Shown piece after piece: positions 1 to 64,000 of a DNA stretch of 64,000 nt. The translations under genes and the position numbers were made by a program. Location of the stretch: contig CATZLO010000001.1 of NCBI GenBank assembly GCA_958421325.1, positions 7,373 to 71,372 on the forward strand, given 5' to 3'. The stretch is from an uncultured Bacilli bacterium. Lineage in GTDB: Bacteria > Bacillota_I > Bacilli_A > RF39 > UBA660. Positions within the stretch are counted from its first letter, which is position 1. Each line of letters starts with the position of its first letter. The notes under the pieces were generated by a model. The model made no database searches. It was not told the origin of the DNA and worked only from the letters and a program-made list of their open reading frames with translations.

Positions 1-643
1 CAAGTTCAAGTAAAAATTCTTCCATATGTTTTATTAGTTTTTTCTCTAAATATTTTTCTAAAATAGGCTTTGGCTCTTTAATATCTAAAAATTCAAATAC
101 GTATGGTTCTTTCAAAATATCCTCTGGTGTTGTTAAAGTTTGCCCTTCTTTTGATAGAGCATATACTTTTTCTTTATTATTCTTGCCTTCAGATAATAAT
201 AATCTTTCAAATAATGAAGTATCTATTTGTCTTTTAAGCTCCCTAACACTCCATTTAGAATTAATACATTCTTTTTCATAAAAATTTCTTTCATCTTCAT
301 TTTCAATGCTTAATAATTCACAATAATGAGACCAGCTTAATTTAACAGACAGTGTCTGTTGTTTTTTGTATGTAAGATAGAATCTACGCATATATTGAAG
401 ATTAGAAACAGAGAAGCCAGAACCTAATATTTTTCTTAATTCTTTTGATAGTTCTTTCATTACTTGCTTGCCATATTCGGCTTTTATATTACCATTTTGT
501 TCATTTTCTACTATTATTTTTCCAACATTCCAATATGCTAATAACATAGTATTATTTACTTCATATGCAACTTTTTGTCTGCTACTTACAATTACTTCTT
601 TTATATCTTCTATTATTTTTTTATTAGTTATTAGGCTTTGCAT
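1..643 (-). CDS. YhcG-like DUF1016 / PDDEXK nuclease-family protein (3' end runs off window start)
   Basis: Minus-strand frame is open from ATG at 641-643 (RBS AAAGAGGAGG upstream) to position 1; translation MQSLITNKKIIEDIKEV...LSWSHYCELL... resembles YhcG/DUF1016; absent from ORF track because the stop is outside the window. Confidence 0.6.
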   Translation of the reverse strand, partial: MQSLITNKKIIEDIKEVIVSSRQKVAYEVNNTMLLAYWNVGKIIVENEQNGNIKAEYGKQVMKELSKELRKILGSGFSVSNLQYMRRFYLTYKKQQTLSVKLSWSHYCELLSIENEDERNFYEKECINSKWSVRELKRQIDTSLFERLLLSEGKNNKEKVYALSKEGQTLTTPEDILKEPYVFEFLDIKEPKPILEKYLEKKLIKHMEEFLLEL

Positions 644-666
644 AAGTAATCCTCCTCTTTGAAATT

Positions 667-1029
667 TTACAACGCTCTCCATTCTACTTTAAACTCATGT
701 TTAAAGTCATTACCCTCTATTTGATATATAACTTCATAAGTAGTATTATCTTTATTTATATTAAACGTTTTCATCGGAACAAAACCTGTTTGTTTTAAAT
801 CTTTTAAAAATACTTCAAAATTAGTTTTTTCATTTTCCACAAATTTATAACTTAATATAGTATCTTCTGTTTCCCTTAACATAATATTATCATCAAGAAA
901 GATAGTTAGGACAGCTTTGTTATCTTGATACTGAATTAAGTTTTTCTTTTCATCAAATGTTCCTTTACCTTCAAAAGGTAATTCTTCATCTTCGTTTTTT
1001 ATTTTCGCTTTTATAAATACGTCTTTCAT
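667..1029 (-). CDS. hypothetical protein, possibly DUF1934 (YwiB-like)
   Basis: 120-aa ORF; size and pattern of alternating beta-strand-like segments recall DUF1934; weak. Confidence 0.4.
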   Translation of the reverse strand: MKDVFIKAKIKNEDEELPFEGKGTFDEKKNLIQYQDNKAVLTIFLDDNIMLRETEDTILSYKFVENEKTNFEVFLKDLKQTGFVPMKTFNINKDNTTYEVIYQIEGNDFKHEFKVEWRAL

Positions 1030-1090
1030 AGATAATCTCCTTTTTTCGTCTTAAATTATAACAAAAAAGTGTTAAAGTTACAACTTTTTG

Positions 1091-1130
1091 GTGTGAATGA
1101 TAGTTTTTTGGTGTGAATGATAGTTTTTTG
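1091..1130. repeat. perfect 20-bp direct repeat x2 (GTGTGAATGATAGTTTTTTG) in promoter region of PBP gene
   Basis: Two identical adjacent 20-mers at 1091-1110 and 1111-1130, 35 bp upstream of the PBP start. Confidence 0.8.
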
Positions 1131-1164
1131 GACATGATATATAAAGAAAGGATTTGATATATCT

Positions 1165-3126
1165 ATGAAAGTTTTAAAAAAGTGTTTAAAAATATTTATA
1201 ATTCTTATAGGACTTTTCATTGTAGGAAATATTTGCGTTTATACTTATGCTAAGTTAAGTCCTAAGATTGAGATAAAGAATGCTAATAGTTTTATGTTAT
1301 TTGATAGTGATAATGAGGTTTTCTTTCAAGGAAGTGGTTCAAGAGAATGGATTGGTCTTGACGATATTTCTCCACACTTGATAGAAGCGACAATAAATAC
1401 TGAAGATAAAAATTTTTATAAACATATTGGATTTGACTACTTAAGAATATTAAAGGCGATGGTTGTTAATATAACTAGTGGTACTACTAGTCAAGGTGCT
1501 AGTACGATTACCCAACAGTATGCTAAAAACTTATTTTTAGATTTTGATAAGACGTGGAAAAGAAAATGGGATGAGATGTGGTATACGATAGAAATTGAGT
1601 CTCATTATAGTAAAGATGAAATACTAGAAGGTTATTTAAATACAATAAACTATGGTCATGGTAAATATGGAATAGAGACTGCTAGTAAATATTATTTTGG
1701 TAAGAGTGCTAAAGACTTAACTTTGGCAGAAGCGGCTATGCTTACGGGTATTCCTAAGTCACCTAGTAATTATTCTCCTTTTGTTAATTTAAAAAAAGCG
1801 ACACAAAGACAACAGGTAATTTTAAAGAAGATGTATGATGAGGGTATTATTAATAAGGCTGAATATAATAAGGCACTTGATCAAGAATTGAAGTTTGTAG
1901 GAGTTGAAGAAGAGGATGAACTTCAAAGTGTTATGTATTATCAAGATGCTGTTATAGAGGAGTTAAAAAGTTTAAAGGAAATACCTGAGTCTTTTCTTGA
2001 AACGGGAGGACTTAAAGTCTATACTAGTCTTGATATGGAGGCACAAAAACAGTTAGAAGAGACTGTTAAAAATACAATGCCAGATAGTGACTTGGAAACT
2101 GCTAGTGTTATGGTTAATCCTAATAATGGCAGAGTTATTGCTTTAGTTGGTGGAAAAGATTATAGTAAGTCGGAATTTAATAGAGCGACAGATGCTAAGA
2201 GACAAGTTGGTTCTACGATGAAAGCATTTTTATATTATGCTGCCTTAGAAAATGGTTTTACTGCTTCTACTACTTTTACTAGTGAAGAAACTACTTTTAC
2301 TTTTAATAACAATCAATCATATTCACCACAAAACTATAATGGTACTTATGGTAATAAACCTATTTCTATGGCTACAGCAATCGCTTATTCTGAAAATATT
2401 TATGCAGTTAAGACACATATGTTTTTAGGAGAAGATACTCTTGTTGATATTGCTAAAAGACTTGGCATTAATTCTAACCTTGATAAAGTTCCTTCCCTTG
2501 CCCTTGGTACTAGTGAGATAGGCATGTTAGAAATGGCTGGGGCATATTCTGCTTTTGCAAATGAAGGATATAAAATCAAACCTCATTTTATTACTAAAAT
2601 TGTAGATAAAGAAGGTACCGTTTTATATGAGGCATCAGAAGAAAAAGAACTTATTCTTAACTCTAGTTTAACTTTTATTTTAAATAATTTATTGACTGCT
2701 ACTTATGATTCTAACTTTATCGATTACAACTATCCTACTGCTGTCAATCTTGCTAGTAGAATGACTCATAAATATTCTTTAAAAAGTGGTACTACTAATA
2801 CTGATAACTGGTATATTGGTTATAACAAAGATATTGTAACAGCGGTTTGGTGTGGATATGATGATAGCCGTGATTTAAAAAGTAGTGAATATAAATATGC
2901 TCAGAATATTTGGCTTAATATGATGGAAGGCTATATGAAAGATAAAGATGATGAATGGTATAGTCAACCTGAAAATGTTGTAGGAGTTTTAGTTAATCCA
3001 ATTACTGGGAAACCTGCTAATGATAGTGATGAGAAAAAAATAATTGAATACTATATTAAAGGAACAGAACCGAGTGCAGATGACCCTGTTTTTGATGAGA
3101 TTAGTGGAAATACTAGTAGTAATTAG
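1165..3126 (+). CDS. class A penicillin-binding protein (GT51 transglycosylase + transpeptidase)
   Basis: N-terminal TM anchor; GT51 motifs (EDKNFYKHIGFD, TITQQYAKN); transpeptidase STMK/SxxK motif; 653 aa. Confidence 0.9.
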   Translation: MKVLKKCLKIFIILIGLFIVGNICVYTYAKLSPKIEIKNANSFMLFDSDNEVFFQGSGSREWIGLDDISPHLIEATINTEDKNFYKHIGFDYLRILKAMVVNITSGTTSQGASTITQQYAKNLFLDFDKTWKRKWDEMWYTIEIESHYSKDEILEGYLNTINYGHGKYGIETASKYYFGKSAKDLTLAEAAMLTGIPKSPSNYSPFVNLKKATQRQQVILKKMYDEGIINKAEYNKALDQELKFVGVEEEDELQSVMYYQDAVIEELKSLKEIPESFLETGGLKVYTSLDMEAQKQLEETVKNTMPDSDLETASVMVNPNNGRVIALVGGKDYSKSEFNRATDAKRQVGSTMKAFLYYAALENGFTASTTFTSEETTFTFNNNQSYSPQNYNGTYGNKPISMATAIAYSENIYAVKTHMFLGEDTLVDIAKRLGINSNLDKVPSLALGTSEIGMLEMAGAYSAFANEGYKIKPHFITKIVDKEGTVLYEASEEKELILNSSLTFILNNLLTATYDSNFIDYNYPTAVNLASRMTHKYSLKSGTTNTDNWYIGYNKDIVTAVWCGYDDSRDLKSSEYKYAQNIWLNMMEGYMKDKDDEWYSQPENVVGVLVNPITGKPANDSDEKKIIEYYIKGTEPSADDPVFDEISGNTSSN

Positions 3127-3170
3127 TATAATTTAAGAATTTATTAATATACTTACTTTGAGAGGATGAT

Positions 3171-3524
3171 TTGATGAATAATAATTTTGATACTTATCCT
3201 AATCAAAGTACTGATCCACCTTATCAAAACTTTGATTATGATTATACACCTAATTTAAATAATATTCCTAATAATAATACTGTTCCTATAAGTGGAGATA
3301 TGGCTTATGCTGAAAATATTTTAGAATTAAATATAGGTAAAGAGGCAAGTTTTTATATGTCATATTCTGATTCGTTGGAATGGCGTGATAGAGTATTTAC
3401 AGGAACTATTGTCGCTGCTGGTAGGGACTATGCGGTTGTTAGAGATAGTAACAACCATAATTTCTTACTTTGGACAGTTTACCTTAATTATGTTGAGTTT
3501 AGAGAAGATATTATTTTAAGATAA
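3171..3524 (+). CDS. GerQ/YwdL-like spore-coat-protein-domain protein
   Basis: N/Q/Y/P-rich N-terminus; C-terminus ENILELNIGKEASFYMSY...VFTGTIVAAGRDYAVVRD...LLWTVYLNYVEF matches the conserved GerQ C-terminal domain. Confidence 0.5.
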   Translation: MMNNNFDTYPNQSTDPPYQNFDYDYTPNLNNIPNNNTVPISGDMAYAENILELNIGKEASFYMSYSDSLEWRDRVFTGTIVAAGRDYAVVRDSNNHNFLLWTVYLNYVEFREDIILR

Positions 3525-3578
3525 TTTACTCTTCTCTTTTTCTTTGTTATAATATGATTATAGAAGGAGAGACGTTTT

Positions 3579-4097
3579 ATGGAGAAGAAAAAGAATTGGG
3601 GTTTTGTTGTCTATTTTGTTATATCTTTATTTATTATTTTAGGATTAATAATCTATATATGTTATGATAAAGGAATAATCTTTAAGTCTGCTAGTGTTGA
3701 TACTACTGAAGTGAAGACTGGGGTTACAAATCATGAGAAAGAAGATCTAGAGAAAAAAGAAGAAGATGGAATACAAGTAAATATACCAAAGTGCTATGGC
3801 ACATATTATGGCGAATATAATGGTATTAGTAACAACGGACTTACTTTAGACTACAAATACACCTATGTTTTAAATCAAGATGGTACTTTTACAGCTGATT
3901 TTGGTAGTGTATCAGGAAGAAGTGGATTTTATTATATTAATGATAATACAATAAGTCTTATTGGTACTAACGATACAGTAGGTCCAAGAGAAGAAAATAC
4001 TTATTATAATACAGAAGATTATGTAATTGCTGATGATTGTTCATATATACTTTATAATGATGGCAATGGTATTTCATTTAAAATGAATAAACAATAG
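3579..4097 (+). CDS. membrane-anchored hypothetical protein
   Basis: 172-aa ORF with N-terminal TM helix, -10 TATAAT and RBS GGAGAG upstream; putative hairpin terminator about 4108-4146 downstream. Confidence 0.5.
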   Translation: MEKKKNWGFVVYFVISLFIILGLIIYICYDKGIIFKSASVDTTEVKTGVTNHEKEDLEKKEEDGIQVNIPKCYGTYYGEYNGISNNGLTLDYKYTYVLNQDGTFTADFGSVSGRSGFYYINDNTISLIGTNDTVGPREENTYYNTEDYVIADDCSYILYNDGNGISFKMNKQ

Positions 4098-4184
4098 ATT
4101 TATTAAGTAGGTAACCTTTATTTTACAAGTTACCTATTTTTTATAGATTTTAACCTTTCACTTTGTTATAATACTATTAGGGAT

Positions 4185-4724
4185 GTGGTACTAATGATTT
4201 ATGTTGTTATTGGGGGAATTGTTGTATTAATTGTTTTAATTTGTGTAATTATTGTTTTGGTATACAAAAATAAATACAACTTTTTATATATTAAAGTTAA
4301 AGAGGCAGATAATAATTTAGATATTTTATTGCAAAAGAAAGAAGAAATACTTTTAAAGATTGTTCCTATTTTAGAAGAGGCTAAGATAAAAGATATTCCC
4401 GAAGTTATAAAATTAAAATCAAAAAAGCTTAATCATCATGAGATGTATAGAGAATTAATGAGTATGACTAGTGAAATTTTAAAGATAATAGATGACTATG
4501 AAGAAATGCTTGATTTTAAAAAACTAGATGCTTTAGTAGATAAATTAAATGAAAATGAAAATGATTTAAGAGCGGCTTTAAAATATTATAATGATAATGG
4601 TGAAGAAATAATTTACCTTTCTCATAAATTCCCGACTAATTTAATTAAAACCTTTTCTCATTATCAAGATATAGAGACTTATAAATTAGAGAAAAGAGAA
4701 ACTTTTGAAATATTAAAACATTGA
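4185..4724 (+). CDS. LemA-like membrane protein
   Basis: N-terminal TM followed by YNxL...LQKKEEILLKIVP pattern resembling LemA family; 179 aa. Confidence 0.45.
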   Translation: MVLMIYVVIGGIVVLIVLICVIIVLVYKNKYNFLYIKVKEADNNLDILLQKKEEILLKIVPILEEAKIKDIPEVIKLKSKKLNHHEMYRELMSMTSEILKIIDDYEEMLDFKKLDALVDKLNENENDLRAALKYYNDNGEEIIYLSHKFPTNLIKTFSHYQDIETYKLEKRETFEILKH

Positions 4725-5266
4725 CCTAATTGCCAATGTTTTTTTTAATGTTTTATTAGATTCATAGTCTTTTCTTAACCCTTCTAATGTTATAGCATTA
4801 TTTTCTATATTAGTTATGATAGTACCATTATTACAGTATATAATTGACCCTGGGACTTCTAGATTTAAGCAATTAACATAGAGGATTAATCTAGTATCAC
4901 TTTTACTTTTTTCTATTAGTTCTTCATGACTTATTCTTTCTCCTAAATAAATTTTTTTAAATATGTTAGGCTTTTTTGTGTTATATCTTTCACCTTTAAT
5001 TTCTACTTTTTTAGTATCATAATATTGAAGGGCAATTACATCACTAGTAAATTGTTCTTTTAATGGAGGTACTTTATCTATGTTCATAAACCTAGAATCA
5101 CAGCTGTTTAATCTTATTACATTTGGAACAAATTCTTTTAGATATGTATGTACTGTTATATCTATTTTGATATTATCTTCTTCAAAATGATAATGATTAT
5201 CATCACGAAGAAATTTTAGATAACCTTTCTATTATTTCTGTTAATTCTTTTACTTTTTCTACTTCT
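4713..5266 (-). pseudogene. hypothetical gene disrupted by a frameshift (N-terminal MEEVEKVKELTEIIERL in one frame, remainder KFLRDDNHYHFEEDN...MNIDKV... in another)
   Basis: Strong RBS AAAGGAGAAG + ATG at 5264-5266 opens a frame that stops after 22 codons; the adjacent frame is open for about 47 codons without ATG and is continuous with the listed 124-aa ORF (4713..5087). Confidence 0.4.
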
Positions 5267-5374
5267 TCCATTTTTTACTTCTCCTTTAAACTTATTTTAG
5301 TTGTTTTTAAGGATTATAGCAAAATATTTTGATTTAATCGTGTCATAAATAACGATATTTTTCCATTTATTTCC

Positions 5375-5412
5375 AGTTTATAGAAAAAGAAAAACTAGTA
5401 GGATTAGTACTA
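5375..5412 (-). terminator. Rho-independent terminator downstream of ung
   Basis: Perfect 8-bp inverted repeat AACTAGTA/TACTAGTT followed (minus strand) by T-rich run TTTTTCTTTTT. Confidence 0.5.
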
Positions 5413-5413
5413 G

Positions 5414-6076
5414 TTAATCTATTTTCCAATCTATTGGTTTTAGGCCTTTAGAGATTAAGAAGTTATTAGTCTTAGAGAATGGCTTACTACCAAAGAACCC
5501 ATTGTAGGCAGATAAAGGTGAAGGATGAGCTGACTCTACTATATAGTGATTTTTATTAGTTATTAGTTTCTTTTTGTTTCTAGCAAAAGAACCCCAAAGA
5601 ATAAAGACTACTGGCTCTTCTTTTTTATCTAATAATTCTATTATTTTATCAGTAAATATTTCCCAACCTTTATCTTTATGAGATGCTGCCATATTCGCCT
5701 CTACTGTTAAGACAGTATTTAGAAGTAATACTCCTTGGTCTGCCCAGGGAATAAGACTACTTGTTTTAGGAAAAGGTATTCCTAAGTCATCATTTAACTC
5801 TTTAAAGATATTTTGTAATGAGGGGGGCTTTCTAATACCATTTTTAACAGAGAAAGATAGTCCTTCTGCCTGATGTTCTCCATGATATGGATCTTGTCCT
5901 AATATTACTACTTTAACATCTTTATATGGAGTATGTCTTAAGGCATTAAACATCTCATTTTTGGGTGGGTAAATAGTCTTTTCTTTATATTCCTTATTAA
6001 CAAAATCTATTAATTTTTTAAAATAGTCTTTATTATATTCTTCTTCTAAATAAATATCCCAATCATTTCCAATCAT
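5414..6076 (-). CDS. ung: uracil-DNA glycosylase
   Basis: GQDPYHG motif and overall UNG family similarity; start set at MIGNDWD with RBS AGGAGG (ATG complement 6074-6076). Confidence 0.9.
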   Translation of the reverse strand: MIGNDWDIYLEEEYNKDYFKKLIDFVNKEYKEKTIYPPKNEMFNALRHTPYKDVKVVILGQDPYHGEHQAEGLSFSVKNGIRKPPSLQNIFKELNDDLGIPFPKTSSLIPWADQGVLLLNTVLTVEANMAASHKDKGWEIFTDKIIELLDKKEEPVVFILWGSFARNKKKLITNKNHYIVESAHPSPLSAYNGFFGSKPFSKTNNFLISKGLKPIDWKID

Positions 6077-6086
6077 ATTTAACCTC

Positions 6087-6542
6087 CTACTTATGATAGT
6101 TTTCATTATTTCTTATTTTATATGTTCTATATAGTTGTTCTAGTAAAATAACTCTAAATAATTGATGAGGAAAAGTTAATTTAGAAAAAGACAGACTAAA
6201 GTTAGCGCGTTTTTTTACTTCTTCGCTTAAGCCATGACTTCCACCTATTATAAAAGTTAAATTACTATTCATTATTTCTAATGAACATAATTTATTAGTA
6301 AATTCCACTGATGATAATTCTTGTCCATTTATGTCAAGAATGATTACATTATCAGTCTCTTTTAGGTGCTTTATAATGAGTTTCCCTTCCTCTTTTTGTA
6401 CTTTATCTATTTCATTATAACTACTATCAGGTAGTTCTACTATGTCTATTTTTGTATATTTGGATAATCTTTTTTTATATTCATCTATTGCATTATTAAG
6501 ATATTTTTCTTTTATTTTACCTACACATATTAACTTTATCAT
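6087..6542 (-). CDS. rlmH: 23S rRNA (pseudouridine1915-N3)-methyltransferase RlmH (SPOUT)
   Basis: 151 aa, MIKLICVGKIKEKYL...TFPHQLFRVILLEQLYR typical of RlmH/YbeA. Confidence 0.9.
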   Translation of the reverse strand: MIKLICVGKIKEKYLNNAIDEYKKRLSKYTKIDIVELPDSSYNEIDKVQKEEGKLIIKHLKETDNVIILDINGQELSSVEFTNKLCSLEIMNSNLTFIIGGSHGLSEEVKKRANFSLSFSKLTFPHQLFRVILLEQLYRTYKIRNNENYHK

Positions 6543-7305
6543 ATATTACCTCTATTTCTTCTAAAGCCTCATTTTGTTTGGCTACCACTATTTTTATGTC
6601 ATCTCTATCTTTTAAGGCTTCTTTTGTTGTATTATAAGCGATTTCTTCTTTGTTATTATGTTCACTTAAATGAGCAAGTATTATGTATTTAGTTTCATCT
6701 CCTACTAATTTTTTTAGATATTTTGAAGTTGTCTCATTTGAAAGGTGCCCCTCATCACTAAGGATTCTTTGTTTTAAATAATATGGATATGGGCCATCCA
6801 TTAACATTTTCTCATCATGATTACTCTCTATATAATAAATATTTTTATTTTCAAGTAATGGGAAATACTTACGATTTAAATAACCTGTATCTGTTATATA
6901 AACTAGAGATTTTTTATTTTCAGTTACTAAGAAACCAACGGATCCTTTAGCATCATGACTTGTTTTAAAAACCGTTATTTCTGTACTATTATTTAAGGAT
7001 ATTAATTGATTATATATTTCTACTCTATCATTATCAATACCTACTGTTAATTCTTTTATAATATCTTTATTAGCATAAATCTTAAATTTTGTATGTTTCA
7101 ATAATACTTTAAGCCCATTAGTATGATCGTTATGAGCATGAGTTAATAGTAAGGCATCTATATCATCTATTGTTAATTTCATCTTCTCTAATTCTTTTTT
7201 TAATCTTTGGAATGTAATTCCTATATCAATAAGAAAGCGAGTGGATTTTGTTTCAATTAATGAACAGTTTCCTTTAGATCCACTCGCTAGTACTTTTATT
7301 TTCAT
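6517..7305 (-). CDS. MBL-fold metallo-hydrolase (YycJ/WalJ-like)
   Basis: HAHNDH metal-binding motif, 262 aa; B. subtilis places walJ (yycJ) upstream of rlmH (yydA). Confidence 0.8.
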   Translation of the reverse strand: MKIKVLASGSKGNCSLIETKSTRFLIDIGITFQRLKKELEKMKLTIDDIDALLLTHAHNDHTNGLKVLLKHTKFKIYANKDIIKELTVGIDNDRVEIYNQLISLNNSTEITVFKTSHDAKGSVGFLVTENKKSLVYITDTGYLNRKYFPLLENKNIYYIESNHDEKMLMDGPYPYYLKQRILSDEGHLSNETTSKYLKKLVGDETKYIILAHLSEHNNKEEIAYNTTKEALKDRDDIKIVVAKQNEALEEIEVIYDKVNMCR

Positions 7306-8822
7306 TAGAATAACCTCATTGGATTTAGTGATGATGATCCTCGGCTATATGGATATCCTCTCCACAATCCAAAGTGAAGATGAACTCCTGTTGCTGCTCC
7401 TGTTCTACCCATTGCTCCTATAGTATCACCCTGGGAAACTTCTTGTCCTACACTTACATATCTTTCTGATAAGTGAGCATACATAGTATAATAACCGTTA
7501 TTGTGATTTATTACTACATACTCTCCATTATCATATTTATAAGTTGAGGCGACTACTATACCATTATTAGAAGCGTAAATTGGTGAGCCAAAACCTGCTC
7601 CTGCAATATCCATACCATCATGTAAAACTCCCCAGCGATATCCATAAGAACTACTTACATAATATGGGGTTCTAGTTGGCCATAACCAGTATCCTTCTAC
7701 TTTAGTGTTACCACTTAAACTACTATTAACACCTCCTGAACCGCCTCTTTGTTTAGTGCCTTTTACTATTATTCTTTTAACTGGTTCCTTTAATACTCTA
7801 GTAGCACTATTGTCAATGACAGCACTTTCTACTTGGCCATTTACTTTCTGCACTTTTGAAGTTACTAGTTGTGAGCCTACTACACCTTCTTGAATTGTTT
7901 CCTCGTAAGTAGAATACTGTGCATTATCATATCTTGTCTCCGTTTCATAGGGAATATCTTGATTTGATACTTGATGATCTATTTCTACTAACCTAAATTG
8001 CGGTTTAATAATACTTATCGTTACATCTTGTCCTTCATATAGAAGATTATTAGCATCTGTAAATTCAGGATTTGCTATTAAAAATTCTTCATTTGATAAT
8101 TTATTATTGAAAGAAACATCACTAATTGTATCTCCACTTTGTACTGTATATTTTTGTTGTTCATCAAGAGTTCCAAATAACAGATATTTACTTAAATCAT
8201 CAACATTCTCATAAATCGTTTCATCAGATGGGATGTTTGTTTCCTTAATTATTACCTTATTTTCTATATAAATATTTTCTATAACTGTACCTATAGAACC
8301 ACTTTCTATTTCTTTTTGTTCGTTATTAAGGTATTTATCATAACTATCACTATCTACAAATGATCTTATAGTCCTATCCATTGCTTCTTGAAATACTTCT
8401 TTATCAAGTACATAGATAGTCCTATTAACGCCTTCTACTTTTTCACCTACTTCATTAGTAGTGTCAATGCCTTCTATAGTTATTTCATAACCCTTAATAG
8501 TAAATGGTTCTATATCTTTAATTTTATTATATATTTCTTCTGTTGTAGATATATTTTCATTATAAGTTACATCTTTTACTATTTCTAAATCTTCTGGAGC
8601 ATATACTTTGTCAGCATTATATTTGTCTTTTAAGGTTTGCTGTTCCATATCTATATATTCATCAAGGGAGTCCTTATCACTAATTAATCCTACTGATTTA
8701 CCTGCTAGATAAACACGATAAACATTTTTAGGAGTTATTGGTTCTTCTTTTGGAACTATAAATATTACTAGTAAACTTACTACTATAGAAACTACTATAG
8801 TAATTATAGCTTTTATATTCAT
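7305..8822 (-). CDS. membrane-anchored M23 family peptidoglycan metalloendopeptidase with LysM-like segment
   Basis: N-terminal TM; C-terminal M23 motifs (HDGMDIA...HLHFG); YTVQSGDTISDV LysM-like. Confidence 0.85.
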   Translation of the reverse strand: MNIKAIITIVVSIVVSLLVIFIVPKEEPITPKNVYRVYLAGKSVGLISDKDSLDEYIDMEQQTLKDKYNADKVYAPEDLEIVKDVTYNENISTTEEIYNKIKDIEPFTIKGYEITIEGIDTTNEVGEKVEGVNRTIYVLDKEVFQEAMDRTIRSFVDSDSYDKYLNNEQKEIESGSIGTVIENIYIENKVIIKETNIPSDETIYENVDDLSKYLLFGTLDEQQKYTVQSGDTISDVSFNNKLSNEEFLIANPEFTDANNLLYEGQDVTISIIKPQFRLVEIDHQVSNQDIPYETETRYDNAQYSTYEETIQEGVVGSQLVTSKVQKVNGQVESAVIDNSATRVLKEPVKRIIVKGTKQRGGSGGVNSSLSGNTKVEGYWLWPTRTPYYVSSSYGYRWGVLHDGMDIAGAGFGSPIYASNNGIVVASTYKYDNGEYVVINHNNGYYTMYAHLSERYVSVGQEVSQGDTIGAMGRTGAATGVHLHFGLWRGYPYSRGSSSLNPMRLF

Positions 8823-8823
8823 C

Positions 8824-10170
8824 TTATTCCTCCTCTATTTCATTTTTACTCATATTCAGGAATGTTGAAGTGTCTTTTTTAAAGAGCAACTGGATTGTTG
8901 CTTGTGGTCCACTACGATGCTTAGCAATAATAAATTCACTAATACTTGTTGCATCATTTTTTTCTTCTTTATTGTAGTAATCATCACGATAAAGAAAACC
9001 AACAAGGTCAGCGTCTTGTTCGATTGAACCTGATTCTCTTAAATCCGATAACATTGGTCTTTTATCTTCTCTTCCTTCAACACTACGAGATAATTGTGCT
9101 AGAGCAATTACTGGAATGTGTAATTCCATAGCTAGTGTTTTTAGGCTTCTTGAAATATCTGCTACTTCTTGTTGACGGTTTGCACCATAGTTTTTACCTC
9201 CTGATATCAATTGTAAGTAGTCGATTATTACTAAATCAAGTCCATCTGTTGATGATGATAACCGACGACATTTAGCACGTATTTCTCCAATTGTTATACC
9301 GGGGGTATCATCAATATAAAGTTTAGCATTACTTAACTGACTAACAGCCTGATCAAATCTCTTCCAGTCATTATTTAACATTTTACCAGTTCTAAGTTTA
9401 TAACCTTCTATTTGTCCAAGAGATGATATTATTCTGTTTGCTAATTGCTCTGCTCCCATTTCAAGGTTAAATACTGCTACTGTTTTATCTGTGTGAGTTG
9501 TAACATAGGTTGCGAGATTTAAAGCAAATGCTGTTTTACCCATACCAGGACGAGCAGCAAGAATTATAAGTTCATTTTCGTGAAGACCTGCTGTTACTTT
9601 ATCAATATCATACCATCCTGTAGGTATACCTGTTATTTCTCCCTTCGATTCAGCTAGTTTTTGTAAGTCTTCTTCTGTTTTTTCTAAAACTCTTTGAATT
9701 GATTTAAACTCACTAGCTTTTCTATTTTTGGCGATAGTTAATATTTTACGTTCTGCATCATCTAAAATATCACCAACGCTTTCTTCACTGTTGTATCCCG
9801 TAGATGCGATTGCCTCGGCTGTTTCTATTAAATTTCTAAGAAGAGAGGTATTTTCTACTTCTTTTATATAATATTCTATATTAGTTGCAGTAGGAACAAA
9901 GGTTGTTATTTCTGTTAAGTAAGTAACCCCACCCACATCATTTAGGCTATTTAATTTAGTTAAAGTAGTAGTTAGAGTAGTTAAATCTACTGGAGTTTTT
10001 TCTTCAACTAATTTTTTTAATGCTGTAAATATTTTGGCATTTCTAGCATCATAAAAATCTGTCTCATCTAAAGCTTCAATAGCCATTAATAATGCATTAT
10101 TTGATAAGAAACAAGAGCCTAAGACACTTTTTTCTGCTTCTAAATTTTGTGGTGCTTGTTTTAAAGCCAT
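8824..10170 (-). CDS. dnaB: replicative DNA helicase (DnaB family; DnaC in Bacillus nomenclature)
   Basis: 448 aa, N-terminal LEAEKSVLGS, Walker A GMGKTAF, conserved DnaB C-terminal domain. Confidence 0.95.
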   Translation of the reverse strand: MALKQAPQNLEAEKSVLGSCFLSNNALLMAIEALDETDFYDARNAKIFTALKKLVEEKTPVDLTTLTTTLTKLNSLNDVGGVTYLTEITTFVPTATNIEYYIKEVENTSLLRNLIETAEAIASTGYNSEESVGDILDDAERKILTIAKNRKASEFKSIQRVLEKTEEDLQKLAESKGEITGIPTGWYDIDKVTAGLHENELIILAARPGMGKTAFALNLATYVTTHTDKTVAVFNLEMGAEQLANRIISSLGQIEGYKLRTGKMLNNDWKRFDQAVSQLSNAKLYIDDTPGITIGEIRAKCRRLSSSTDGLDLVIIDYLQLISGGKNYGANRQQEVADISRSLKTLAMELHIPVIALAQLSRSVEGREDKRPMLSDLRESGSIEQDADLVGFLYRDDYYNKEEKNDATSISEFIIAKHRSGPQATIQLLFKKDTSTFLNMSKNEIEEE

Positions 10171-10180
10171 TATTCATCAC

Positions 10181-10621
10181 CTACTTAACTAAATGTATTT
10201 TTATTTTAGCAATTATATTTTTATATAGTTCTACTTCAATATTATGAAAACCTAAAGATGAAGGAGAGTTTGTTAGTTTAATCATACTTTTATCAAAGTC
10301 ATAACCTTGTTCTTTTAAAGCTTCCTTTATTTGTTTAACACTTATGCTTCCAAATACTTTATCATTATCTCCTGTTTTAACTTTAAATGTTAACGTTACT
10401 TTCTCTAATTTTTCTTTTAAGCTTAAAGCTTCATTTTTATATTTTTCTGCTTCTTCTTTTTTAATTTTAATTTCATCTGCTAGCTTTTCTAAAGATTTTT
10501 TTGTAGATTTAATGGCATAGCCCTTCTTTATCAAAAAGTTTTCTGCATAGCCATCTTTTACTTCTTTTATCTCTCCCTTTTTACCTTGTCCTTTTAAATC
10601 TTTTATAAAGATTACTTCCAT
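10181..10621 (-). CDS. rplI: 50S ribosomal protein L9
   Basis: [31 protein letters not shown]... Confidence 0.95.
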
Positions 10622-10622
10622 A

Positions 10623-11615
10623 TTATTCCTCCTCGTTTTTTAAGATTTGTTTTAGTTTAGTCTCTACTTTACTAATGGTACTATCACTAATTCTAGTAGC
10701 TCCGACCGTTTTATTTCCTCCTCCACCTAATGGAGTAAGTATTTTAGAAATATTATAGTTACCTAGGCTTCTACCACTAATAGAAGTTGTTTTAGATGTG
10801 GTTTTAGCGATAACAAATGAAGCTTCTATATCATTGAAAAATAGAAGAGTATCAGCAATTTTTGCTATTTCTTCTTTACGATACACCGTATAAGGGCTTC
10901 CTTTAGCAATAGCGATTCTATTATTTATAATATCGACATTAGTTATTACTTTTTGTCTTTCAATATACTCTTTTAAGTCTTGTTTTAAAAGATACTGAAC
11001 TTTTTTTGTACTAGCTCCCATACTTGATAGGTAATATGCTGAATAATATGTTTCAGAGTTTGTCTTTAAAGTAAAATTATTAGTATCTAGCACTATTCCT
11101 GATAATAAAAGAGTTGCATAATAAGGGTCTAGTTCCATTTTATAAATTTCTATTAAATTAGTAATCATTTCGCAAGTGCTAGAAATATTATTATCTATTA
11201 TTTTAAGATCGGCATCAATTGATGTTTCTCCTAGCTCATGATGATCTAAGATTACTATATTTTTCTTATCAAAATATTTTAGAGCATCGCATGATTGAAC
11301 TAACTCTTTTTTATTTGTATCTAATATTACTAGTAGATTTTTCTTACCTCTTATATAAAGATTTTTTTCTATTTCACTATCTCTAATTATGTTTAAGCAT
11401 CCATCTAGTTCTTTAAATACTTTAGATACACCCGATTCATGTTTGTTATCATTAATAATTAGAAAACAATTTTTATTTAGTTTTTCTAAAGTTATGTAAA
11501 GACCTATGGAACTACTTAAGGCATCTAAATCTAAATCTTTATGTGCCATTATAAAAACTGTTTTAGAAGTTTTAATTTTTCTTGTTAGTTCTTTTTTTCT
11601 TTCTATTAATTTCAT
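10623..11615 (-). CDS. DHH/DHHA1 family phosphoesterase (NrnA/GdpP-like catalytic portion)
   Basis: DHH motif region ([13 protein letters not shown]) and DHHA1 GGGGN motif; occupies the yybT position before rplI. Confidence 0.8.
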
Positions 11616-11703
11616 TAGATCCTCCTTTTATCCCTTGTTAATATTATATACTATTTTAAATAATAAGTAAAACCTAAAGAAAAAAGTAAATAGTTATTTC
11701 TAT

Positions 11704-11940
11704 TTACTTTGTAAATGGTAATAAACCAATTGCTCTTGCTCTTTTAATTTCTCTTGCAATATGTCTTTGATGACGAGCACAAGTTCCTGTTACACGACGA
11801 GGAACTATTTTACCTCTATCGTTTATAAATCTTTTTAATGTATCAACATCTTTATAGTTAACGTCTTTTCCTGTACACATTATACATACTTTCTTTTTAC
11901 GACGTCCAAATTCTTTGTGTTCTTTAAAGTCTTTAGCCAT
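11704..11940 (-). CDS. rpsR: 30S ribosomal protein S18
   Basis: 78 aa, conserved S18 sequence. Confidence 0.95.
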
Positions 11941-11960
11941 AGACTTACGCCTCCCTTCTT

Positions 11961-12467
11961 TTAAAATGGTAACTCACTATCATCAATTTCAATACTTGCT
12001 CCAAAATCAGCATATGGATTGCTTGATATATCAGTTCCAGTATTTGATGATGGTGTATCATTAAAGTCGTATGGAGTTGGCTCTACTGGTTGATTAGATT
12101 GAGCAGTTGCTTGGCTACCATAATTACTAGCTACTGATGATTGATTATCTCTTTTTGAACCAATAAATTCAACACTGTCTGCAATTACTTCAGTAACATA
12201 ACGACGTTGCCCATTTTGGTCATCATAGTTACGTACTTGTATTCTTCCTTCTACTGCTACTTGACTACCTTGTGATAGATAATTTTTAACACTTTCAGCT
12301 TGTCTACGCCATACAACAACTGGTATAAAATCCGCTTCTCTTTCACCTGATTGATTAGTATATGTTCTATTTACTGCTATAGTAAAACTTGTTACTGGTG
12401 TATTATTACCTGTATAACGAAGTTCAGGATCACGAGTTAAACGACCTATTAAAAATACTTTATTCAT
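11961..12467 (-). CDS. ssb: single-stranded DNA-binding protein
   Basis: OB-fold N-terminus [19 protein letters not shown], acidic C-terminal tail DDSELPF. Confidence 0.95.
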
Positions 12468-12481
12468 ATATACCTCTTTCC

Positions 12482-12769
12482 TTAATCGTCTACTCTAATA
12501 ACTAAATGACGTAGTATATTCTCAGATAGACGAGCTAGACGATCAAATTCAGAAATTGCTTCATGAGTTGCTTCTACAACATATAAGAAATAATAACCAT
12601 TTTTATATTTGTTCATTTCATAAGCTAATTCTTTTTGTCCCATTGCTTTTTCTTCATTAATCTTACATTTTCTATCAGTTAAAACTTTCTTTAGATTTTC
12701 TGCTTCTTTTTTTATAGTAGCCTCATCTAAATCTGGTTTAACGATAAACATGATTTCATAATTTGTCAT
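12482..12769 (-). CDS. rpsF: 30S ribosomal protein S6
   Basis: MTNYEIMFIVKPDLDE...; ATG at 12769 preceded by AGGAGGTG; -10 TATAAT further upstream. Confidence 0.9.
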   Translation of the reverse strand: MTNYEIMFIVKPDLDEATIKKEAENLKKVLTDRKCKINEEKAMGQKELAYEMNKYKNGYYFLYVVEATHEAISEFDRLARLSENILRHLVIRVDD

Positions 12770-13057
12770 TAAACACACACCTCCTTCTGGACATAAGACC
12801 TATTTCTAGGTAAGGAGCATTTTAAATACTCGCTAGTATTATAACAAAAGAAAAAAGAAAAGTCTATCTTTTTCTTCAAATTTATATTTCTTTTATAAAA
12901 ATACCTGGCAAAGTTTGATCGTTTGGTTTAGGTCTATTTCTTTTTTCATTAGTATTAGAACAGTAATTAGGATTGGTATAAGTATCATAATGATCTACTA
13001 ATATTTGTTTATATTATTTTCCCATACCTTAGTTGTTCTTTAGTATATCCTGTCATT

Positions 13058-14155
13058 TTATACATTAAATCTAAACTGGCAGATATCTCCATCCTGCATT
13101 AGGTAATCTTTCCCCTCAAGTCTTGCCTTACCTCTTTCTCTTGCTTTTAGTTCACTACCACACTCTATTAAGTCTTCATATGAAATAACCTCTGCTTTAA
13201 TAAATCCTTTTTCAAAGTCTGTATGGATGATACCAGCACAGCTTTTAGCATTCATGCCTTTTTTAAAAGTCCAAGCTCTTACTTCATCTGGTCCTACAGT
13301 AAAGTAAGTGGCAAGGCCTAATAGGTCATATGTTGTAGCGATTAGTGAATCTAAACCACTTTTTTCTAGTCCTAGAGCTTCTAACATCTCTTTATCATCC
13401 TCTTCCTCTAGTTCACTTAACTCTTCTTCTACTTTAGCACATATTTCTATTACTTTAGCATTTTCTTTACTAGCATATTCTTTAACTTTTTTAACATAAT
13501 CATTGTCATTACCTAAATCGCTTTCATTAACATTTGCAAGATAAATTAATGGCTTTTCTGTCAGAAGATTAAAACTTTTGATGATAGATTTCTCTTCTTT
13601 TGTTAAGTCAATTAATCTTATTGGTATATTTTCTTCTAAAGCTTTTCTTAACTTCTCTAGGGTTTCATACTCTAAAAGTTCATCTTTATCTTTACTCATC
13701 CTAGCTTTTTTACTGATACGATTTATTCTATTAGTTACTGTTTCTAAATCTGCTAGGGCAAGTTCTAAATTAATTGTTTCTATATCTCTTATAGGATCTA
13801 CATTACCATCGACATGGATTATATTACCATTATCAAAACATCTTACTACTTCACAGATAGCATCTACTTCCCTTATATGAGACAAAAACTTATTACCTAG
13901 ACCTTCTCCTTTACTTGCACCTTTTACAAGCCCTGCTATATCTATAAACTCATAATTTGTATAGATTGTTCTTTTAGGGTTATACATACTTGATAATTTA
14001 TCAATCCTCTCATCTTTAACATTTACTATTCCAACATTAGGATCAATGGTTGCAAAGGGATAGTTCTCTGCTAAAATATGGGTCTTTGTTAAGGCATTAA
14101 ATAATGTACTTTTACCAACATTAGGTAGTCCTATGATTCCTGCTTTTAAACTCAT
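13058..14155 (-). CDS. ychF: ribosome-binding ATPase YchF
   Basis: MSLKAGIIGLPNVGKSTLFNALT G1 motif, TGS domain C-terminus; start at MSLK with RBS AAGAGG. Confidence 0.95.
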   Translation of the reverse strand: MSLKAGIIGLPNVGKSTLFNALTKTHILAENYPFATIDPNVGIVNVKDERIDKLSSMYNPKRTIYTNYEFIDIAGLVKGASKGEGLGNKFLSHIREVDAICEVVRCFDNGNIIHVDGNVDPIRDIETINLELALADLETVTNRINRISKKARMSKDKDELLEYETLEKLRKALEENIPIRLIDLTKEEKSIIKSFNLLTEKPLIYLANVNESDLGNDNDYVKKVKEYASKENAKVIEICAKVEEELSELEEEDDKEMLEALGLEKSGLDSLIATTYDLLGLATYFTVGPDEVRAWTFKKGMNAKSCAGIIHTDFEKGFIKAEVISYEDLIECGSELKARERGKARLEGKDYLMQDGDICQFRFNV

Positions 14156-14229
14156 AATATTACCTCTTTTCTTCTTCATATTATAGCATTGTTATATATT
14201 TTTTAAAAGAAAAAAATACCTTGCGGTAT

Positions 14230-15834
14230 TTAAATTGTTGCATATACTCCTGGACCTAGTGGTAGTCCTATTAAGTACCATCCTACTATTAGCAGTATCC
14301 AAGTTACTGCTATTATTCCAAAATATGGGAGTAGGTATCCTATACTCTTGTGGATTGTTATTGGTTTAGATTTATCTTGATTATAAATATTTAAGTATCC
14401 TATGTAGATAGCAAAGCATGCTAGTAATGGTGTTATTCCTGCTGTTAACGAAGTCCCTGCTCTCAATATAAATTGAGCGAATGGTGCAGATAGGTTTGCT
14501 TGCATAAACGCAGGAACCATAACTGGTGCAAATATTTGCCATTTAGCACTTGGTGTGGGAACGAAGAGATTAGCTAGTCCTATCATTATAATAGTAAAGA
14601 TTATTAAAGGTAGTCCTGCAAAGCCAATATTTCCTACAGCACTAGCACACCATGATGCAATAACTGTTCCAATATTTGTTTCTCTAAATACTGATGTAAA
14701 TTGGGATACTACAAAGACAAGCATTAGTACTTCTCCCATAGGAGCGAATGTTTCTTTACAGCCATTAATAATATCCTTATCATTTTTAATGGTTTTAGCA
14801 CCTATTCCATAAGCAATGCCAACAAGGGCTAGAAGTAAGGCCATCATATAAGTAAAACCATCCTGAAAATATGAATTTGTACCAAATAATTGGCCTAAAT
14901 ACGTATCCTCTTCCATATCTAGTAACATTCCAGAATATGGTAAGTTTGGTATTATAGAATATATGAATAATACTATTACTACTATTGCTGTTATAATTGC
15001 TGCCTTTAATCCTCTTTTTTCTCTTCTTTCTTTTTCTATTTTTTGCTGTTCTAGTTCTTTTGCATCTATTTCATCTACTACAACTAATTCTTCTGTTTTA
15101 GATAATTCTTCTTTTTCTTTATATTTACCAAGACGCGGAGCGATTATTTTTTCTATTATAATAGTTCCAACGATTGATAGAATAATTGAAAAAGCAATAA
15201 TTATAAATAAATTTGAGGTTAGGCTGATATGTGCTGAAGTATCTATTAAACGAGCTGCTGTTGTAGTGGCTGGTATTAGGTTTACTTCCATACTTCCTAC
15301 AAATATAGAAACTCCATAACCAAAACTAACTCCTGCAAATGCTGATATTATTCCTAAATGAGGGTTTCTATTATTTAACATAAACAATAAAGCCGCTATG
15401 GGAATTAAAATAACATAACCTACATCGTTTATTAGTGAAGATATAGTTGCTAAAAATATGACGATAAAGGTTAATATCTTTTTGTCTATTTTAATTAGAC
15501 ATCTTTTGCATAAAGTATCTAAAAATCCTGTTGATTTTGCGATACTAAGTCCAAATAATGTTAAAAGCAACATTCCAAGAGGAGCAAAACTTAAAAAGTT
15601 TGTCATAGCATTACTAAATATATATTTTAAACCGTCAAAATTAAATAAATTTTCTACTGTTACTAAAGTATTCTCTAATTCATTAGTGGTTGAACTTATA
15701 GTATTATAGGTTGCTTGCATCTGTAATCCTGATAAAATAGCACTTAAAATTAATATAAGAAAAGTAAGAATTAGATAAACAGTAATAGGATGAAAATAGA
15801 ATTTTTTAAGTTTTAATTTTCTTTTATTACGCAT
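14230..15834 (-). CDS. AbgT family transporter (p-aminobenzoyl-glutamate/antimetabolite transporter family)
   Basis: Multi-TM; N-terminal LFNFDGLKYIFSNAMTNFLSFAPLGMLL and C-terminal LPYFGIIAVTWILLIVGWYLIGLPLGPGVY closely parallel AbgT; start ATG overlaps stop of upstream gene (ATGCGTAA). Confidence 0.8.
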   Translation of the reverse strand: MRNKRKLKLKKFYFHPITVYLILTFLILILSAILSGLQMQATYNTISSTTNELENTLVTVENLFNFDGLKYIFSNAMTNFLSFAPLGMLLLTLFGLSIAKSTGFLDTLCKRCLIKIDKKILTFIVIFLATISSLINDVGYVILIPIAALLFMLNNRNPHLGIISAFAGVSFGYGVSIFVGSMEVNLIPATTTAARLIDTSAHISLTSNLFIIIAFSIILSIVGTIIIEKIIAPRLGKYKEKEELSKTEELVVVDEIDAKELEQQKIEKERREKRGLKAAIITAIVVIVLFIYSIIPNLPYSGMLLDMEEDTYLGQLFGTNSYFQDGFTYMMALLLALVGIAYGIGAKTIKNDKDIINGCKETFAPMGEVLMLVFVVSQFTSVFRETNIGTVIASWCASAVGNIGFAGLPLIIFTIIMIGLANLFVPTPSAKWQIFAPVMVPAFMQANLSAPFAQFILRAGTSLTAGITPLLACFAIYIGYLNIYNQDKSKPITIHKSIGYLLPYFGIIAVTWILLIVGWYLIGLPLGPGVYATI

Positions 15835-16030
15835 CTTGACTCTCCTTTTCAATAATCTTTTTAACTTTTTTATTTAATTCTATTCTTGGAATAAAAACTA
15901 ATCTTCCACAATTTTTACACTTTAATTTGATATCAGCACCTAGTTTTACTATTTCCCAATCATTCGCACCACATGGATGGCCTTTTTTTAATACTAATCT
16001 ATCTCCTAATTTATAATTTTTATTTTCCAT
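15827..16030 (-). CDS. DUF951 family small protein (YyzM-like)
   Basis: 67 aa with CxxC...CxxC pattern, typical position next to ychF/parB locus. Confidence 0.6.
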   Translation of the reverse strand: MENKNYKLGDRLVLKKGHPCGANDWEIVKLGADIKLKCKNCGRLVFIPRIELNKKVKKIIEKESQDA

Positions 16031-16826
16031 TACGAACCTCCATATGTGTTTGTGGCATCTTAATATCAGCTTTGGTTAAGGAACTTTGTAAATCTTTTCT
16101 CATTTTTCTTTGAATATCAAATTCTTTTCCTGTTTTTGTTTTAACAGCAACTTTATATGTTACGGAGTTCTGATCTACCATTTCAACTCCCCATAATTCC
16201 GTTTGTCCTTTAAGAAAATCATAGTTTTTATCAATATTATCCATTGTTTTTCTAATAATTTTCTCAACTTTATCTAAATCGTTGTCTGAATCTACTGCTA
16301 TAGTAACTTCTGCTAAGGATGGATTCAAACTATAATTGGTAACTTCTGTTATCATATGATTTGATATTATTTGAACTGCTCCTTTATAATCTTTTATTCT
16401 TGTTGTTTTAAGACCCATAGCAATAACATCGCCACGGAAGCCATTAATCATTACATTATCACCAATTTCAAACTGATCTTCCACAACTATAGAAATACCA
16501 GCGATAAAGTCTTTAGCTAAATCTTGAAATGCTAAAGTTAATACTGCTGCAACTATTCCTAAGCCCGCTAAAATACTACTTACATCTATACCAAAACTAT
16601 TTAAAATTATTAAAACTGTTAGAAATATAACAATATATTTAAGACAATTATTTATAATGCTTAATATTGTATTAACTCGCTTTTTATTCTTATTATTTAA
16701 GTTTTTATTATGTAAAATCTTAGTAAGAAAATATGTTAATACTTTATAAAAGATATAGGCAATTCCTATATATATAACAGGTCTAACAATATATATAAAT
16801 ATCTCTGAATCAAAAAACTCTTTCAA
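16020..16826 (-). CDS. mechanosensitive ion channel family protein (MscS-like)
   Basis: TM helices followed by conserved MscS beta domain (VGDNVMINGFRGDVIAMGLKTTRIKD). Confidence 0.85.
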   Translation of the reverse strand: MKEFFDSEIFIYIVRPVIYIGIAYIFYKVLTYFLTKILHNKNLNNKNKKRVNTILSIINNCLKYIVIFLTVLIILNSFGIDVSSILAGLGIVAAVLTLAFQDLAKDFIAGISIVVEDQFEIGDNVMINGFRGDVIAMGLKTTRIKDYKGAVQIISNHMITEVTNYSLNPSLAEVTIAVDSDNDLDKVEKIIRKTMDNIDKNYDFLKGQTELWGVEMVDQNSVTYKVAVKTKTGKEFDIQRKMRKDLQSSLTKADIKMPQTHMEVRNGK

Positions 16827-16839
16827 GGGATTGCCTCCT

Positions 16840-17727
16840 TTATTTATCCAAATGCATAATTTCTAGTATTCTTGTTAAGTCATTAGCATTAGTGAAATTT
16901 ATTTCTAATTTATTTTCTTTAATTTTTACTTTAGTTCCTAATTTTTCACACAGATCGTTTGCTAGATAAGAATATTCGTTTGCTTGTTTTGTTGTTTTTC
17001 TTTTAGGTAATTCCTTTTTACGATGATATTCTTCCTTAGATATGGTTAATTCTTCTAATCTTCTGACACTTAAATTTTCATTTATTACTTTGTCTGCTAG
17101 AGTTATAGCTTGTTCTTTATCTTCTAATTTGCTTAGGACTCTAGCATGTCCCATGCTAATTTCGCCTTTAACAACTTCATCTTTTATTTCACTTGGTAAA
17201 GTTAACAGTCCTAACATATTTGTAATGTGACTTCTTGATTTTCCTACTTTTTTTGCTAATTCTTCCTGAGTTAAATTTAATCTTGTCTTTAAAGAGTTAT
17301 AGGCTTCTGCTTCTTCTAATGCACTTAAATTTTCTCTTTGCAAATTTTCAAGAAGAGCAATTTCCATCATTTCTTCGTCACTAAAATCTTTGATAATAGC
17401 AGGTATTGTTGTAAGTCCTGCTAATTTTGATGCTTTTACACGTCGCTCTCCTGCTATTATTTCATAACCTTTTATACTTTTTTTAGCAATTATTGGTTGA
17501 AAAACGCCATGTTCTTTAATGGAAGATGCTAATTCTTTTAAGCTTTCTTCATCAAAGTTTTTACGTGGCTGATAAGGATTACTTCTCAATTCATCTAAAT
17601 CTACGTTTACTATTTGTTCTTTTGGAGTCGTATTAATTATTTTTTCTTCCATTTCTGTCATATTTAGTGGTTCATTATTAAATAATTCTTCAAGTCCTCT
17701 ACCTAAAGCACGCCTTTTAGTTTCCAT
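16840..17727 (-). CDS. parB: chromosome partitioning protein ParB/Spo0J
   Basis: METKRRALGRGLEEL start, ParB box GERR, HTH; downstream of parA/soj as in B. subtilis. Confidence 0.9.
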   Translation of the reverse strand: METKRRALGRGLEELFNNEPLNMTEMEEKIINTTPKEQIVNVDLDELRSNPYQPRKNFDEESLKELASSIKEHGVFQPIIAKKSIKGYEIIAGERRVKASKLAGLTTIPAIIKDFSDEEMMEIALLENLQRENLSALEEAEAYNSLKTRLNLTQEELAKKVGKSRSHITNMLGLLTLPSEIKDEVVKGEISMGHARVLSKLEDKEQAITLADKVINENLSVRRLEELTISKEEYHRKKELPKRKTTKQANEYSYLANDLCEKLGTKVKIKENKLEINFTNANDLTRILEIMHLDK

Positions 17728-18505
17728 TTCTATCAATCACTTCCTTTGCTAAATTTAAATAAGCTTCTGAACCTTTGCTTTTAGGATCATATACTATTAT
17801 AGGTTCTCCGTGTGATGGTGCTTCTGTTAATCTTATTAATCTTGGTATAATAGTATTATATACTTTTTCTTTGAAAAACTTTCTTATATCATCTACTACT
17901 TCAAAACCAAGATTAGTTCTTGAATCTAACATTGTTAGAAGAACTCCTTCTATATCTAGATTAGGATTTAATTGTTTTTGAGCTAGTCTAATTGTGTTTA
18001 ATAATTGCATTATTCCTTCAAGAGCAAAAAATTCACACTGAACTGGAATAATAACTGAATCACTTGCTGTTAAAGCATTTGTTGTAATTAATCCTAATGA
18101 TGGTGGACAGTCTATTATTATGAAATCAAAGTTTTCATCTTCTAGTTCTTGTAAATGATATTTAAGTTGTGCTCCTTTTGCAAAACCAGGTTCACTTTGA
18201 CTTTTTTCAAGTAATTCTATATCAAGTCCTGCTAAATTTATTGTTGCAGGTAAGACATACAATTTTTTATATTTAGTTTTTAACATTGCATCTTTAGTAC
18301 TACATTTATTAGTTAAAACATCATATATACTTAGGTTTATATCTCCTTTGTTGATTCCCACACCAGTAGTTGTATTTCCTTGAGGATCTAAGTCTATTAA
18401 TAATACTTTTTTTCCAAGAAATGCTAGTGATGCAGAAAGGTTAATACTTGTAGTTGTCTTACCTACTCCACCTTTTTGGTTTACTAAAGAAATTACCTTT
18501 GCCAT
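17717..18505 (-). CDS. parA: chromosome partitioning ATPase ParA/Soj
   Basis: Deviant Walker A KGGVGKTT; 262 aa. Confidence 0.95.
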   Translation of the reverse strand: MAKVISLVNQKGGVGKTTTSINLSASLAFLGKKVLLIDLDPQGNTTTGVGINKGDINLSIYDVLTNKCSTKDAMLKTKYKKLYVLPATINLAGLDIELLEKSQSEPGFAKGAQLKYHLQELEDENFDFIIIDCPPSLGLITTNALTASDSVIIPVQCEFFALEGIMQLLNTIRLAQKQLNPNLDIEGVLLTMLDSRTNLGFEVVDDIRKFFKEKVYNTIIPRLIRLTEAPSHGEPIIVYDPKSKGSEAYLNLAKEVIDRNGN

Positions 18506-18602
18506 TTTATCACTCTCTTCTCTTATTTGTCTTACTTATTGTATCAAAAATATGTTGTAATGAAAAGGAAATTTATCTAAAAAAGTAGATTTAACTCTAC
18601 TT

Positions 18603-20042
18603 TTAGCCCTCATTATTTTCTTTTGATATTTTAATTGTGATTTGATAGTTATTAACAAGATCTACTTCATCAATATCTACTATGAAACCGCTTTCCTCAA
18701 TTTTCTTTAGAGTTTCTCTTACTAAATTTATAGATTCATTTAAACTATATTTTGGTTTTGTAATAGTTGATAATTCTTTATTGTTTTCAATATTATCTTG
18801 GAAAAGTGGATTATGCGCAAATGGATTATTAAAACTATTAATAGATTGCGAAGGATTTAAAGGTGCATTTGCTTGATCATTAACTCCTGATAGTAATTTG
18901 TCCATAGAAGTACTTGTAGAATCTTCTAATTTTCTTGTTTCATTTCCTAAACTGAAAGGATCAACATTATTAATTTGAGGTTCTGTTGGGGTTGGTGTAT
19001 TAAATATAGGTGCTTTGTTTTTATCATTACTATCAGTTTGTGGCTCATCTACAGGTGAGAAGAATTTAAATAATTGTTGAGGTTCCTCTTTTTGTTCTTC
19101 TTTAGAAGGTATTTTTAGAAATTCATCTATATTTGTTTTATTAGAATTAGTTTCATCTTCATTTATATCTTTAGCATTATACTTTATTGCATTAATATCA
19201 ATAGGTTTAGTAGCTGTGCTTTCTAGATTTTCAGTAATATTAGGAACATCATAATCGATAAATTTAGGGGGTGTTGAATAATCAATACCTACACTTTGAT
19301 TAAATTTATTTTCAGATGGTTGTTGTGGTTTTGTTGTATCATTAGAAAAATCTGTAGGTATTATTGATTCTATTGAACTGACATTTGTATTAACTGGTTG
19401 GGGATTCAAAAGTTTGTCAATATCTGTAGGATTTAGATTTTCTTTAGGTTTTATCTTTTCTTCTAATTCTTTAACTGTTAGTTTATTATCAATTACCTCT
19501 TTTAATAATTTTTTTTGGCTATCAACAGAAGGAGCATTCAATAAAGTCCTTGCATGTCGTTCTGATATTTGATCTTTTAATAGAGCATCTTGAACTTCAT
19601 CAGTTAAAGATAATAAACGTAGTTTGTTTGCAATGGCGCTTTGGCTTTTACCCATGGTTTTAGCTAATTCCTCTTGAGTCATTTGATCTAGTTCAAGAAT
19701 TTTTTGGTATGTTTTCGCTTCTTCTATTGGATTTAGATTCTTGCGTTGCAAATTTTCAAGGAGGGCTACCTTACTACTTTCTTTATCATCTAAGTTTCGA
19801 ATGATAGCTGGTATTGTTGTAAGTCCTGCCATAGCAGATGCTTTGTAACGTCTTTCTCCTGCTATTATTTCATATTTATTACCAATATTACGAACAATAA
19901 TTGGTTGAATTACACCATGTTCTTTAATAGAAACAGCTAGTTCTTTTAAGGCTCTTTCATCAAATACTTGTCTAGGTTGAAATCTATTTGGAATTATATC
20001 ATCTAAATGTAAATATACAACTTCATTATCTTTATTATCCAT
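18603..20042 (-). CDS. Noc-like ParB-family protein with ~200-aa low-complexity insertion
   Basis: N-terminal ParB/HTH domains and C-terminal SINLVRETLKKIEESGF...YQITIKISK resembling Noc; long N/P/T/S/Q-rich stretch between them; occupies noc position between rsmG and soj. Confidence 0.75.
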   Translation of the reverse strand: MDNKDNEVVYLHLDDIIPNRFQPRQVFDERALKELAVSIKEHGVIQPIIVRNIGNKYEIIAGERRYKASAMAGLTTIPAIIRNLDDKESSKVALLENLQRKNLNPIEEAKTYQKILELDQMTQEELAKTMGKSQSAIANKLRLLSLTDEVQDALLKDQISERHARTLLNAPSVDSQKKLLKEVIDNKLTVKELEEKIKPKENLNPTDIDKLLNPQPVNTNVSSIESIIPTDFSNDTTKPQQPSENKFNQSVGIDYSTPPKFIDYDVPNITENLESTATKPIDINAIKYNAKDINEDETNSNKTNIDEFLKIPSKEEQKEEPQQLFKFFSPVDEPQTDSNDKNKAPIFNTPTPTEPQINNVDPFSLGNETRKLEDSTSTSMDKLLSGVNDQANAPLNPSQSINSFNNPFAHNPLFQDNIENNKELSTITKPKYSLNESINLVRETLKKIEESGFIVDIDEVDLVNNYQITIKISKENNEG

Positions 20043-20107
20043 ATTAATACCCTCTTTATTCTTTATTTTTTTACTAATCTCATTATATCATCATTTTCAC
20101 TAGTTTG

Positions 20108-20755
20108 CTAGGCTTTATTTTTTATTTCTAAAATTGTTCTTATATCTTCTTTATTCGGTAAAGTAAAAATTTCCTTTTTATTAACATACCAATTATACTT
20201 TTTCATCATAGTTTTAGATTGTTCTAATTCTTCTTCAACATTTCCTTTCATAGCAAGAAAACTGCCGGTTTGATTTACTAAGGGTACGGTCCATGGCAAC
20301 AATTTAGGGAGGGATGCTACAGCTCTTGCAGTTACGATATCAAACTTTTTACCATCCCTTATCAAGTCCTCAGCACGTATGTGATAAGCTTTTATACCAG
20401 TTAGTTGCAATTTTTCTATTAACTTGTTAAGATAATTTACCCTTTTTAAAAGAGAATCTACTAAAGTTATTTCTAAGTTAGGATAAAATATTTTTAAAAT
20501 AAGTCCTGGAAAACCTGCTCCTGTTCCAATATCACAGAGGTTATTGGCTTTAGATAAATCATATACTTTAGATAATGTTAGACTATCATAGAAATGTTTT
20601 AAATAAACATCTTCTTTTTTTGTTATTCTTGTTAGGTTCATAGTTTTATTAGTTTCAATTAATGTATTATAAATAACTTCTAATTGTTCTAGTTCTTTAG
20701 TTGTTACTTTTAATCCTAAAGCTTCGACTGCTTTTGTAAATTCTTCATTATTCAT
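20108..20755 (-). CDS. rsmG: 16S rRNA (guanine527-N7)-methyltransferase RsmG
   Basis: GidB family SAM-binding motif DIGTGAGFPG. Confidence 0.9.
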   Translation of the reverse strand: MNNEEFTKAVEALGLKVTTKELEQLEVIYNTLIETNKTMNLTRITKKEDVYLKHFYDSLTLSKVYDLSKANNLCDIGTGAGFPGLILKIFYPNLEITLVDSLLKRVNYLNKLIEKLQLTGIKAYHIRAEDLIRDGKKFDIVTARAVASLPKLLPWTVPLVNQTGSFLAMKGNVEEELEQSKTMMKKYNWYVNKKEIFTLPNKEDIRTILEIKNKA

Positions 20756-22612
20756 TTAAATTCCCCTTTTCTTTAAATATACAGAAATAATAGCAATATC
20801 TGAAGGATTAACACCACTTATTCTACTAGCCTGTCCTAGTGTTATTGGCCTTATCTTTTCTAGCTTTTCTTTTGCTTCACTGGCAATATTAGGTATTTCT
20901 TGATAGTTAATATCTTCTTTTATTTCTTTATCCTCTAGTTCTAACATTTTTTTTGCCTCTTCCATAGATTTTTTAATATAGCCTTCATATTTTACATTTA
21001 TTTCTACCTCTTTTAAGACTTCTTTAGAATAATTCAAATCCTTAAAACTAGTTAGATCTTCTATAGATAATTCAGGTCTTTTCAATAAATCATATAAAGT
21101 AATGCTATCTTTTAAAGGAGAAGTACTTAAGTTTGTTAAGATATCATTTATCTCTTTTTTAGGAGTAACTTTTGTTTCTTTTAATACAATTGTTAATTTT
21201 TCTATATCATTTTTCTTTTTTAAGAAATTATTATAAATATCATCTTTGATCAAACCTATTTTATGACCATATTCTTTTAATCTTAAATCAGCATTGTCAT
21301 CTCTTAAGAGCAGACGATATTCAGCACGGGATGTTAAAAGACGATATGGATCTTTTACTCCTTTTGTTACTAAGTCATCGATTAAAACACCAATATAAGA
21401 TTCATTACGTTTTAGAATTAATGGAGCTTTTCCTTCTATTTTTAAAGAAGCGTTTATTCCAGCGATTAATCCTTGTCCTGCTGCTTCTTCATAACCACTT
21501 GTTCCATTTATTTGTCCTGCAGTATAGAGATTTTCAATTAATTTTGTTTCAAGAGAAGGTTTTATTTGTCTAGAATCAATGGCATCGTATTCTATGGCAT
21601 AGGCATACTTTAATATCTTTGCATTTTCTAAACCAGATAGACTATGAATCATCTGTTCTTGAACATAGTGGGGCATGCTCGTTGAGAAACCTTGTAAATA
21701 TAAATCATCATAGTAGATACTTTCAGGTTCTAAAAATAATTGATGTCGTTCTTTATCACTAAATCTTACGACTTTATCTTCTATAGAAGGACAGTATCTT
21801 GGTCCTACTCCTTCTACATAACCACCATACATACTAGATTCGTTTAGATGATCTTTGATTATCTTATGAGTTAAATCATTAGTATAAATTAAATAACATG
21901 GGAGTTGATATTTATAGGCAAGCGTGGTAGTATTATCATATGAAAATGTTATATCTTCACTACTTCCTAGTTCTTTTTGCATTTTAGAAAAATCGACACT
22001 GTTCTTTTCAATACGAGGAGGTGTTCCTGTTTTTAATCTTAAAATATTAAAACCAAATTTCTTTAAGAAGGGACTTAAATAATTACTTGCTTTTTCACCA
22101 TGGGGACCGCCTGCTGTTTTTTTGTCCCCTACTAAGATTGTTCCTTTTAAATATGTTCCTGTTGTTAAAATAACGGCTTTAGAAGTTATTTCTTCACCGC
22201 CTTCTAGAATAACTCCCTTTACTTTGTTGTCTTTTATAACAAGTTCTTTTACTAATCCTTCTTTAATATCTAAGTTATCTTGATTTTGTAAAGTCTTTAA
22301 CATTTCCTTTTTATAGATAACTTTATCAGCTTGGGCACGTAAGGCACGAACAGCAGGACCTTTTTTAGTATTTAACATTTTCATTTGTAAGGAACTCTTA
22401 TCAGTATTTTTAGCCATTTCACCACCTAAGGCATCTATTTCTCTTACTACTATTCCTTTAGCAGGTCCTCCAATTGATGGATTACAGGGCATATCGGCAA
22501 TATTATCAATATTACCAGTTACTAAAAGAGTCTTATGCTTAAGTCTTGCACATGATAAACAGGCTTCTATACCAGCATGACCTCCCCCTACAACAATTAC
22601 TTCATAATTCAT
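20756..22612 (-). CDS. mnmG: tRNA uridine 5-carboxymethylaminomethyl modification enzyme MnmG (GidA)
   Basis: FAD-binding N-terminus VIVVGGGHAG, 618 aa. Confidence 0.95.
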   Translation of the reverse strand: MNYEVIVVGGGHAGIEACLSCARLKHKTLLVTGNIDNIADMPCNPSIGGPAKGIVVREIDALGGEMAKNTDKSSLQMKMLNTKKGPAVRALRAQADKVIYKKEMLKTLQNQDNLDIKEGLVKELVIKDNKVKGVILEGGEEITSKAVILTTGTYLKGTILVGDKKTAGGPHGEKASNYLSPFLKKFGFNILRLKTGTPPRIEKNSVDFSKMQKELGSSEDITFSYDNTTTLAYKYQLPCYLIYTNDLTHKIIKDHLNESSMYGGYVEGVGPRYCPSIEDKVVRFSDKERHQLFLEPESIYYDDLYLQGFSTSMPHYVQEQMIHSLSGLENAKILKYAYAIEYDAIDSRQIKPSLETKLIENLYTAGQINGTSGYEEAAGQGLIAGINASLKIEGKAPLILKRNESYIGVLIDDLVTKGVKDPYRLLTSRAEYRLLLRDDNADLRLKEYGHKIGLIKDDIYNNFLKKKNDIEKLTIVLKETKVTPKKEINDILTNLSTSPLKDSITLYDLLKRPELSIEDLTSFKDLNYSKEVLKEVEINVKYEGYIKKSMEEAKKMLELEDKEIKEDINYQEIPNIASEAKEKLEKIRPITLGQASRISGVNPSDIAIISVYLKKRGI

Positions 22613-22627
22613 TTATACATCACAACC

Positions 22628-22999
22628 TTTATTTTAATTCTAGTACTTTTTCTTTTTCACTTTCTTTAATTTTTTCTCTAAATTGTTTTTGGCTATATAA
22701 AAAGGATAATGTTTGACCTAAGCTATGTTTACTTGACAATCTTCTATTAGGTATAGCCAAGTTTTCTTCTCTAAACTTTGACATCCACTCTCTTTGAAAT
22801 AATATCGAATCATTTTCAGTTACTTTCTTACTCTTTGGTTCTAAATTCTCGTTTTCATATCTTGCTTCTATTATTTCGCCAACAGAATAATCTCCTGGTT
22901 TTCTATCTAATAAAATAAAACTATTACCATCTTCTATGGCTTTGTTTATCCATAATTGATTAAATAAAATTGAATTTTTTTAGTAATTTTCTCGCTCAT
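22628..22999 (-). pseudogene. small hypothetical gene interrupted by frameshift at an A7 homopolymer
   Basis: RBS AAGAAGGAAA + ATG (complement 22997-22999) gives MSEKITKK then stop after 17 codons; the other frame is open for about 110 codons to TAA at 22628-22630; the two are joined by one extra A in the A7 run. Confidence 0.35.
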
Positions 23000-23015
23000 T
23001 TATATTATTTCCTTC

Positions 23016-24371
23016 TTACTTTCCTACACAGAAATTTGCAAACAATTCATCTAGTAGTTCATCACTATAACTTTCTCCTGTAATAGAACCTAAAATATCA
23101 AATACTTCTTTTAAGTCTATTTCTATTATATCAACAGGTTCATCACTTTCTAAACTAACTTTAGCATCCTCTAAACTCTTAAGAGCCTTCTTGGCTAAGC
23201 TTAATTGTCTTTCATTAGCAAGATAAGTATAATCATCTTCTTTTATTTCTGATAATTTAAACATACTCTTTATCTCTTCTTTTAATGGTTCTATTCCATC
23301 TAATGTATTTGTATTTGTACTTACTATATGTTTAAAGTTTAACTTATCTTTATCTATTTTCTTTATTAAATCATTCTTATTTAAAACAATAATAGGATTT
23401 TTATCTTTTACTTTATCCAAAATAAACTTATCATTTTCAGTTAATTCTTCACTAGAATTTAATACTACTATAATAAGGTTAGCTTTATCTATTAAAGATA
23501 AGCTCTTCTCTACTCCAATTTTTTCGGCTAAATTATCAGTGTCTCTTATACCTGCTGTATCAATTAGTGATAATTCTATGCCATCAAAGATAATACTTCC
23601 TTCAACGATATCTCTTGTTGTTCCTTCAATATCAGTAACTATTGCTTTTTCTTCTTTTAGAAATCTATTTAGAATACTACTTTTTCCTACATTGGGTCTA
23701 CCTATAATAATAGTCTTGATACCATTTTTTATGATTTGTCTTTCTTCTGATTTTCTTACTAATTTTTTTAAATCTTTTTCAAGATCAGTTATTATTTCTT
23801 TTAACTCTTTCTTTGTAACCTCTTCAATATCGTAGTACTCAGGGTAATCTATATTAACTTCTATGTTTGCTATAACGTTCTTTAATTTATCCCTAAAAAT
23901 ATTAATATATTTCTTTAGGGAACCTTCGAGAGAAGATAAGGCTAATTTTCTACTATTTTCAGTTTTACTATCTATTAAATCCATTACTGCTTCTGCTTCT
24001 GTTAAATCAATTCTTCCGTTAAGAAAGGCTCTTTTAGTAAATTCTCCTGCTTCTGCCCTTCTGGCTCCGTTTTCTATTAATAAATCAAAAATTTTAAGTG
24101 TTGTAGCAATACCTCCATGACAATTTATTTCTACTATATCTTCTCTTGTAAATGTTTTAGGAGACCTCATTACTGTTACTAAAACTTCATCTATATCTTC
24201 TTTTCCATTATTAATAAATCCATAATTTATAGTATGAGATTCTACTTTAGTTAAATTTTTTCCTCTAAATAATTTGTTTACTAAGAAAATGGCATCATCT
24301 CCGCTTACTCTTATAACAGAGATTGCTCCTACTCCTAATTTAGTTGATATCGCAACTATTGTATCTGACAT
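23016..24371 (-). CDS. mnmE: tRNA modification GTPase MnmE (TrmE)
   Basis: G-domain GRPNVGKSS, C-terminal CVGK. Confidence 0.95.
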   Translation of the reverse strand: MSDTIVAISTKLGVGAISVIRVSGDDAIFLVNKLFRGKNLTKVESHTINYGFINNGKEDIDEVLVTVMRSPKTFTREDIVEINCHGGIATTLKIFDLLIENGARRAEAGEFTKRAFLNGRIDLTEAEAVMDLIDSKTENSRKLALSSLEGSLKKYINIFRDKLKNVIANIEVNIDYPEYYDIEEVTKKELKEIITDLEKDLKKLVRKSEERQIIKNGIKTIIIGRPNVGKSSILNRFLKEEKAIVTDIEGTTRDIVEGSIIFDGIELSLIDTAGIRDTDNLAEKIGVEKSLSLIDKANLIIVVLNSSEELTENDKFILDKVKDKNPIIVLNKNDLIKKIDKDKLNFKHIVSTNTNTLDGIEPLKEEIKSMFKLSEIKEDDYTYLANERQLSLAKKALKSLEDAKVSLESDEPVDIIEIDLKEVFDILGSITGESYSDELLDELFANFCVGK

Positions 24372-25095
24372 TTTTCTTTGCTCCTATTCTTTTTACTTTA
24401 TCTTGCCCTTTATCTAAACCTAAAGCTTTATATGCTTTAATACCATAGAAAGCCTCTTTTTCTCTTTCTGTTAAATTATTTTTCCTACAAAAATATTCTT
24501 CTGTTATAGAGGGTAACTCTTTTACATTTTTTATATCATAATTATGGGGGTTTTCATATATCTTATAACTTAATATTTCATCTATTACTTTATCATCTTT
24601 GTAATGATTATAAAATTGTAAAGTTTCTCTTACTGCATCTATATATCTATTTAACTCTTCTATAGTAAAAATTTGGGACATTCCTTCTTTTTCTTTTAAA
24701 GTGATTAAATGTTTTAATGCTTCTTTAGGTGAATAATAAATCTTATCATTTGTTTCTTTGTTATAAATTACTTCATTGATAGAAAGAAAACTTTTTAAAT
24801 TTGTTAAATCTTGTGTATATTCTTTTAAAACTTTTTTATGTTCTAAATATTGTTTTACCTCTATATAAGTATCTATTAATGAATCAATTTTATCTTTAAG
24901 TTCTGCTTTCTTAGGATCTTTGTAGATATTATTTTGTTTTAAATTTTTTCTTTGCTTCTCTAGACTTATATAGTTTTGTACCATTGGATAAGTTAGTAAA
25001 CAATCTATATTTGTATTTATCCTATCTATTTCAGTAGTTAATTGTAACTTTAAAAATTCTAAATCATTTATTGTATCTGCAACTATTTCTTGCAT
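24340..25095 (-). CDS. hypothetical protein
   Basis: 251-aa ORF, no recognizable domain; 3' end overlaps mnmE start by 32 nt. Confidence 0.45.
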   Translation of the reverse strand: MQEIVADTINDLEFLKLQLTTEIDRINTNIDCLLTYPMVQNYISLEKQRKNLKQNNIYKDPKKAELKDKIDSLIDTYIEVKQYLEHKKVLKEYTQDLTNLKSFLSINEVIYNKETNDKIYYSPKEALKHLITLKEKEGMSQIFTIEELNRYIDAVRETLQFYNHYKDDKVIDEILSYKIYENPHNYDIKNVKELPSITEEYFCRKNNLTEREKEAFYGIKAYKALGLDKGQDKVKRIGAKKNVRYNSCDIN

Positions 25096-25439
25096 GTAAC
25101 ACCTTCCTTTCTCTTTTTCAATCTTATTATTATATTGATTTTTTTTGATACTGTAAAGGTTAAATAAGGAAAGTTTTTTTTATTAGTCACATTTTTACAA
25201 AAACTTGCTAATAAAAATCAATAGTTTTCAATAAATTTATCAATAATTTAATAATACTTAAATTTGAACATGCTAACGCAACCTATTACTAGGTCTTCTT
25301 TTCGCATCAAACTATAAAGATTACCATATTTCTAATTCTTTATATTTTTTTTACTATTCCATAATACATTCTCAAGAATTTATTTAATCCTGCAACTTTG
25401 GGCACTTTCTTCAGCTTGCCTTCGTTTTATTTTTTTTAT

Positions 25440-26060
25440 AATATATGATTTTAATTCGTTATCTAATTTACAATTACTTTTTATGAATTTCATTACTTCA
25501 TATCCTGTTTTTCTTAAATACTTATTTCCTCGTTTAGAAATATGTCTATTGATTGCTTCAAATTGTCCTAACTGATATGGTGATGTATCTATTCCAACAT
25601 AAGCTATAATGCTACCTGCATTTTTAAATTTTCTTACATCTCCAATTTCTGCTATTACCCTAGAAGTTAGTTTTTTTCACATCCAGAAATCTCATTTATA
25701 ACGTCATATTTAGGTATCCTCTTACAATTTTATCAATTTCTGATATAATTGTAGTTGTTGTTTTAATTGTTAAAATTAAGGAATCTGCACAACTAATTGC
25801 TGATAGGTGTGCAGATCTATTATTAGGACGTGGAGAAACCGTTTTTGGGCAAGTAAATATATCTTATTGGCTAAGGTTATGCCTGCTCCTTTATGTCCTA
25901 ATGTTTTTGCTAATTTATCAATCTCATTTATAAATTGAGATTGTTTTTCGTTTATAACAATTTCAGGATAATAATATTTTTTAAATATTTCTAGCCCTAA
26001 TATAAAAGAGTTTTCATTTAACAATTGATAATACAGCTATTGTACTTTTCCCTTTGAAAT
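25440..26060 (-). mobile_element. degraded IS110-family transposase (pseudogene remnant)
   Basis: Minus-strand fragments translate to IS110 Transposase_20-like LTSRVIAEIGDVRKFKNAGSIIAYVGIDTSPYQLGQFEAINRHISKRGNKYLRK but are broken by multiple stops and frameshifts; the 82-aa ORF 25776..26024 is part of it. Confidence 0.55.
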
Positions 26061-26318
26061 ATCAATTCCTACTCTTTAAATTATGATTGGTTACAACTCC
26101 TCTACATATCCTTATTTTAGCTCTTTACTCGAGAACTATTTCAATCTCAACTTGCTTAAACGAATATATTATGTGAAACTTGGATAACAGTTTTGTAACG
26201 AGAACTTTATCTCTAAAAGACCTACGTTATCCAATCACTTCAATCATAATAAAAAGAAGTGTAATATTCAATCACGTTTCTGCAATTAATTATTACACTT
26301 TTATAGTATCAAAAAGGT

Positions 26319-26927
26319 CTAGTCGCGAGGTTTTATAACAACATAGCGATTAGGTTCTTCTCCTATACTTTCAGTATAAACATATTTATTATTATTTAAA
26401 ATATTATGAACTAGTCTTCTTTGATATGAATTCACAGAATCCATTTTAACTTCTACTTTTGTTTCTCTAACTTCTCGTGCTAGCTTTTTGGCAAGTTTTT
26501 CAATTCTTTGGTCATTTTTTACTTTGTAATCACTCACATCTATTAAGAAACGATAGTTACTTTTTATCTCTTTAGTTAACATGGCATTTACTACGGTGGT
26601 TAGAGCTTTTAGGTTCTTACCATCTTTTCCTATTAATAACGCATCATTTGTAGAAAATAAACGATACGTTGGTATATCATTATTGACAGTTATTTCTATT
26701 TCTAGATCAAAACCCATATCTTTTAAAAGAATTTTTATTACTTTTTTTAGATATTCTTTCACTTCTCTTTTTTCTATTACTTCTATTTCTACTTTTTTAG
26801 ATAGTAAGGTTTTCTTTTCCTCTTTTTTATTTATTATTAAATTTTCTTCTAGTTCTTGTAAATCTATTTTAGCTTTATTTACTGCCTCTTCATAAGTTTT
26901 ACCAATAAATTCGTGTTTATTTATCAT
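26319..26927 (-). CDS. khpB: Jag/KhpB R3H-domain RNA-binding protein
   Basis: C-terminal R3H domain (SYQRRLVHNIL), position downstream of yidC. Confidence 0.9.
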   Translation of the reverse strand: MINKHEFIGKTYEEAVNKAKIDLQELEENLIINKKEEKKTLLSKKVEIEVIEKREVKEYLKKVIKILLKDMGFDLEIEITVNNDIPTYRLFSTNDALLIGKDGKNLKALTTVVNAMLTKEIKSNYRFLIDVSDYKVKNDQRIEKLAKKLAREVRETKVEVKMDSVNSYQRRLVHNILNNNKYVYTESIGEEPNRYVVIKPRD

Positions 26928-27846
26928 GTTTTTCCATACCCCTTTTTACCACAATATTTTGAACAATGGCAAAGATATTACCCACTGACCAATATATTCC
27001 TAATGCTGATGGCATAAAGAATGCTGTTATTATAATAATTACACTCATCATAATTGGCATCATTTTCATAGATGGATCAGTTGAACTATTACTTGTAGAC
27101 TTAAACATAAAGATAGTTGAACCACCAATTATTAATAAAAGAATTATGTACATATAAAATGTCCCACTTCCAAAACCTACTAAAGGTGTTGTTCCTAGTT
27201 GAATTCCTAAAAAGTTTTCTTCAAAAATAGCTGGAACCCTATTTATTGCTTCTAAAAAAGCTAGTAATAAAGGTAATTGAATAAATGATATTAGACAACT
27301 TGTTAAAGGGTTGAAGTTATATTTTTTATAGACCATCATCATCTCTTGATTTTGTTTTAACATTGAATCTTGATCTGTTTTGCCTTCATATTTTTTTTGA
27401 ATTCTAGCTAGCTCTGGAGAAGCTTTCTTCATCATCTCACTTTGTACTGCCATTTTTTTAGTGAATGGGAATAATATTAATCTTATTATGATAGTGATGA
27501 TGATAATACTTAAGGCAAAACTACCTATGTACTTACCTAATGTTAATATTAAAAATGCTAATGGTTTAACAAATATACCTGTCCATAGTCCGTCATATTC
27601 AGTTGAACTAGGTGTAAATTCTGAACATTTTGGTAAATCATTTAGTTTAACTTTATTATCTTCATACAATTTTCTTGTTTGTTCATTTTCTGGTTGACAT
27701 AAGATGTTTGCTGTTAATGATTGCCCTGTTTCAGGGTTTTGAACTGCTTTTTTATCCTTATCTACTAATGTTGTTGTGCATCCTGTCATTAAGAATAATA
27801 ACATTACTATTATGATAATTTTTGACTTTAATTTGTTTTTTTTCAT
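26917..27846 (-). CDS. yidC: membrane protein insertase YidC/SpoIIIJ (lipoprotein type)
   Basis: Lipoprotein signal LLFLMTGC, 60-kDa inner membrane insertase core. Confidence 0.9.
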   Translation of the reverse strand: MKKNKLKSKIIIIVMLLFLMTGCTTTLVDKDKKAVQNPETGQSLTANILCQPENEQTRKLYEDNKVKLNDLPKCSEFTPSSTEYDGLWTGIFVKPLAFLILTLGKYIGSFALSIIIITIIIRLILFPFTKKMAVQSEMMKKASPELARIQKKYEGKTDQDSMLKQNQEMMMVYKKYNFNPLTSCLISFIQLPLLLAFLEAINRVPAIFEENFLGIQLGTTPLVGFGSGTFYMYIILLLIIGGSTIFMFKSTSNSSTDPSMKMMPIMMSVIIIITAFFMPSALGIYWSVGNIFAIVQNIVVKRGMEKHDK

Positions 27847-27856
27847 ACATTGCTCC

Positions 27857-28183
27857 TTACTTAATTTTATCCAATAAATATTGTAAGCTGCTAGATAATT
27901 CTTGATAAGACAAATTTAGACAGCTATTTCTTATTATTATAATACAATTATAATTTTTTTCATAGTCTTTATTATAGTTTCTTATAATTGCTCTAACTCT
28001 TCTTTTTAAATTATTTCTAATATGAGCCTTTCCTACCTTCTTTGGAACTGTTATACCATATTTAGTAGGTGAATCTTTCTTTTCTTTATAAAAGATGATA
28101 AAGTTATAGTTTTTTATTTTTTTACCCGTTTCTATCACTTCATCAAAGACTCTACTTTCTTTTACTATATACTTCTTGTTCAT
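27857..28183 (-). CDS. rnpA: ribonuclease P protein component
   Basis: 108-aa basic protein with RNase P motif KAHIRNNLKRRVR. Confidence 0.9.
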   Translation of the reverse strand: MNKKYIVKESRVFDEVIETGKKIKNYNFIIFYKEKKDSPTKYGITVPKKVGKAHIRNNLKRRVRAIIRNYNKDYEKNYNCIIIIRNSCLNLSYQELSSSLQYLLDKIK

Positions 28184-28202
28184 TTAACCACGTCCTAAAG
28201 TT

Positions 28203-28226
28203 AAAAAAACACTGCAAAAACAGTGA
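28203..28226 (-). terminator. hairpin + T-run between rpmH and rnpA
   Basis: On minus strand CACTG-TTTTTG-CAGTG followed by TTTTTTT. Confidence 0.45.
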
Positions 28227-28229
28227 ATT

Positions 28230-28358
28230 TTATTTTACTAATTCTTTGCGTCCTTTCTTACGACGACTATTTAAAATATTACCAGCGCTTGCTTTACGAG
28301 CGAAAAAACCATGTTTTTTTGCTCTTCTTCTTTGGTTTGGTTGATATGTTCTTTTCAT
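28230..28358 (-). CDS. rpmH: 50S ribosomal protein L34
   Basis: [18 protein letters not shown]...; ATG at 28358 preceded by GGAGGTG. Confidence 0.9.
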
Positions 28359-28564
28359 TATAACACCTCCAGACTTGAAATCTATATTATTATAATAGCT
28401 AGGTATTATCTTTGTCAAGAAATTATTTTAACTAAGGCATAGAGACACTTTATTTTGTTTTTTGCTTATTTTCTTTCATTATTATAATCTTTAAATAAAA
28501 CATATTCTATTTCTTAAAGTTCTTAGCTGTTATTTTATTATGAACATATCTAAAAAGTAGGTGT

Positions 28565-28750
28565 TATTATATTCTCCACTATTTCCACATGATGTGGAAA
28601 ACAAATATTAACTTGTGAATAAAAAAATGTGGAAAATGTGGAAAACTTTGTTTTTTGTTGATATATATTAATTTTAGTTGTGGAGAAATTTGTCGAAAAT
28701 TTGTGGAAAAAGAAAAAAATTAAAATTACTATTTCTTTTTCCACAAATTT
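28565..28750. promoter_or_regulatory. oriC DnaA-box cluster upstream of dnaA
   Basis: At least 8 close matches to TTATCCACA/TGTGGATAA (TGTGGAAAA x4, TTTCCACAT, TTCTCCACT, TTGTGGAGAA, TTTTCCACAA) within about 190 bp. Confidence 0.75.
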
Positions 28751-28797
28751 AGAGTATTATAATGGTAATTTATGAAATTCAGGTGGGAGGTGATAGG

Positions 28798-30162
28798 GTG
28801 AATGTCGAAATTCTATGGCAAAATGTTCTAAAAGAAATAAAAGATGACCTTTCATCCCTAGCTTTCGACACTTGGTTTAGTGATGTTAAACTTATAGAAT
28901 TAGATAATGGGGTTGCAATTATTGAAGTACCTATGTCTATTCATAAAAAACATTTATCTGATAATTACTTTGACCTTATTAAAACAGCTTTAAATAAGGT
29001 AACAGGCACTAATTTTGATTTAGAATTTTTACTTTCTGATGAAATTAATCATATGAGGAAGGAAAAAGAAGATAGTATTAAAGAGGAAGGAGTACCTAAA
29101 TCATTTAAAAATCAATCTAATTTAAATTCAAAATATAATTTTGAAAATTTTATCGTAGGTAATAGTAATAAGTTTGCACAAGCGGCCGCTTTATCTGTTG
29201 CTGAAAACCCTGGTAAAATGTATAATCCTTTGTTTATCTATGGAAATAGTGGCTTAGGAAAAACGCATTTAATGCATGCTATAGGAAATTATATTATAGA
29301 AAATTCTAATAGAAGAGTTCTTTATGTTACAAGTGATCAATTTAGAGATGATTTTGTAGGGATTAATAAAAAAGATGAGAAGGGTACTAACTTTAGTTAT
29401 ATAGACTTCTTTAAAAATAAGTACAGAAATATCGATGTCTTAATAATAGATGATATTCAGTTTTTAGGGGGGGCGACTCAAACACAGCAGGAGTTCTTCC
29501 ATACCTTTACAAATCTATATAATGATTCTAAGCAAATAATTATTTCTTCAGATAGGTCTCCTAATGATTTAAAATTATTAGAAGAAAGACTTAGAACTAG
29601 ATTTTGTTGGGGCCTTACAGTTAATATTTATCCGCCAGATTTTGAACTTAGAAAAGAGATTCTTCGTAAAAAAATTATAGCAGGTAACTTTGAAACTGAA
29701 ATACCTGAAGATGTTATTGAATATATCGCTTCTAATATGGGTAGTGATGTTAGACAATTAGAAGGATCTATTACAAGACTCGTTGCTTATTCAACTATTA
29801 TGGGAGGGGCTATAATAGATATAAATCTTGCAATTGAGGCTTTGAAAGACTTTATTAGTAAGGGACTTAGTGAAAAGAATGATATTACAAGAATTCAAAA
29901 GATAGTAGCAGAATACTTTCAAATTTCTGTTGAAGATATAAGAAGTAAAAAAAGAAGTAGTAATATTGCTTTTCCAAGACAAATAGCGATGTATTTGTGT
30001 CGAAAACTAACGAGTGAATCTTTTCCAAAAATAGGTACAGAATTTGGTGGAAAGGATCATTCAACAGTTATGCATTCGGTTGAGAAAATTGAACAGGAAA
30101 TAAAAAATAATAATGATTTAGCAGGCATTATTAAAAAGTTAGAAGATGACTTAAAGCCATGA
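28798..30162 (+). CDS. dnaA: chromosomal replication initiator DnaA
   Basis: AAA+ Walker A GNSGLGKTHL, C-terminal DnaA-box binding domain; GTG start proposed at 28798 (MNVEILWQ...) after RBS GGTGGGAGGTGA; ORF track's longer frame begins at 28762. Confidence 0.95.
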   Translation: MNVEILWQNVLKEIKDDLSSLAFDTWFSDVKLIELDNGVAIIEVPMSIHKKHLSDNYFDLIKTALNKVTGTNFDLEFLLSDEINHMRKEKEDSIKEEGVPKSFKNQSNLNSKYNFENFIVGNSNKFAQAAALSVAENPGKMYNPLFIYGNSGLGKTHLMHAIGNYIIENSNRRVLYVTSDQFRDDFVGINKKDEKGTNFSYIDFFKNKYRNIDVLIIDDIQFLGGATQTQQEFFHTFTNLYNDSKQIIISSDRSPNDLKLLEERLRTRFCWGLTVNIYPPDFELRKEILRKKIIAGNFETEIPEDVIEYIASNMGSDVRQLEGSITRLVAYSTIMGGAIIDINLAIEALKDFISKGLSEKNDITRIQKIVAEYFQISVEDIRSKKRSSNIAFPRQIAMYLCRKLTSESFPKIGTEFGGKDHSTVMHSVEKIEQEIKNNNDLAGIIKKLEDDLKP

Positions 30163-30184
30163 TGTGTTGATAAGTTTTAGTTTT

Positions 30185-30295
30185 AAACTTTTTTTCCACA
30201 AGCTATGTTTAAGAAAAATATGCTAAAATATAAGGGAAAATGATAGTTTTCCACATTTTCCACTCTATAAATAAAAATATATATAAGAAAGAAGG
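30185..30295. promoter_or_regulatory. oriC downstream DnaA boxes and AT-rich unwinding element
   Basis: TTTTTCCACA, TTTTCCACA, TTTTCCACT followed by CTATAAATAAAAATATATATAAG. Confidence 0.6.
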
Positions 30296-30303
30296 AATAA
30301 ATA

Positions 30304-31431
30304 ATGAAATTTACAATAAAAAAAGAAGTGTTAATGGAAGCAATTAATAAAGTATCGAAGGCTATATCTAGTAGGAATGTGATACCTGTGCTTGCTGGTA
30401 TAAAATTTGAACTTACGAGTAAAAAATTAATTTTAACAGCTAGTGATAATGATATTACTATTCAAACTTCTATTGATTGCCACGATGAAGAGATTATAAA
30501 AGTAAAAGAGGAGGGCAGTATTATTATTCAAGGAAAGTATATTTCTGATATTGTTAGAAAATTGCCTGATCTTTATATTAATATTGAAGTAGTAGATGAA
30601 CTTAAAATACTTATCTATACAGAAAACAGTGAATTTAATTTAAATGGTATTAGTGAAAGTGAATATCCTAATATTGATTTAGGAGAAAGTAAAAGCCATA
30701 TAGAGCTTTCTTCCTGTATTTTAAAAGAAATCGTTACTCAAACTGCTTTTGCTACATCTATTGATGAAAATAAAGCGATTTTAAATGGAATTAATTTCAA
30801 TGTAACTGGGGATATATTAGAGTGTAATGCAACAGATTCTTATAGATTAGCTAGAAAAGTTATTAAATTAAATAAGTCGAGCAAAGAAAATCAAAATATC
30901 GTTATTCCTAGTCGTAATTTAGTAGAATTTACAAGAATAATTGATGATAGTGAAGAAATAGTAGAAATTCATATATTTAATAATAAGATTTTATTTAAAT
31001 ATCAGAATCTTTTATTTCAATCTAGGTTAATAAACGGTACATATCCTAATACTTCAAATTTATTACCAAAAGATCATCTTGTTAAACTTCATTTTGATAT
31101 TAATAATTTTTATGATGTTGTTGATAGAGTTAGTATTTTAACTAGTGATAAAGATAAAAATACTGTGACATTAGAAACAGATGGTAATAATTTAATTATG
31201 AAATCTTCAAGTGCTGAAATAGGTAGGGTAGAAGAGAAGATGATTATTACAAAAGATCAGGATATTGATGTTAAAGTATCCTTTAGTTCCAAATATATGA
31301 TGGATGCTTTAAAATCTTTTAATACTGAAACAGTTGAATTATATTTTGTAGGCGAAATTAAACCAATTTTATTAAAAAGTGATGAAGATGAGAGCTTAAC
31401 TCAATTGGTTTTACCTATTAGAACTTATTAA
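30304..31431 (+). CDS. dnaN: DNA polymerase III beta sliding clamp
   Basis: 375 aa, canonical DnaN. Confidence 0.95.
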   Translation: MKFTIKKEVLMEAINKVSKAISSRNVIPVLAGIKFELTSKKLILTASDNDITIQTSIDCHDEEIIKVKEEGSIIIQGKYISDIVRKLPDLYINIEVVDELKILIYTENSEFNLNGISESEYPNIDLGESKSHIELSSCILKEIVTQTAFATSIDENKAILNGINFNVTGDILECNATDSYRLARKVIKLNKSSKENQNIVIPSRNLVEFTRIIDDSEEIVEIHIFNNKILFKYQNLLFQSRLINGTYPNTSNLLPKDHLVKLHFDINNFYDVVDRVSILTSDKDKNTVTLETDGNNLIMKSSSAEIGRVEEKMIITKDQDIDVKVSFSSKYMMDALKSFNTETVELYFVGEIKPILLKSDEDESLTQLVLPIRTY

Positions 31432-31571
31432 ATTTTAAAAAAAAAGTGAAAATAGTAATAAATTTTTACTTTTTTTTTGATTTTACGACAAAAAAATAGT
31501 TTTTTCGACAATATAATATTGTAGACTGATAGCAAAGCAAGTGAATTGCTTTTGAAAGGGGATTTAGGTTT

Positions 31572-32027
31572 ATGAAAGATTATGAAATTAATGATGAGAC
31601 ATTGGCAATTATGCCAGACGATTTATGGAATTCAATGGTTCTTGAGGATGACTATAAATATGAAGTTAATAAAACTCCTCTTGAAATACTTGATTATAGC
31701 TGTAAGTATTTTGGAAGCTCTTATCCTGGAAGAAAAGATGGTTCTAAAGATATTTTAAATAGCAGTTATAAATTACCAATATTAGTGGAGGATACAAGAA
31801 ATATAATATTTTTTCCTACTAGTAGTCCACTAGATGATAGTTGTATTTGGATTTCTTTAAGTAATATTAAGGATTATAAAAAGGTTGATAAAAATAAGAC
31901 AGAAATATTATTTAAAAATAAGAAAGTTATAATTGTAGATGTTTCATATTATTCTTTTAATAATCAAGTTATGAGAGCAAGTAGATTAGAATCTATCATT
32001 AGAACTAGAAAAGAAAAAGCAAAATAA
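31572..32027 (+). CDS. comK: ComK-family protein (competence transcription factor-like)
   Basis: YEINDETLAIMP...KTPLEILDYSCKYFGSSYPGRKDG...KLPILVEDTRNIIFFPTSSP...CIWISL...YYSFNNQVMRASRL parallels B. subtilis ComK (SYEVNGATIAVLP...RSCRFFGSSYAGRKAG...ISYNSFENQVYRTAWL). Confidence 0.75.
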   Translation: MKDYEINDETLAIMPDDLWNSMVLEDDYKYEVNKTPLEILDYSCKYFGSSYPGRKDGSKDILNSSYKLPILVEDTRNIIFFPTSSPLDDSCIWISLSNIKDYKKVDKNKTEILFKNKKVIIVDVSYYSFNNQVMRASRLESIIRTRKEKAK

Positions 32028-32040
32028 TTGCTTTTTTTCT
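32014..32040 (+). terminator. hairpin + T-run at end of comK-like gene
   Basis: AAAGCAA-AATAA-TTGCTTT followed by TTTTCT. Confidence 0.4.
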
Positions 32041-32135
32041 GTTTGTTTAGGGGTAAATATGATATAATATTCTTGCGTGTATAGGAGTACTAAAATAGGG
32101 TGTAGGTGATAATATGGTCATTTTGATGAGCAAAT

Positions 32136-33251
32136 ATGATAATTAGGTCATTAAAAGTTACGAATTTTCGTAATTATGATAGATTTAATATAACTTTAGG
32201 TGGTAAGATGAATATTTTTATCGGAAATAATGCTAGTGGTAAGACAAATATTTTAGAAGCTATCGCTATATTAGGACTTACTAAATCCTTTAGAAATGGA
32301 TTAGACTGTGATGTTATTAAGTTTAATAGGAAGAAGGCAGTTATAGAAGGTAGAGTCTTAAATAATAAGCAGATTAAAGACTTAAAGTTAGAATTTTTAG
32401 AGAAAGAAAAAGATATTTATGTTAATTCTAAAAAGGTTAAAAAGTATGCAGACTACATTTCTAATTTAAATATTATTGTTTTTACACCTAATGATTTAGA
32501 TATTATAAAGGGATCACCTAGTATTAGAAGAAATTTACTTAATGTGAGTTTGTCACAAATTTCTTATTCTTATTTAGTTACTTATAATGAATATAATAAA
32601 ATTTTAAAGACACGTAATGAATATCTTAAAATACTATTTACTAATGGGATAGCTGATAAGACTTATTTAGATGTTTTAACAGATAAGTTAGTAGAGAAAG
32701 CTGTTTTAATTTATCAAGAGAGATATAAGTATTTATCTTTAATTAATAGTTATATTAGTGATATTTATAATAGTATAACAGAGGATAAAAGGACATTAAA
32801 AATACAATATAGTTCTAATATATCTATTAGTTCTTATGAGGAAAAAGAATTAATAGAAGTTTTGATTAGTACTTACAAGAAAAATTATAGAAGAGAGTTA
32901 AATGCTGGAATGACTTTATTTGGACCTCATAGAGACGATTTTTATTTTATTATGGATAATAATATTGATATGAAGATTTATGCATCACAGGGACAACAAA
33001 AATGTGCTATATTAGCTTATAAACTTGCTTCTATTCCAATATTCAAAGAAAACAATGGAACGAATCCTGTACTTCTTTTAGATGATATTTTTAGTGAACT
33101 TGATTTAGCAAAAAGAAATAAGCTTTTAAAGTATATAAGTGAAGATATTCAGAGTATTATAACAACTACTGATTTAAAAAATATTTCCAAAAAAACTTTA
33201 GATAGTGCAATTATATTTAAAGTTAATAAAGGAAAAGTTGAAAGGAGTTAG
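32136..33251 (+). CDS. recF: DNA replication/repair protein RecF
   Basis: Walker A GNNASGKTN, 371 aa. Confidence 0.95.
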   Translation: MIIRSLKVTNFRNYDRFNITLGGKMNIFIGNNASGKTNILEAIAILGLTKSFRNGLDCDVIKFNRKKAVIEGRVLNNKQIKDLKLEFLEKEKDIYVNSKKVKKYADYISNLNIIVFTPNDLDIIKGSPSIRRNLLNVSLSQISYSYLVTYNEYNKILKTRNEYLKILFTNGIADKTYLDVLTDKLVEKAVLIYQERYKYLSLINSYISDIYNSITEDKRTLKIQYSSNISISSYEEKELIEVLISTYKKNYRRELNAGMTLFGPHRDDFYFIMDNNIDMKIYASQGQQKCAILAYKLASIPIFKENNGTNPVLLLDDIFSELDLAKRNKLLKYISEDIQSIITTTDLKNISKKTLDSAIIFKVNKGKVERS

Positions 33252-33254
33252 AAA

Positions 33255-35177
33255 ATGGAAGAGGAAGTTGAAAAAAATTATGATTCTTCAGCAATACAAG
33301 TCCTTGAAGGGTTGGAGGCTGTTAGAAAAAGACCTGGTATGTATATTGGATCTACTAGTTCTAGAGGACTTCATCATTTAGTTTGGGAAATAGTTGATAA
33401 TGCCATTGATGAAGCTTTAGCAGGGTATTGTACGCATATTGAAGTTACTATTAATAAAGACAATAGCATTACAGTAAAAGATGATGGTCGAGGTATTCCT
33501 GTTGATATTCATCCTAAAACAGGTAAGAGTACCGTTGAAACAGTTTATACAGTACTTCATGCTGGAGGAAAATTCGGTGGTGGTGGATATAAAGTATCAG
33601 GTGGACTTCATGGTGTTGGAGCGAGTGTTGTTAATGCATTATCTGATTGGTTAGAGGTTAAAGTGTATCGTGATGGTAAGGTATATTATCAAAGATACCA
33701 GACAGGTGGAAAGCCAGTTGAACCTTTAAAAGTAATTGGAGAGAGTGATAAAGGTAGGACAGGTACTACTGTTACATTTAAACCAGATGATCAAATATTT
33801 ACAGAAACTACTGTTTATGATTATGATATTTTAAAAATAAGACTTCGCGAGTTAGCATTCTTAAATAGAGGTCTTCGTATTACTTTATATGATGATAGAG
33901 AAGATCCTAAGAAAGATAGTTTTCATTATGAAGGTGGGATTCGTGAATATGTAGAGATGCTTAATAAGAATAAAAATCCAATTCATGCTACAATTATTGA
34001 TGTAACTGGGATTATGAATGATATTTCAGTTGAAGTGGCTCTACAATATAATGAATCTTATAATGCAGCGATTTATTCATTTGTTAATAATATTACAACA
34101 CCAGAAGGTGGTACTCATGAAGATGGAGTAAGACGTGCCTTAACTAGAGTTTTAAATAAATATGCTGTTAATCATAATCTTTTAAAAGATAAAGATGATT
34201 CTTTAAGCGGGGATGATGTTAAAGAAGGTATTACGATGATAATATCTGTAAAACATCCTAATCCACAATTTGAAGGTCAGACTAAGACTAAACTTGGTAA
34301 TAGTGAGGTTAGGGGAATTGCTGATAAAATATTTTCAGAGCATTTTGAGAGATTTTTATTAGAACATCCTGATGAAGCGAAGATTCTTATAGAAAAGTGT
34401 ATAACGGCTTCTAGAGCACGTGTTGCGGCGAAAAAAGCAAGGGAGTTAACTCGTCGTAAGGGCGATCTTGATATGACTAATGTATGGGGTAAACTTAATG
34501 ATTGTAAAAGCAAAGACGCTTCAGAGTGTGAAATATTTTTAGTTGAGGGGGATTCTGCTGGCGGGTCTGCTATTAAAGGAAGAAATAGTATGACACAAGC
34601 GATTTTACCTTTACGTGGTAAGATTTTGAATGTAGAGAAGGCAAGGCTTGATAGAGCTTTATCTAATGAAGAAATTAGAACAATTATAACAGCTTTTGGT
34701 ACTGGAATAGGAGAAGAATTTGATATTTCTAAACTTCGTTATAATAAGATTATTATAATGACAGATGCTGATGTTGATGGTTCACATATTAGAGTTTTAC
34801 TTCTAACACTTTTTTATCGTTTTTTTAAACCTATTATTGAAGAAGGTCATGTATATGCTGCTCAACCTCCATTGTATAGAATTACTCATGGTAAGATGCG
34901 CAAGTATGTTTTAGATGAAGCAGAACGCGCTGAATATTTAGCAACTCTTTCGCCAACTACTAAATATGAAATAACACGTATGAAGGGTTTAGGAGAGATG
35001 GATGCAGAAGAGTTAAATGAGACGACTATGGATATTAATAAACGTATTTTAAGACAGATTACAATAGATGATGCAGTAGCAGCAGATGAAGTGTTTTCTG
35101 AGCTTATGGGTGAAGAAGTAGCACCACGTCGTGAATTTATTGAGAAAAATGCATCTTATGCAACGTTAGATGTTTAG
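33255..35177 (+). CDS. gyrB: DNA gyrase subunit B
   Basis: GHKL ATPase, Toprim, 640 aa. Confidence 0.97.
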
Positions 35178-35190
35178 GAGGTAAGTGGTT

Positions 35191-37635
35191 ATGGATAGAT
35201 TAGAACAAAATAATATAGTAAAAGAGGTTAAAGATTCTTTTCTTGATTATTCAATGAGTGTTATTACAGCAAGGGCAATTCCTGATTTAAGAGATGGTTT
35301 AAAGCCTGTTCATCGTAGAATTCTATATTCTATGTTTGAATCAGGTTATACTCCTGATAAGCCTCATAGAAAAAGTGCTAAGACTGTAGGTGAGGTTATG
35401 GGTAATTACCATCCTCATGGTGATAGTTCTATTTATGAAGCGATGGTTAGAATGGCTCAAGATTTTTCTTATAGATATATGTTAATTGATGGTCATGGTA
35501 ATTTTGGTAATATTGAAGGCTATGGAGCAGCAGCGATGCGTTATACTGAGTCAAGATTATCAAAAATTTCTCTTGAACTTTTAAGAAATATTAATAAAAA
35601 TACAGTTGATTTTGAACCAAATTTTGATGAGTCTTCTAAAGAACCTAAGGTTCTACCTTCAAGATTTCCTAATATTTTGGTTAATGGTACTACTGGTATT
35701 GCTGTTGGTATGGCTACTAATATTCCTCCTCATAATTTGAAAGAAGTAATAGATGGTTGCGTTGCTTATATTGATAATCCTGATATTGATGTTGATGGTT
35801 TAATGCAATATATTAAAGGTCCAGATTTTCCAACTGGTGCTTCAATACTTGGAAATAGTGGAATTAAAAAGGCTTATGAGACTGGTAGAGGAACTATTAC
35901 TATTAGAAGTAAAGCTCAAATAGAAGAGAAGAATGGTAGACAATATATAATTATTGATGAAGTTCCTTATGGTGTTAATACTTCTGAATTAAAAAATAAA
36001 GTTGCAGAACTTGTTCATAATAAGATAATAGAAGGTATTTCTGATTATCATTCTGATTTAAAGGATGGTATTAAGATAACTATTACGTTGAAGAAGGATG
36101 CAAATGCACAAGTTGTGTTAAATAAACTTTATAAGCATACACAATTTCAAACTAGTTATGGAATAATTTTCTTAATGCTAGACCAAGGTGTTCCTAAAAC
36201 ATTAGGTTTAAAGGATATTATTTCAAAATATATTGATTTCCAAAGAGAAATTATTATTAGAAGAACTAAATTTGATTTAGATAATGCTGAAAAACGAGTT
36301 CATATATTAGAAGGTTTAAAGATTGCATTAGATCATATTGATGAAGTAATTAAGTTAATTAGAAGTTCTAAATCTGATGAAGAGGCTAGAGGTGGCTTAA
36401 TGAGTAAGTTTGGATTAACAGAAATACAAGCAAATGCTATCTTAGAGATGAAACTTAGAAGATTAACTGGATTAGAAAGAGAAAAAATCGAAAATGAACT
36501 TAATGATTTACTAGATTTAATTGCAAAGTTAAAGGATATTTTAAGTAGTGATGCGAAGATTCTTAATGTTATAAAGACAGAACTTTTAGAGATTAAAGAT
36601 AAATATGGCGATGATAGAAGGACAAATATTGATATGACAGCAATTGAGTATATTGAAGATGAATCTTTGATTCCTGTTGAAGATGTTATTGTAACATTAA
36701 CTAATAAAGGTTATATAAAGAGATTAAGAGCAGATACTTATAAGAGTCAAAATCGTGGTGGAGTTGGAATTAAAGGTATGACAACTAACGAAGAGGATTT
36801 TGTAAAGCATTTAATTTTAATGAAAACACATGATTATATTTTATTTTTCTCTAATAAGGGCAGAGTATATAGGCTTAAAGGATATGAGATTCCAGAATAT
36901 AGTCGTCAATCTAAAGGACTACCTATTGTTAATTTATTATCTCTAGAGAGTAGTGAGAACATTAGTTCGATAGTTTGTTTAGATCCTTCTGTGGAAAACT
37001 ATAGATATTTACTTTTTGTTTCTAGAAATGGTCTTGTAAAACGTACAGAAATAAAGGAATTTGATAATATTCGTAGAAGTGGAAAAATTGCAATTGTACT
37101 GAAAGATAATGATGAGCTAATAGTTGTGGATAAAACTACTGGTGATGATGAAGTAATTATTGGTTCTAGCAACGGAAGAATGGTAAGATTTGTGGAAAAT
37201 GAAATACGTTCTATGGGTCGTGGTACTTCTGGAGTTAAAGGAATTGATCTTGATGGTAGTGTGGTTGTTGGTGCTAATGTTGTAACTAGAGATCAAGAAG
37301 TTTTAATTGTTACTGAGAATGGTTATGGTAAGAAAACAAATATAGATGAATATAGATTAACTCATAGAGGTAGTAAAGGTGTTAAAGCTTTAAATATGAC
37401 AGATAAAAATGGCTCTATGGTTTCTTTAAATTGTGTTAATGCAAATGAAAATACTAGAAAAGATGTAATGATTATTACGAATAGTGGTGTTGTTATGAGA
37501 ATGCCAATGGAACAAATATCTACTTTAAAAAGAGCAACGCAAGGAGTTAGGTTAATTCAGTTAAAAGATGAACAGAAGGTTGCAACCGTAACTGTTGTGG
37601 ATAAAGATGAAGAAGAAGATACTAATGAAGAGTAA
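35191..37635 (+). CDS. gyrA: DNA gyrase subunit A
   Basis: ATG at 35191 after AGGAGG; QRDR region with catalytic Tyr ([10 protein letters not shown]), C-terminal beta-pinwheel repeats. Confidence 0.97.
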
Positions 37636-37679
37636 CTTCTTTTTTTATAATATATTATTATAAAGTATTCTTTCTGTAG

Positions 37680-38330
37680 CTTTTTTAGCGATCATATATA
37701 AGGTTTCATGTGAAACATATAGAGAAAGAGAGTAAAACTATATAGAGAAGCATTAGAATTATTTCCCGGGAAATAATTTATAGAGGGTTGTTAAAGAAGT
37801 TTTTTTAGTGATTATATACAATGCTCTACGTGAAACATATAAAGAAAGAGAGGAAAACTATATAGAGAAGTATTAGAATTATTTCCCGGGAAATAATTTA
37901 TAGAGGATTGTTAAAGAAGTTTCTTTAGTGATTATATACAATGTTCCACGTGAAACATATAAAGAAAGGGAGGAAAACTATATGAAAAGCATTAGAATTA
38001 TTTCCCGGGAAATAATTTATAAAGAATTGCTTAAGTAGTTTTTTAGTAATTATATAAAAGGTTTCACGGAAACATATAGAGAAAGAGAGGAAAACTATAT
38101 AGAGAAGTATTAGAATTATTTCCCGGGAAATAATTTATAGAGGATTGTTAAAGAAGTTTCTTTAGTGATTATATACAATGTTCTACGTGAAACATATAAA
38201 GAAAGAGAGGAAAACTATATGAAAATCATTAGAATTATTTCCCGGGAAATAATTTATAAAGAATTGCTTAAGTAGTTTCTTTAGTGATTATATACAATGT
38301 TCCACGTGGAACATATAAAGAAAAAACTTG
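37680..38330. repeat. tandem array of about 5.5 copies of a ~120-bp unit, each with perfect 22-bp palindrome AATTATTTCCCGGGAAATAATT
   Basis: Units start near 37680, 37801, 37921, 38038, 38157, 38277 (partial); two alternating unit variants; each has the imperfect inverted repeat GTTTCA(c/t)GTGAAAC and a promoter-like TTGTTA-N17-ATTATA. Confidence 0.9.
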
Positions 38331-38356
38331 AAAAAATTAGATTTCTTTTGTATAAT
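38327..38356 (+). promoter_or_regulatory. consensus sigma70-type promoter TTGAAA-N17-TATAAT
   Basis: TTGAAA at 38327-38332, TATAAT at 38351-38356, immediately upstream of SRP RNA candidate. Confidence 0.55.
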
Positions 38357-38362
38357 TCTAAT

Positions 38363-38440
38363 GTGCAATAAATTATTTTGGAACCAGGTTAGGATGGAAA
38401 CGTAGCAGCCTTAACAATTTAATTTATGTGCACTTTTTTT
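38363..38440 (+). ncRNA. ffs: small (4.5S-type) signal recognition particle RNA with terminator
   Basis: CCAGGUUAGGAUGGAAACGUAGCAGCC matches SRP RNA domain IV consensus (E. coli CCAGGUCAGGUCCGGAAGGAAGCAGCC); 5'/3' ends GUGCAAUAAAUUA...UAAUUUAUGUGCAC pair; followed by T7 run; located just before tadA-dnaX as scr is in Bacillus. Confidence 0.6.
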
Positions 38441-38464
38441 ATACTATAAAAAGGAGTTTGATGT

Positions 38465-38923
38465 ATGAATGAATATAAATATATGTTATTGGCTATAGAA
38501 GAGGCAAAAAAAGCATATTATAAAGATGAAGTCCCAGTTGGTGCTGTTATTGTTCAAAATGGAGAGATAATTTCTTCTGCACATAATGCGAAAGAAGAAC
38601 ATCAATGTTCTCTTGAACATGCAGAACTAATTGCTATCAAAAATGCTTGCAAAAGGAATAATAACTGGAGGTTAACTGGTTCTGTAATATATATTACATT
38701 AGAACCATGTCCTATGTGTGCTAGTGCTATTAAACAATCTAGAATTAATAAAATTGTGTATTTATTAGATAATAATAATGAAAATTCACGAAGAATTGTT
38801 AATGATATTCTAAATTCGAAAGACGCTAATATGCCTGTGGAAAAAGTAAAATTGGATATTTCAAAGTTTGAAATTGATGATGTAGAAATGTTAAGTCATT
38901 TTTTTAAAAATAAACGCTATTGA
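38465..38923 (+). CDS. tadA: tRNA-specific adenosine deaminase
   Basis: HAE...PCPMC zinc-binding motifs of CDA superfamily, conserved position before dnaX. Confidence 0.85.
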   Translation: MNEYKYMLLAIEEAKKAYYKDEVPVGAVIVQNGEIISSAHNAKEEHQCSLEHAELIAIKNACKRNNNWRLTGSVIYITLEPCPMCASAIKQSRINKIVYLLDNNNENSRRIVNDILNSKDANMPVEKVKLDISKFEIDDVEMLSHFFKNKRY

Positions 38924-38993
38924 ACAAATGTTTTGTATGTTATTTTTTTCTTTTGTTTGTTATACTAGTTGTGTTTAGTGAGGTGAGAACATT

Positions 38994-40685
38994 ATGTATC
39001 AGGCTTTATATCGTAAATATAGACCTACTGCTTTTGATGATGTTGTTGGACAAAATGTTGTAGTTAACACTTTAAAAAATGCTATTAGATATAATCACAT
39101 AAGTCACGCTTATTTGTTTTCTGGACCTAGGGGGACCGGTAAGACTACAATTGCTAAGATATTTGCTAGATCTGTTAATTGTTTAGAGTCCGTTGATGGT
39201 GTTGCCTGTGGAAAATGTAGTAGCTGTTTATATTCTTTTTCAAAAGAATGTATGGATATTATCGAAATAGATGCTGCTTCTAATAATGGAGTTGATGAAA
39301 TAAGGGAACTTCGTAGCAAAGTTAATATCTTACCTAGTGAATTAAAATATAAAGTATATATTATAGATGAGGTCCATATGTTATCAATTGGTGCTTTTAA
39401 TGCTTTACTTAAAACTATTGAAGAGCCTCCAGAACATGTTATTTTTATATTAGCAACTACGGATCCACAAAAGATACCTGCAACAATTATATCTAGATGC
39501 CAATGGTATTCTTTTAAAAAGATTAGTAATGATGATATGAAGAGAAGATTATCAGAAATAGTTAATGCTGAAAATATTTTAATTGAAGATAAAGTTCTTG
39601 ATAAGATTGCTCAGGCTTCTGATGGTGGCCTTCGTGATGCAATTGGCCTTCTTGATAAATTAAGGGCTTATTGTACTGATCATATTACTTTGGATGACTT
39701 TTATGAAATAAATGGTGAAGTTAATGATGAAGAATTAAAAAAACTTGAAAATTTAATATTTTCTTTTGAAATAAGTGATGTTCTTTCAACAATTGAAAAA
39801 TATTATCAGAATGGTAAAAATTTAATACAGGTAGTTAAACAATTAATGATTCTTATAAAAGATGAGCTTTTTGATTACTATTTAAATAATTTTTTACCTT
39901 CTTTTGATGAAGAAGAACTTGTGAATTTTCTTAATTTATTAAATGAACATCTTGTAGAGTTAAAAAAAGCAGATGATGTTAGATTATCAATTGAAATATT
40001 TTTGTTGCATTATATTAACGAAAATAGAAATAAAAATTCTAAAACTGATGTTGATAGTAAAGCAACTATTAATGATGAAAAAAAATTTTCTTATGTAAGA
40101 ACTGAAAAAGAAGAAAATAGCATATCCACAGGTACTGTGGATAAACAAAAAGATGAAAAGAAGATATCAACAGCTACTGTTAAAAAAAATAATGAACAAT
40201 TTGCTAAATATAGAGAATTGATGTTGATAAGAAGTAAGAATACAATGATAGAAGCAGTTAAAGATGAACTTAATAAAGAAACAGTGAATTTAAAAAAAAT
40301 TAGTGATTATACATTTGATCCTAATAATGGCTATCTTGCATGTGAACTTTTAGATGGTAAGATTAGAGCGTCAAGTTCTAAAAATATTGTTATAAGTTAT
40401 GATTATGAAGGTATGGTTGATAAGTTAAGTAACCATTTTGATAAGTTAAATGACTTTTATAATGAAAAAACGGGCTCGTCTAAAAAAATTGCTTTTATTA
40501 CTACTATGAAATGGAATGAATTGAAGTCAGAATATATTAATTTACATAAACAAGGTAAGCAATTTGAATATCAAGAGGAACCTATATTGAATACTTTAGA
40601 AGAAAATGTTAAAATAAATAATGAATCTAACAATTTGATAAGTGAAGCAATTGAGATGTTTGGAGATTTAGTCGAAGTTGAATAG
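38994..40685 (+). CDS. dnaX: DNA polymerase III subunit gamma/tau
   Basis: Walker A GPRGTGKTT, zinc module CGKCSSC. Confidence 0.95.
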   Translation: MYQALYRKYRPTAFDDVVGQNVVVNTLKNAIRYNHISHAYLFSGPRGTGKTTIAKIFARSVNCLESVDGVACGKCSSCLYSFSKECMDIIEIDAASNNGVDEIRELRSKVNILPSELKYKVYIIDEVHMLSIGAFNALLKTIEEPPEHVIFILATTDPQKIPATIISRCQWYSFKKISNDDMKRRLSEIVNAENILIEDKVLDKIAQASDGGLRDAIGLLDKLRAYCTDHITLDDFYEINGEVNDEELKKLENLIFSFEISDVLSTIEKYYQNGKNLIQVVKQLMILIKDELFDYYLNNFLPSFDEEELVNFLNLLNEHLVELKKADDVRLSIEIFLLHYINENRNKNSKTDVDSKATINDEKKFSYVRTEKEENSISTGTVDKQKDEKKISTATVKKNNEQFAKYRELMLIRSKNTMIEAVKDELNKETVNLKKISDYTFDPNNGYLACELLDGKIRASSSKNIVISYDYEGMVDKLSNHFDKLNDFYNEKTGSSKKIAFITTMKWNELKSEYINLHKQGKQFEYQEEPILNTLEENVKINNESNNLISEAIEMFGDLVEVE

Positions 40686-40699
40686 AAAGAAGGAATATT

Positions 40700-40996
40700 A
40701 TGAATATACAAGCAATGATGAAACAAGCACAAAAATTACAAAGTGATATGATGAAGGTGAAAGATGAAATTGAAAAGATGGAGTTTTCTTGCACTAATGG
40801 TTTAGTAACAATTAAAGTTAATGGAAAAAAAGAAGTGATTGATGTAAAAATAGTTAATGATTCTGATTTTTCAAATGATGATTTAGAGATGCTTCAAGAC
40901 ATGATAGAGATTGCTATAAATGATGCGATGAAGCAAGTTGATAAAGTAACAGAAGAGAAGATGGGACGCTTTAGTTCTATACCCGGGTTATTTTAA
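40700..40996 (+). CDS. ybaB: nucleoid-associated protein YbaB/EbfC
   Basis: 98 aa, MMKQAQKLQ...GLVTIKVNGKKEV pattern. Confidence 0.9.
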   Translation: MNIQAMMKQAQKLQSDMMKVKDEIEKMEFSCTNGLVTIKVNGKKEVIDVKIVNDSDFSNDDLEMLQDMIEIAINDAMKQVDKVTEEKMGRFSSIPGLF

Positions 40997-41592
40997 TGTA
41001 TCCTGATAGTTTAAAAAATTTAATAGAGAGCTTTGAAAATTTTCCAGGAGTGGGTGAGAAAACTGCTGAACGTATGGCTTTTTTTGTGCTTAGTTTTGAT
41101 GAAGATAAATTTAAATTATTACAGGAAAATTTGAAGGAGGTTAAGGAATATATACATCCATGCAAAATATGTAATACACTTACTGATAAAGATGAATGTA
41201 CTATATGTGTTTCTGAGTTGAGAGATAAAGGTACTATTTTAGTAGTAGAGGATTCTAAGATTGTGTTCTTATTTGAAAAATTAGGTACTTATAAAGGATT
41301 ATATCATGTTATTAACGGCCTTATTTCACCTCTTGATGATATTAACCCAGAAGATATAGGTCTTGATAAATTATTAGATAGAGTTAAAGATGAAAATATA
41401 GAAGAAGTAATACTCGCTTTGAAACCTAGTGTTGAGGGAGAAATAACTTCTTTATATATAAAAAAAATATTAGAAGGAATGAATATTGTTGTTTCTCGTC
41501 TTGCTAGTGGTGTACCTATAGGAGCTGATATGGAATATATAGATGCTCTTACTTTGGAAAGGGCTTTATGTGATAGAAAAGAACTTTCATAA
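40996..41592 (+). CDS. recR: recombination protein RecR
   Basis: HhH, C4 zinc finger CKICNTLTDKDECTIC, Toprim. Confidence 0.95.
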   Translation: MYPDSLKNLIESFENFPGVGEKTAERMAFFVLSFDEDKFKLLQENLKEVKEYIHPCKICNTLTDKDECTICVSELRDKGTILVVEDSKIVFLFEKLGTYKGLYHVINGLISPLDDINPEDIGLDKLLDRVKDENIEEVILALKPSVEGEITSLYIKKILEGMNIVVSRLASGVPIGADMEYIDALTLERALCDRKELS

Positions 41593-41631
41593 TTATTTTT
41601 ACTTTTTCATATATTTTATTAGGTGAAAACT

Positions 41632-41829
41632 ATGAAGCAAATTATGAAGAAAGTATGGCATGTTTTACAGAAGATAATTATTAGTACGTTTGTACTATAT
41701 GGTTATAATTTAATTGCAACTAGATTTAATTTGATTATTCCTATTAATATTATTACAGTAGGTTCTGTTAGTTTACTAGGATTTCCAATGCTTTTTGTTT
41801 TGGTTTTATTAAAAGTATTAATGTTTTAA
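41632..41829 (+). CDS. BofA-like small membrane protein (pro-sigmaK processing inhibitor family)
   Basis: IPINIITVGSVSLLGFPMLFVLVLLK parallels BofA VPINLVTTAISGILGIPGIAALVVIK; located after recR as bofA in B. subtilis; ATG at 41632 after AGGTGA. Confidence 0.55.
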   Translation: MKQIMKKVWHVLQKIIISTFVLYGYNLIATRFNLIIPINIITVGSVSLLGFPMLFVLVLLKVLMF

Positions 41830-41832
41830 GAG

Positions 41833-51296: not shown

Positions 51297-51944
51297 TTGG
51301 AGGCTATGAAAATTGTGGTTAAAGAGGATATTTTGAAGCAACATAAAGAGATTTTAATGACAGCGGGGGTTGAACTTGCTACTAATAATACTAATTCTTT
51401 AATAGAAGATGATATTATTAATGGAGTTATTGAAGTACCACTTGAAGCGATGGATACTGTTAAACAAAGGGTTCTTAATATTGCTAAACATAACAATTTA
51501 ATCTTAAATAGTGATAAATTTAATGAAGTTTTAACTAGTTATAAAGATGACTTGAAGAAAAAGCTTAGAAATATTTTTAAAAAACGGATAGATATAATTA
51601 AAGACAATTATTCCAAGATGGATGATGATAAGCCATTGGAGTTGGTTAAAAACTTAAAGAGAGAATTAGTTAAATTTAATAAAGAGGCTAAAAAAGAAGA
51701 GAAACAAGTTCTTACTAGTCTTGTTAAAGAAAAAATTGTAAGTAATTTAGATTCGATAGTTAAAGATAGTAATCCTAACTTTAAAAAAGATGCTACTAAG
51801 TTTTTACAAACAACATATGTTAAACAGATATTAGAGACAGTTGATATGAAAATATTAGTTAAAGATACGATACTTCTTAATAGTCTTAAAGAACAGATAG
51901 AAAGGTTTGTTTTTACTAAAGAAAATTCTCATTTATTTGATTAA
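51297..51944 (+). CDS. hypothetical protein (K/E-rich, probably coiled-coil)
   Basis: 215-aa ORF, no recognizable domain. Confidence 0.5.
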   Translation: MEAMKIVVKEDILKQHKEILMTAGVELATNNTNSLIEDDIINGVIEVPLEAMDTVKQRVLNIAKHNNLILNSDKFNEVLTSYKDDLKKKLRNIFKKRIDIIKDNYSKMDDDKPLELVKNLKRELVKFNKEAKKEEKQVLTSLVKEKIVSNLDSIVKDSNPNFKKDATKFLQTTYVKQILETVDMKILVKDTILLNSLKEQIERFVFTKENSHLFD

Positions 51945-52096
51945 ATGAGTATTTTTTTTGCTCCTTTTGTTAACTGGAAATAATTACCAGAGAAAAAAAG
52001 TCCTTCTTACGTATATAATATCAATAGATAGCATAATTTTGATGGTATAAAATGGGCTGATATTGGAATAATACTACTGAAAAGGAAGGAGAGCTT

Positions 52097-52636
52097 ATGA
52101 AGACAACAGGTGTAGTTAGAAGAGTTGATGACTTGGGAAGAATTGTAATTCCTAAAGATATTAGAAAATCTCTTAGGATTAGAGATGGTGAGAGTTTAGA
52201 ATTTTTTGTAGATAAAGAGACTATAAGCTTAAAGAAGTTTTCTACTAGTGATGTTTTAAGTGATATTGCACAGTCTTTACTTGATACTATTTATATGACT
52301 ATCAGTAAGAATATCTTTGTTACAGATAGAGATAAGTTTGTAGCAGGTACTGGTAAGTATAAAAAAGAGTTTTGTGGTTGTAATATTTCTACTAAATTAG
52401 AAGAGTGTTTATTTGAAACAGAGAGTCTAGTTAAAGGAACTTGTCAGATAGAAGAGATAGTAGATAGTAAAAACTCGGGTGAAGAGTATAAGTATATTAT
52501 TAGCCCTATACTATCAGATGGTGAGATTATTGGACTTGCTTTAATTCTTAATGAAGATGGTAAGAGTTTTACTGAAGAGGATGAACATATAATACAAATA
52601 ATTGCTAATTTCTTATCAAAATATCTTGAAGATTAA
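52097..52636 (+). CDS. spoVT: stage V sporulation protein T (AbrB-N + GAF-like)
   Basis: MKTTGVVRRVDDLGRIVIPKDIRKSLRIRDGESLEFFVD nearly identical in pattern to SpoVT N-terminus; 179 aa; follows mfd as in B. subtilis. Confidence 0.85.
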   Translation: MKTTGVVRRVDDLGRIVIPKDIRKSLRIRDGESLEFFVDKETISLKKFSTSDVLSDIAQSLLDTIYMTISKNIFVTDRDKFVAGTGKYKKEFCGCNISTKLEECLFETESLVKGTCQIEEIVDSKNSGEEYKYIISPILSDGEIIGLALILNEDGKSFTEEDEHIIQIIANFLSKYLED

Positions 52637-52649
52637 TTTCTCTTGTGTT

Positions 52650-52885
52650 AAAATAGCGTTATTAAAAGTTGTGATGAAGAGTCTTATAAATTCTAGTTAT
52701 AGAGAGTTCTTGGTAGGTGAAAAAGAAATGAGTGATTTTATAAGATATGGCTTCTGAACTTTCATATTGATATGTAAGTATGAACGTGCTAAGCGTTAAT
52801 TAGAATGAGATACAAGGTTTATTGTAAAGAAAGGTGGTACCACGGGTTAGCTCGTCCTTTTGATATGATAAATCTTTTTATTTTG
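52650..52885 (+). promoter_or_regulatory. T-box riboswitch leader (Met-specific candidate) upstream of metG
   Basis: AGAGAG AG-box, GA motif, candidate specifier AUG(A) at about 52727-52730, T-box sequence AAGGTGGTACCACGG at 52820-52834, T-run before RBS. Confidence 0.55.
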
Positions 52886-52900
52886 AAGGAGGAGATATTA

Positions 52901-54439
52901 ATGGATAAATATTATATTACAACTGCTATAAGTTATACATCAGGAAAGCCTCATATTGGTAATACATATGAAGTTGTTTTAGCAGATGCTATTGCAAGAT
53001 ATAAACGAAGTAAGGGGTATGATGTTTATTTTCAAACTGGTACTGATGAACATGGACTAAAAATAGAGACTAAAGCGAAAGAAGCCGGGGTTAAACCTCA
53101 AGAATTTGTTGACTCTATTGCAACTGAGATTAAAAGAATTTGGGATTTAATGGATACTAGTTATGATAATTTTGTTAGAACTACTGATAAACATCATGAA
53201 GAAGTTGTTCAAAAAATATTTAATAAACTATATGAACAAGGAGATATTTATAAAGGTGAATATGAGGGATGGTACTGTACTCCCTGTGAATCTTTTTTTA
53301 CTGATAGTCAATTAGTTGATGGTAAATGTCCTGATTGTGGAAGAGAAGTACAAAAACAAAAAGAAGAGGCTTATTTCTTTAGAATGAGTAAGCATCAGGA
53401 TAGATTATTAAAATATATTGAAGAGCATGATGATTTTATAGAGCCAGAATCTCGTAAGAATGAGATGATAAATAATTTCTTAAAACCCGGTTTACAAGAT
53501 TTATGTGTTACAAGAACTACTTTTAAATGGAGCATCCCTGTTACTTTTGATCCTAAACATGTTATTTATGTATGGATAGATGCTTTAACAAACTATATTA
53601 CTTTTATAGGATATGATCCTTTTGGCAACAGCGATTTGTTTAAAAAGCTTTGGCCAGCTGACTTGCATTTAATTGGAAAAGATATTTTACGTTTCCATAC
53701 TATTTACTGGCCTATTATATTAATGGCTCTAGATTTACCTCTTCCTAAGAAAATATTTGGTCATCCTTGGTTACTTACTGATAATGATAAGATGAGTAAA
53801 AGTAAAGGAAATGTTATTTATGCAGATGATTTAGTAGAGTTATTTGGAGTAGATGCAGTTAGATATTATTTACTTAAAGAGATTCCCTATGCTAATGATG
53901 GTAATTTAACTTATGAATTACTTATTGATGTGATTAATAGCGATCTTGCTAATACTTTAGGTAATTTAGTACAACGTACTATAAGTATGGCTAATAAGTA
54001 TTTTGATGGCGTTGTTACTAATAAGGAGTTTTATGAGGATTTAGATAGTGAATTTATTAGTAAGATTAATAATTTAAGTGATAATATTGATAGGTCAATG
54101 GATAAGTTAGCAGTATCTGAGTCTATTGATTCAATTTTAGAAGTGTTAAGAGCAAGTAATAAGTATATAGATGAAACTACTCCTTGGATTCTTGCAAAAG
54201 ATGATTCTAATAAAGATAGATTGGAGACTGTTTTATATAATTTACTTGAGTCTATCAGAATCTCTTCTATTAATCTTTCTTTTGCAATACCTTCTACTAG
54301 TTTAGAAATATTAAAACAGATTAATAATACTAAAGATGAAAATCATTATTTAAAAGATAATAGATATGAAGTAGGAACTCCTAAAGTATTATTTCAAAGA
54401 ATAGATAAAGAAAAGTTCTTTGATGATTATGATTTGTAA
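52901..54439 (+). CDS. metG: methionine--tRNA ligase (short form)
   Basis: HIGN class I signature, zinc knuckle CPDCG, KMSKSKGN; ATG at 52901 after AGGAGG. Confidence 0.95.
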   Translation: MDKYYITTAISYTSGKPHIGNTYEVVLADAIARYKRSKGYDVYFQTGTDEHGLKIETKAKEAGVKPQEFVDSIATEIKRIWDLMDTSYDNFVRTTDKHHEEVVQKIFNKLYEQGDIYKGEYEGWYCTPCESFFTDSQLVDGKCPDCGREVQKQKEEAYFFRMSKHQDRLLKYIEEHDDFIEPESRKNEMINNFLKPGLQDLCVTRTTFKWSIPVTFDPKHVIYVWIDALTNYITFIGYDPFGNSDLFKKLWPADLHLIGKDILRFHTIYWPIILMALDLPLPKKIFGHPWLLTDNDKMSKSKGNVIYADDLVELFGVDAVRYYLLKEIPYANDGNLTYELLIDVINSDLANTLGNLVQRTISMANKYFDGVVTNKEFYEDLDSEFISKINNLSDNIDRSMDKLAVSESIDSILEVLRASNKYIDETTPWILAKDDSNKDRLETVLYNLLESIRISSINLSFAIPSTSLEILKQINNTKDENHYLKDNRYEVGTPKVLFQRIDKEKFFDDYDL

Positions 54440-54564
54440 AATTTTAGTGTAAACTGAAAAATAAATGGGATGATTTTGATAATTATCCTGTTTTTTATGC
54501 TATAGTTGAGGGGTAGTGGCTGTAGAAACAAGTAGTATTTGAAGTTGTAAGAAAGGATAGAGTT

Positions 54565-54741
54565 ATGACTAAAAAACGAAAGTTAGAAATTGAGACAGTA
54601 GCAGGTGTGATTCTTTACGTGGTTTTGATTGTAATGGTTATTTTGGGACATAATGTATTAGATATTGGTTATTTAGTTGTACTAACAATTTATTTAATAA
54701 GATTGTTTTTATGTCGAAGAAAGAATAAATCTTGTAAATAG
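54565..54741 (+). CDS. small hydrophobic protein (58 aa), hypothetical
   Basis: RBS AAGGATAGAG + ATG; two predicted TM helices; below ORF-track threshold. Confidence 0.3.
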   Translation: MTKKRKLEIETVAGVILYVVLIVMVILGHNVLDIGYLVVLTIYLIRLFLCRRKNKSCK

Positions 54742-54801
54742 TAAAATACTGTTTAGAAGATTCTTTTTTTGATATAATGTTCTTAGAAAAGTGGTGATTT
54801 T

Positions 54802-55557
54802 ATGTTTATAGATACACATTGTCATTTAAGTAGGGAAGACTATGATGATATAGATAAAGTAATAGAGGAAGATAAAGAAGCAGGTGTTGCTAGAATAGTT
54901 GTATCTGGTTTTAGTAGGGAAAGTATAGAGGAAGCAATGAATTTAAAAGATACATATGATATTGTTTATGTTACGATTGGGTATCATCCTGAATGTGCGG
55001 ATAGTGTTACTTTGAAAGATATAGATTATTTAAAAAGTTTATTAGGTGAGAAAAAGATAATTGGTATTGGAGAAATAGGGCTTGATTATCACTATACTAA
55101 AGATAATAAAGATAAACAATTATGGTTATTTGAAGAACAATTAAAGATAGCTGAGTACTTAAATTTGCCTGTAGTTATACATTCTAGAGATGCTACTATG
55201 GATACTATTAATACTTTAAAAAAGTATGATGTAAATGGAATAATTCATTGCTTTAGTGGTAGTTTAGAAATTGCTAATATTTATATAAAAATGGGATTTC
55301 TGTTGGGGATAGGTGGAGTTGTAACATTTAAAAATTCTAAACTTAAGGATGTAGTTAAAGAAATAAGTGTGGACTCTATTGTGCTTGAAACTGATAGTCC
55401 TTATCTTGCGCCCGTTCCATATAGAGGTAAAATAAACTCTTCTAAATATTTAGAATTTATTGCTAAGTTTATTGCTGAGATTAAGAATATTAGTGTAGAA
55501 GAATTAGCAGAAATTACTAGTGAGAATGCTTTAAGTATATTTGACTTTAATAGATAA
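54802..55557 (+). CDS. tatD: TatD family hydrolase
   Basis: MFIDTHCHL start, conserved metal-binding His/Asp/Glu positions. Confidence 0.9.
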   Translation: MFIDTHCHLSREDYDDIDKVIEEDKEAGVARIVVSGFSRESIEEAMNLKDTYDIVYVTIGYHPECADSVTLKDIDYLKSLLGEKKIIGIGEIGLDYHYTKDNKDKQLWLFEEQLKIAEYLNLPVVIHSRDATMDTINTLKKYDVNGIIHCFSGSLEIANIYIKMGFLLGIGGVVTFKNSKLKDVVKEISVDSIVLETDSPYLAPVPYRGKINSSKYLEFIAKFIAEIKNISVEELAEITSENALSIFDFNR

Positions 55558-55597
55558 TAATGTTAGTATTAACTTAATTAGAAAATGAGGTAAAAAG

Positions 55598-56185
55598 ATG
55601 GGTAAAAAATATTTAAGATATTTTTGTTTTGTGATTATTATTTTTGCTTTAGCTTTTGTTGTATTATCTGGTGATAATAAAACTGTGGTAATGACTTCTA
55701 ATATAAATAGTGTAAAAAGCTTACAGGCAGTTCATATTGTAAATAAGTATAATTCTATTAAGGAAATGGAAAAGGCTAGAGAGCCCGTTTTATATAATAA
55801 TTTTTATGATGCAATTAGTGTTGCTAGTAGTAGTCCTGTAGCTTTTATGGGAACAATTACAGCATATGGACCTGACTGTCTAGGATGTTCTGGTAATAGT
55901 GCTTGTCCACCTCGCCAGAATTTTAAAAATGGAAATATTTATTTTGAGGATGAAATTTATGGTAAAGTTAGGATAGTTGCAGCGGATAGATCTATTCCTT
56001 GTGGTAGTATTGTCAGAATAAGTGGTATTAATATTTATAGTGAACCTATTCTTGCTATTGTTATGGATAGAGGAGGAAAAGTTACCGGTAATCATATGGA
56101 TCTGCTTTTTACTAGTAAGTCTAATTTAGAAGGATTTGCAACAAGTCATAATATAAAATTTGAAATTATTCGTTATGGTTGGTAA
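55598..56185 (+). CDS. 3D-domain protein (YabE-like, MltA/RlpA-like barrel)
   Basis: N-terminal TM; C-terminal 3D domain (MDRGGKV...GNHMDLLF) with conserved Asp residues; yabE position. Confidence 0.7.
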   Translation: MGKKYLRYFCFVIIIFALAFVVLSGDNKTVVMTSNINSVKSLQAVHIVNKYNSIKEMEKAREPVLYNNFYDAISVASSSPVAFMGTITAYGPDCLGCSGNSACPPRQNFKNGNIYFEDEIYGKVRIVAADRSIPCGSIVRISGINIYSEPILAIVMDRGGKVTGNHMDLLFTSKSNLEGFATSHNIKFEIIRYGW

Positions 56186-56231
56186 TAAAGTGTCTAATTT
56201 TAGATGCTTTTGTTTTATTTTTTAAAATTTA

Positions 56232-56260
56232 TTGCAACTAAATTAAACCTATGCTATAGT
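56232..56260 (+). promoter_or_regulatory. sigma70-like promoter TTGCAA-N17-TATAGT for first TasA-like gene
   Basis: Hexamers with 17-nt spacer about 25 nt before RBS AGGAGG. Confidence 0.4.
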
Positions 56261-56286
56261 AATAATAGAAGGAGGTTAGATATAGG

Positions 56287-56898
56287 ATGAAAGGTAATAA
56301 TTCTAAACAAGTATTATTATCAGTACTTGGAGTAGCAATTTTAGTTGTAGCAGTAGTTGGTGTATCATTTGCAGCATTTAGTTATAGTAAAACAGGAGAA
56401 AAAGTAAATACAATTACAACTGGTACTATTACAATGAGCTATAGTGAAACAACTAATGGTATTAATTTAACTAATGCGCTTCCAATGACAGATGGAGTTG
56501 GAATGGCTTTGAAGGAAACAAATCAATATTTTGATTTTACTGTAAATGCAACTATTACTGGTGATACAACAATTAACTATGCAGTTACAGCTACAAAAGA
56601 ATTGGGTAGCACTATTCCAGATACTGGAGTTAAAGTTTATTTAACTGATATGGACGGCGACGCTGATACTCAAATTGTAGCACCAACTAAAGTTAGTATG
56701 TTAACTAAAACTTCAAGTGATGCTTCTGGAGCCCCAGATGACCAGTATATGTTAACATCTAATACTTTTAAGACAACAAGTTCACATGATTATCGTTTAA
56801 GAATGTGGGTAGCAGATGATTATGTAGTTGGAACTGACGCTCAGACTTATAAGTTACGTGTAAATGTATATGGTTCTGCAGCAGCTCAAGCTAAATAG
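56287..56898 (+). CDS. TasA/CalY (camelysin)-like secreted protein, paralog 1
   Basis: SipW-type signal/anchor then AAFSYSKTGEKVNTITTGTITMSYSE parallel to TasA/CalY N-terminus (AAFNDIK...ASGTLDLS / FAFFSD...AAGTLDL); Thr/Ser-rich about 200 aa. Confidence 0.6.
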   Translation: MKGNNSKQVLLSVLGVAILVVAVVGVSFAAFSYSKTGEKVNTITTGTITMSYSETTNGINLTNALPMTDGVGMALKETNQYFDFTVNATITGDTTINYAVTATKELGSTIPDTGVKVYLTDMDGDADTQIVAPTKVSMLTKTSSDASGAPDDQYMLTSNTFKTTSSHDYRLRMWVADDYVVGTDAQTYKLRVNVYGSAAAQAK

Positions 56899-56904
56899 AA
56901 AATT

Positions 56905-56940
56905 AAAAAGTGTCTAATTTCTGACACTTTTTTTCTTTTC
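56905..56940 (+). terminator. Rho-independent terminator
   Basis: AAAAAGTGTC-TAATTTCT-GACACTTTTT + T-run. Confidence 0.6.
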
Positions 56941-57006
56941 TTTAAAAAGCCATTGCCTTGTAATTGTATTTTGTGATATAGTTATATTGTAGAAGGAGGA
57001 CAGAAA

Positions 57007-57615
57007 GTGAAAGATAATAATTCTAAACAAATATTATTGTCAGTGCTTGGAGTAGCAATTTTAGTTGTAGCAGTAGTTGGTGTATCATTTGCGGCATTTA
57101 GTTATAGTAAGACAGGAGAAAAAGTAAATACAATTACAACTGGTACTATTACAATGAGTTATAGTGAAACAACTAATGGTATTAATTTAACTGATGCGCT
57201 TCCAATGACTGATGAAGTTGGTAAGGCTTTGAAAGATGAAAATCAATATTTTGATTTTACTGTTAAAGCTGATATAACAGGAGATACAACAATTAATTAT
57301 GCTATTACTGCTACAAAAGAGTCAGATAGTACTTTGCCTGAAGATGGAGTAAAACTTTATTTGACTGATATGAATAATACTGCTGATACACAAATATTAG
57401 CACCTACAAAGTTTAATGCTATACCAAAAACTGGTGCAAGTGAGGCTTCAGGTGCTCCACAAGATCAAGCAAAATTACATACTGGTACATTTACTGCTAA
57501 TGCTACACATGCTTATCGTTTAAGAATGTGGGTAGCAGATGATTATGAAGTTAGTGGTACTTCTAAAACATTCAAAGTTAGAGTAAATGTATATGGCGCA
57601 GCTGTTGCTCAATAA
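57007..57615 (+). CDS. TasA/CalY-like secreted protein, paralog 2 (GTG start)
   Basis: First about 190 nt about 96% identical to paralog 1; RBS GAAGGAGGA. Confidence 0.6.
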   Translation: MKDNNSKQILLSVLGVAILVVAVVGVSFAAFSYSKTGEKVNTITTGTITMSYSETTNGINLTDALPMTDEVGKALKDENQYFDFTVKADITGDTTINYAITATKESDSTLPEDGVKLYLTDMNNTADTQILAPTKFNAIPKTGASEASGAPQDQAKLHTGTFTANATHAYRLRMWVADDYEVSGTSKTFKVRVNVYGAAVAQ

Positions 57616-57646
57616 AAAAGTGTATATAACACTTTTTTTCTTTTCT
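57614..57646 (+). terminator. Rho-independent terminator
   Basis: AAAAAGTGT-ATATA-ACACTTTTT + T-run. Confidence 0.6.
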
Positions 57647-57694
57647 TGCTAAACTTTAATATATGTGCTATATTTTTATTGTAGGAGGCTTGTT

Positions 57695-58306
57695 ATGAAA
57701 AAAGAAGGTATTAACAAATCTAAATCAATGGGATTAATTATTTTTTTTGTTATTATTTTAATTTTAGCTGTAATAGGAGTAAGTTATGCTGCTATATTTT
57801 ATTCTAGAACAGGGGAGAAAATAAATAGGGTTACAACTGGTACTATTACAATGAGTTATAGTGAAACAACCAATGGTATTAATTTGACTAATGCTTATCC
57901 GATGATAGATGAAATTGGAATGCACTTAAATGATGAAAATCAATATTTTGATTTTACTATAAATGCTTCTTTAGGGGGAAATGTTATAATTAATTATGTT
58001 ATTACTGCTACAAAAGAGTCAGATAGTACTTTGCCTGATAATGCTGTTAAAGTATATCTAACAAATGTAGTTAGTGGAAGTGAGTCTCAAGTTTTAGCAC
58101 CTACAAAAATATCTAGTTTACAGGTAACATCTTCAAATGATGTGGGTGCACCTGATGGGCAATTCTTGCTTCTAAATAGTAGTTTTAATAAGACAGAAAC
58201 ACGTAGTTATCGTTTAAGAATGTGGGTGGATAGTGTATATGTTCTTCCTAATATTAGTCAAACATATAAATTACGAGTAAATGTTTATGGTAATGTCGCT
58301 GTTTAA
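57695..58306 (+). CDS. TasA/CalY-like secreted protein, paralog 3
   Basis: ATG at 57695 after TAGGAGG; same conserved blocks (TGTITMSYSETTNGINLTNA, NQYFDFT, YRLRMWV, KLRVNVYG). Confidence 0.6.
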   Translation: MKKEGINKSKSMGLIIFFVIILILAVIGVSYAAIFYSRTGEKINRVTTGTITMSYSETTNGINLTNAYPMIDEIGMHLNDENQYFDFTINASLGGNVIINYVITATKESDSTLPDNAVKVYLTNVVSGSESQVLAPTKISSLQVTSSNDVGAPDGQFLLLNSSFNKTETRSYRLRMWVDSVYVLPNISQTYKLRVNVYGNVAV

Positions 58307-58312
58307 TATTTT

Positions 58313-58342
58313 ATAGTACAGTTTATCTGTACTTTTTTCTTT
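58313..58342 (+). terminator. Rho-independent terminator
   Basis: AGTACAG-TTTAT-CTGTACT + TTTTTCTTT. Confidence 0.55.
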
Positions 58343-58395
58343 ACCTAAAAAAATTAGTGTGATACAATTATTTTAAGATATAAGGAAGTGTTGTT

Positions 58396-59028
58396 ATGGA
58401 TAATCACTATTATAATGATGAAGGTATAGAAAAACAAGCAAATAATAAAATGTTTATTATTATTATTTGTTTGGTTATATTTATTGTTATGGTTATTGGA
58501 GGTTCTATGGCTATTTTTACTTATACAAAAGAAAATAAAAGTATTAATACAATAAGTACAGGTAATATATATTTAAATTATACTGAAGATTCTAATGGTA
58601 TTAATATTACTAATGCTTATCCAATGACTGATGAAGTAGGCAAAAATTTAACAAATGAAGATCAATATTTTGATTTTACAGTAGAAGCTTCATTAGAAGG
58701 TGATGTAGTTGCTAGTTATGAAATCTCAGCTGAAAAGGAGGTGACTTCTACTCTTGATAATGATGAAGTTAAACTTTATTTGGAGAAGAGGGTTAATAAT
58801 TCATATCAAGAAGTAATGGCTCCTAAACGGTTTACTCCTCTTAAAGAAAGTACTGATTTAGGTACTATGGCAGGGTCAATGTTACTTTGTACTGATACTA
58901 TGCAGGGCAATACTATTATTAATTATAGATTAAGAATGTGGGTAGCATCTGATACTATTTTAGATAATTTAGAAAAAAGTTTTGGAGTTAGAGTATCTAT
59001 AAAGGCAAAAATTGATCTAGAAAAATAA
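58396..59028 (+). CDS. TasA/CalY-like secreted protein, paralog 4 (more divergent)
   Basis: Conserved blocks STGNIYLNYTEDSNGINITNAYPMTDEVGK, DQYFDFTV, YRLRMWV; RBS AAGGAAGTG. Confidence 0.55.
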   Translation: MDNHYYNDEGIEKQANNKMFIIIICLVIFIVMVIGGSMAIFTYTKENKSINTISTGNIYLNYTEDSNGINITNAYPMTDEVGKNLTNEDQYFDFTVEASLEGDVVASYEISAEKEVTSTLDNDEVKLYLEKRVNNSYQEVMAPKRFTPLKESTDLGTMAGSMLLCTDTMQGNTIINYRLRMWVASDTILDNLEKSFGVRVSIKAKIDLEK

Positions 59029-59073
59029 TTGTTTTCTTTGTTGTGTTATGATATTTTATTTAAAGAATATTAA

Positions 59074-59754
59074 GTGGGTGATAACTTGAGAAAATTTAAT
59101 AAAGAATGGTTGGTTAAATTTAATAATATATTACACTTTATTACAACTGTTTTGATGTATTCTATTTGTTTGATAATGATTATAGTGTTTGTTGTTTTTG
59201 TTGTTAATTTTGTAGATAAACAGTATAACCTAAAAAATGGTAATAGTAAAAAAGATTTGTTTTCAGCTTATACGATAGTCAGTCCCTCTATGGTGCCAAC
59301 AATTAATGTTTTAGATGTTATTGTTACTATGCGTGTAAATAATCCTGGAGATTTAGAAAAAGGAGATATTATAACATTTAATTCTACAGATTATAGATAT
59401 ACTGGGGTTTTGGTTACGCATAGAATCGTTGATATAGAAAAGACTAGCAGTGGAGATTATTTGTTTACAACAAAGGGAGATAATAATAATACTCAAGATT
59501 CTTCTAGAATTAGTTTTAATGAAATTTATGGTAGAGTTTTATTTAGAATACCTAAAATAGGATATATTCAATATTATCTTAGTTCTATTCTTGGTTGGGT
59601 TGCTATTATTATAGTACCAGCTGTAATGATTATTGGTTATGATATATATAAATTAGTTAAAACTCTGAAATCTAATGATAAAAAAGGGGTAGGTGATAAT
59701 AAAAAATCTAAAAGGGAAAGTAATATAGAGAAGAAAGGGAGGTTTAAAAGATGA
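59074..59754 (+). CDS. sipW: SipW-type (archaeal/ER-type, S26B) signal peptidase I
   Basis: N-terminal TM, SPSMVPT (SxSMxP) catalytic Ser region, GDIITF, LVTHRIV, TKGDNNN, C-terminal TM; pattern closely parallels B. subtilis SipW. Confidence 0.75.
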   Translation: MGDNLRKFNKEWLVKFNNILHFITTVLMYSICLIMIIVFVVFVVNFVDKQYNLKNGNSKKDLFSAYTIVSPSMVPTINVLDVIVTMRVNNPGDLEKGDIITFNSTDYRYTGVLVTHRIVDIEKTSSGDYLFTTKGDNNNTQDSSRISFNEIYGRVLFRIPKIGYIQYYLSSILGWVAIIIVPAVMIIGYDIYKLVKTLKSNDKKGVGDNKKSKRESNIEKKGRFKR

Positions 59755-60287
59755 AAAAGTTTATATTGTTAACTTTAGCAGGGATAGCTTTATTTGCTTT
59801 TATTTTTACAGCTTCAATGTTATGGTATAGTTTTTTTTATTCTGGTCAAGGTGTTAATGATTATAGTTCTATGGAATTTAAGTTGGATAGTGAAAGTAAT
59901 ACTATTGATGAGGGTGGATTGATTCCTTTAGATGATGAAACTGCAAAAATGCTTAAACCTTATGAGTTTAGTGTAAAAAACCATGGAAGTAGTGATGTAG
60001 TTTATAATATCTTATTAGAAGATGGTATAATTAGTGATGATGAAACTTATAGTAGTAAAGAATTACTCTCTAGGAGCCAATTAAAATATCAGTTATCTCT
60101 TAATAATCAATTTATTAAACATGGTAATTTAGATGATATAAAAAATAATATTTTGGATACTAGAAGTATAGTTCCTGGTGGAACTAATAATTATCAATTG
60201 CGTATTTATGTGTCTCAAGATGCTGTTAATACTAATTGGCAGAATAAATATTATCATTTTGAAGTTAGTATAAAGATGGAGGAATAA
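59751..60287 (+). CDS. divergent fifth paralog / TapA-like accessory candidate
   Basis: Start overlaps sipW stop (ATGA); signal/TM; C-terminal NYQLRIYVSQDA and HFEVSIK echo the YRLRMWVADDY / KLRVNVYG motifs. Confidence 0.45.
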   Translation: MKKFILLTLAGIALFAFIFTASMLWYSFFYSGQGVNDYSSMEFKLDSESNTIDEGGLIPLDDETAKMLKPYEFSVKNHGSSDVVYNILLEDGIISDDETYSSKELLSRSQLKYQLSLNNQFIKHGNLDDIKNNILDTRSIVPGGTNNYQLRIYVSQDAVNTNWQNKYYHFEVSIKMEE

Positions 60288-60292
60288 GGTTG

Positions 60293-60371
60293 AAAATTTA
60301 GTTATTTGTTTTTAATTAAATTTGTACCTTTCAGATAACTGGAAGGGTAAAGAAAGGAATGTTAGAAAATT
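60293..60371 (+). promoter_or_regulatory. conserved leader element copy B (hairpin CCTTTCAG-ATAA-CTGGAAGG, then GAAAGGAA RBS)
   Basis: About 80% identical to 47187-47271 including TTGAAAATTTA, hairpin and AAAGAAAGGAATGTTAG...ATTATGAAAA. Confidence 0.6.
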
Positions 60372-61061
60372 ATGAAAAAAATATTATTAGAATATGTTAA
60401 TGTATTTGCTTATACTATTATTGGTCTTATTTTTGGCCTTGCGTTTTTTCTATTATTTTTAAATTTTTATCATATGCAAGAACTTGATGCTAAAGTTGAT
60501 GTAACTTCTTATAATGAAAATAATAGAGTAAAAGTAGAAGAAAAAATAGCTACTATTAAAAATAATATAAATGTGTATAATCAATCTACTTACAATGGGA
60601 CACTTAATATTTATGGGCTTAATACTGTTCAGATAAAGTTACAAAATTGTCTTGAAATTTTAGAAAGTGACGAGGTGATGAAGTACTTTAAACTTGATAA
60701 AATAGGAGTAAAAGATAGCTATAATTTTTCTATTGATTTTAAAAATAGAATATTAAATGATTGCCTAGTGATGCAGATTAAGTCAATATTTAACACTGAT
60801 ACAGTTGCATCTTTACCTAATTTTTCTATTATAAGACCATTTGTTGAACTTGATATTGATACTTTGTTAGGGACTACAGATTATGTTCAAAGTAATATTG
60901 AAAATTCTGATCATTATTATTTTAGTACTACTAATAATAAAATTAATTTCTTTGATTTAGCTGAAGATAGTTATGCAGATGTAATGAACAGTTATCAAAG
61001 TTCTTTAGATTTGATGGTTGAAGTTTCAAATTGGTATAAAAATGTAGTTATAGGAGGTTAA
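60372..61061 (+). CDS. membrane-anchored hypothetical protein
   Basis: 229 aa, one N-terminal TM, no recognizable domain. Confidence 0.5.
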   Translation: MKKILLEYVNVFAYTIIGLIFGLAFFLLFLNFYHMQELDAKVDVTSYNENNRVKVEEKIATIKNNINVYNQSTYNGTLNIYGLNTVQIKLQNCLEILESDEVMKYFKLDKIGVKDSYNFSIDFKNRILNDCLVMQIKSIFNTDTVASLPNFSIIRPFVELDIDTLLGTTDYVQSNIENSDHYYFSTTNNKINFFDLAEDSYADVMNSYQSSLDLMVEVSNWYKNVVIGG

Positions 61062-61062
61062 G

Positions 61063-64000: not shown

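Follow-up and report, generated by a model that had tools for sequence, protein, structure and literature searches.

Gene order and transcription signals at the locus

The stretch of DNA analysed here (64 kb, referred to as the window) surrounds the replication origin in a member of the Bacillota with low GC content (28.1%). According to the ORF list, yidC, rnpA and rpmH are followed by dnaA, dnaN, an ORF of the ComK family, recF, gyrB and gyrA (Table 1). The ComK gene starts 140 nt behind the end of dnaN and ends 108 nt before the start of recF. In Bacillus, Staphylococcus and clostridia, the place between dnaN and recF is occupied by yaaA (rlbA), which encodes an S4-domain protein and has the chromosomal slot in common with the ComK gene of the window, while the two are unrelated in sequence and fold. 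A previous sequence-only reading of this DNA had proposed that a ComK gene fills the yaaA slot, and the ORF indeed lies exactly where it had been placed. The dnaN-recF gap contains no further ORF of at least 40 aa and no S4-like gene in the ORF list, and no yaaA-like S4-domain protein was recognised among the small intergenic ORFs of the window, which were inspected by eye rather than by a Pfam scan.

Table 1. Genes and predicted signals around the ComK gene (window coordinates)
Feature	Position	Strand	Remarks
yidC, rnpA, rpmH		-	precede dnaA; ORF list
dnaA	28762-30162		upstream of dnaN
dnaN (DNA polymerase III beta clamp)	30304..31431	+	375-aa ORF; Pfam DNA_pol3_beta 1-3 on the identical gene in locus L001
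dnaN terminator	31435..31480	+	AT-rich hairpin and T-run; RNAfold dG -14.6 kcal/mol, z -5.85, equalled by 0/200 shuffles
Distal 0A-type box	31484..31490	+	TACGACA, one mismatch; precedes the proximal box by 20 bp; covers the would-be -35
Proximal 0A-type box	31504..31510	+	TTCGACA, exact; reverse complement of TGTCGAA; ends 1 nt before the -10
-10 hexamer	31512..31517	+	TATAAT, perfect; read from the sequence; 5' end of the transcript predicted near 31524
5'-UTR stem-loop	31534..31552	+	AAAGCAA-GTGAA-TTGCTTT; 7-bp stem, 3 nt from the Shine-Dalgarno sequence
Shine-Dalgarno sequence	31556..31562	+	AAGGGGA; strong, 9 nt from the ATG
Short-form ComK-family gene	31572..32027	+	ATG start, 151 aa
ComK terminator	~32013..32041	+	hairpin AAAAAGCAA-loop-TTGCTTTTT and T-run, over the stop codon; RNAfold dG -11, z -2.6
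recF leader	32060..32135	+	
recF promoter	32060-32068	+	extended -10, TGATATAAT; in the recF leader
recF-leader mini-ORF	32114-32146	+	MVILMSKYDN*; overlaps the recF start
recF	32136..33251	+	371-aa ORF; Pfam SMC_N on the identical gene

The promoter-like elements and the terminator that had been ascribed to the ComK gene were also found, namely a perfect -10 hexamer and hairpins with T-runs on both sides of the unit. The hairpin and T-run behind dnaN recur at the same place in related loci, and the terminator hairpin of ComK is conserved in close relatives. At the position of the -10 hexamer, related loci carry TATAAT, TACAAT or TATTAT, and the ComK promoter of the window has neither a -35 element at a spacing of 16-18 nt, where CAAAAA is found, nor a TG extension. 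A consensus promoter and terminator scanner missed the ComK promoter as well as both terminators, for which it needs at least three G-C pairs, and it is uninformative in DNA as AT-rich as this. In one related locus (L018), ComK and recF are both intact with an IS30-like element lying between them, which indicates that the two genes are separable. Judged by these signals, the ComK gene is a separate transcription unit.

The untranslated region in front of the gene is structured. In the 34 nt before the Shine-Dalgarno sequence, a stem of 6 bp or more was present in 93% of 59 unique loci compared with 30% of shuffled sequences, and the mean MFE of the region was -6.5 in the loci and -2.3 in the shuffles. 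Upstream of recF, dnaN and gyrB, stems of this length occurred at frequencies of 18-65%, near those of their own shuffles. The stem is separated from the Shine-Dalgarno sequence by a few nucleotides (0-8 in nearly all loci). The 7-mers with the strongest enrichment in front of ComK include AGGGGGA and GGGGGAA. The arms vary by clade and stay paired (AAAGCAA/TTGCTTT, AAACAT/ATGTTT, GAAAAC/GTTTTC, GAAAGC/GCTTTC), with loops of 3-10 nt. Given that the structure is kept while sequence and loop vary, the hairpin fits an RNA element rather than a protein operator. The arms TGAAAAC...GTTTTCA were also considered as a cre operator of CcpA, a reading that was discarded because of the loops of 3-10 nt as opposed to a 14-bp operator.

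Membership of the ComK family and predicted fold

The Pfam profile PF06338 (ComK), which had been suggested for verification, matched the 151-aa protein significantly and from end to end (E 1.8e-46, 158.1 bits with a cut-off of 22.3; residues 2-147 of the protein, positions 2-151 of 152 of the profile). In a BLASTP comparison with B. subtilis ComK (COMK_BACSU, 192 aa, confirmed by exact sequence look-up), residues 1-146 aligned with residues 9-157 of the reference at 38% identity and 62% positives (E 2e-39), with a single gap of three residues. The protein is hence a ComK homologue of the same Pfam family, and its colinearity with the B. subtilis core, likewise part of the sequence-only reading, extends without large gaps over residues 9-157. 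The ComK label is already carried by some source annotations of relatives. NCBIfam contained no model matching the protein, and no solved structure of any ComK relative was detectable by sequence search.

An AlphaFold2 model based on 46 homologues reached a pLDDT of 95 and a pTM of 0.89. In this model, a beta-rich core is accompanied by two short helices, and residues 126-150 form a long helix at the C-terminus. The best Foldseek matches of the model in the PDB were LytTR DNA-binding domains (AgrA, ComE, 3d6w), with probabilities of 0.96-1.0 but weak E values from 6.5e-3 to 0.1. Proteins of the LytTR family bind direct repeats. The model is consistent with a short ComK that would bind DNA via its beta-rich, LytTR-like core, and a resemblance between ComK and LytTR was noted earlier in a 2026 preprint (PMC13232269).

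The short form of the protein

Compared with B. subtilis ComK, the protein of the window lacks the first eight and the last 35 residues (IDHRVPKRQEFMLYPKEERTKMIYDFILRELGERY) and ends at the equivalent of approximately residue 160. The estimate of about 40 missing C-terminal residues in the sequence-only reading was therefore close to the measured value, to which the eight N-terminal residues have to be added. The tail of B. subtilis ComK (residues 158-192) holds the recognition signal for MecA/ClpCP (PMC8138137); this degron, FMLYPK..., corresponds to residues 168-192 and is absent from the window protein. Without its 25 C-terminal residues, B. subtilis ComK no longer activates comGA but still binds DNA, as reported in PMC3128618 with reference to Susanna et al. 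2006, and in the alignment the window protein also has no equivalent of this segment of approximately 25 aa that activation requires.

Relatives of the short form are numerous. Hundreds of close ones were found, nearly all of them 147-157 aa in length, and 1818 clusters of the ComK family were retrieved when 1.84 billion cluster representatives were searched with a profile; in the best 150 of these clusters, forms of ~150 aa and ~190 aa were intermixed. As ~150 aa is the usual length in a large subfamily, the window protein is, by this comparison, a full member of that subfamily and not a truncated copy.

Distribution and conservation of the arrangement

In 89 distinct related loci, the order dnaA-dnaN-ComK-recF-gyrB-gyrA was found wherever the flanks were present, with no S4/yaaA gene, and it persists down to identities of 38% for ComK and 46% for DnaN. 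With the neighbouring genes of the window as tblastn queries, yidC-rnpA was found beside this cluster in every locus with enough flank. A relative of 54% identity in 632 metagenome blocks, three JGI contigs found via the most divergent locus, and three more distant short ComK proteins of 38-46% identity, including those of Candidatus Ventrenecus and of a 1.03-Mb contig, all showed the same gene order. Three rounds of homologue searches returned no short ComK outside the dnaN-recF slot. A scan with one genome per species identified 322 species with a ComK relative, and the best 80 of these loci were all from uncultured gut MAGs classified as 'Bacilli' or 'Tenericutes', among them Candidatus Onthousia species, Clostridium sp. 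CAG:451 and a circular MAG of 1.52 Mb. Going by these assignments, the clade carrying the fixed ComK gene comprises uncultured gut Bacilli with small, low-GC genomes (Candidatus Onthousia, Clostridium sp. CAG:451, Candidatus Ventrenecus and other MAGs).

The placement of the gene had been called unusual. This holds in comparison with the model organisms but not within the lineage, in which it is the rule among the 89 loci wherever the flank suffices. Given its presence in every adequately flanked locus, the dnaN-ComK-recF order is, on this comparative evidence, an old and fixed feature of the lineage and not a local oddity.

The gene itself is equally well preserved. The ORF is intact in all 89 loci (~147-157 aa), and 24 residues are invariant across 46 diverse ComK sequences. 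The dN/dS values were 0.07-0.23 for ComK, 0.05-0.08 for dnaN and 0.13-0.20 for recF, and at deep divergence the identities were 38-53% for ComK, 46-50% for DnaN and 38-45% for RecF. By these ratios, the short ComK is under purifying selection. The notion of a remnant, decaying or without function, that is merely carried along by a very stable cluster, as might be imagined from the missing tail and from the fact that the protein has no known target, is refuted by this conservation, to which that of promoter, hairpin, Shine-Dalgarno sequence and terminator has to be added; we regard the chance that it applies as vanishingly small.

Phased TTCGACA repeats in the ComK promoter

The 140-nt regions upstream of ComK (76 unique sequences) contain 73 exact copies of TTCGACA on the coding strand, a 113-fold enrichment over the rest of the loci. 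One to four direct copies are found per promoter; when one mismatch was allowed, 73 of the 76 loci carried a box and 44 carried at least two. Loss of boxes was seen in the loci L080, L082 and L085. The spacing between successive boxes was exactly 10 bp in 27 cases and exactly 20 bp in another 27. Lineages further away are built alike; in a locus with 46% ComK identity (L092), four boxes follow each other at 10 bp (TTTGACA-ttt-TTCGACA-aaa-TCCGACA-taa-TTCGACA). The boxes lie over the core promoter, between about -50 and -14.

The ComK promoter of the window has just one perfect and one imperfect box, 20 bp apart; it is their conservation between species that makes the case. These two boxes are the only phased pair on the same strand in the 64 kb that is not built of DnaA boxes. 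A likeness of the repeats to the streptococcal com-box (TACGAATA) was also considered and rejected, given that just six of eight positions match and that several phased copies point to a transcription factor instead of a sigma factor.

Spo0A as the predicted regulator of ComK

TGTCGAA is the core Spo0A box in Bacillus and C. difficile (PMC3485338), and Spo0A dimers occupy two boxes 3 bp apart, which results in a 10-bp period (PMC2731898). As a positive control, low-GC spo0A loci were retrieved from metagenomes with an AT-codon back-translated pattern of the Spo0A recognition helix (at least 120 loci, 118 of them unique). The 200 nt upstream of spo0A in the 118 loci contained 83 exact boxes, compared with 0-5 in every other 100-nt bin between -2000 and +1500, and all 19 tandem pairs with a 10-bp period fell within the same 200 nt (for example TTTTTCGACAAAATTCGACAAAA). 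The boxes of this control agree with those of the ComK promoters in unit and spacing, and their orientation agrees in 11 of the 18 examples listed.

On the basis of box identity, enrichment, phasing and conservation, we propose that the TTCGACA boxes are binding sites of Spo0A~P. The promoters of abrB, spo0A and phage phi29/Nf A2c, which are controlled by Spo0A, likewise have the TGTCGAA core, boxes of the same orientation 3 bp apart and an overlap with the core promoter. They differ from the ComK promoter in that a ComK homologue beside oriC is the controlled gene here, with up to four predicted boxes in register between about -50 and -14. A further parallel is the comK promoter of B. subtilis, to which Spo0A~P binds directly at five sites, thereby gating competence (PMC3297582). 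The 0A-type sites of B. subtilis comK are scattered and degenerate, whereas the boxes here are perfect and arranged in tandem.

Taken together, we consider it probable, with moderate confidence, that the gene encodes a functional, minimal DNA-binding regulator of the ComK type, which is reduced to the core of the family and predicted to be gated by Spo0A. Spo0A~P would occupy the tandem boxes over a promoter with a -10 element only, and this master regulator of sporulation and stationary phase would thus gate the expression of ComK, by activation or by repression, as it does for comK of B. subtilis. The absence of the MecA/ClpCP degron suggests that the control of ComK would be mainly transcriptional, perhaps with an additional effect of the 5'-UTR hairpin, and not proteolytic. 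The short ComK might then steer a regulon that most plausibly consists of functions in DNA uptake and recombination.

This prediction implies that the organisms possess Spo0A. Some families of related uncultured orders keep spo0A and are predicted spore-formers, and others have lost it (PMC10868615). Indirect support comes from proteins encoded in the window, namely YabG, whose score of 273.8 bits exceeds the equivalog cut-off, a SpoVT-like protein of full length, a GerQ-like protein and, in addition, a class A PBP. No spo0A gene lies within the 64 kb, the three JGI contigs with origin-linked ComK were not among the at least 120 spo0A loci recovered, and no window protein linked any recovered metagenomic spo0A locus to the organism of the window.

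The failure to find spo0A of this organism in the window and on the three JGI contigs is one of the points in favour of an alternative, according to which the repeats are sites of the short ComK itself and mediate positive or negative autoregulation independently of Spo0A. The LytTR domains that are the closest solved folds of the model would, as binders of direct repeats, fit such a role, and B. subtilis ComK activates its own promoter (PMC3297582). On the other hand, the repeat is identical to an independently defined 7-bp Spo0A consensus and shows the 7+3 tandem geometry of Spo0A, the same array precedes spo0A itself in the low-GC set of 118 loci, and the known ComK site with its AAAA-N5-TTTT dyads differs greatly from the boxes and occurs in the window at chance level. 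We therefore regard autoregulation through these repeats as unlikely.

The location at the origin also suggests DnaA as a regulator of the ComK gene, with the repeats as variant DnaA boxes. In fact, TTTTCGACA is only one base off the DnaA box of the organism of the window (TTTTCCACA), and the clusters of DnaA boxes in front of dnaA include 32 copies of TTCGACA in 62 loci. The two motifs are nonetheless clearly separated, since the coding strand of the regions upstream of ComK contains 73 copies of TTCGACA and one of TTCCACA, compared with 33 and 481, respectively, in the two oriC regions across the loci. The G was kept in 132 of 132 boxes scored, although the scan itself required G-A at this position, and the G variant is no commoner than the A variant at oriC, which looks like ordinary degeneracy. 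Even the relaxed consensus TTWTNCACA of the DnaA box needs a C where the ComK boxes have G. The reading as DnaA boxes (consensus TTWTCCACA) was rejected because of this separation of CGACA in ComK promoters from CCACA at oriC; binding of DnaA to the boxes is largely excluded on sequence grounds, and we consider control of ComK by DnaA very improbable.

If the boxes are indeed Spo0A sites, the link from Spo0A to ComK would be ancient and not a peculiarity of Bacillus, with this clade representing its simplest version.

Competence and possible functions of a tail-less ComK

By analogy with B. subtilis ComK and with ComK2 of B. cereus, the missing tail implies that the protein might be a poor activator. 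The short ComK could accordingly be a tail-less repressor, or a regulator of a programme linked to stationary phase, sporulation or replication, similar to ComK2, rather than an activator of competence. Both B. cereus ComK2 (BC5250), which is 22 C-terminal residues short and reduces the expression of comG, and the B. subtilis protein without its 25 C-terminal residues, which binds DNA without activating, are consistent with this alternative as described in PMC3128618, and so is ComK2 of S. aureus, which is reported to repress competence (PMC12491500). These ComK2 proteins resemble the window ComK in lacking the tail, but each of them accompanies a full-length ComK1 as a second copy and has a negative effect on competence genes. 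The short ComK, unlike these paralogues, is the sole copy seen at its loci, fixed between dnaN and recF and conserved like DnaN. Moreover, the long C-terminal helix (residues 126-150) is kept and confidently modelled, and activation might also proceed via a different mechanism.

None of the late competence genes comG, comE, comF, dprA and ssbB was found within the 64-kb window. ComK boxes were defined as two AAAA-N5-TTTT motifs spaced 8, 18 or 31 bp apart. With up to one mismatch, the window contains no type I box; with up to two mismatches and all three spacings, ten matches were obtained compared with 6.4 in shuffled sequences (maximum 16), a chance level that is uninformative at 28% GC and was not counted for or against the reading. 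One of the matches with up to two mismatches overlaps the T-run of the dnaN terminator upstream of the ComK gene. The lack of late competence genes and significant ComK boxes in the window lends no direct support to a competence role and would agree with a function other than the activation of competence, but the absence of competence genes from a single 64-kb window says little. In view of the evidence on both sides, we consider such a function conceivable but rather doubtful, and continue to favour the minimal regulator gated by Spo0A.

Position of the gene beside the origin

The comK gene of B. subtilis is far from oriC, whereas ComK of the window adjoins the origin. A master-control locus of competence near oriC is known from S. 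pneumoniae, in which replication stress raises the copy number of comCDE (PMC8394987, PMC5034851). The pneumococcal locus resembles the window ComK in its position, but it encodes a two-component system and a peptide, a type of regulator unrelated to ComK. By analogy, a gene-dosage role of the origin-side ComK is possible. In a broader form, the position itself would be functional, either because a degron-less ComK gated by Spo0A is coupled to replication by dosage, or because the protein acts at oriC. The former would tie a programme similar to the K-state, such as DNA uptake, recombination or growth arrest, to the replication status of the cell and would be convergent with pneumococcal comCDE. 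The latter would make the short ComK a regulator of replication in reduced genomes, and TTCGACA is found among the DnaA boxes of oriC as well. We hold a functional meaning of the position to be improbable; the position is explained most simply as an ancient insertion that was retained through the extreme stability of the gene cluster.

Our picture of ComK comes almost exclusively from B. subtilis, in which a crowded promoter and a proteolytic switch of MecA, ClpCP and ComS determine how much of the protein is present. The present data indicate that a large branch of uncultured gut Bacilli has retained a minimal ComK that lacks this proteolytic handle, always beside the origin. Going by the literature that could be searched, family membership was known, and the fixed dnaN-ComK-recF order in a large clade, the tail-less form and the tandem predicted Spo0A boxes are apparently undescribed; no description of the arrangement was returned when full texts were searched for ComK in combination with dnaN and recF. 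A promoter fragment, a small protein and a predicted regulator provide a testable handle on the natural transformability of abundant, unculturable gut organisms, a trait of consequence for horizontal gene transfer in the gut.

The recF leader

The leader between the ComK unit and recF is conserved in its own right. Of the 55 unique leaders listed, 54 are 76-78 nt long, and the 30 that were aligned have a highly conserved sequence. The mini-ORF that overlaps the recF start was considered as the source of a programmed frameshift, an idea that was dropped because the RecF N-terminus of the window presumably resembles that of usual RecF proteins. One might speculate that the mini-ORF is a relic of an earlier gene. 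Rfam gave no match at the ComK locus or in the recF leader; over the whole window, its matches were a T-box and an SRP RNA.

The spacer between the ComK gene and recF carries an extended -10 element, TGATATAAT, upstream of a recF leader whose length up to the recF ATG is fixed at 76–78 nt in 54 of the 55 unique leaders listed; the related loci L005–L088 have this arrangement at the corresponding place. The sequence of this leader (..TGCGTGTATAGGAGTACTAAAATAGGGTGTAGGTGAT..ATG..) is conserved across the clade to a greater extent than the flanking proteins, and a search of it against Rfam gave no match. Inside the leader, a perfect SD precedes a mini-ORF of 7–10 codons. Given that recF itself lacks an SD, it is plausible from this arrangement that translation of recF is coupled to that of the mini-ORF.

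The local DnaA-box consensus in the clusters around dnaA is TTTTCCACA / TGTGGAAAA. The heptamer TTCGACA, the reverse complement of the Spo0A box, occurs upstream of dnaA in 32 copies across 62 loci; these could be origin Spo0A boxes as described for B. subtilis, or they could reflect ordinary degeneracy. In three of the related loci (L067, L073 and L076, approximately 5890–5920), two inverted DnaA boxes upstream of ComK form the dnaN terminator hairpin, e.g. ATCCACAATTTTTGTGGAT.

The presence of genes for YabG, a SpoVT-like regulator and a GerQ-like protein in the window suggests that the lineage is spore-forming, or was so until recently, in spite of its small genome. Elsewhere in the window, four paralogous genes of about 200 aa each are arranged in tandem and share the N-terminus KQxLLSVLGVAILVVAVVGVSFAAFSY; none of the four matched Pfam or NCBIfam. 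They are followed by a signal peptidase I and by additional small membrane proteins, and the region looks like a TasA/SipW-like secreted-fibre cluster.

Features in the window and in a related locus
Feature	Location	Strand	Remarks
YabG peptidase; full-length SpoVT-like AbrB-family regulator; GerQ-like protein	window 62437-63234, 52097-52636, 3171-3524 (intervals and proteins in the order listed)		273.8 bits, above equivalog cut-off; 147.9 bits, below cut-off; 67.7 bits, below cut-off
IS110-family transposase	window 45693-46952	minus	DEDD_Tnp_IS110 and Transposase_20
Putative IS30-family transposase, 443-aa ORF	L018 6634-7965	minus	resemblance by eye
recF promoter and leader with mini-ORF	window 32060-32146		ComK-recF spacer; same place in L005-L088
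recF-leader mini-ORF, MVILMSKYDN*	window 32114-32146		overlaps recF start, out of frame
oriC-type DnaA-box clusters	window 28560-28760 and 30190-30265		flank dnaA on either side
Single TTTTCGACA among DnaA boxes	window 28691-28697	minus
Tandem paralogues, signal peptidase, small membrane proteins	window 56287-60287
SipW/archaeal-type signal peptidase I	window 59074-59754		TIGR02228, 90.8 bits
T-box leader	window 52662-52862		104 bits; in front of methionyl-tRNA synthetase gene
Small SRP RNA	window 38357-38442		49 bits; between gyrA and tadA

A 1.2-kb stretch of the window from the mnmE-side genes to jag (25096–26318) contains short unassigned ORFs only, with no ORF of at least 90 aa and no Rfam match. 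The IS110-family transposase is inserted between pth and mfd. In L018, a locus in the circular MAG OZ006970.1, the 443-aa ORF that by eye looks like an IS30-family transposase is inserted between ComK and recF, both of which are intact.

In protein P0038, a 244-aa gene call on a 1389-bp ENA contig, the first 77% of the window ComK, at 100% identity, is fused to a Peptidase_M50 domain; the probable cause is chimeric assembly or an error in gene calling. A single MAG (CAWVIV01, metabat2_pooled_metaflye.372) yields two distinct dnaA-dnaN-ComK-recF loci, L011 and L023, with ComK identities to the window of 90% and 74%, respectively; this bin is probably a mixture of two species.

Follow-up and report, generated by a model that had tools for sequence, protein, structure and literature searches.

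A tandem array of alternating parS-like sites and NBS near the replication origin of an uncultured Bacilli bacterium as a candidate loading platform for two ParB-family proteins

The spacer downstream of gyrA in an uncultured Bacilli bacterium is occupied by long tandem repeats with a palindrome in every full unit, which raises the question of what such an element does so close to the replication origin. An earlier note, made from the sequence alone, had offered three answers: a multimerised operator for a dimeric DNA-binding protein, a family of mini promoter-leader peptide modules, or a minisatellite. Analysing the window (the whole stretch of 64,000 nucleotides) together with related genomes, we found that each full unit pairs one parS-like site with one Noc-binding site (NBS). 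ParB, which binds parS, serves chromosome segregation, whereas Noc, a sister protein, normally controls cell division. We consider it probable (roughly 70%) that these alternating sites, about 8 kb from oriC, make the array a compound platform of the centromere type, where ParB and Noc-type CTP clamps would be loaded.

Architecture of the array and its two dyads

Tandem Repeats Finder placed the array at 37684..38323 (no strand assigned), with 5.4 copies of a 120-bp unit at 88% matches, close to the 5.5 units described earlier, and additionally detected a higher-order period of 237 bp (90%). The units are 84-98% identical to one another, and a repeat search matched the segment 37832-38044 to the segment 38069-38281 at 98% identity. 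Unit alignment recovered the two variants that had been described as alternating, but the alternation is only rough, the order being A A B A B followed by a partial unit. Entire 120-bp units are homologous and there are no unique spacers between repeats, which agrees with the earlier view that the array is not CRISPR-like.

To its left the array is bordered by gyrA (35185..37635, plus strand; identified with NCBIfam), a neighbour that is kept across the clade. To its right lies the SRP RNA gene (38357-38442, plus strand; Rfam, 49.4 bits), whose promoter (38328-38356) sits just downstream of the array, as had been noted, and is near-consensus (11/12); tadA (38465-38923) comes after the SRP RNA gene. 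The bipartite oriC (28593..30255) is made up of two DnaA-box clusters, at 28593-28745 and 30165-30255, that flank dnaA (28762-30162), and the array lies ~7.4-9 kb to its right. The GC skew changes sign at ~28 kb. We rejected the array as a DnaA-box cluster or secondary origin in its own right, as there are no DnaA boxes inside it.

The published consensus sequences are TGTTTCAC-GTGAAACA for parS and TATTTCCC-GGGAAATA for NBS (PMC7383237). The element of the units that had been described as an imperfect inverted repeat is a Firmicute parS site, TGTTNCACGTGAAACA, the target of ParB. With up to two mismatches to this consensus allowed, the 64-kb window holds five sites against 0.02 expected, and all five fall within the array. 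The copy in unit 3 (37942..37957, TGTTCCACGTGAAACA) matches the consensus of PMC7383237 perfectly, the copies in unit 5 (38179..38194, TGTTCTACGTGAAACA) and in the partial unit 6 (38298..38313, TGTTCCACGTGGAACA) each have one mismatch, and those in unit 1 (37702..37717, GGTTTCATGTGAAACA) and unit 2 (37822..37837, TGCTCTACGTGAAACA) each have two. The unit 6 copy is a perfect palindrome and lies 15 bp upstream of the -35 box of the SRP RNA promoter. A sixth, degenerate copy in unit 4 (38060..38074, GGTTTCACG-GAAACA) has lost 1 nt from the middle of its dyad, which probably renders it non-functional. With only three of the six copies within one mismatch of the consensus and one copy disrupted at its centre, the ParB-loading capacity of the window's array may be modest.

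The second dyad is the 22-bp palindrome, AATTATTTCCCGGGAAATAATT, which holds the perfect 16-bp NBS consensus, TATTTCCCGGGAAATA, in five of five full units. Its copies (37757..37778, 37877..37898, 37996..38017, 38114..38135 and 38233..38254, none of them assigned a strand, as for the parS-like sites) are identical, one per full unit, as the earlier note had reported. One further copy, identical over all 22 bp, stands alone at 44964..44985, between the stop codon of an rsmI-like gene and pth; the NBS of the 64-kb window thus comprise the array and this single site, and the 12-bp NBS core has six perfect matches in the window against 0.05 expected. Measured from centre to centre within the array, the distance from parS to NBS is 57-58 bp, and that from NBS to the next parS is 62 bp.

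We considered whether the units might instead be small transcription units, each composed of a promoter, a leader peptide or sRNA, and a hairpin. Promoter-like and RBS-like strings occur in the sequence, an RNA copy of the palindrome would form a hairpin, and the two 18-codon mini-ORFs that had been pointed out are indeed present, at 37982-38038 (MKSIRIISREIIYKELLK, unit 3) and 38219-38275 (MKIIRIISREIIYKELLK, unit 5). However, the promoter that had been proposed for the unit, TTGTTA-N17-ATTATA, failed a sigma-70 consensus scan of positions 37500-38500, which the SRP RNA promoter alone passed; the region contains 2 promoter-like sites against 6.3 in shuffled sequence, and no terminator-like site was found in the same interval. 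Rfam searches, at gathering thresholds and at E<=1, returned nothing in the array, a hit to RF02638 (24 bits against a threshold of 219) being noise. The ATG is missing from three of the five units, and in the units of other species the ORF is either missing or three codons long, so we rejected it as a conserved peptide. The hexamers and the RBS are likewise unconserved in other arrays, whereas both dyads are conserved. Transcription units of this kind, and with them the promoter-leader peptide modules suggested earlier, are hardly credible in light of these results.

Two ParB-family proteins encoded in the window

Some 18-21 kb from the array, the window carries an operon of rsmG (20108-20755), a noc-type gene (18603..20042), the parA/soj ATPase gene (17717..18505, 262 aa) and parB (16840..17736), all on the minus strand. 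The genes stand in the same order as rsmG(gidB)-noc-soj-spo0J in B. subtilis, and the gene for the longer ParB paralog occupies the position of noc.

The parB gene encodes a canonical ParB/Spo0J of 298 aa, which among solved structures comes closest to B. subtilis Spo0J (6.9e-65) and carries the LGRGL ParA-binding motif as well as GERR and ENLQR motifs. At the four specificity positions as defined in PMC7383237, this protein has R, M, T and G (R173/G201), reading GKSR...MGHAR. Throughout this work we infer protein-DNA assignments from homology, and on that basis the 298-aa protein is the presumed binder of parS. For the array's parS sites, then, the window offers a match to the consensus, a location close to the origin, and a cognate-type ParB together with ParA; binding of ParB to these sites and its CTP-dependent spreading from them are predicted.

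The second protein, a paralog of 479 aa, has Geobacillus Noc as its closest solved structure (2e-62), and has Q, K, S and R at the same four positions (Q173/K179/R201), reading GKSQ..ANK..LLS..SERHAR. For NBS specificity it suffices to have Q173, R201 and a single permissive lysine, at 179 or 184 (PMC7383237); the paralog has all three, making it, by homology, the presumed binder of NBS. It retains the GERR and ENLQR CTP motifs, and the ParA-binding motif is absent from it. Against the NCBIfam model for Noc (TIGR04285), residues 7-201 score 294.4 bits, narrowly under the cut-off of 315, a shortfall that we attribute to an insert of 225 aa. The C-terminus is also Noc-like, with the last 55 aa matching positions 201-255 of that model at 17 bits. 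The insert forms a low-complexity linker of ~225 aa with the invariant motifs GIDYSTPPKFIDY, FKFF and FNNPFAxNPIF, in which Pfam and NCBIfam recognised no domain. An AlphaFold2 model built from a 12-sequence alignment is of low confidence (mean pLDDT 54) and usable only in indicating that the linker is predicted to be coil and that the last ~45 residues fold.

Canonical Noc has a conserved N-terminal amphipathic helix that is necessary for its function (PMC4331003). This helix is missing in 12 of 12 aligned members of the paralog family, where the hydrophobic moment is 0.1-0.3; the maximal ORF of the window's paralog begins MDNKDNEVVYLHLDDIIPNRFQPR, and its alignment to Noc structures starts from chain residue 26. 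The long Noc-type protein is kept in the clade, and Q, K and R are invariant among the 12 aligned members. Given that it lacks a membrane helix and carries a motif-rich linker, the role of the paralog is probably not classical nucleoid occlusion. Its score below the Noc cut-off, together with the missing helix, means that its activity is not simply transferable from B. subtilis.

These two proteins also bear on the idea of a multimerised operator. Multimerised dyads are indeed what the array contains, but there are two dyads for two ParB-family proteins, and both dyads would be clamp-loading or centromere sites rather than transcriptional operators.

Conservation of the two site types across relatives

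A scan of genomes with the composite parS/NBS motif yielded at least 120 loci, mostly in gut Bacilli MAGs, and many of the loci listed alternate strictly, with up to 25 sites. Among the matches listed, 88 of 93 clusters adjoin gyrA and/or tadA, with GyrA 54-95% identical to that of the window, and dozens of MAGs from uncultured gut Bacilli carry arrays of parS and NBS between gyrA and tadA. Circular MAGs with such arrays include OZ006970.1, OZ006981.1 and CP091739.1. The nearest named relative, Candidatus Onthousia excrementipullorum (GyrA 95%, TadA 79%), has both a long Noc-type protein and an alternating array; the co-occurrence of array and Noc-type gene is seen directly in the window and, at the species level, in this one further case only.

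Between species, the array unit varies in length from 70 to 127 bp, and the spacers of distant arrays resemble one another no better than shuffled sequence does (0.43 vs 0.42 and 0.52 vs 0.51). In 22 array consensus units, by contrast, the NBS is 100% identical and parS ~90% identical. Across 83 loci, information content is at background within a few bases of either motif, and the left half of parS is conserved though it lay outside the search pattern. The motifs and their conservation across species are thus direct observations, as is the fact that one window encodes two proteins of the cognate types. Outside the arrays, isolated NBS occur in relatives upstream of gyrB and in dnaX and rsmI-pth contexts, and four relatives have a lone NBS directly after rsmI. 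That the lone 22-bp site recurs behind rsmI, both in the window and in these four relatives, suggests that the NBS is a functional unit by itself.

The earlier note had suggested looking for the palindrome in related genomes and for differences in copy number between strains, and both were found. A conspecific assembly has 2.4 units against 5.4 in the window, and in a related lineage the number of parS ranges from 6 to 10 between assemblies. The species of the window occurs in human-gut samples, among them those behind ERR11504206 and OURU01003336. Such variation would be expected of a neutral minisatellite, and that term does describe how the array evolves, but it leaves unexplained why two motifs of 16-24 bp remain invariant in randomised spacers at GyrA identities down to 54%. 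Nor does a single dual-specificity ParB serving both dyads sit well with the two paralogs of the window, whose specificity residues are cleanly separated; variants of dual specificity bind both sites more weakly (PMC7383237). We regard neutrality and a single dual-specificity protein, taken together, as very improbable.

Loci in the genome scan had been selected by the composite motif itself, and a second sample was picked by GyrA alone. Three or more parS are present in all 34 of its complete spacers between gyrA and tadA, and 26 of these spacers hold one NBS or more. The NBS is absent from the other eight, and many lineages are parS-rich with a single NBS or none, which indicates that interleaving is not obligatory. 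These counts would suit a ParB loader whose working sites are parS only, with the NBS a scattered Noc site that was caught in the unit and kept identical by concerted evolution, without functional coupling; the occurrence of single NBS elsewhere near the origin and the capacity of tandem repeats to homogenise units, evident in the 84-98% identity of those in the window, point the same way. Homogenisation within one array cannot, however, explain why arrays with unrelated spacers and with units of such different lengths all keep both motifs, and the window shows the opposite of what is expected if the NBS were a passenger: every NBS copy is perfect, whereas decay has affected the parS copies. 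The centre-to-centre spacings of parS and NBS also form classes ~11 bp apart, a hint that the geometry of the two site types relative to each other may be constrained; once related arrays are collapsed, the case for helical phasing is no more than suggestive. On balance, an array that works through parS only appears unlikely.

Proposed loading of two clamps and relation to known systems

On the compound platform that we favour, ParB dimers would nucleate on parS, bind CTP and close to clamps, which would slide outward to give an origin partition complex engaging ParA and, presumably, SMC. Noc-type dimers would nucleate on the interleaved NBS and load likewise, and both clamp populations would be concentrated on one origin-proximal stretch of DNA. 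Tandem amplification would multiply the loading sites, as it does in the iterated centromeres of plasmids. More speculatively, the missing N-terminal membrane helix and the long linker with its short motifs suggest that the Noc-type protein is most likely a second origin-bound adaptor, which would link the origin domain with cell division, with the control of replication or with the envelope, and not a chromosome-wide occlusion factor.

Interleaved sites could also act against one another: Noc-type dimers on NBS might mainly stop or trap ParB clamps that slide along the DNA (or ParB might do so to Noc-type clamps), and so concentrate ParB in the array or shield the transcription units of gyrA and the SRP RNA. 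ParB-family clamps are halted by proteins bound to DNA, and on plasmid RK2 the clamps of KorB are captured by KorA; in the array, each parS has NBS on either side, with 57-62 bp between alternating sites, and the last parS comes within 15 bp of the SRP RNA -35 box. Yet the Noc-type protein keeps its GERR and ENLQR motifs, as would a clamp that leaves its loading site, and the stand-alone NBS is conserved far from any parS. An arrangement of roadblocks therefore seems quite improbable to us.

The platform has counterparts in several known systems. Chromosomal parS clusters, in B. subtilis, Streptomyces, Listeria, Pseudomonas and others, resemble the array in their 16-bp consensus, multiple copies, position near the origin, LGRGL-bearing ParB and nearby ParA. 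Those sites, however, are dispersed over tens of kilobases and often lie inside genes, whereas the array consists of head-to-tail repeats of 70-127 bp in one gyrA-tadA spacer, interleaved with the sites of a second protein. With the Noc-NBS system of B. subtilis and S. aureus, the window shares the identical 16-bp NBS, the position of noc in the operon, Q173/K179/R201, a Noc-like C-terminal domain and a stand-alone NBS; canonical NBS are nevertheless scattered around the chromosome and canonical Noc has its amphipathic helix, while in the window the NBS are arrayed with parS and the paralog has a ~225-aa linker and no such helix. Tandem direct repeats with a dyad in each and a variable copy number also make up the iterated centromeres of plasmids, such as F sopC (12 x 43 bp), R1 parC and pSM19035 parS. 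The array shares this architecture of tandem dyad repeats by analogy and not by membership: plasmid centromeres have one site type for one binding protein and reside on plasmids, whereas the array is chromosomal and combines two site types for what would be two paralogous CTPase clamps.

Spo0J and Noc jointly keep Z rings from mid-cell while the origins beneath are unreplicated (PMC6852036), and in S. aureus Noc holds back initiation and shows small peaks around dnaA in ChIP (PMC5540599). Both results fit a Noc-type protein at the origin. In species with Spo0J and Noc, however, this cooperation is genetic and involves no shared cis element, whereas the present array physically intersperses the two kinds of site; our full-text literature searches found no earlier report of interleaved parS/NBS arrays.

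Tentatively, and as a possibility rather than an expectation, the Noc ortholog of a large clade of reduced-genome gut Bacilli may be a second centromere protein instead of an occlusion factor. It would have NBS specificity without the membrane helix and would be co-loaded with ParB from a phase-constrained alternating array into a two-clamp complex at the origin, with its conserved linker motifs recruiting further machinery (for division, for the initiation of replication or at the envelope). Were the paralog such a second centromere protein, the array could represent either a preserved intermediate of the ParB-to-Noc duplication or a departure from it, in which the paralog switched its DNA specificity yet stayed at the centromere.

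ParB-parS and Noc-NBS are a textbook case in which a DNA-binding protein was duplicated and then took on another site and another task, and they are regarded as systems apart, both in space and in function. If the platform is what we propose, two clamp systems can be combined in one origin complex, and evolution can uncouple NBS specificity from membrane targeting. Why parS sites cluster is an open question (PMC7333895), and if our reading holds, such clustering can arise through tandem amplification of a composite unit. The array would also be a natural substrate for the in-vitro study of two CTP-dependent clamps that load and slide on shared DNA. Arrays of this kind break short-read assemblies beside gyrA and serve as markers of the origin region in MAGs of uncultured Bacilli; the two Logan contigs that carry the exact TadA are both short, and both end at the edge of the array.

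Two dyads in the repeats downstream of gyrA

Tandem Repeats Finder returned the array at 37684-38323, in agreement with the repeat position in the earlier note, with a period of 120, 5.4 copies, 88% matches and a higher-order period of 237 bp. To its left, gyrA ends at 37635; to its right lies the SRP RNA gene (38357-38442), followed by tadA. The consensus promoter proposed ahead of the SRP RNA gene matches at 11 of 12 positions (38328-38356). A repeat search recovered five perfect copies of AATTATTTCCCGGGAAATAATT within the array, and 98% identity between 37832-38044 and 38069-38281. The two unit variants described previously do exist and alternate roughly: in the alignment of the six units they run A A B A B, followed by a partial unit.

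Judged by its sequence, the ‘imperfect inverted repeat’ of these units is a Firmicute parS (ParB-binding) site. The parS consensus TGTTNCACGTGAAACA, allowing up to two mismatches, has five sites in the 64-kb window, all within the array, against 0.02 matches expected; the site is perfect in unit 3 and carries a central 1-nt deletion in unit 4. The 22-bp palindrome includes TATTTCCCGGGAAATA; the published consensus sequences are TGTTTCAC-GTGAAACA for parS and TATTTCCC-GGGAAATA for the Noc-binding site, NBS (PMC7383237). A perfect NBS is present in all five full units (expectation for the 12-bp core, 0.05). The same 22-mer has a sixth, solitary copy at 44964-44985, between an rsmI-like gene and pth, where it overlaps the rsmI stop codon. 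The search of relatives for the palindrome, as proposed earlier, found the NBS in other species’ arrays and the identical stand-alone 22-mer after rsmI at four loci (L026 7606-7627, L074 7169-7190, L077 7846-7867 and L100 27-48), in relatives with 56-95% RsmI identity. Just downstream of pth, an IS110-family transposase gene (DEDD_Tnp_IS110 and Transposase_20; 45693-46952, minus strand) interrupts an otherwise conserved origin-proximal gene string.

Transcription units are one rival explanation, and promoter-leader peptide modules were among the readings suggested earlier for the units. The 18-codon mini-ORFs are present, confined to units 3 and 5, where unit alignment attributes the ATG to a 1-nt deletion. 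A sigma-70 scan of the 1-kb region found 2 promoter-like sites, compared with 6.3 in shuffles, and 0 within the array; a terminator scan of the same region found none within the array, and an Rfam search of the array matched no family even at E<=1. The promoter-like, RBS-like and ORF strings showed no conservation in other species’ consensus units. On these grounds we rejected the transcription-unit and leader-peptide readings. Elsewhere, the window carries a T-box leader (52662-52862, plus strand; Rfam RF00230, 104 bits) and a perfect 20-bp tandem repeat, TTTTTGGTGTGAATGATAGT x 2.3, at 1085-1131, just upstream of a 653-aa ORF (1165-3126).

Candidate binders encoded near the origin

The GC skew changes sign at ~28 kb of the window, and DnaA-box clusters, mostly TTTTCCACA, lie on both sides of dnaA (28593-28745 and 30165-30255), indicating a bipartite oriC and placing the array ~7.4-9 kb from it. 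The 9-12-bp repeats that Tandem Repeats Finder reports at 28624-28711 are DnaA boxes. Two cognate-type proteins are encoded in the window, on the minus strand together with rsmG (20108-20755) and parA (17717-18505): a 298-aa ParB (16840-17736) and a 479-aa ParB-family paralog (18603-20042). Preference for parS or NBS is set by four residues, R173, T179, A184 and G201 in ParB and Q, K, K and R in Noc, with one permissive lysine sufficing for NBS preference given Q173 and R201 (PMC7383237). In HMMER alignments the 298-aa protein reads GKS-R...N-M...L-T...M-G-HAR, the ParB type, and the paralog GKS-Q...N-K...L-S...E-R-HAR, the Noc type. The closest solved relative of the former is B. subtilis Spo0J (6.9e-65) and that of the latter Geobacillus Noc (2e-62), with ParB structures far behind (~2e-49). 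GERR and ENLQR motifs are retained in both; the LGRGL ParA-binding motif (defined in PMC12704722) is present in the 298-aa ParB and was not found in the paralog sequence. A rival explanation is that a single dual-specificity protein binds both dyads; the specificity residues and retained motifs instead give each dyad its own candidate encoded 18-21 kb away, and it is plausible that ParB and the paralog are dedicated binders of parS and NBS, respectively.

Canonical Noc cannot function without a conserved N-terminal amphipathic helix, through which it binds the membrane (PMC4331003; PMC8429893, preprint). In contrast, the paralog lacks this helix and has a long, motif-rich linker. Its maximal ORF starts MDNKDNEVVYLHLDDIIPNRFQPR with no N-terminal helix extension, its alignment to Noc structures begins at chain residue 26, and the hydrophobic moment of its N-terminus is 0.1-0.3. 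Homologs of 450-520 aa with 53-83% identity are common in metagenomes. The amphipathic helix is absent in 12 of 12 aligned family members, in which the N-terminal and DNA-binding domains, Q/K/R included, are almost invariant and the ~225-aa, N/P/S-rich linker keeps the invariant short motifs GIDYSTPPKFIDY, FKFF, TSTSMD and FNNPFAxNPIF. A Pfam search of the linker matched no model, and the last 55 residues match Noc-model positions 201-255. AlphaFold2, run on a shallow alignment, gave a low-confidence model (mean pLDDT 54) with a coil linker and a C-terminus of one helix and two strands. The paralog scores 294 bits against the NCBIfam Noc cut-off of 315. By gene position and specificity it is best called a Noc ortholog, though one that fails one defining Noc feature, the membrane helix. 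The FKFF segment (PQQLFKFFSPV) has a hydrophobic moment of 0.55, among the linker’s highest. FKFF resembles FSRFF, the core of the membrane helix in B. subtilis Noc, and may thus be a membrane- or partner-binding motif that has moved.

Conservation of the gyrA-downstream spacer

Scanning 185,579 species genomes with the composite motif GTGAAACA-N(30-55)-TTTCCCGGGAAA gave at least 120 loci. The matches listed are overwhelmingly MAGs of uncultured gut ‘Bacilli’, Erysipelotrichaceae, ‘Mycoplasma’ and ‘Tenericutes’. Loci from Proteobacteria and Bacteroidota, of which there are few among them, have 0-1 further sites and were taken as chance controls. Strict alternation is seen at many of the matches listed, with 25 (L097), 22 (L038), 18 (L092), 14 (L111, L108) and 12 sites (L005, L037, L043). 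Genomic position is also conserved: among the matches listed, 88 of the 93 clusters with at least three sites adjoin gyrA and/or tadA, a few clusters are located between tadA and dnaX, and the GyrA of cluster-bearing loci ranges from 95% down to 54% identity to that of the window.

Under a further rival, the array would be a neutral minisatellite. The two motifs are selectively conserved: across consensus units from 22 arrays, 70-127 bp long, the NBS is 100% and parS ~90% identical, and spacers of distant arrays align no better than shuffled ones (0.43 vs 0.42 and 0.52 vs 0.51). Over 83 loci, with one site each, information content is 1.3-2.0 bits over the 16 bp of parS (18 with one flanking base per side) and 0.9-2.0 bits over ~24 bp of NBS, falling to 0.2-0.5 bits directly outside. 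Because the search pattern covered neither the left half of parS nor the outer bases of the NBS, the conservation seen there counts as independent evidence.

This largest comparative set was chosen by the composite motif, an ascertainment that a GyrA-anchored sample offsets only partly. Retrieval by the GyrA C-terminus alone gave 80 metagenome loci, 34 with a complete gyrA-tadA spacer. At least three parS occur in 34/34 of these spacers, marking the gyrA-downstream spacer, on sequence grounds, as the clade’s probable centromere. At least one NBS occurs in 26/34, and the NBS as a mere passenger is another listed rival. Strictly alternating parS and NBS sites form one sub-type, which is widespread. 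In a very common human-gut lineage (metagenome contigs L150-L197; GyrA ~64% identical over the full protein), one NBS is followed by 6-10 parS at spacings of ~45-165 bp, mostly 100-165, and isolated NBS occur beyond the spacer. Isolated NBS across all fetched loci lie chiefly within dnaX and upstream of gyrB.

Adjacent parS and NBS centers in the window array and L003-L122 fall into classes of ~24, 35-37, 46-49, 56-58 and 68-70 bp, in steps of ~11 bp. When each locus contributed a single value (n=55), Rayleigh R was 0.56-0.60 for 10.5-11.3-bp periods; unique values only (n=31) gave ~0.4 (p ~0.005). This suggests that the two proteins are helically phased, although related arrays are not independent.

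Possible function and copy-number variation

By analogy with ParB and Noc biochemistry, ParB would nucleate on parS and the Noc-type paralog on NBS, and each would bind CTP, close and slide. The array would then be a high-density dual loading platform seeding one mixed origin-proximal nucleoprotein domain, from which ParB would engage ParA and presumably also SMC; the listed rival here is a roadblock or boundary. In B. subtilis, Spo0J works with Noc to stop Z rings forming over unreplicated origins (PMC6852036), and Noc restrains replication initiation in S. aureus (PMC5540599). A high local concentration of Noc-type protein at the origin would, speculatively, suit either role. Because the membrane helix is missing and the linker is motif-rich, we suggest, again speculatively, that the paralog acts through protein-protein recruitment, not membrane crowding.

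The parS and NBS motifs and both protein families are already well known. The literature searches turned up no report of natural tandem arrays interleaving parS and NBS, or of a helix-less, long-linker Noc; one review treats why parS sites cluster as an open question and amphipathic-helix grafting as the step creating Noc function (PMC7333895). The novelty would thus lie in the interleaved array and the helix-less, long-linker Noc-type protein, with 64 kb of the source genome as basis.

The check for copy-number variation raised earlier was also run. In L123, a human-gut contig of the same species (98.9% identity across gyrB-gyrA), the array comprises 2.4 units vs 5.4; this may reflect assembly collapse, as the contig’s coverage is only 2.5x. 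The range of 6-10 parS among long contigs of the one-NBS human-gut lineage points to real copy-number variation. Two short-read Logan contigs with identical TadA (L001 1-186, L002 1-71) start at the array’s right edge, as expected of a repeat, with assemblies broken right beside gyrA. The first of these, a conspecific contig, carries a BofA-family gene between recR and holB (3354-3551), a hint that this small-genome lineage has a heritage related to sporulation.
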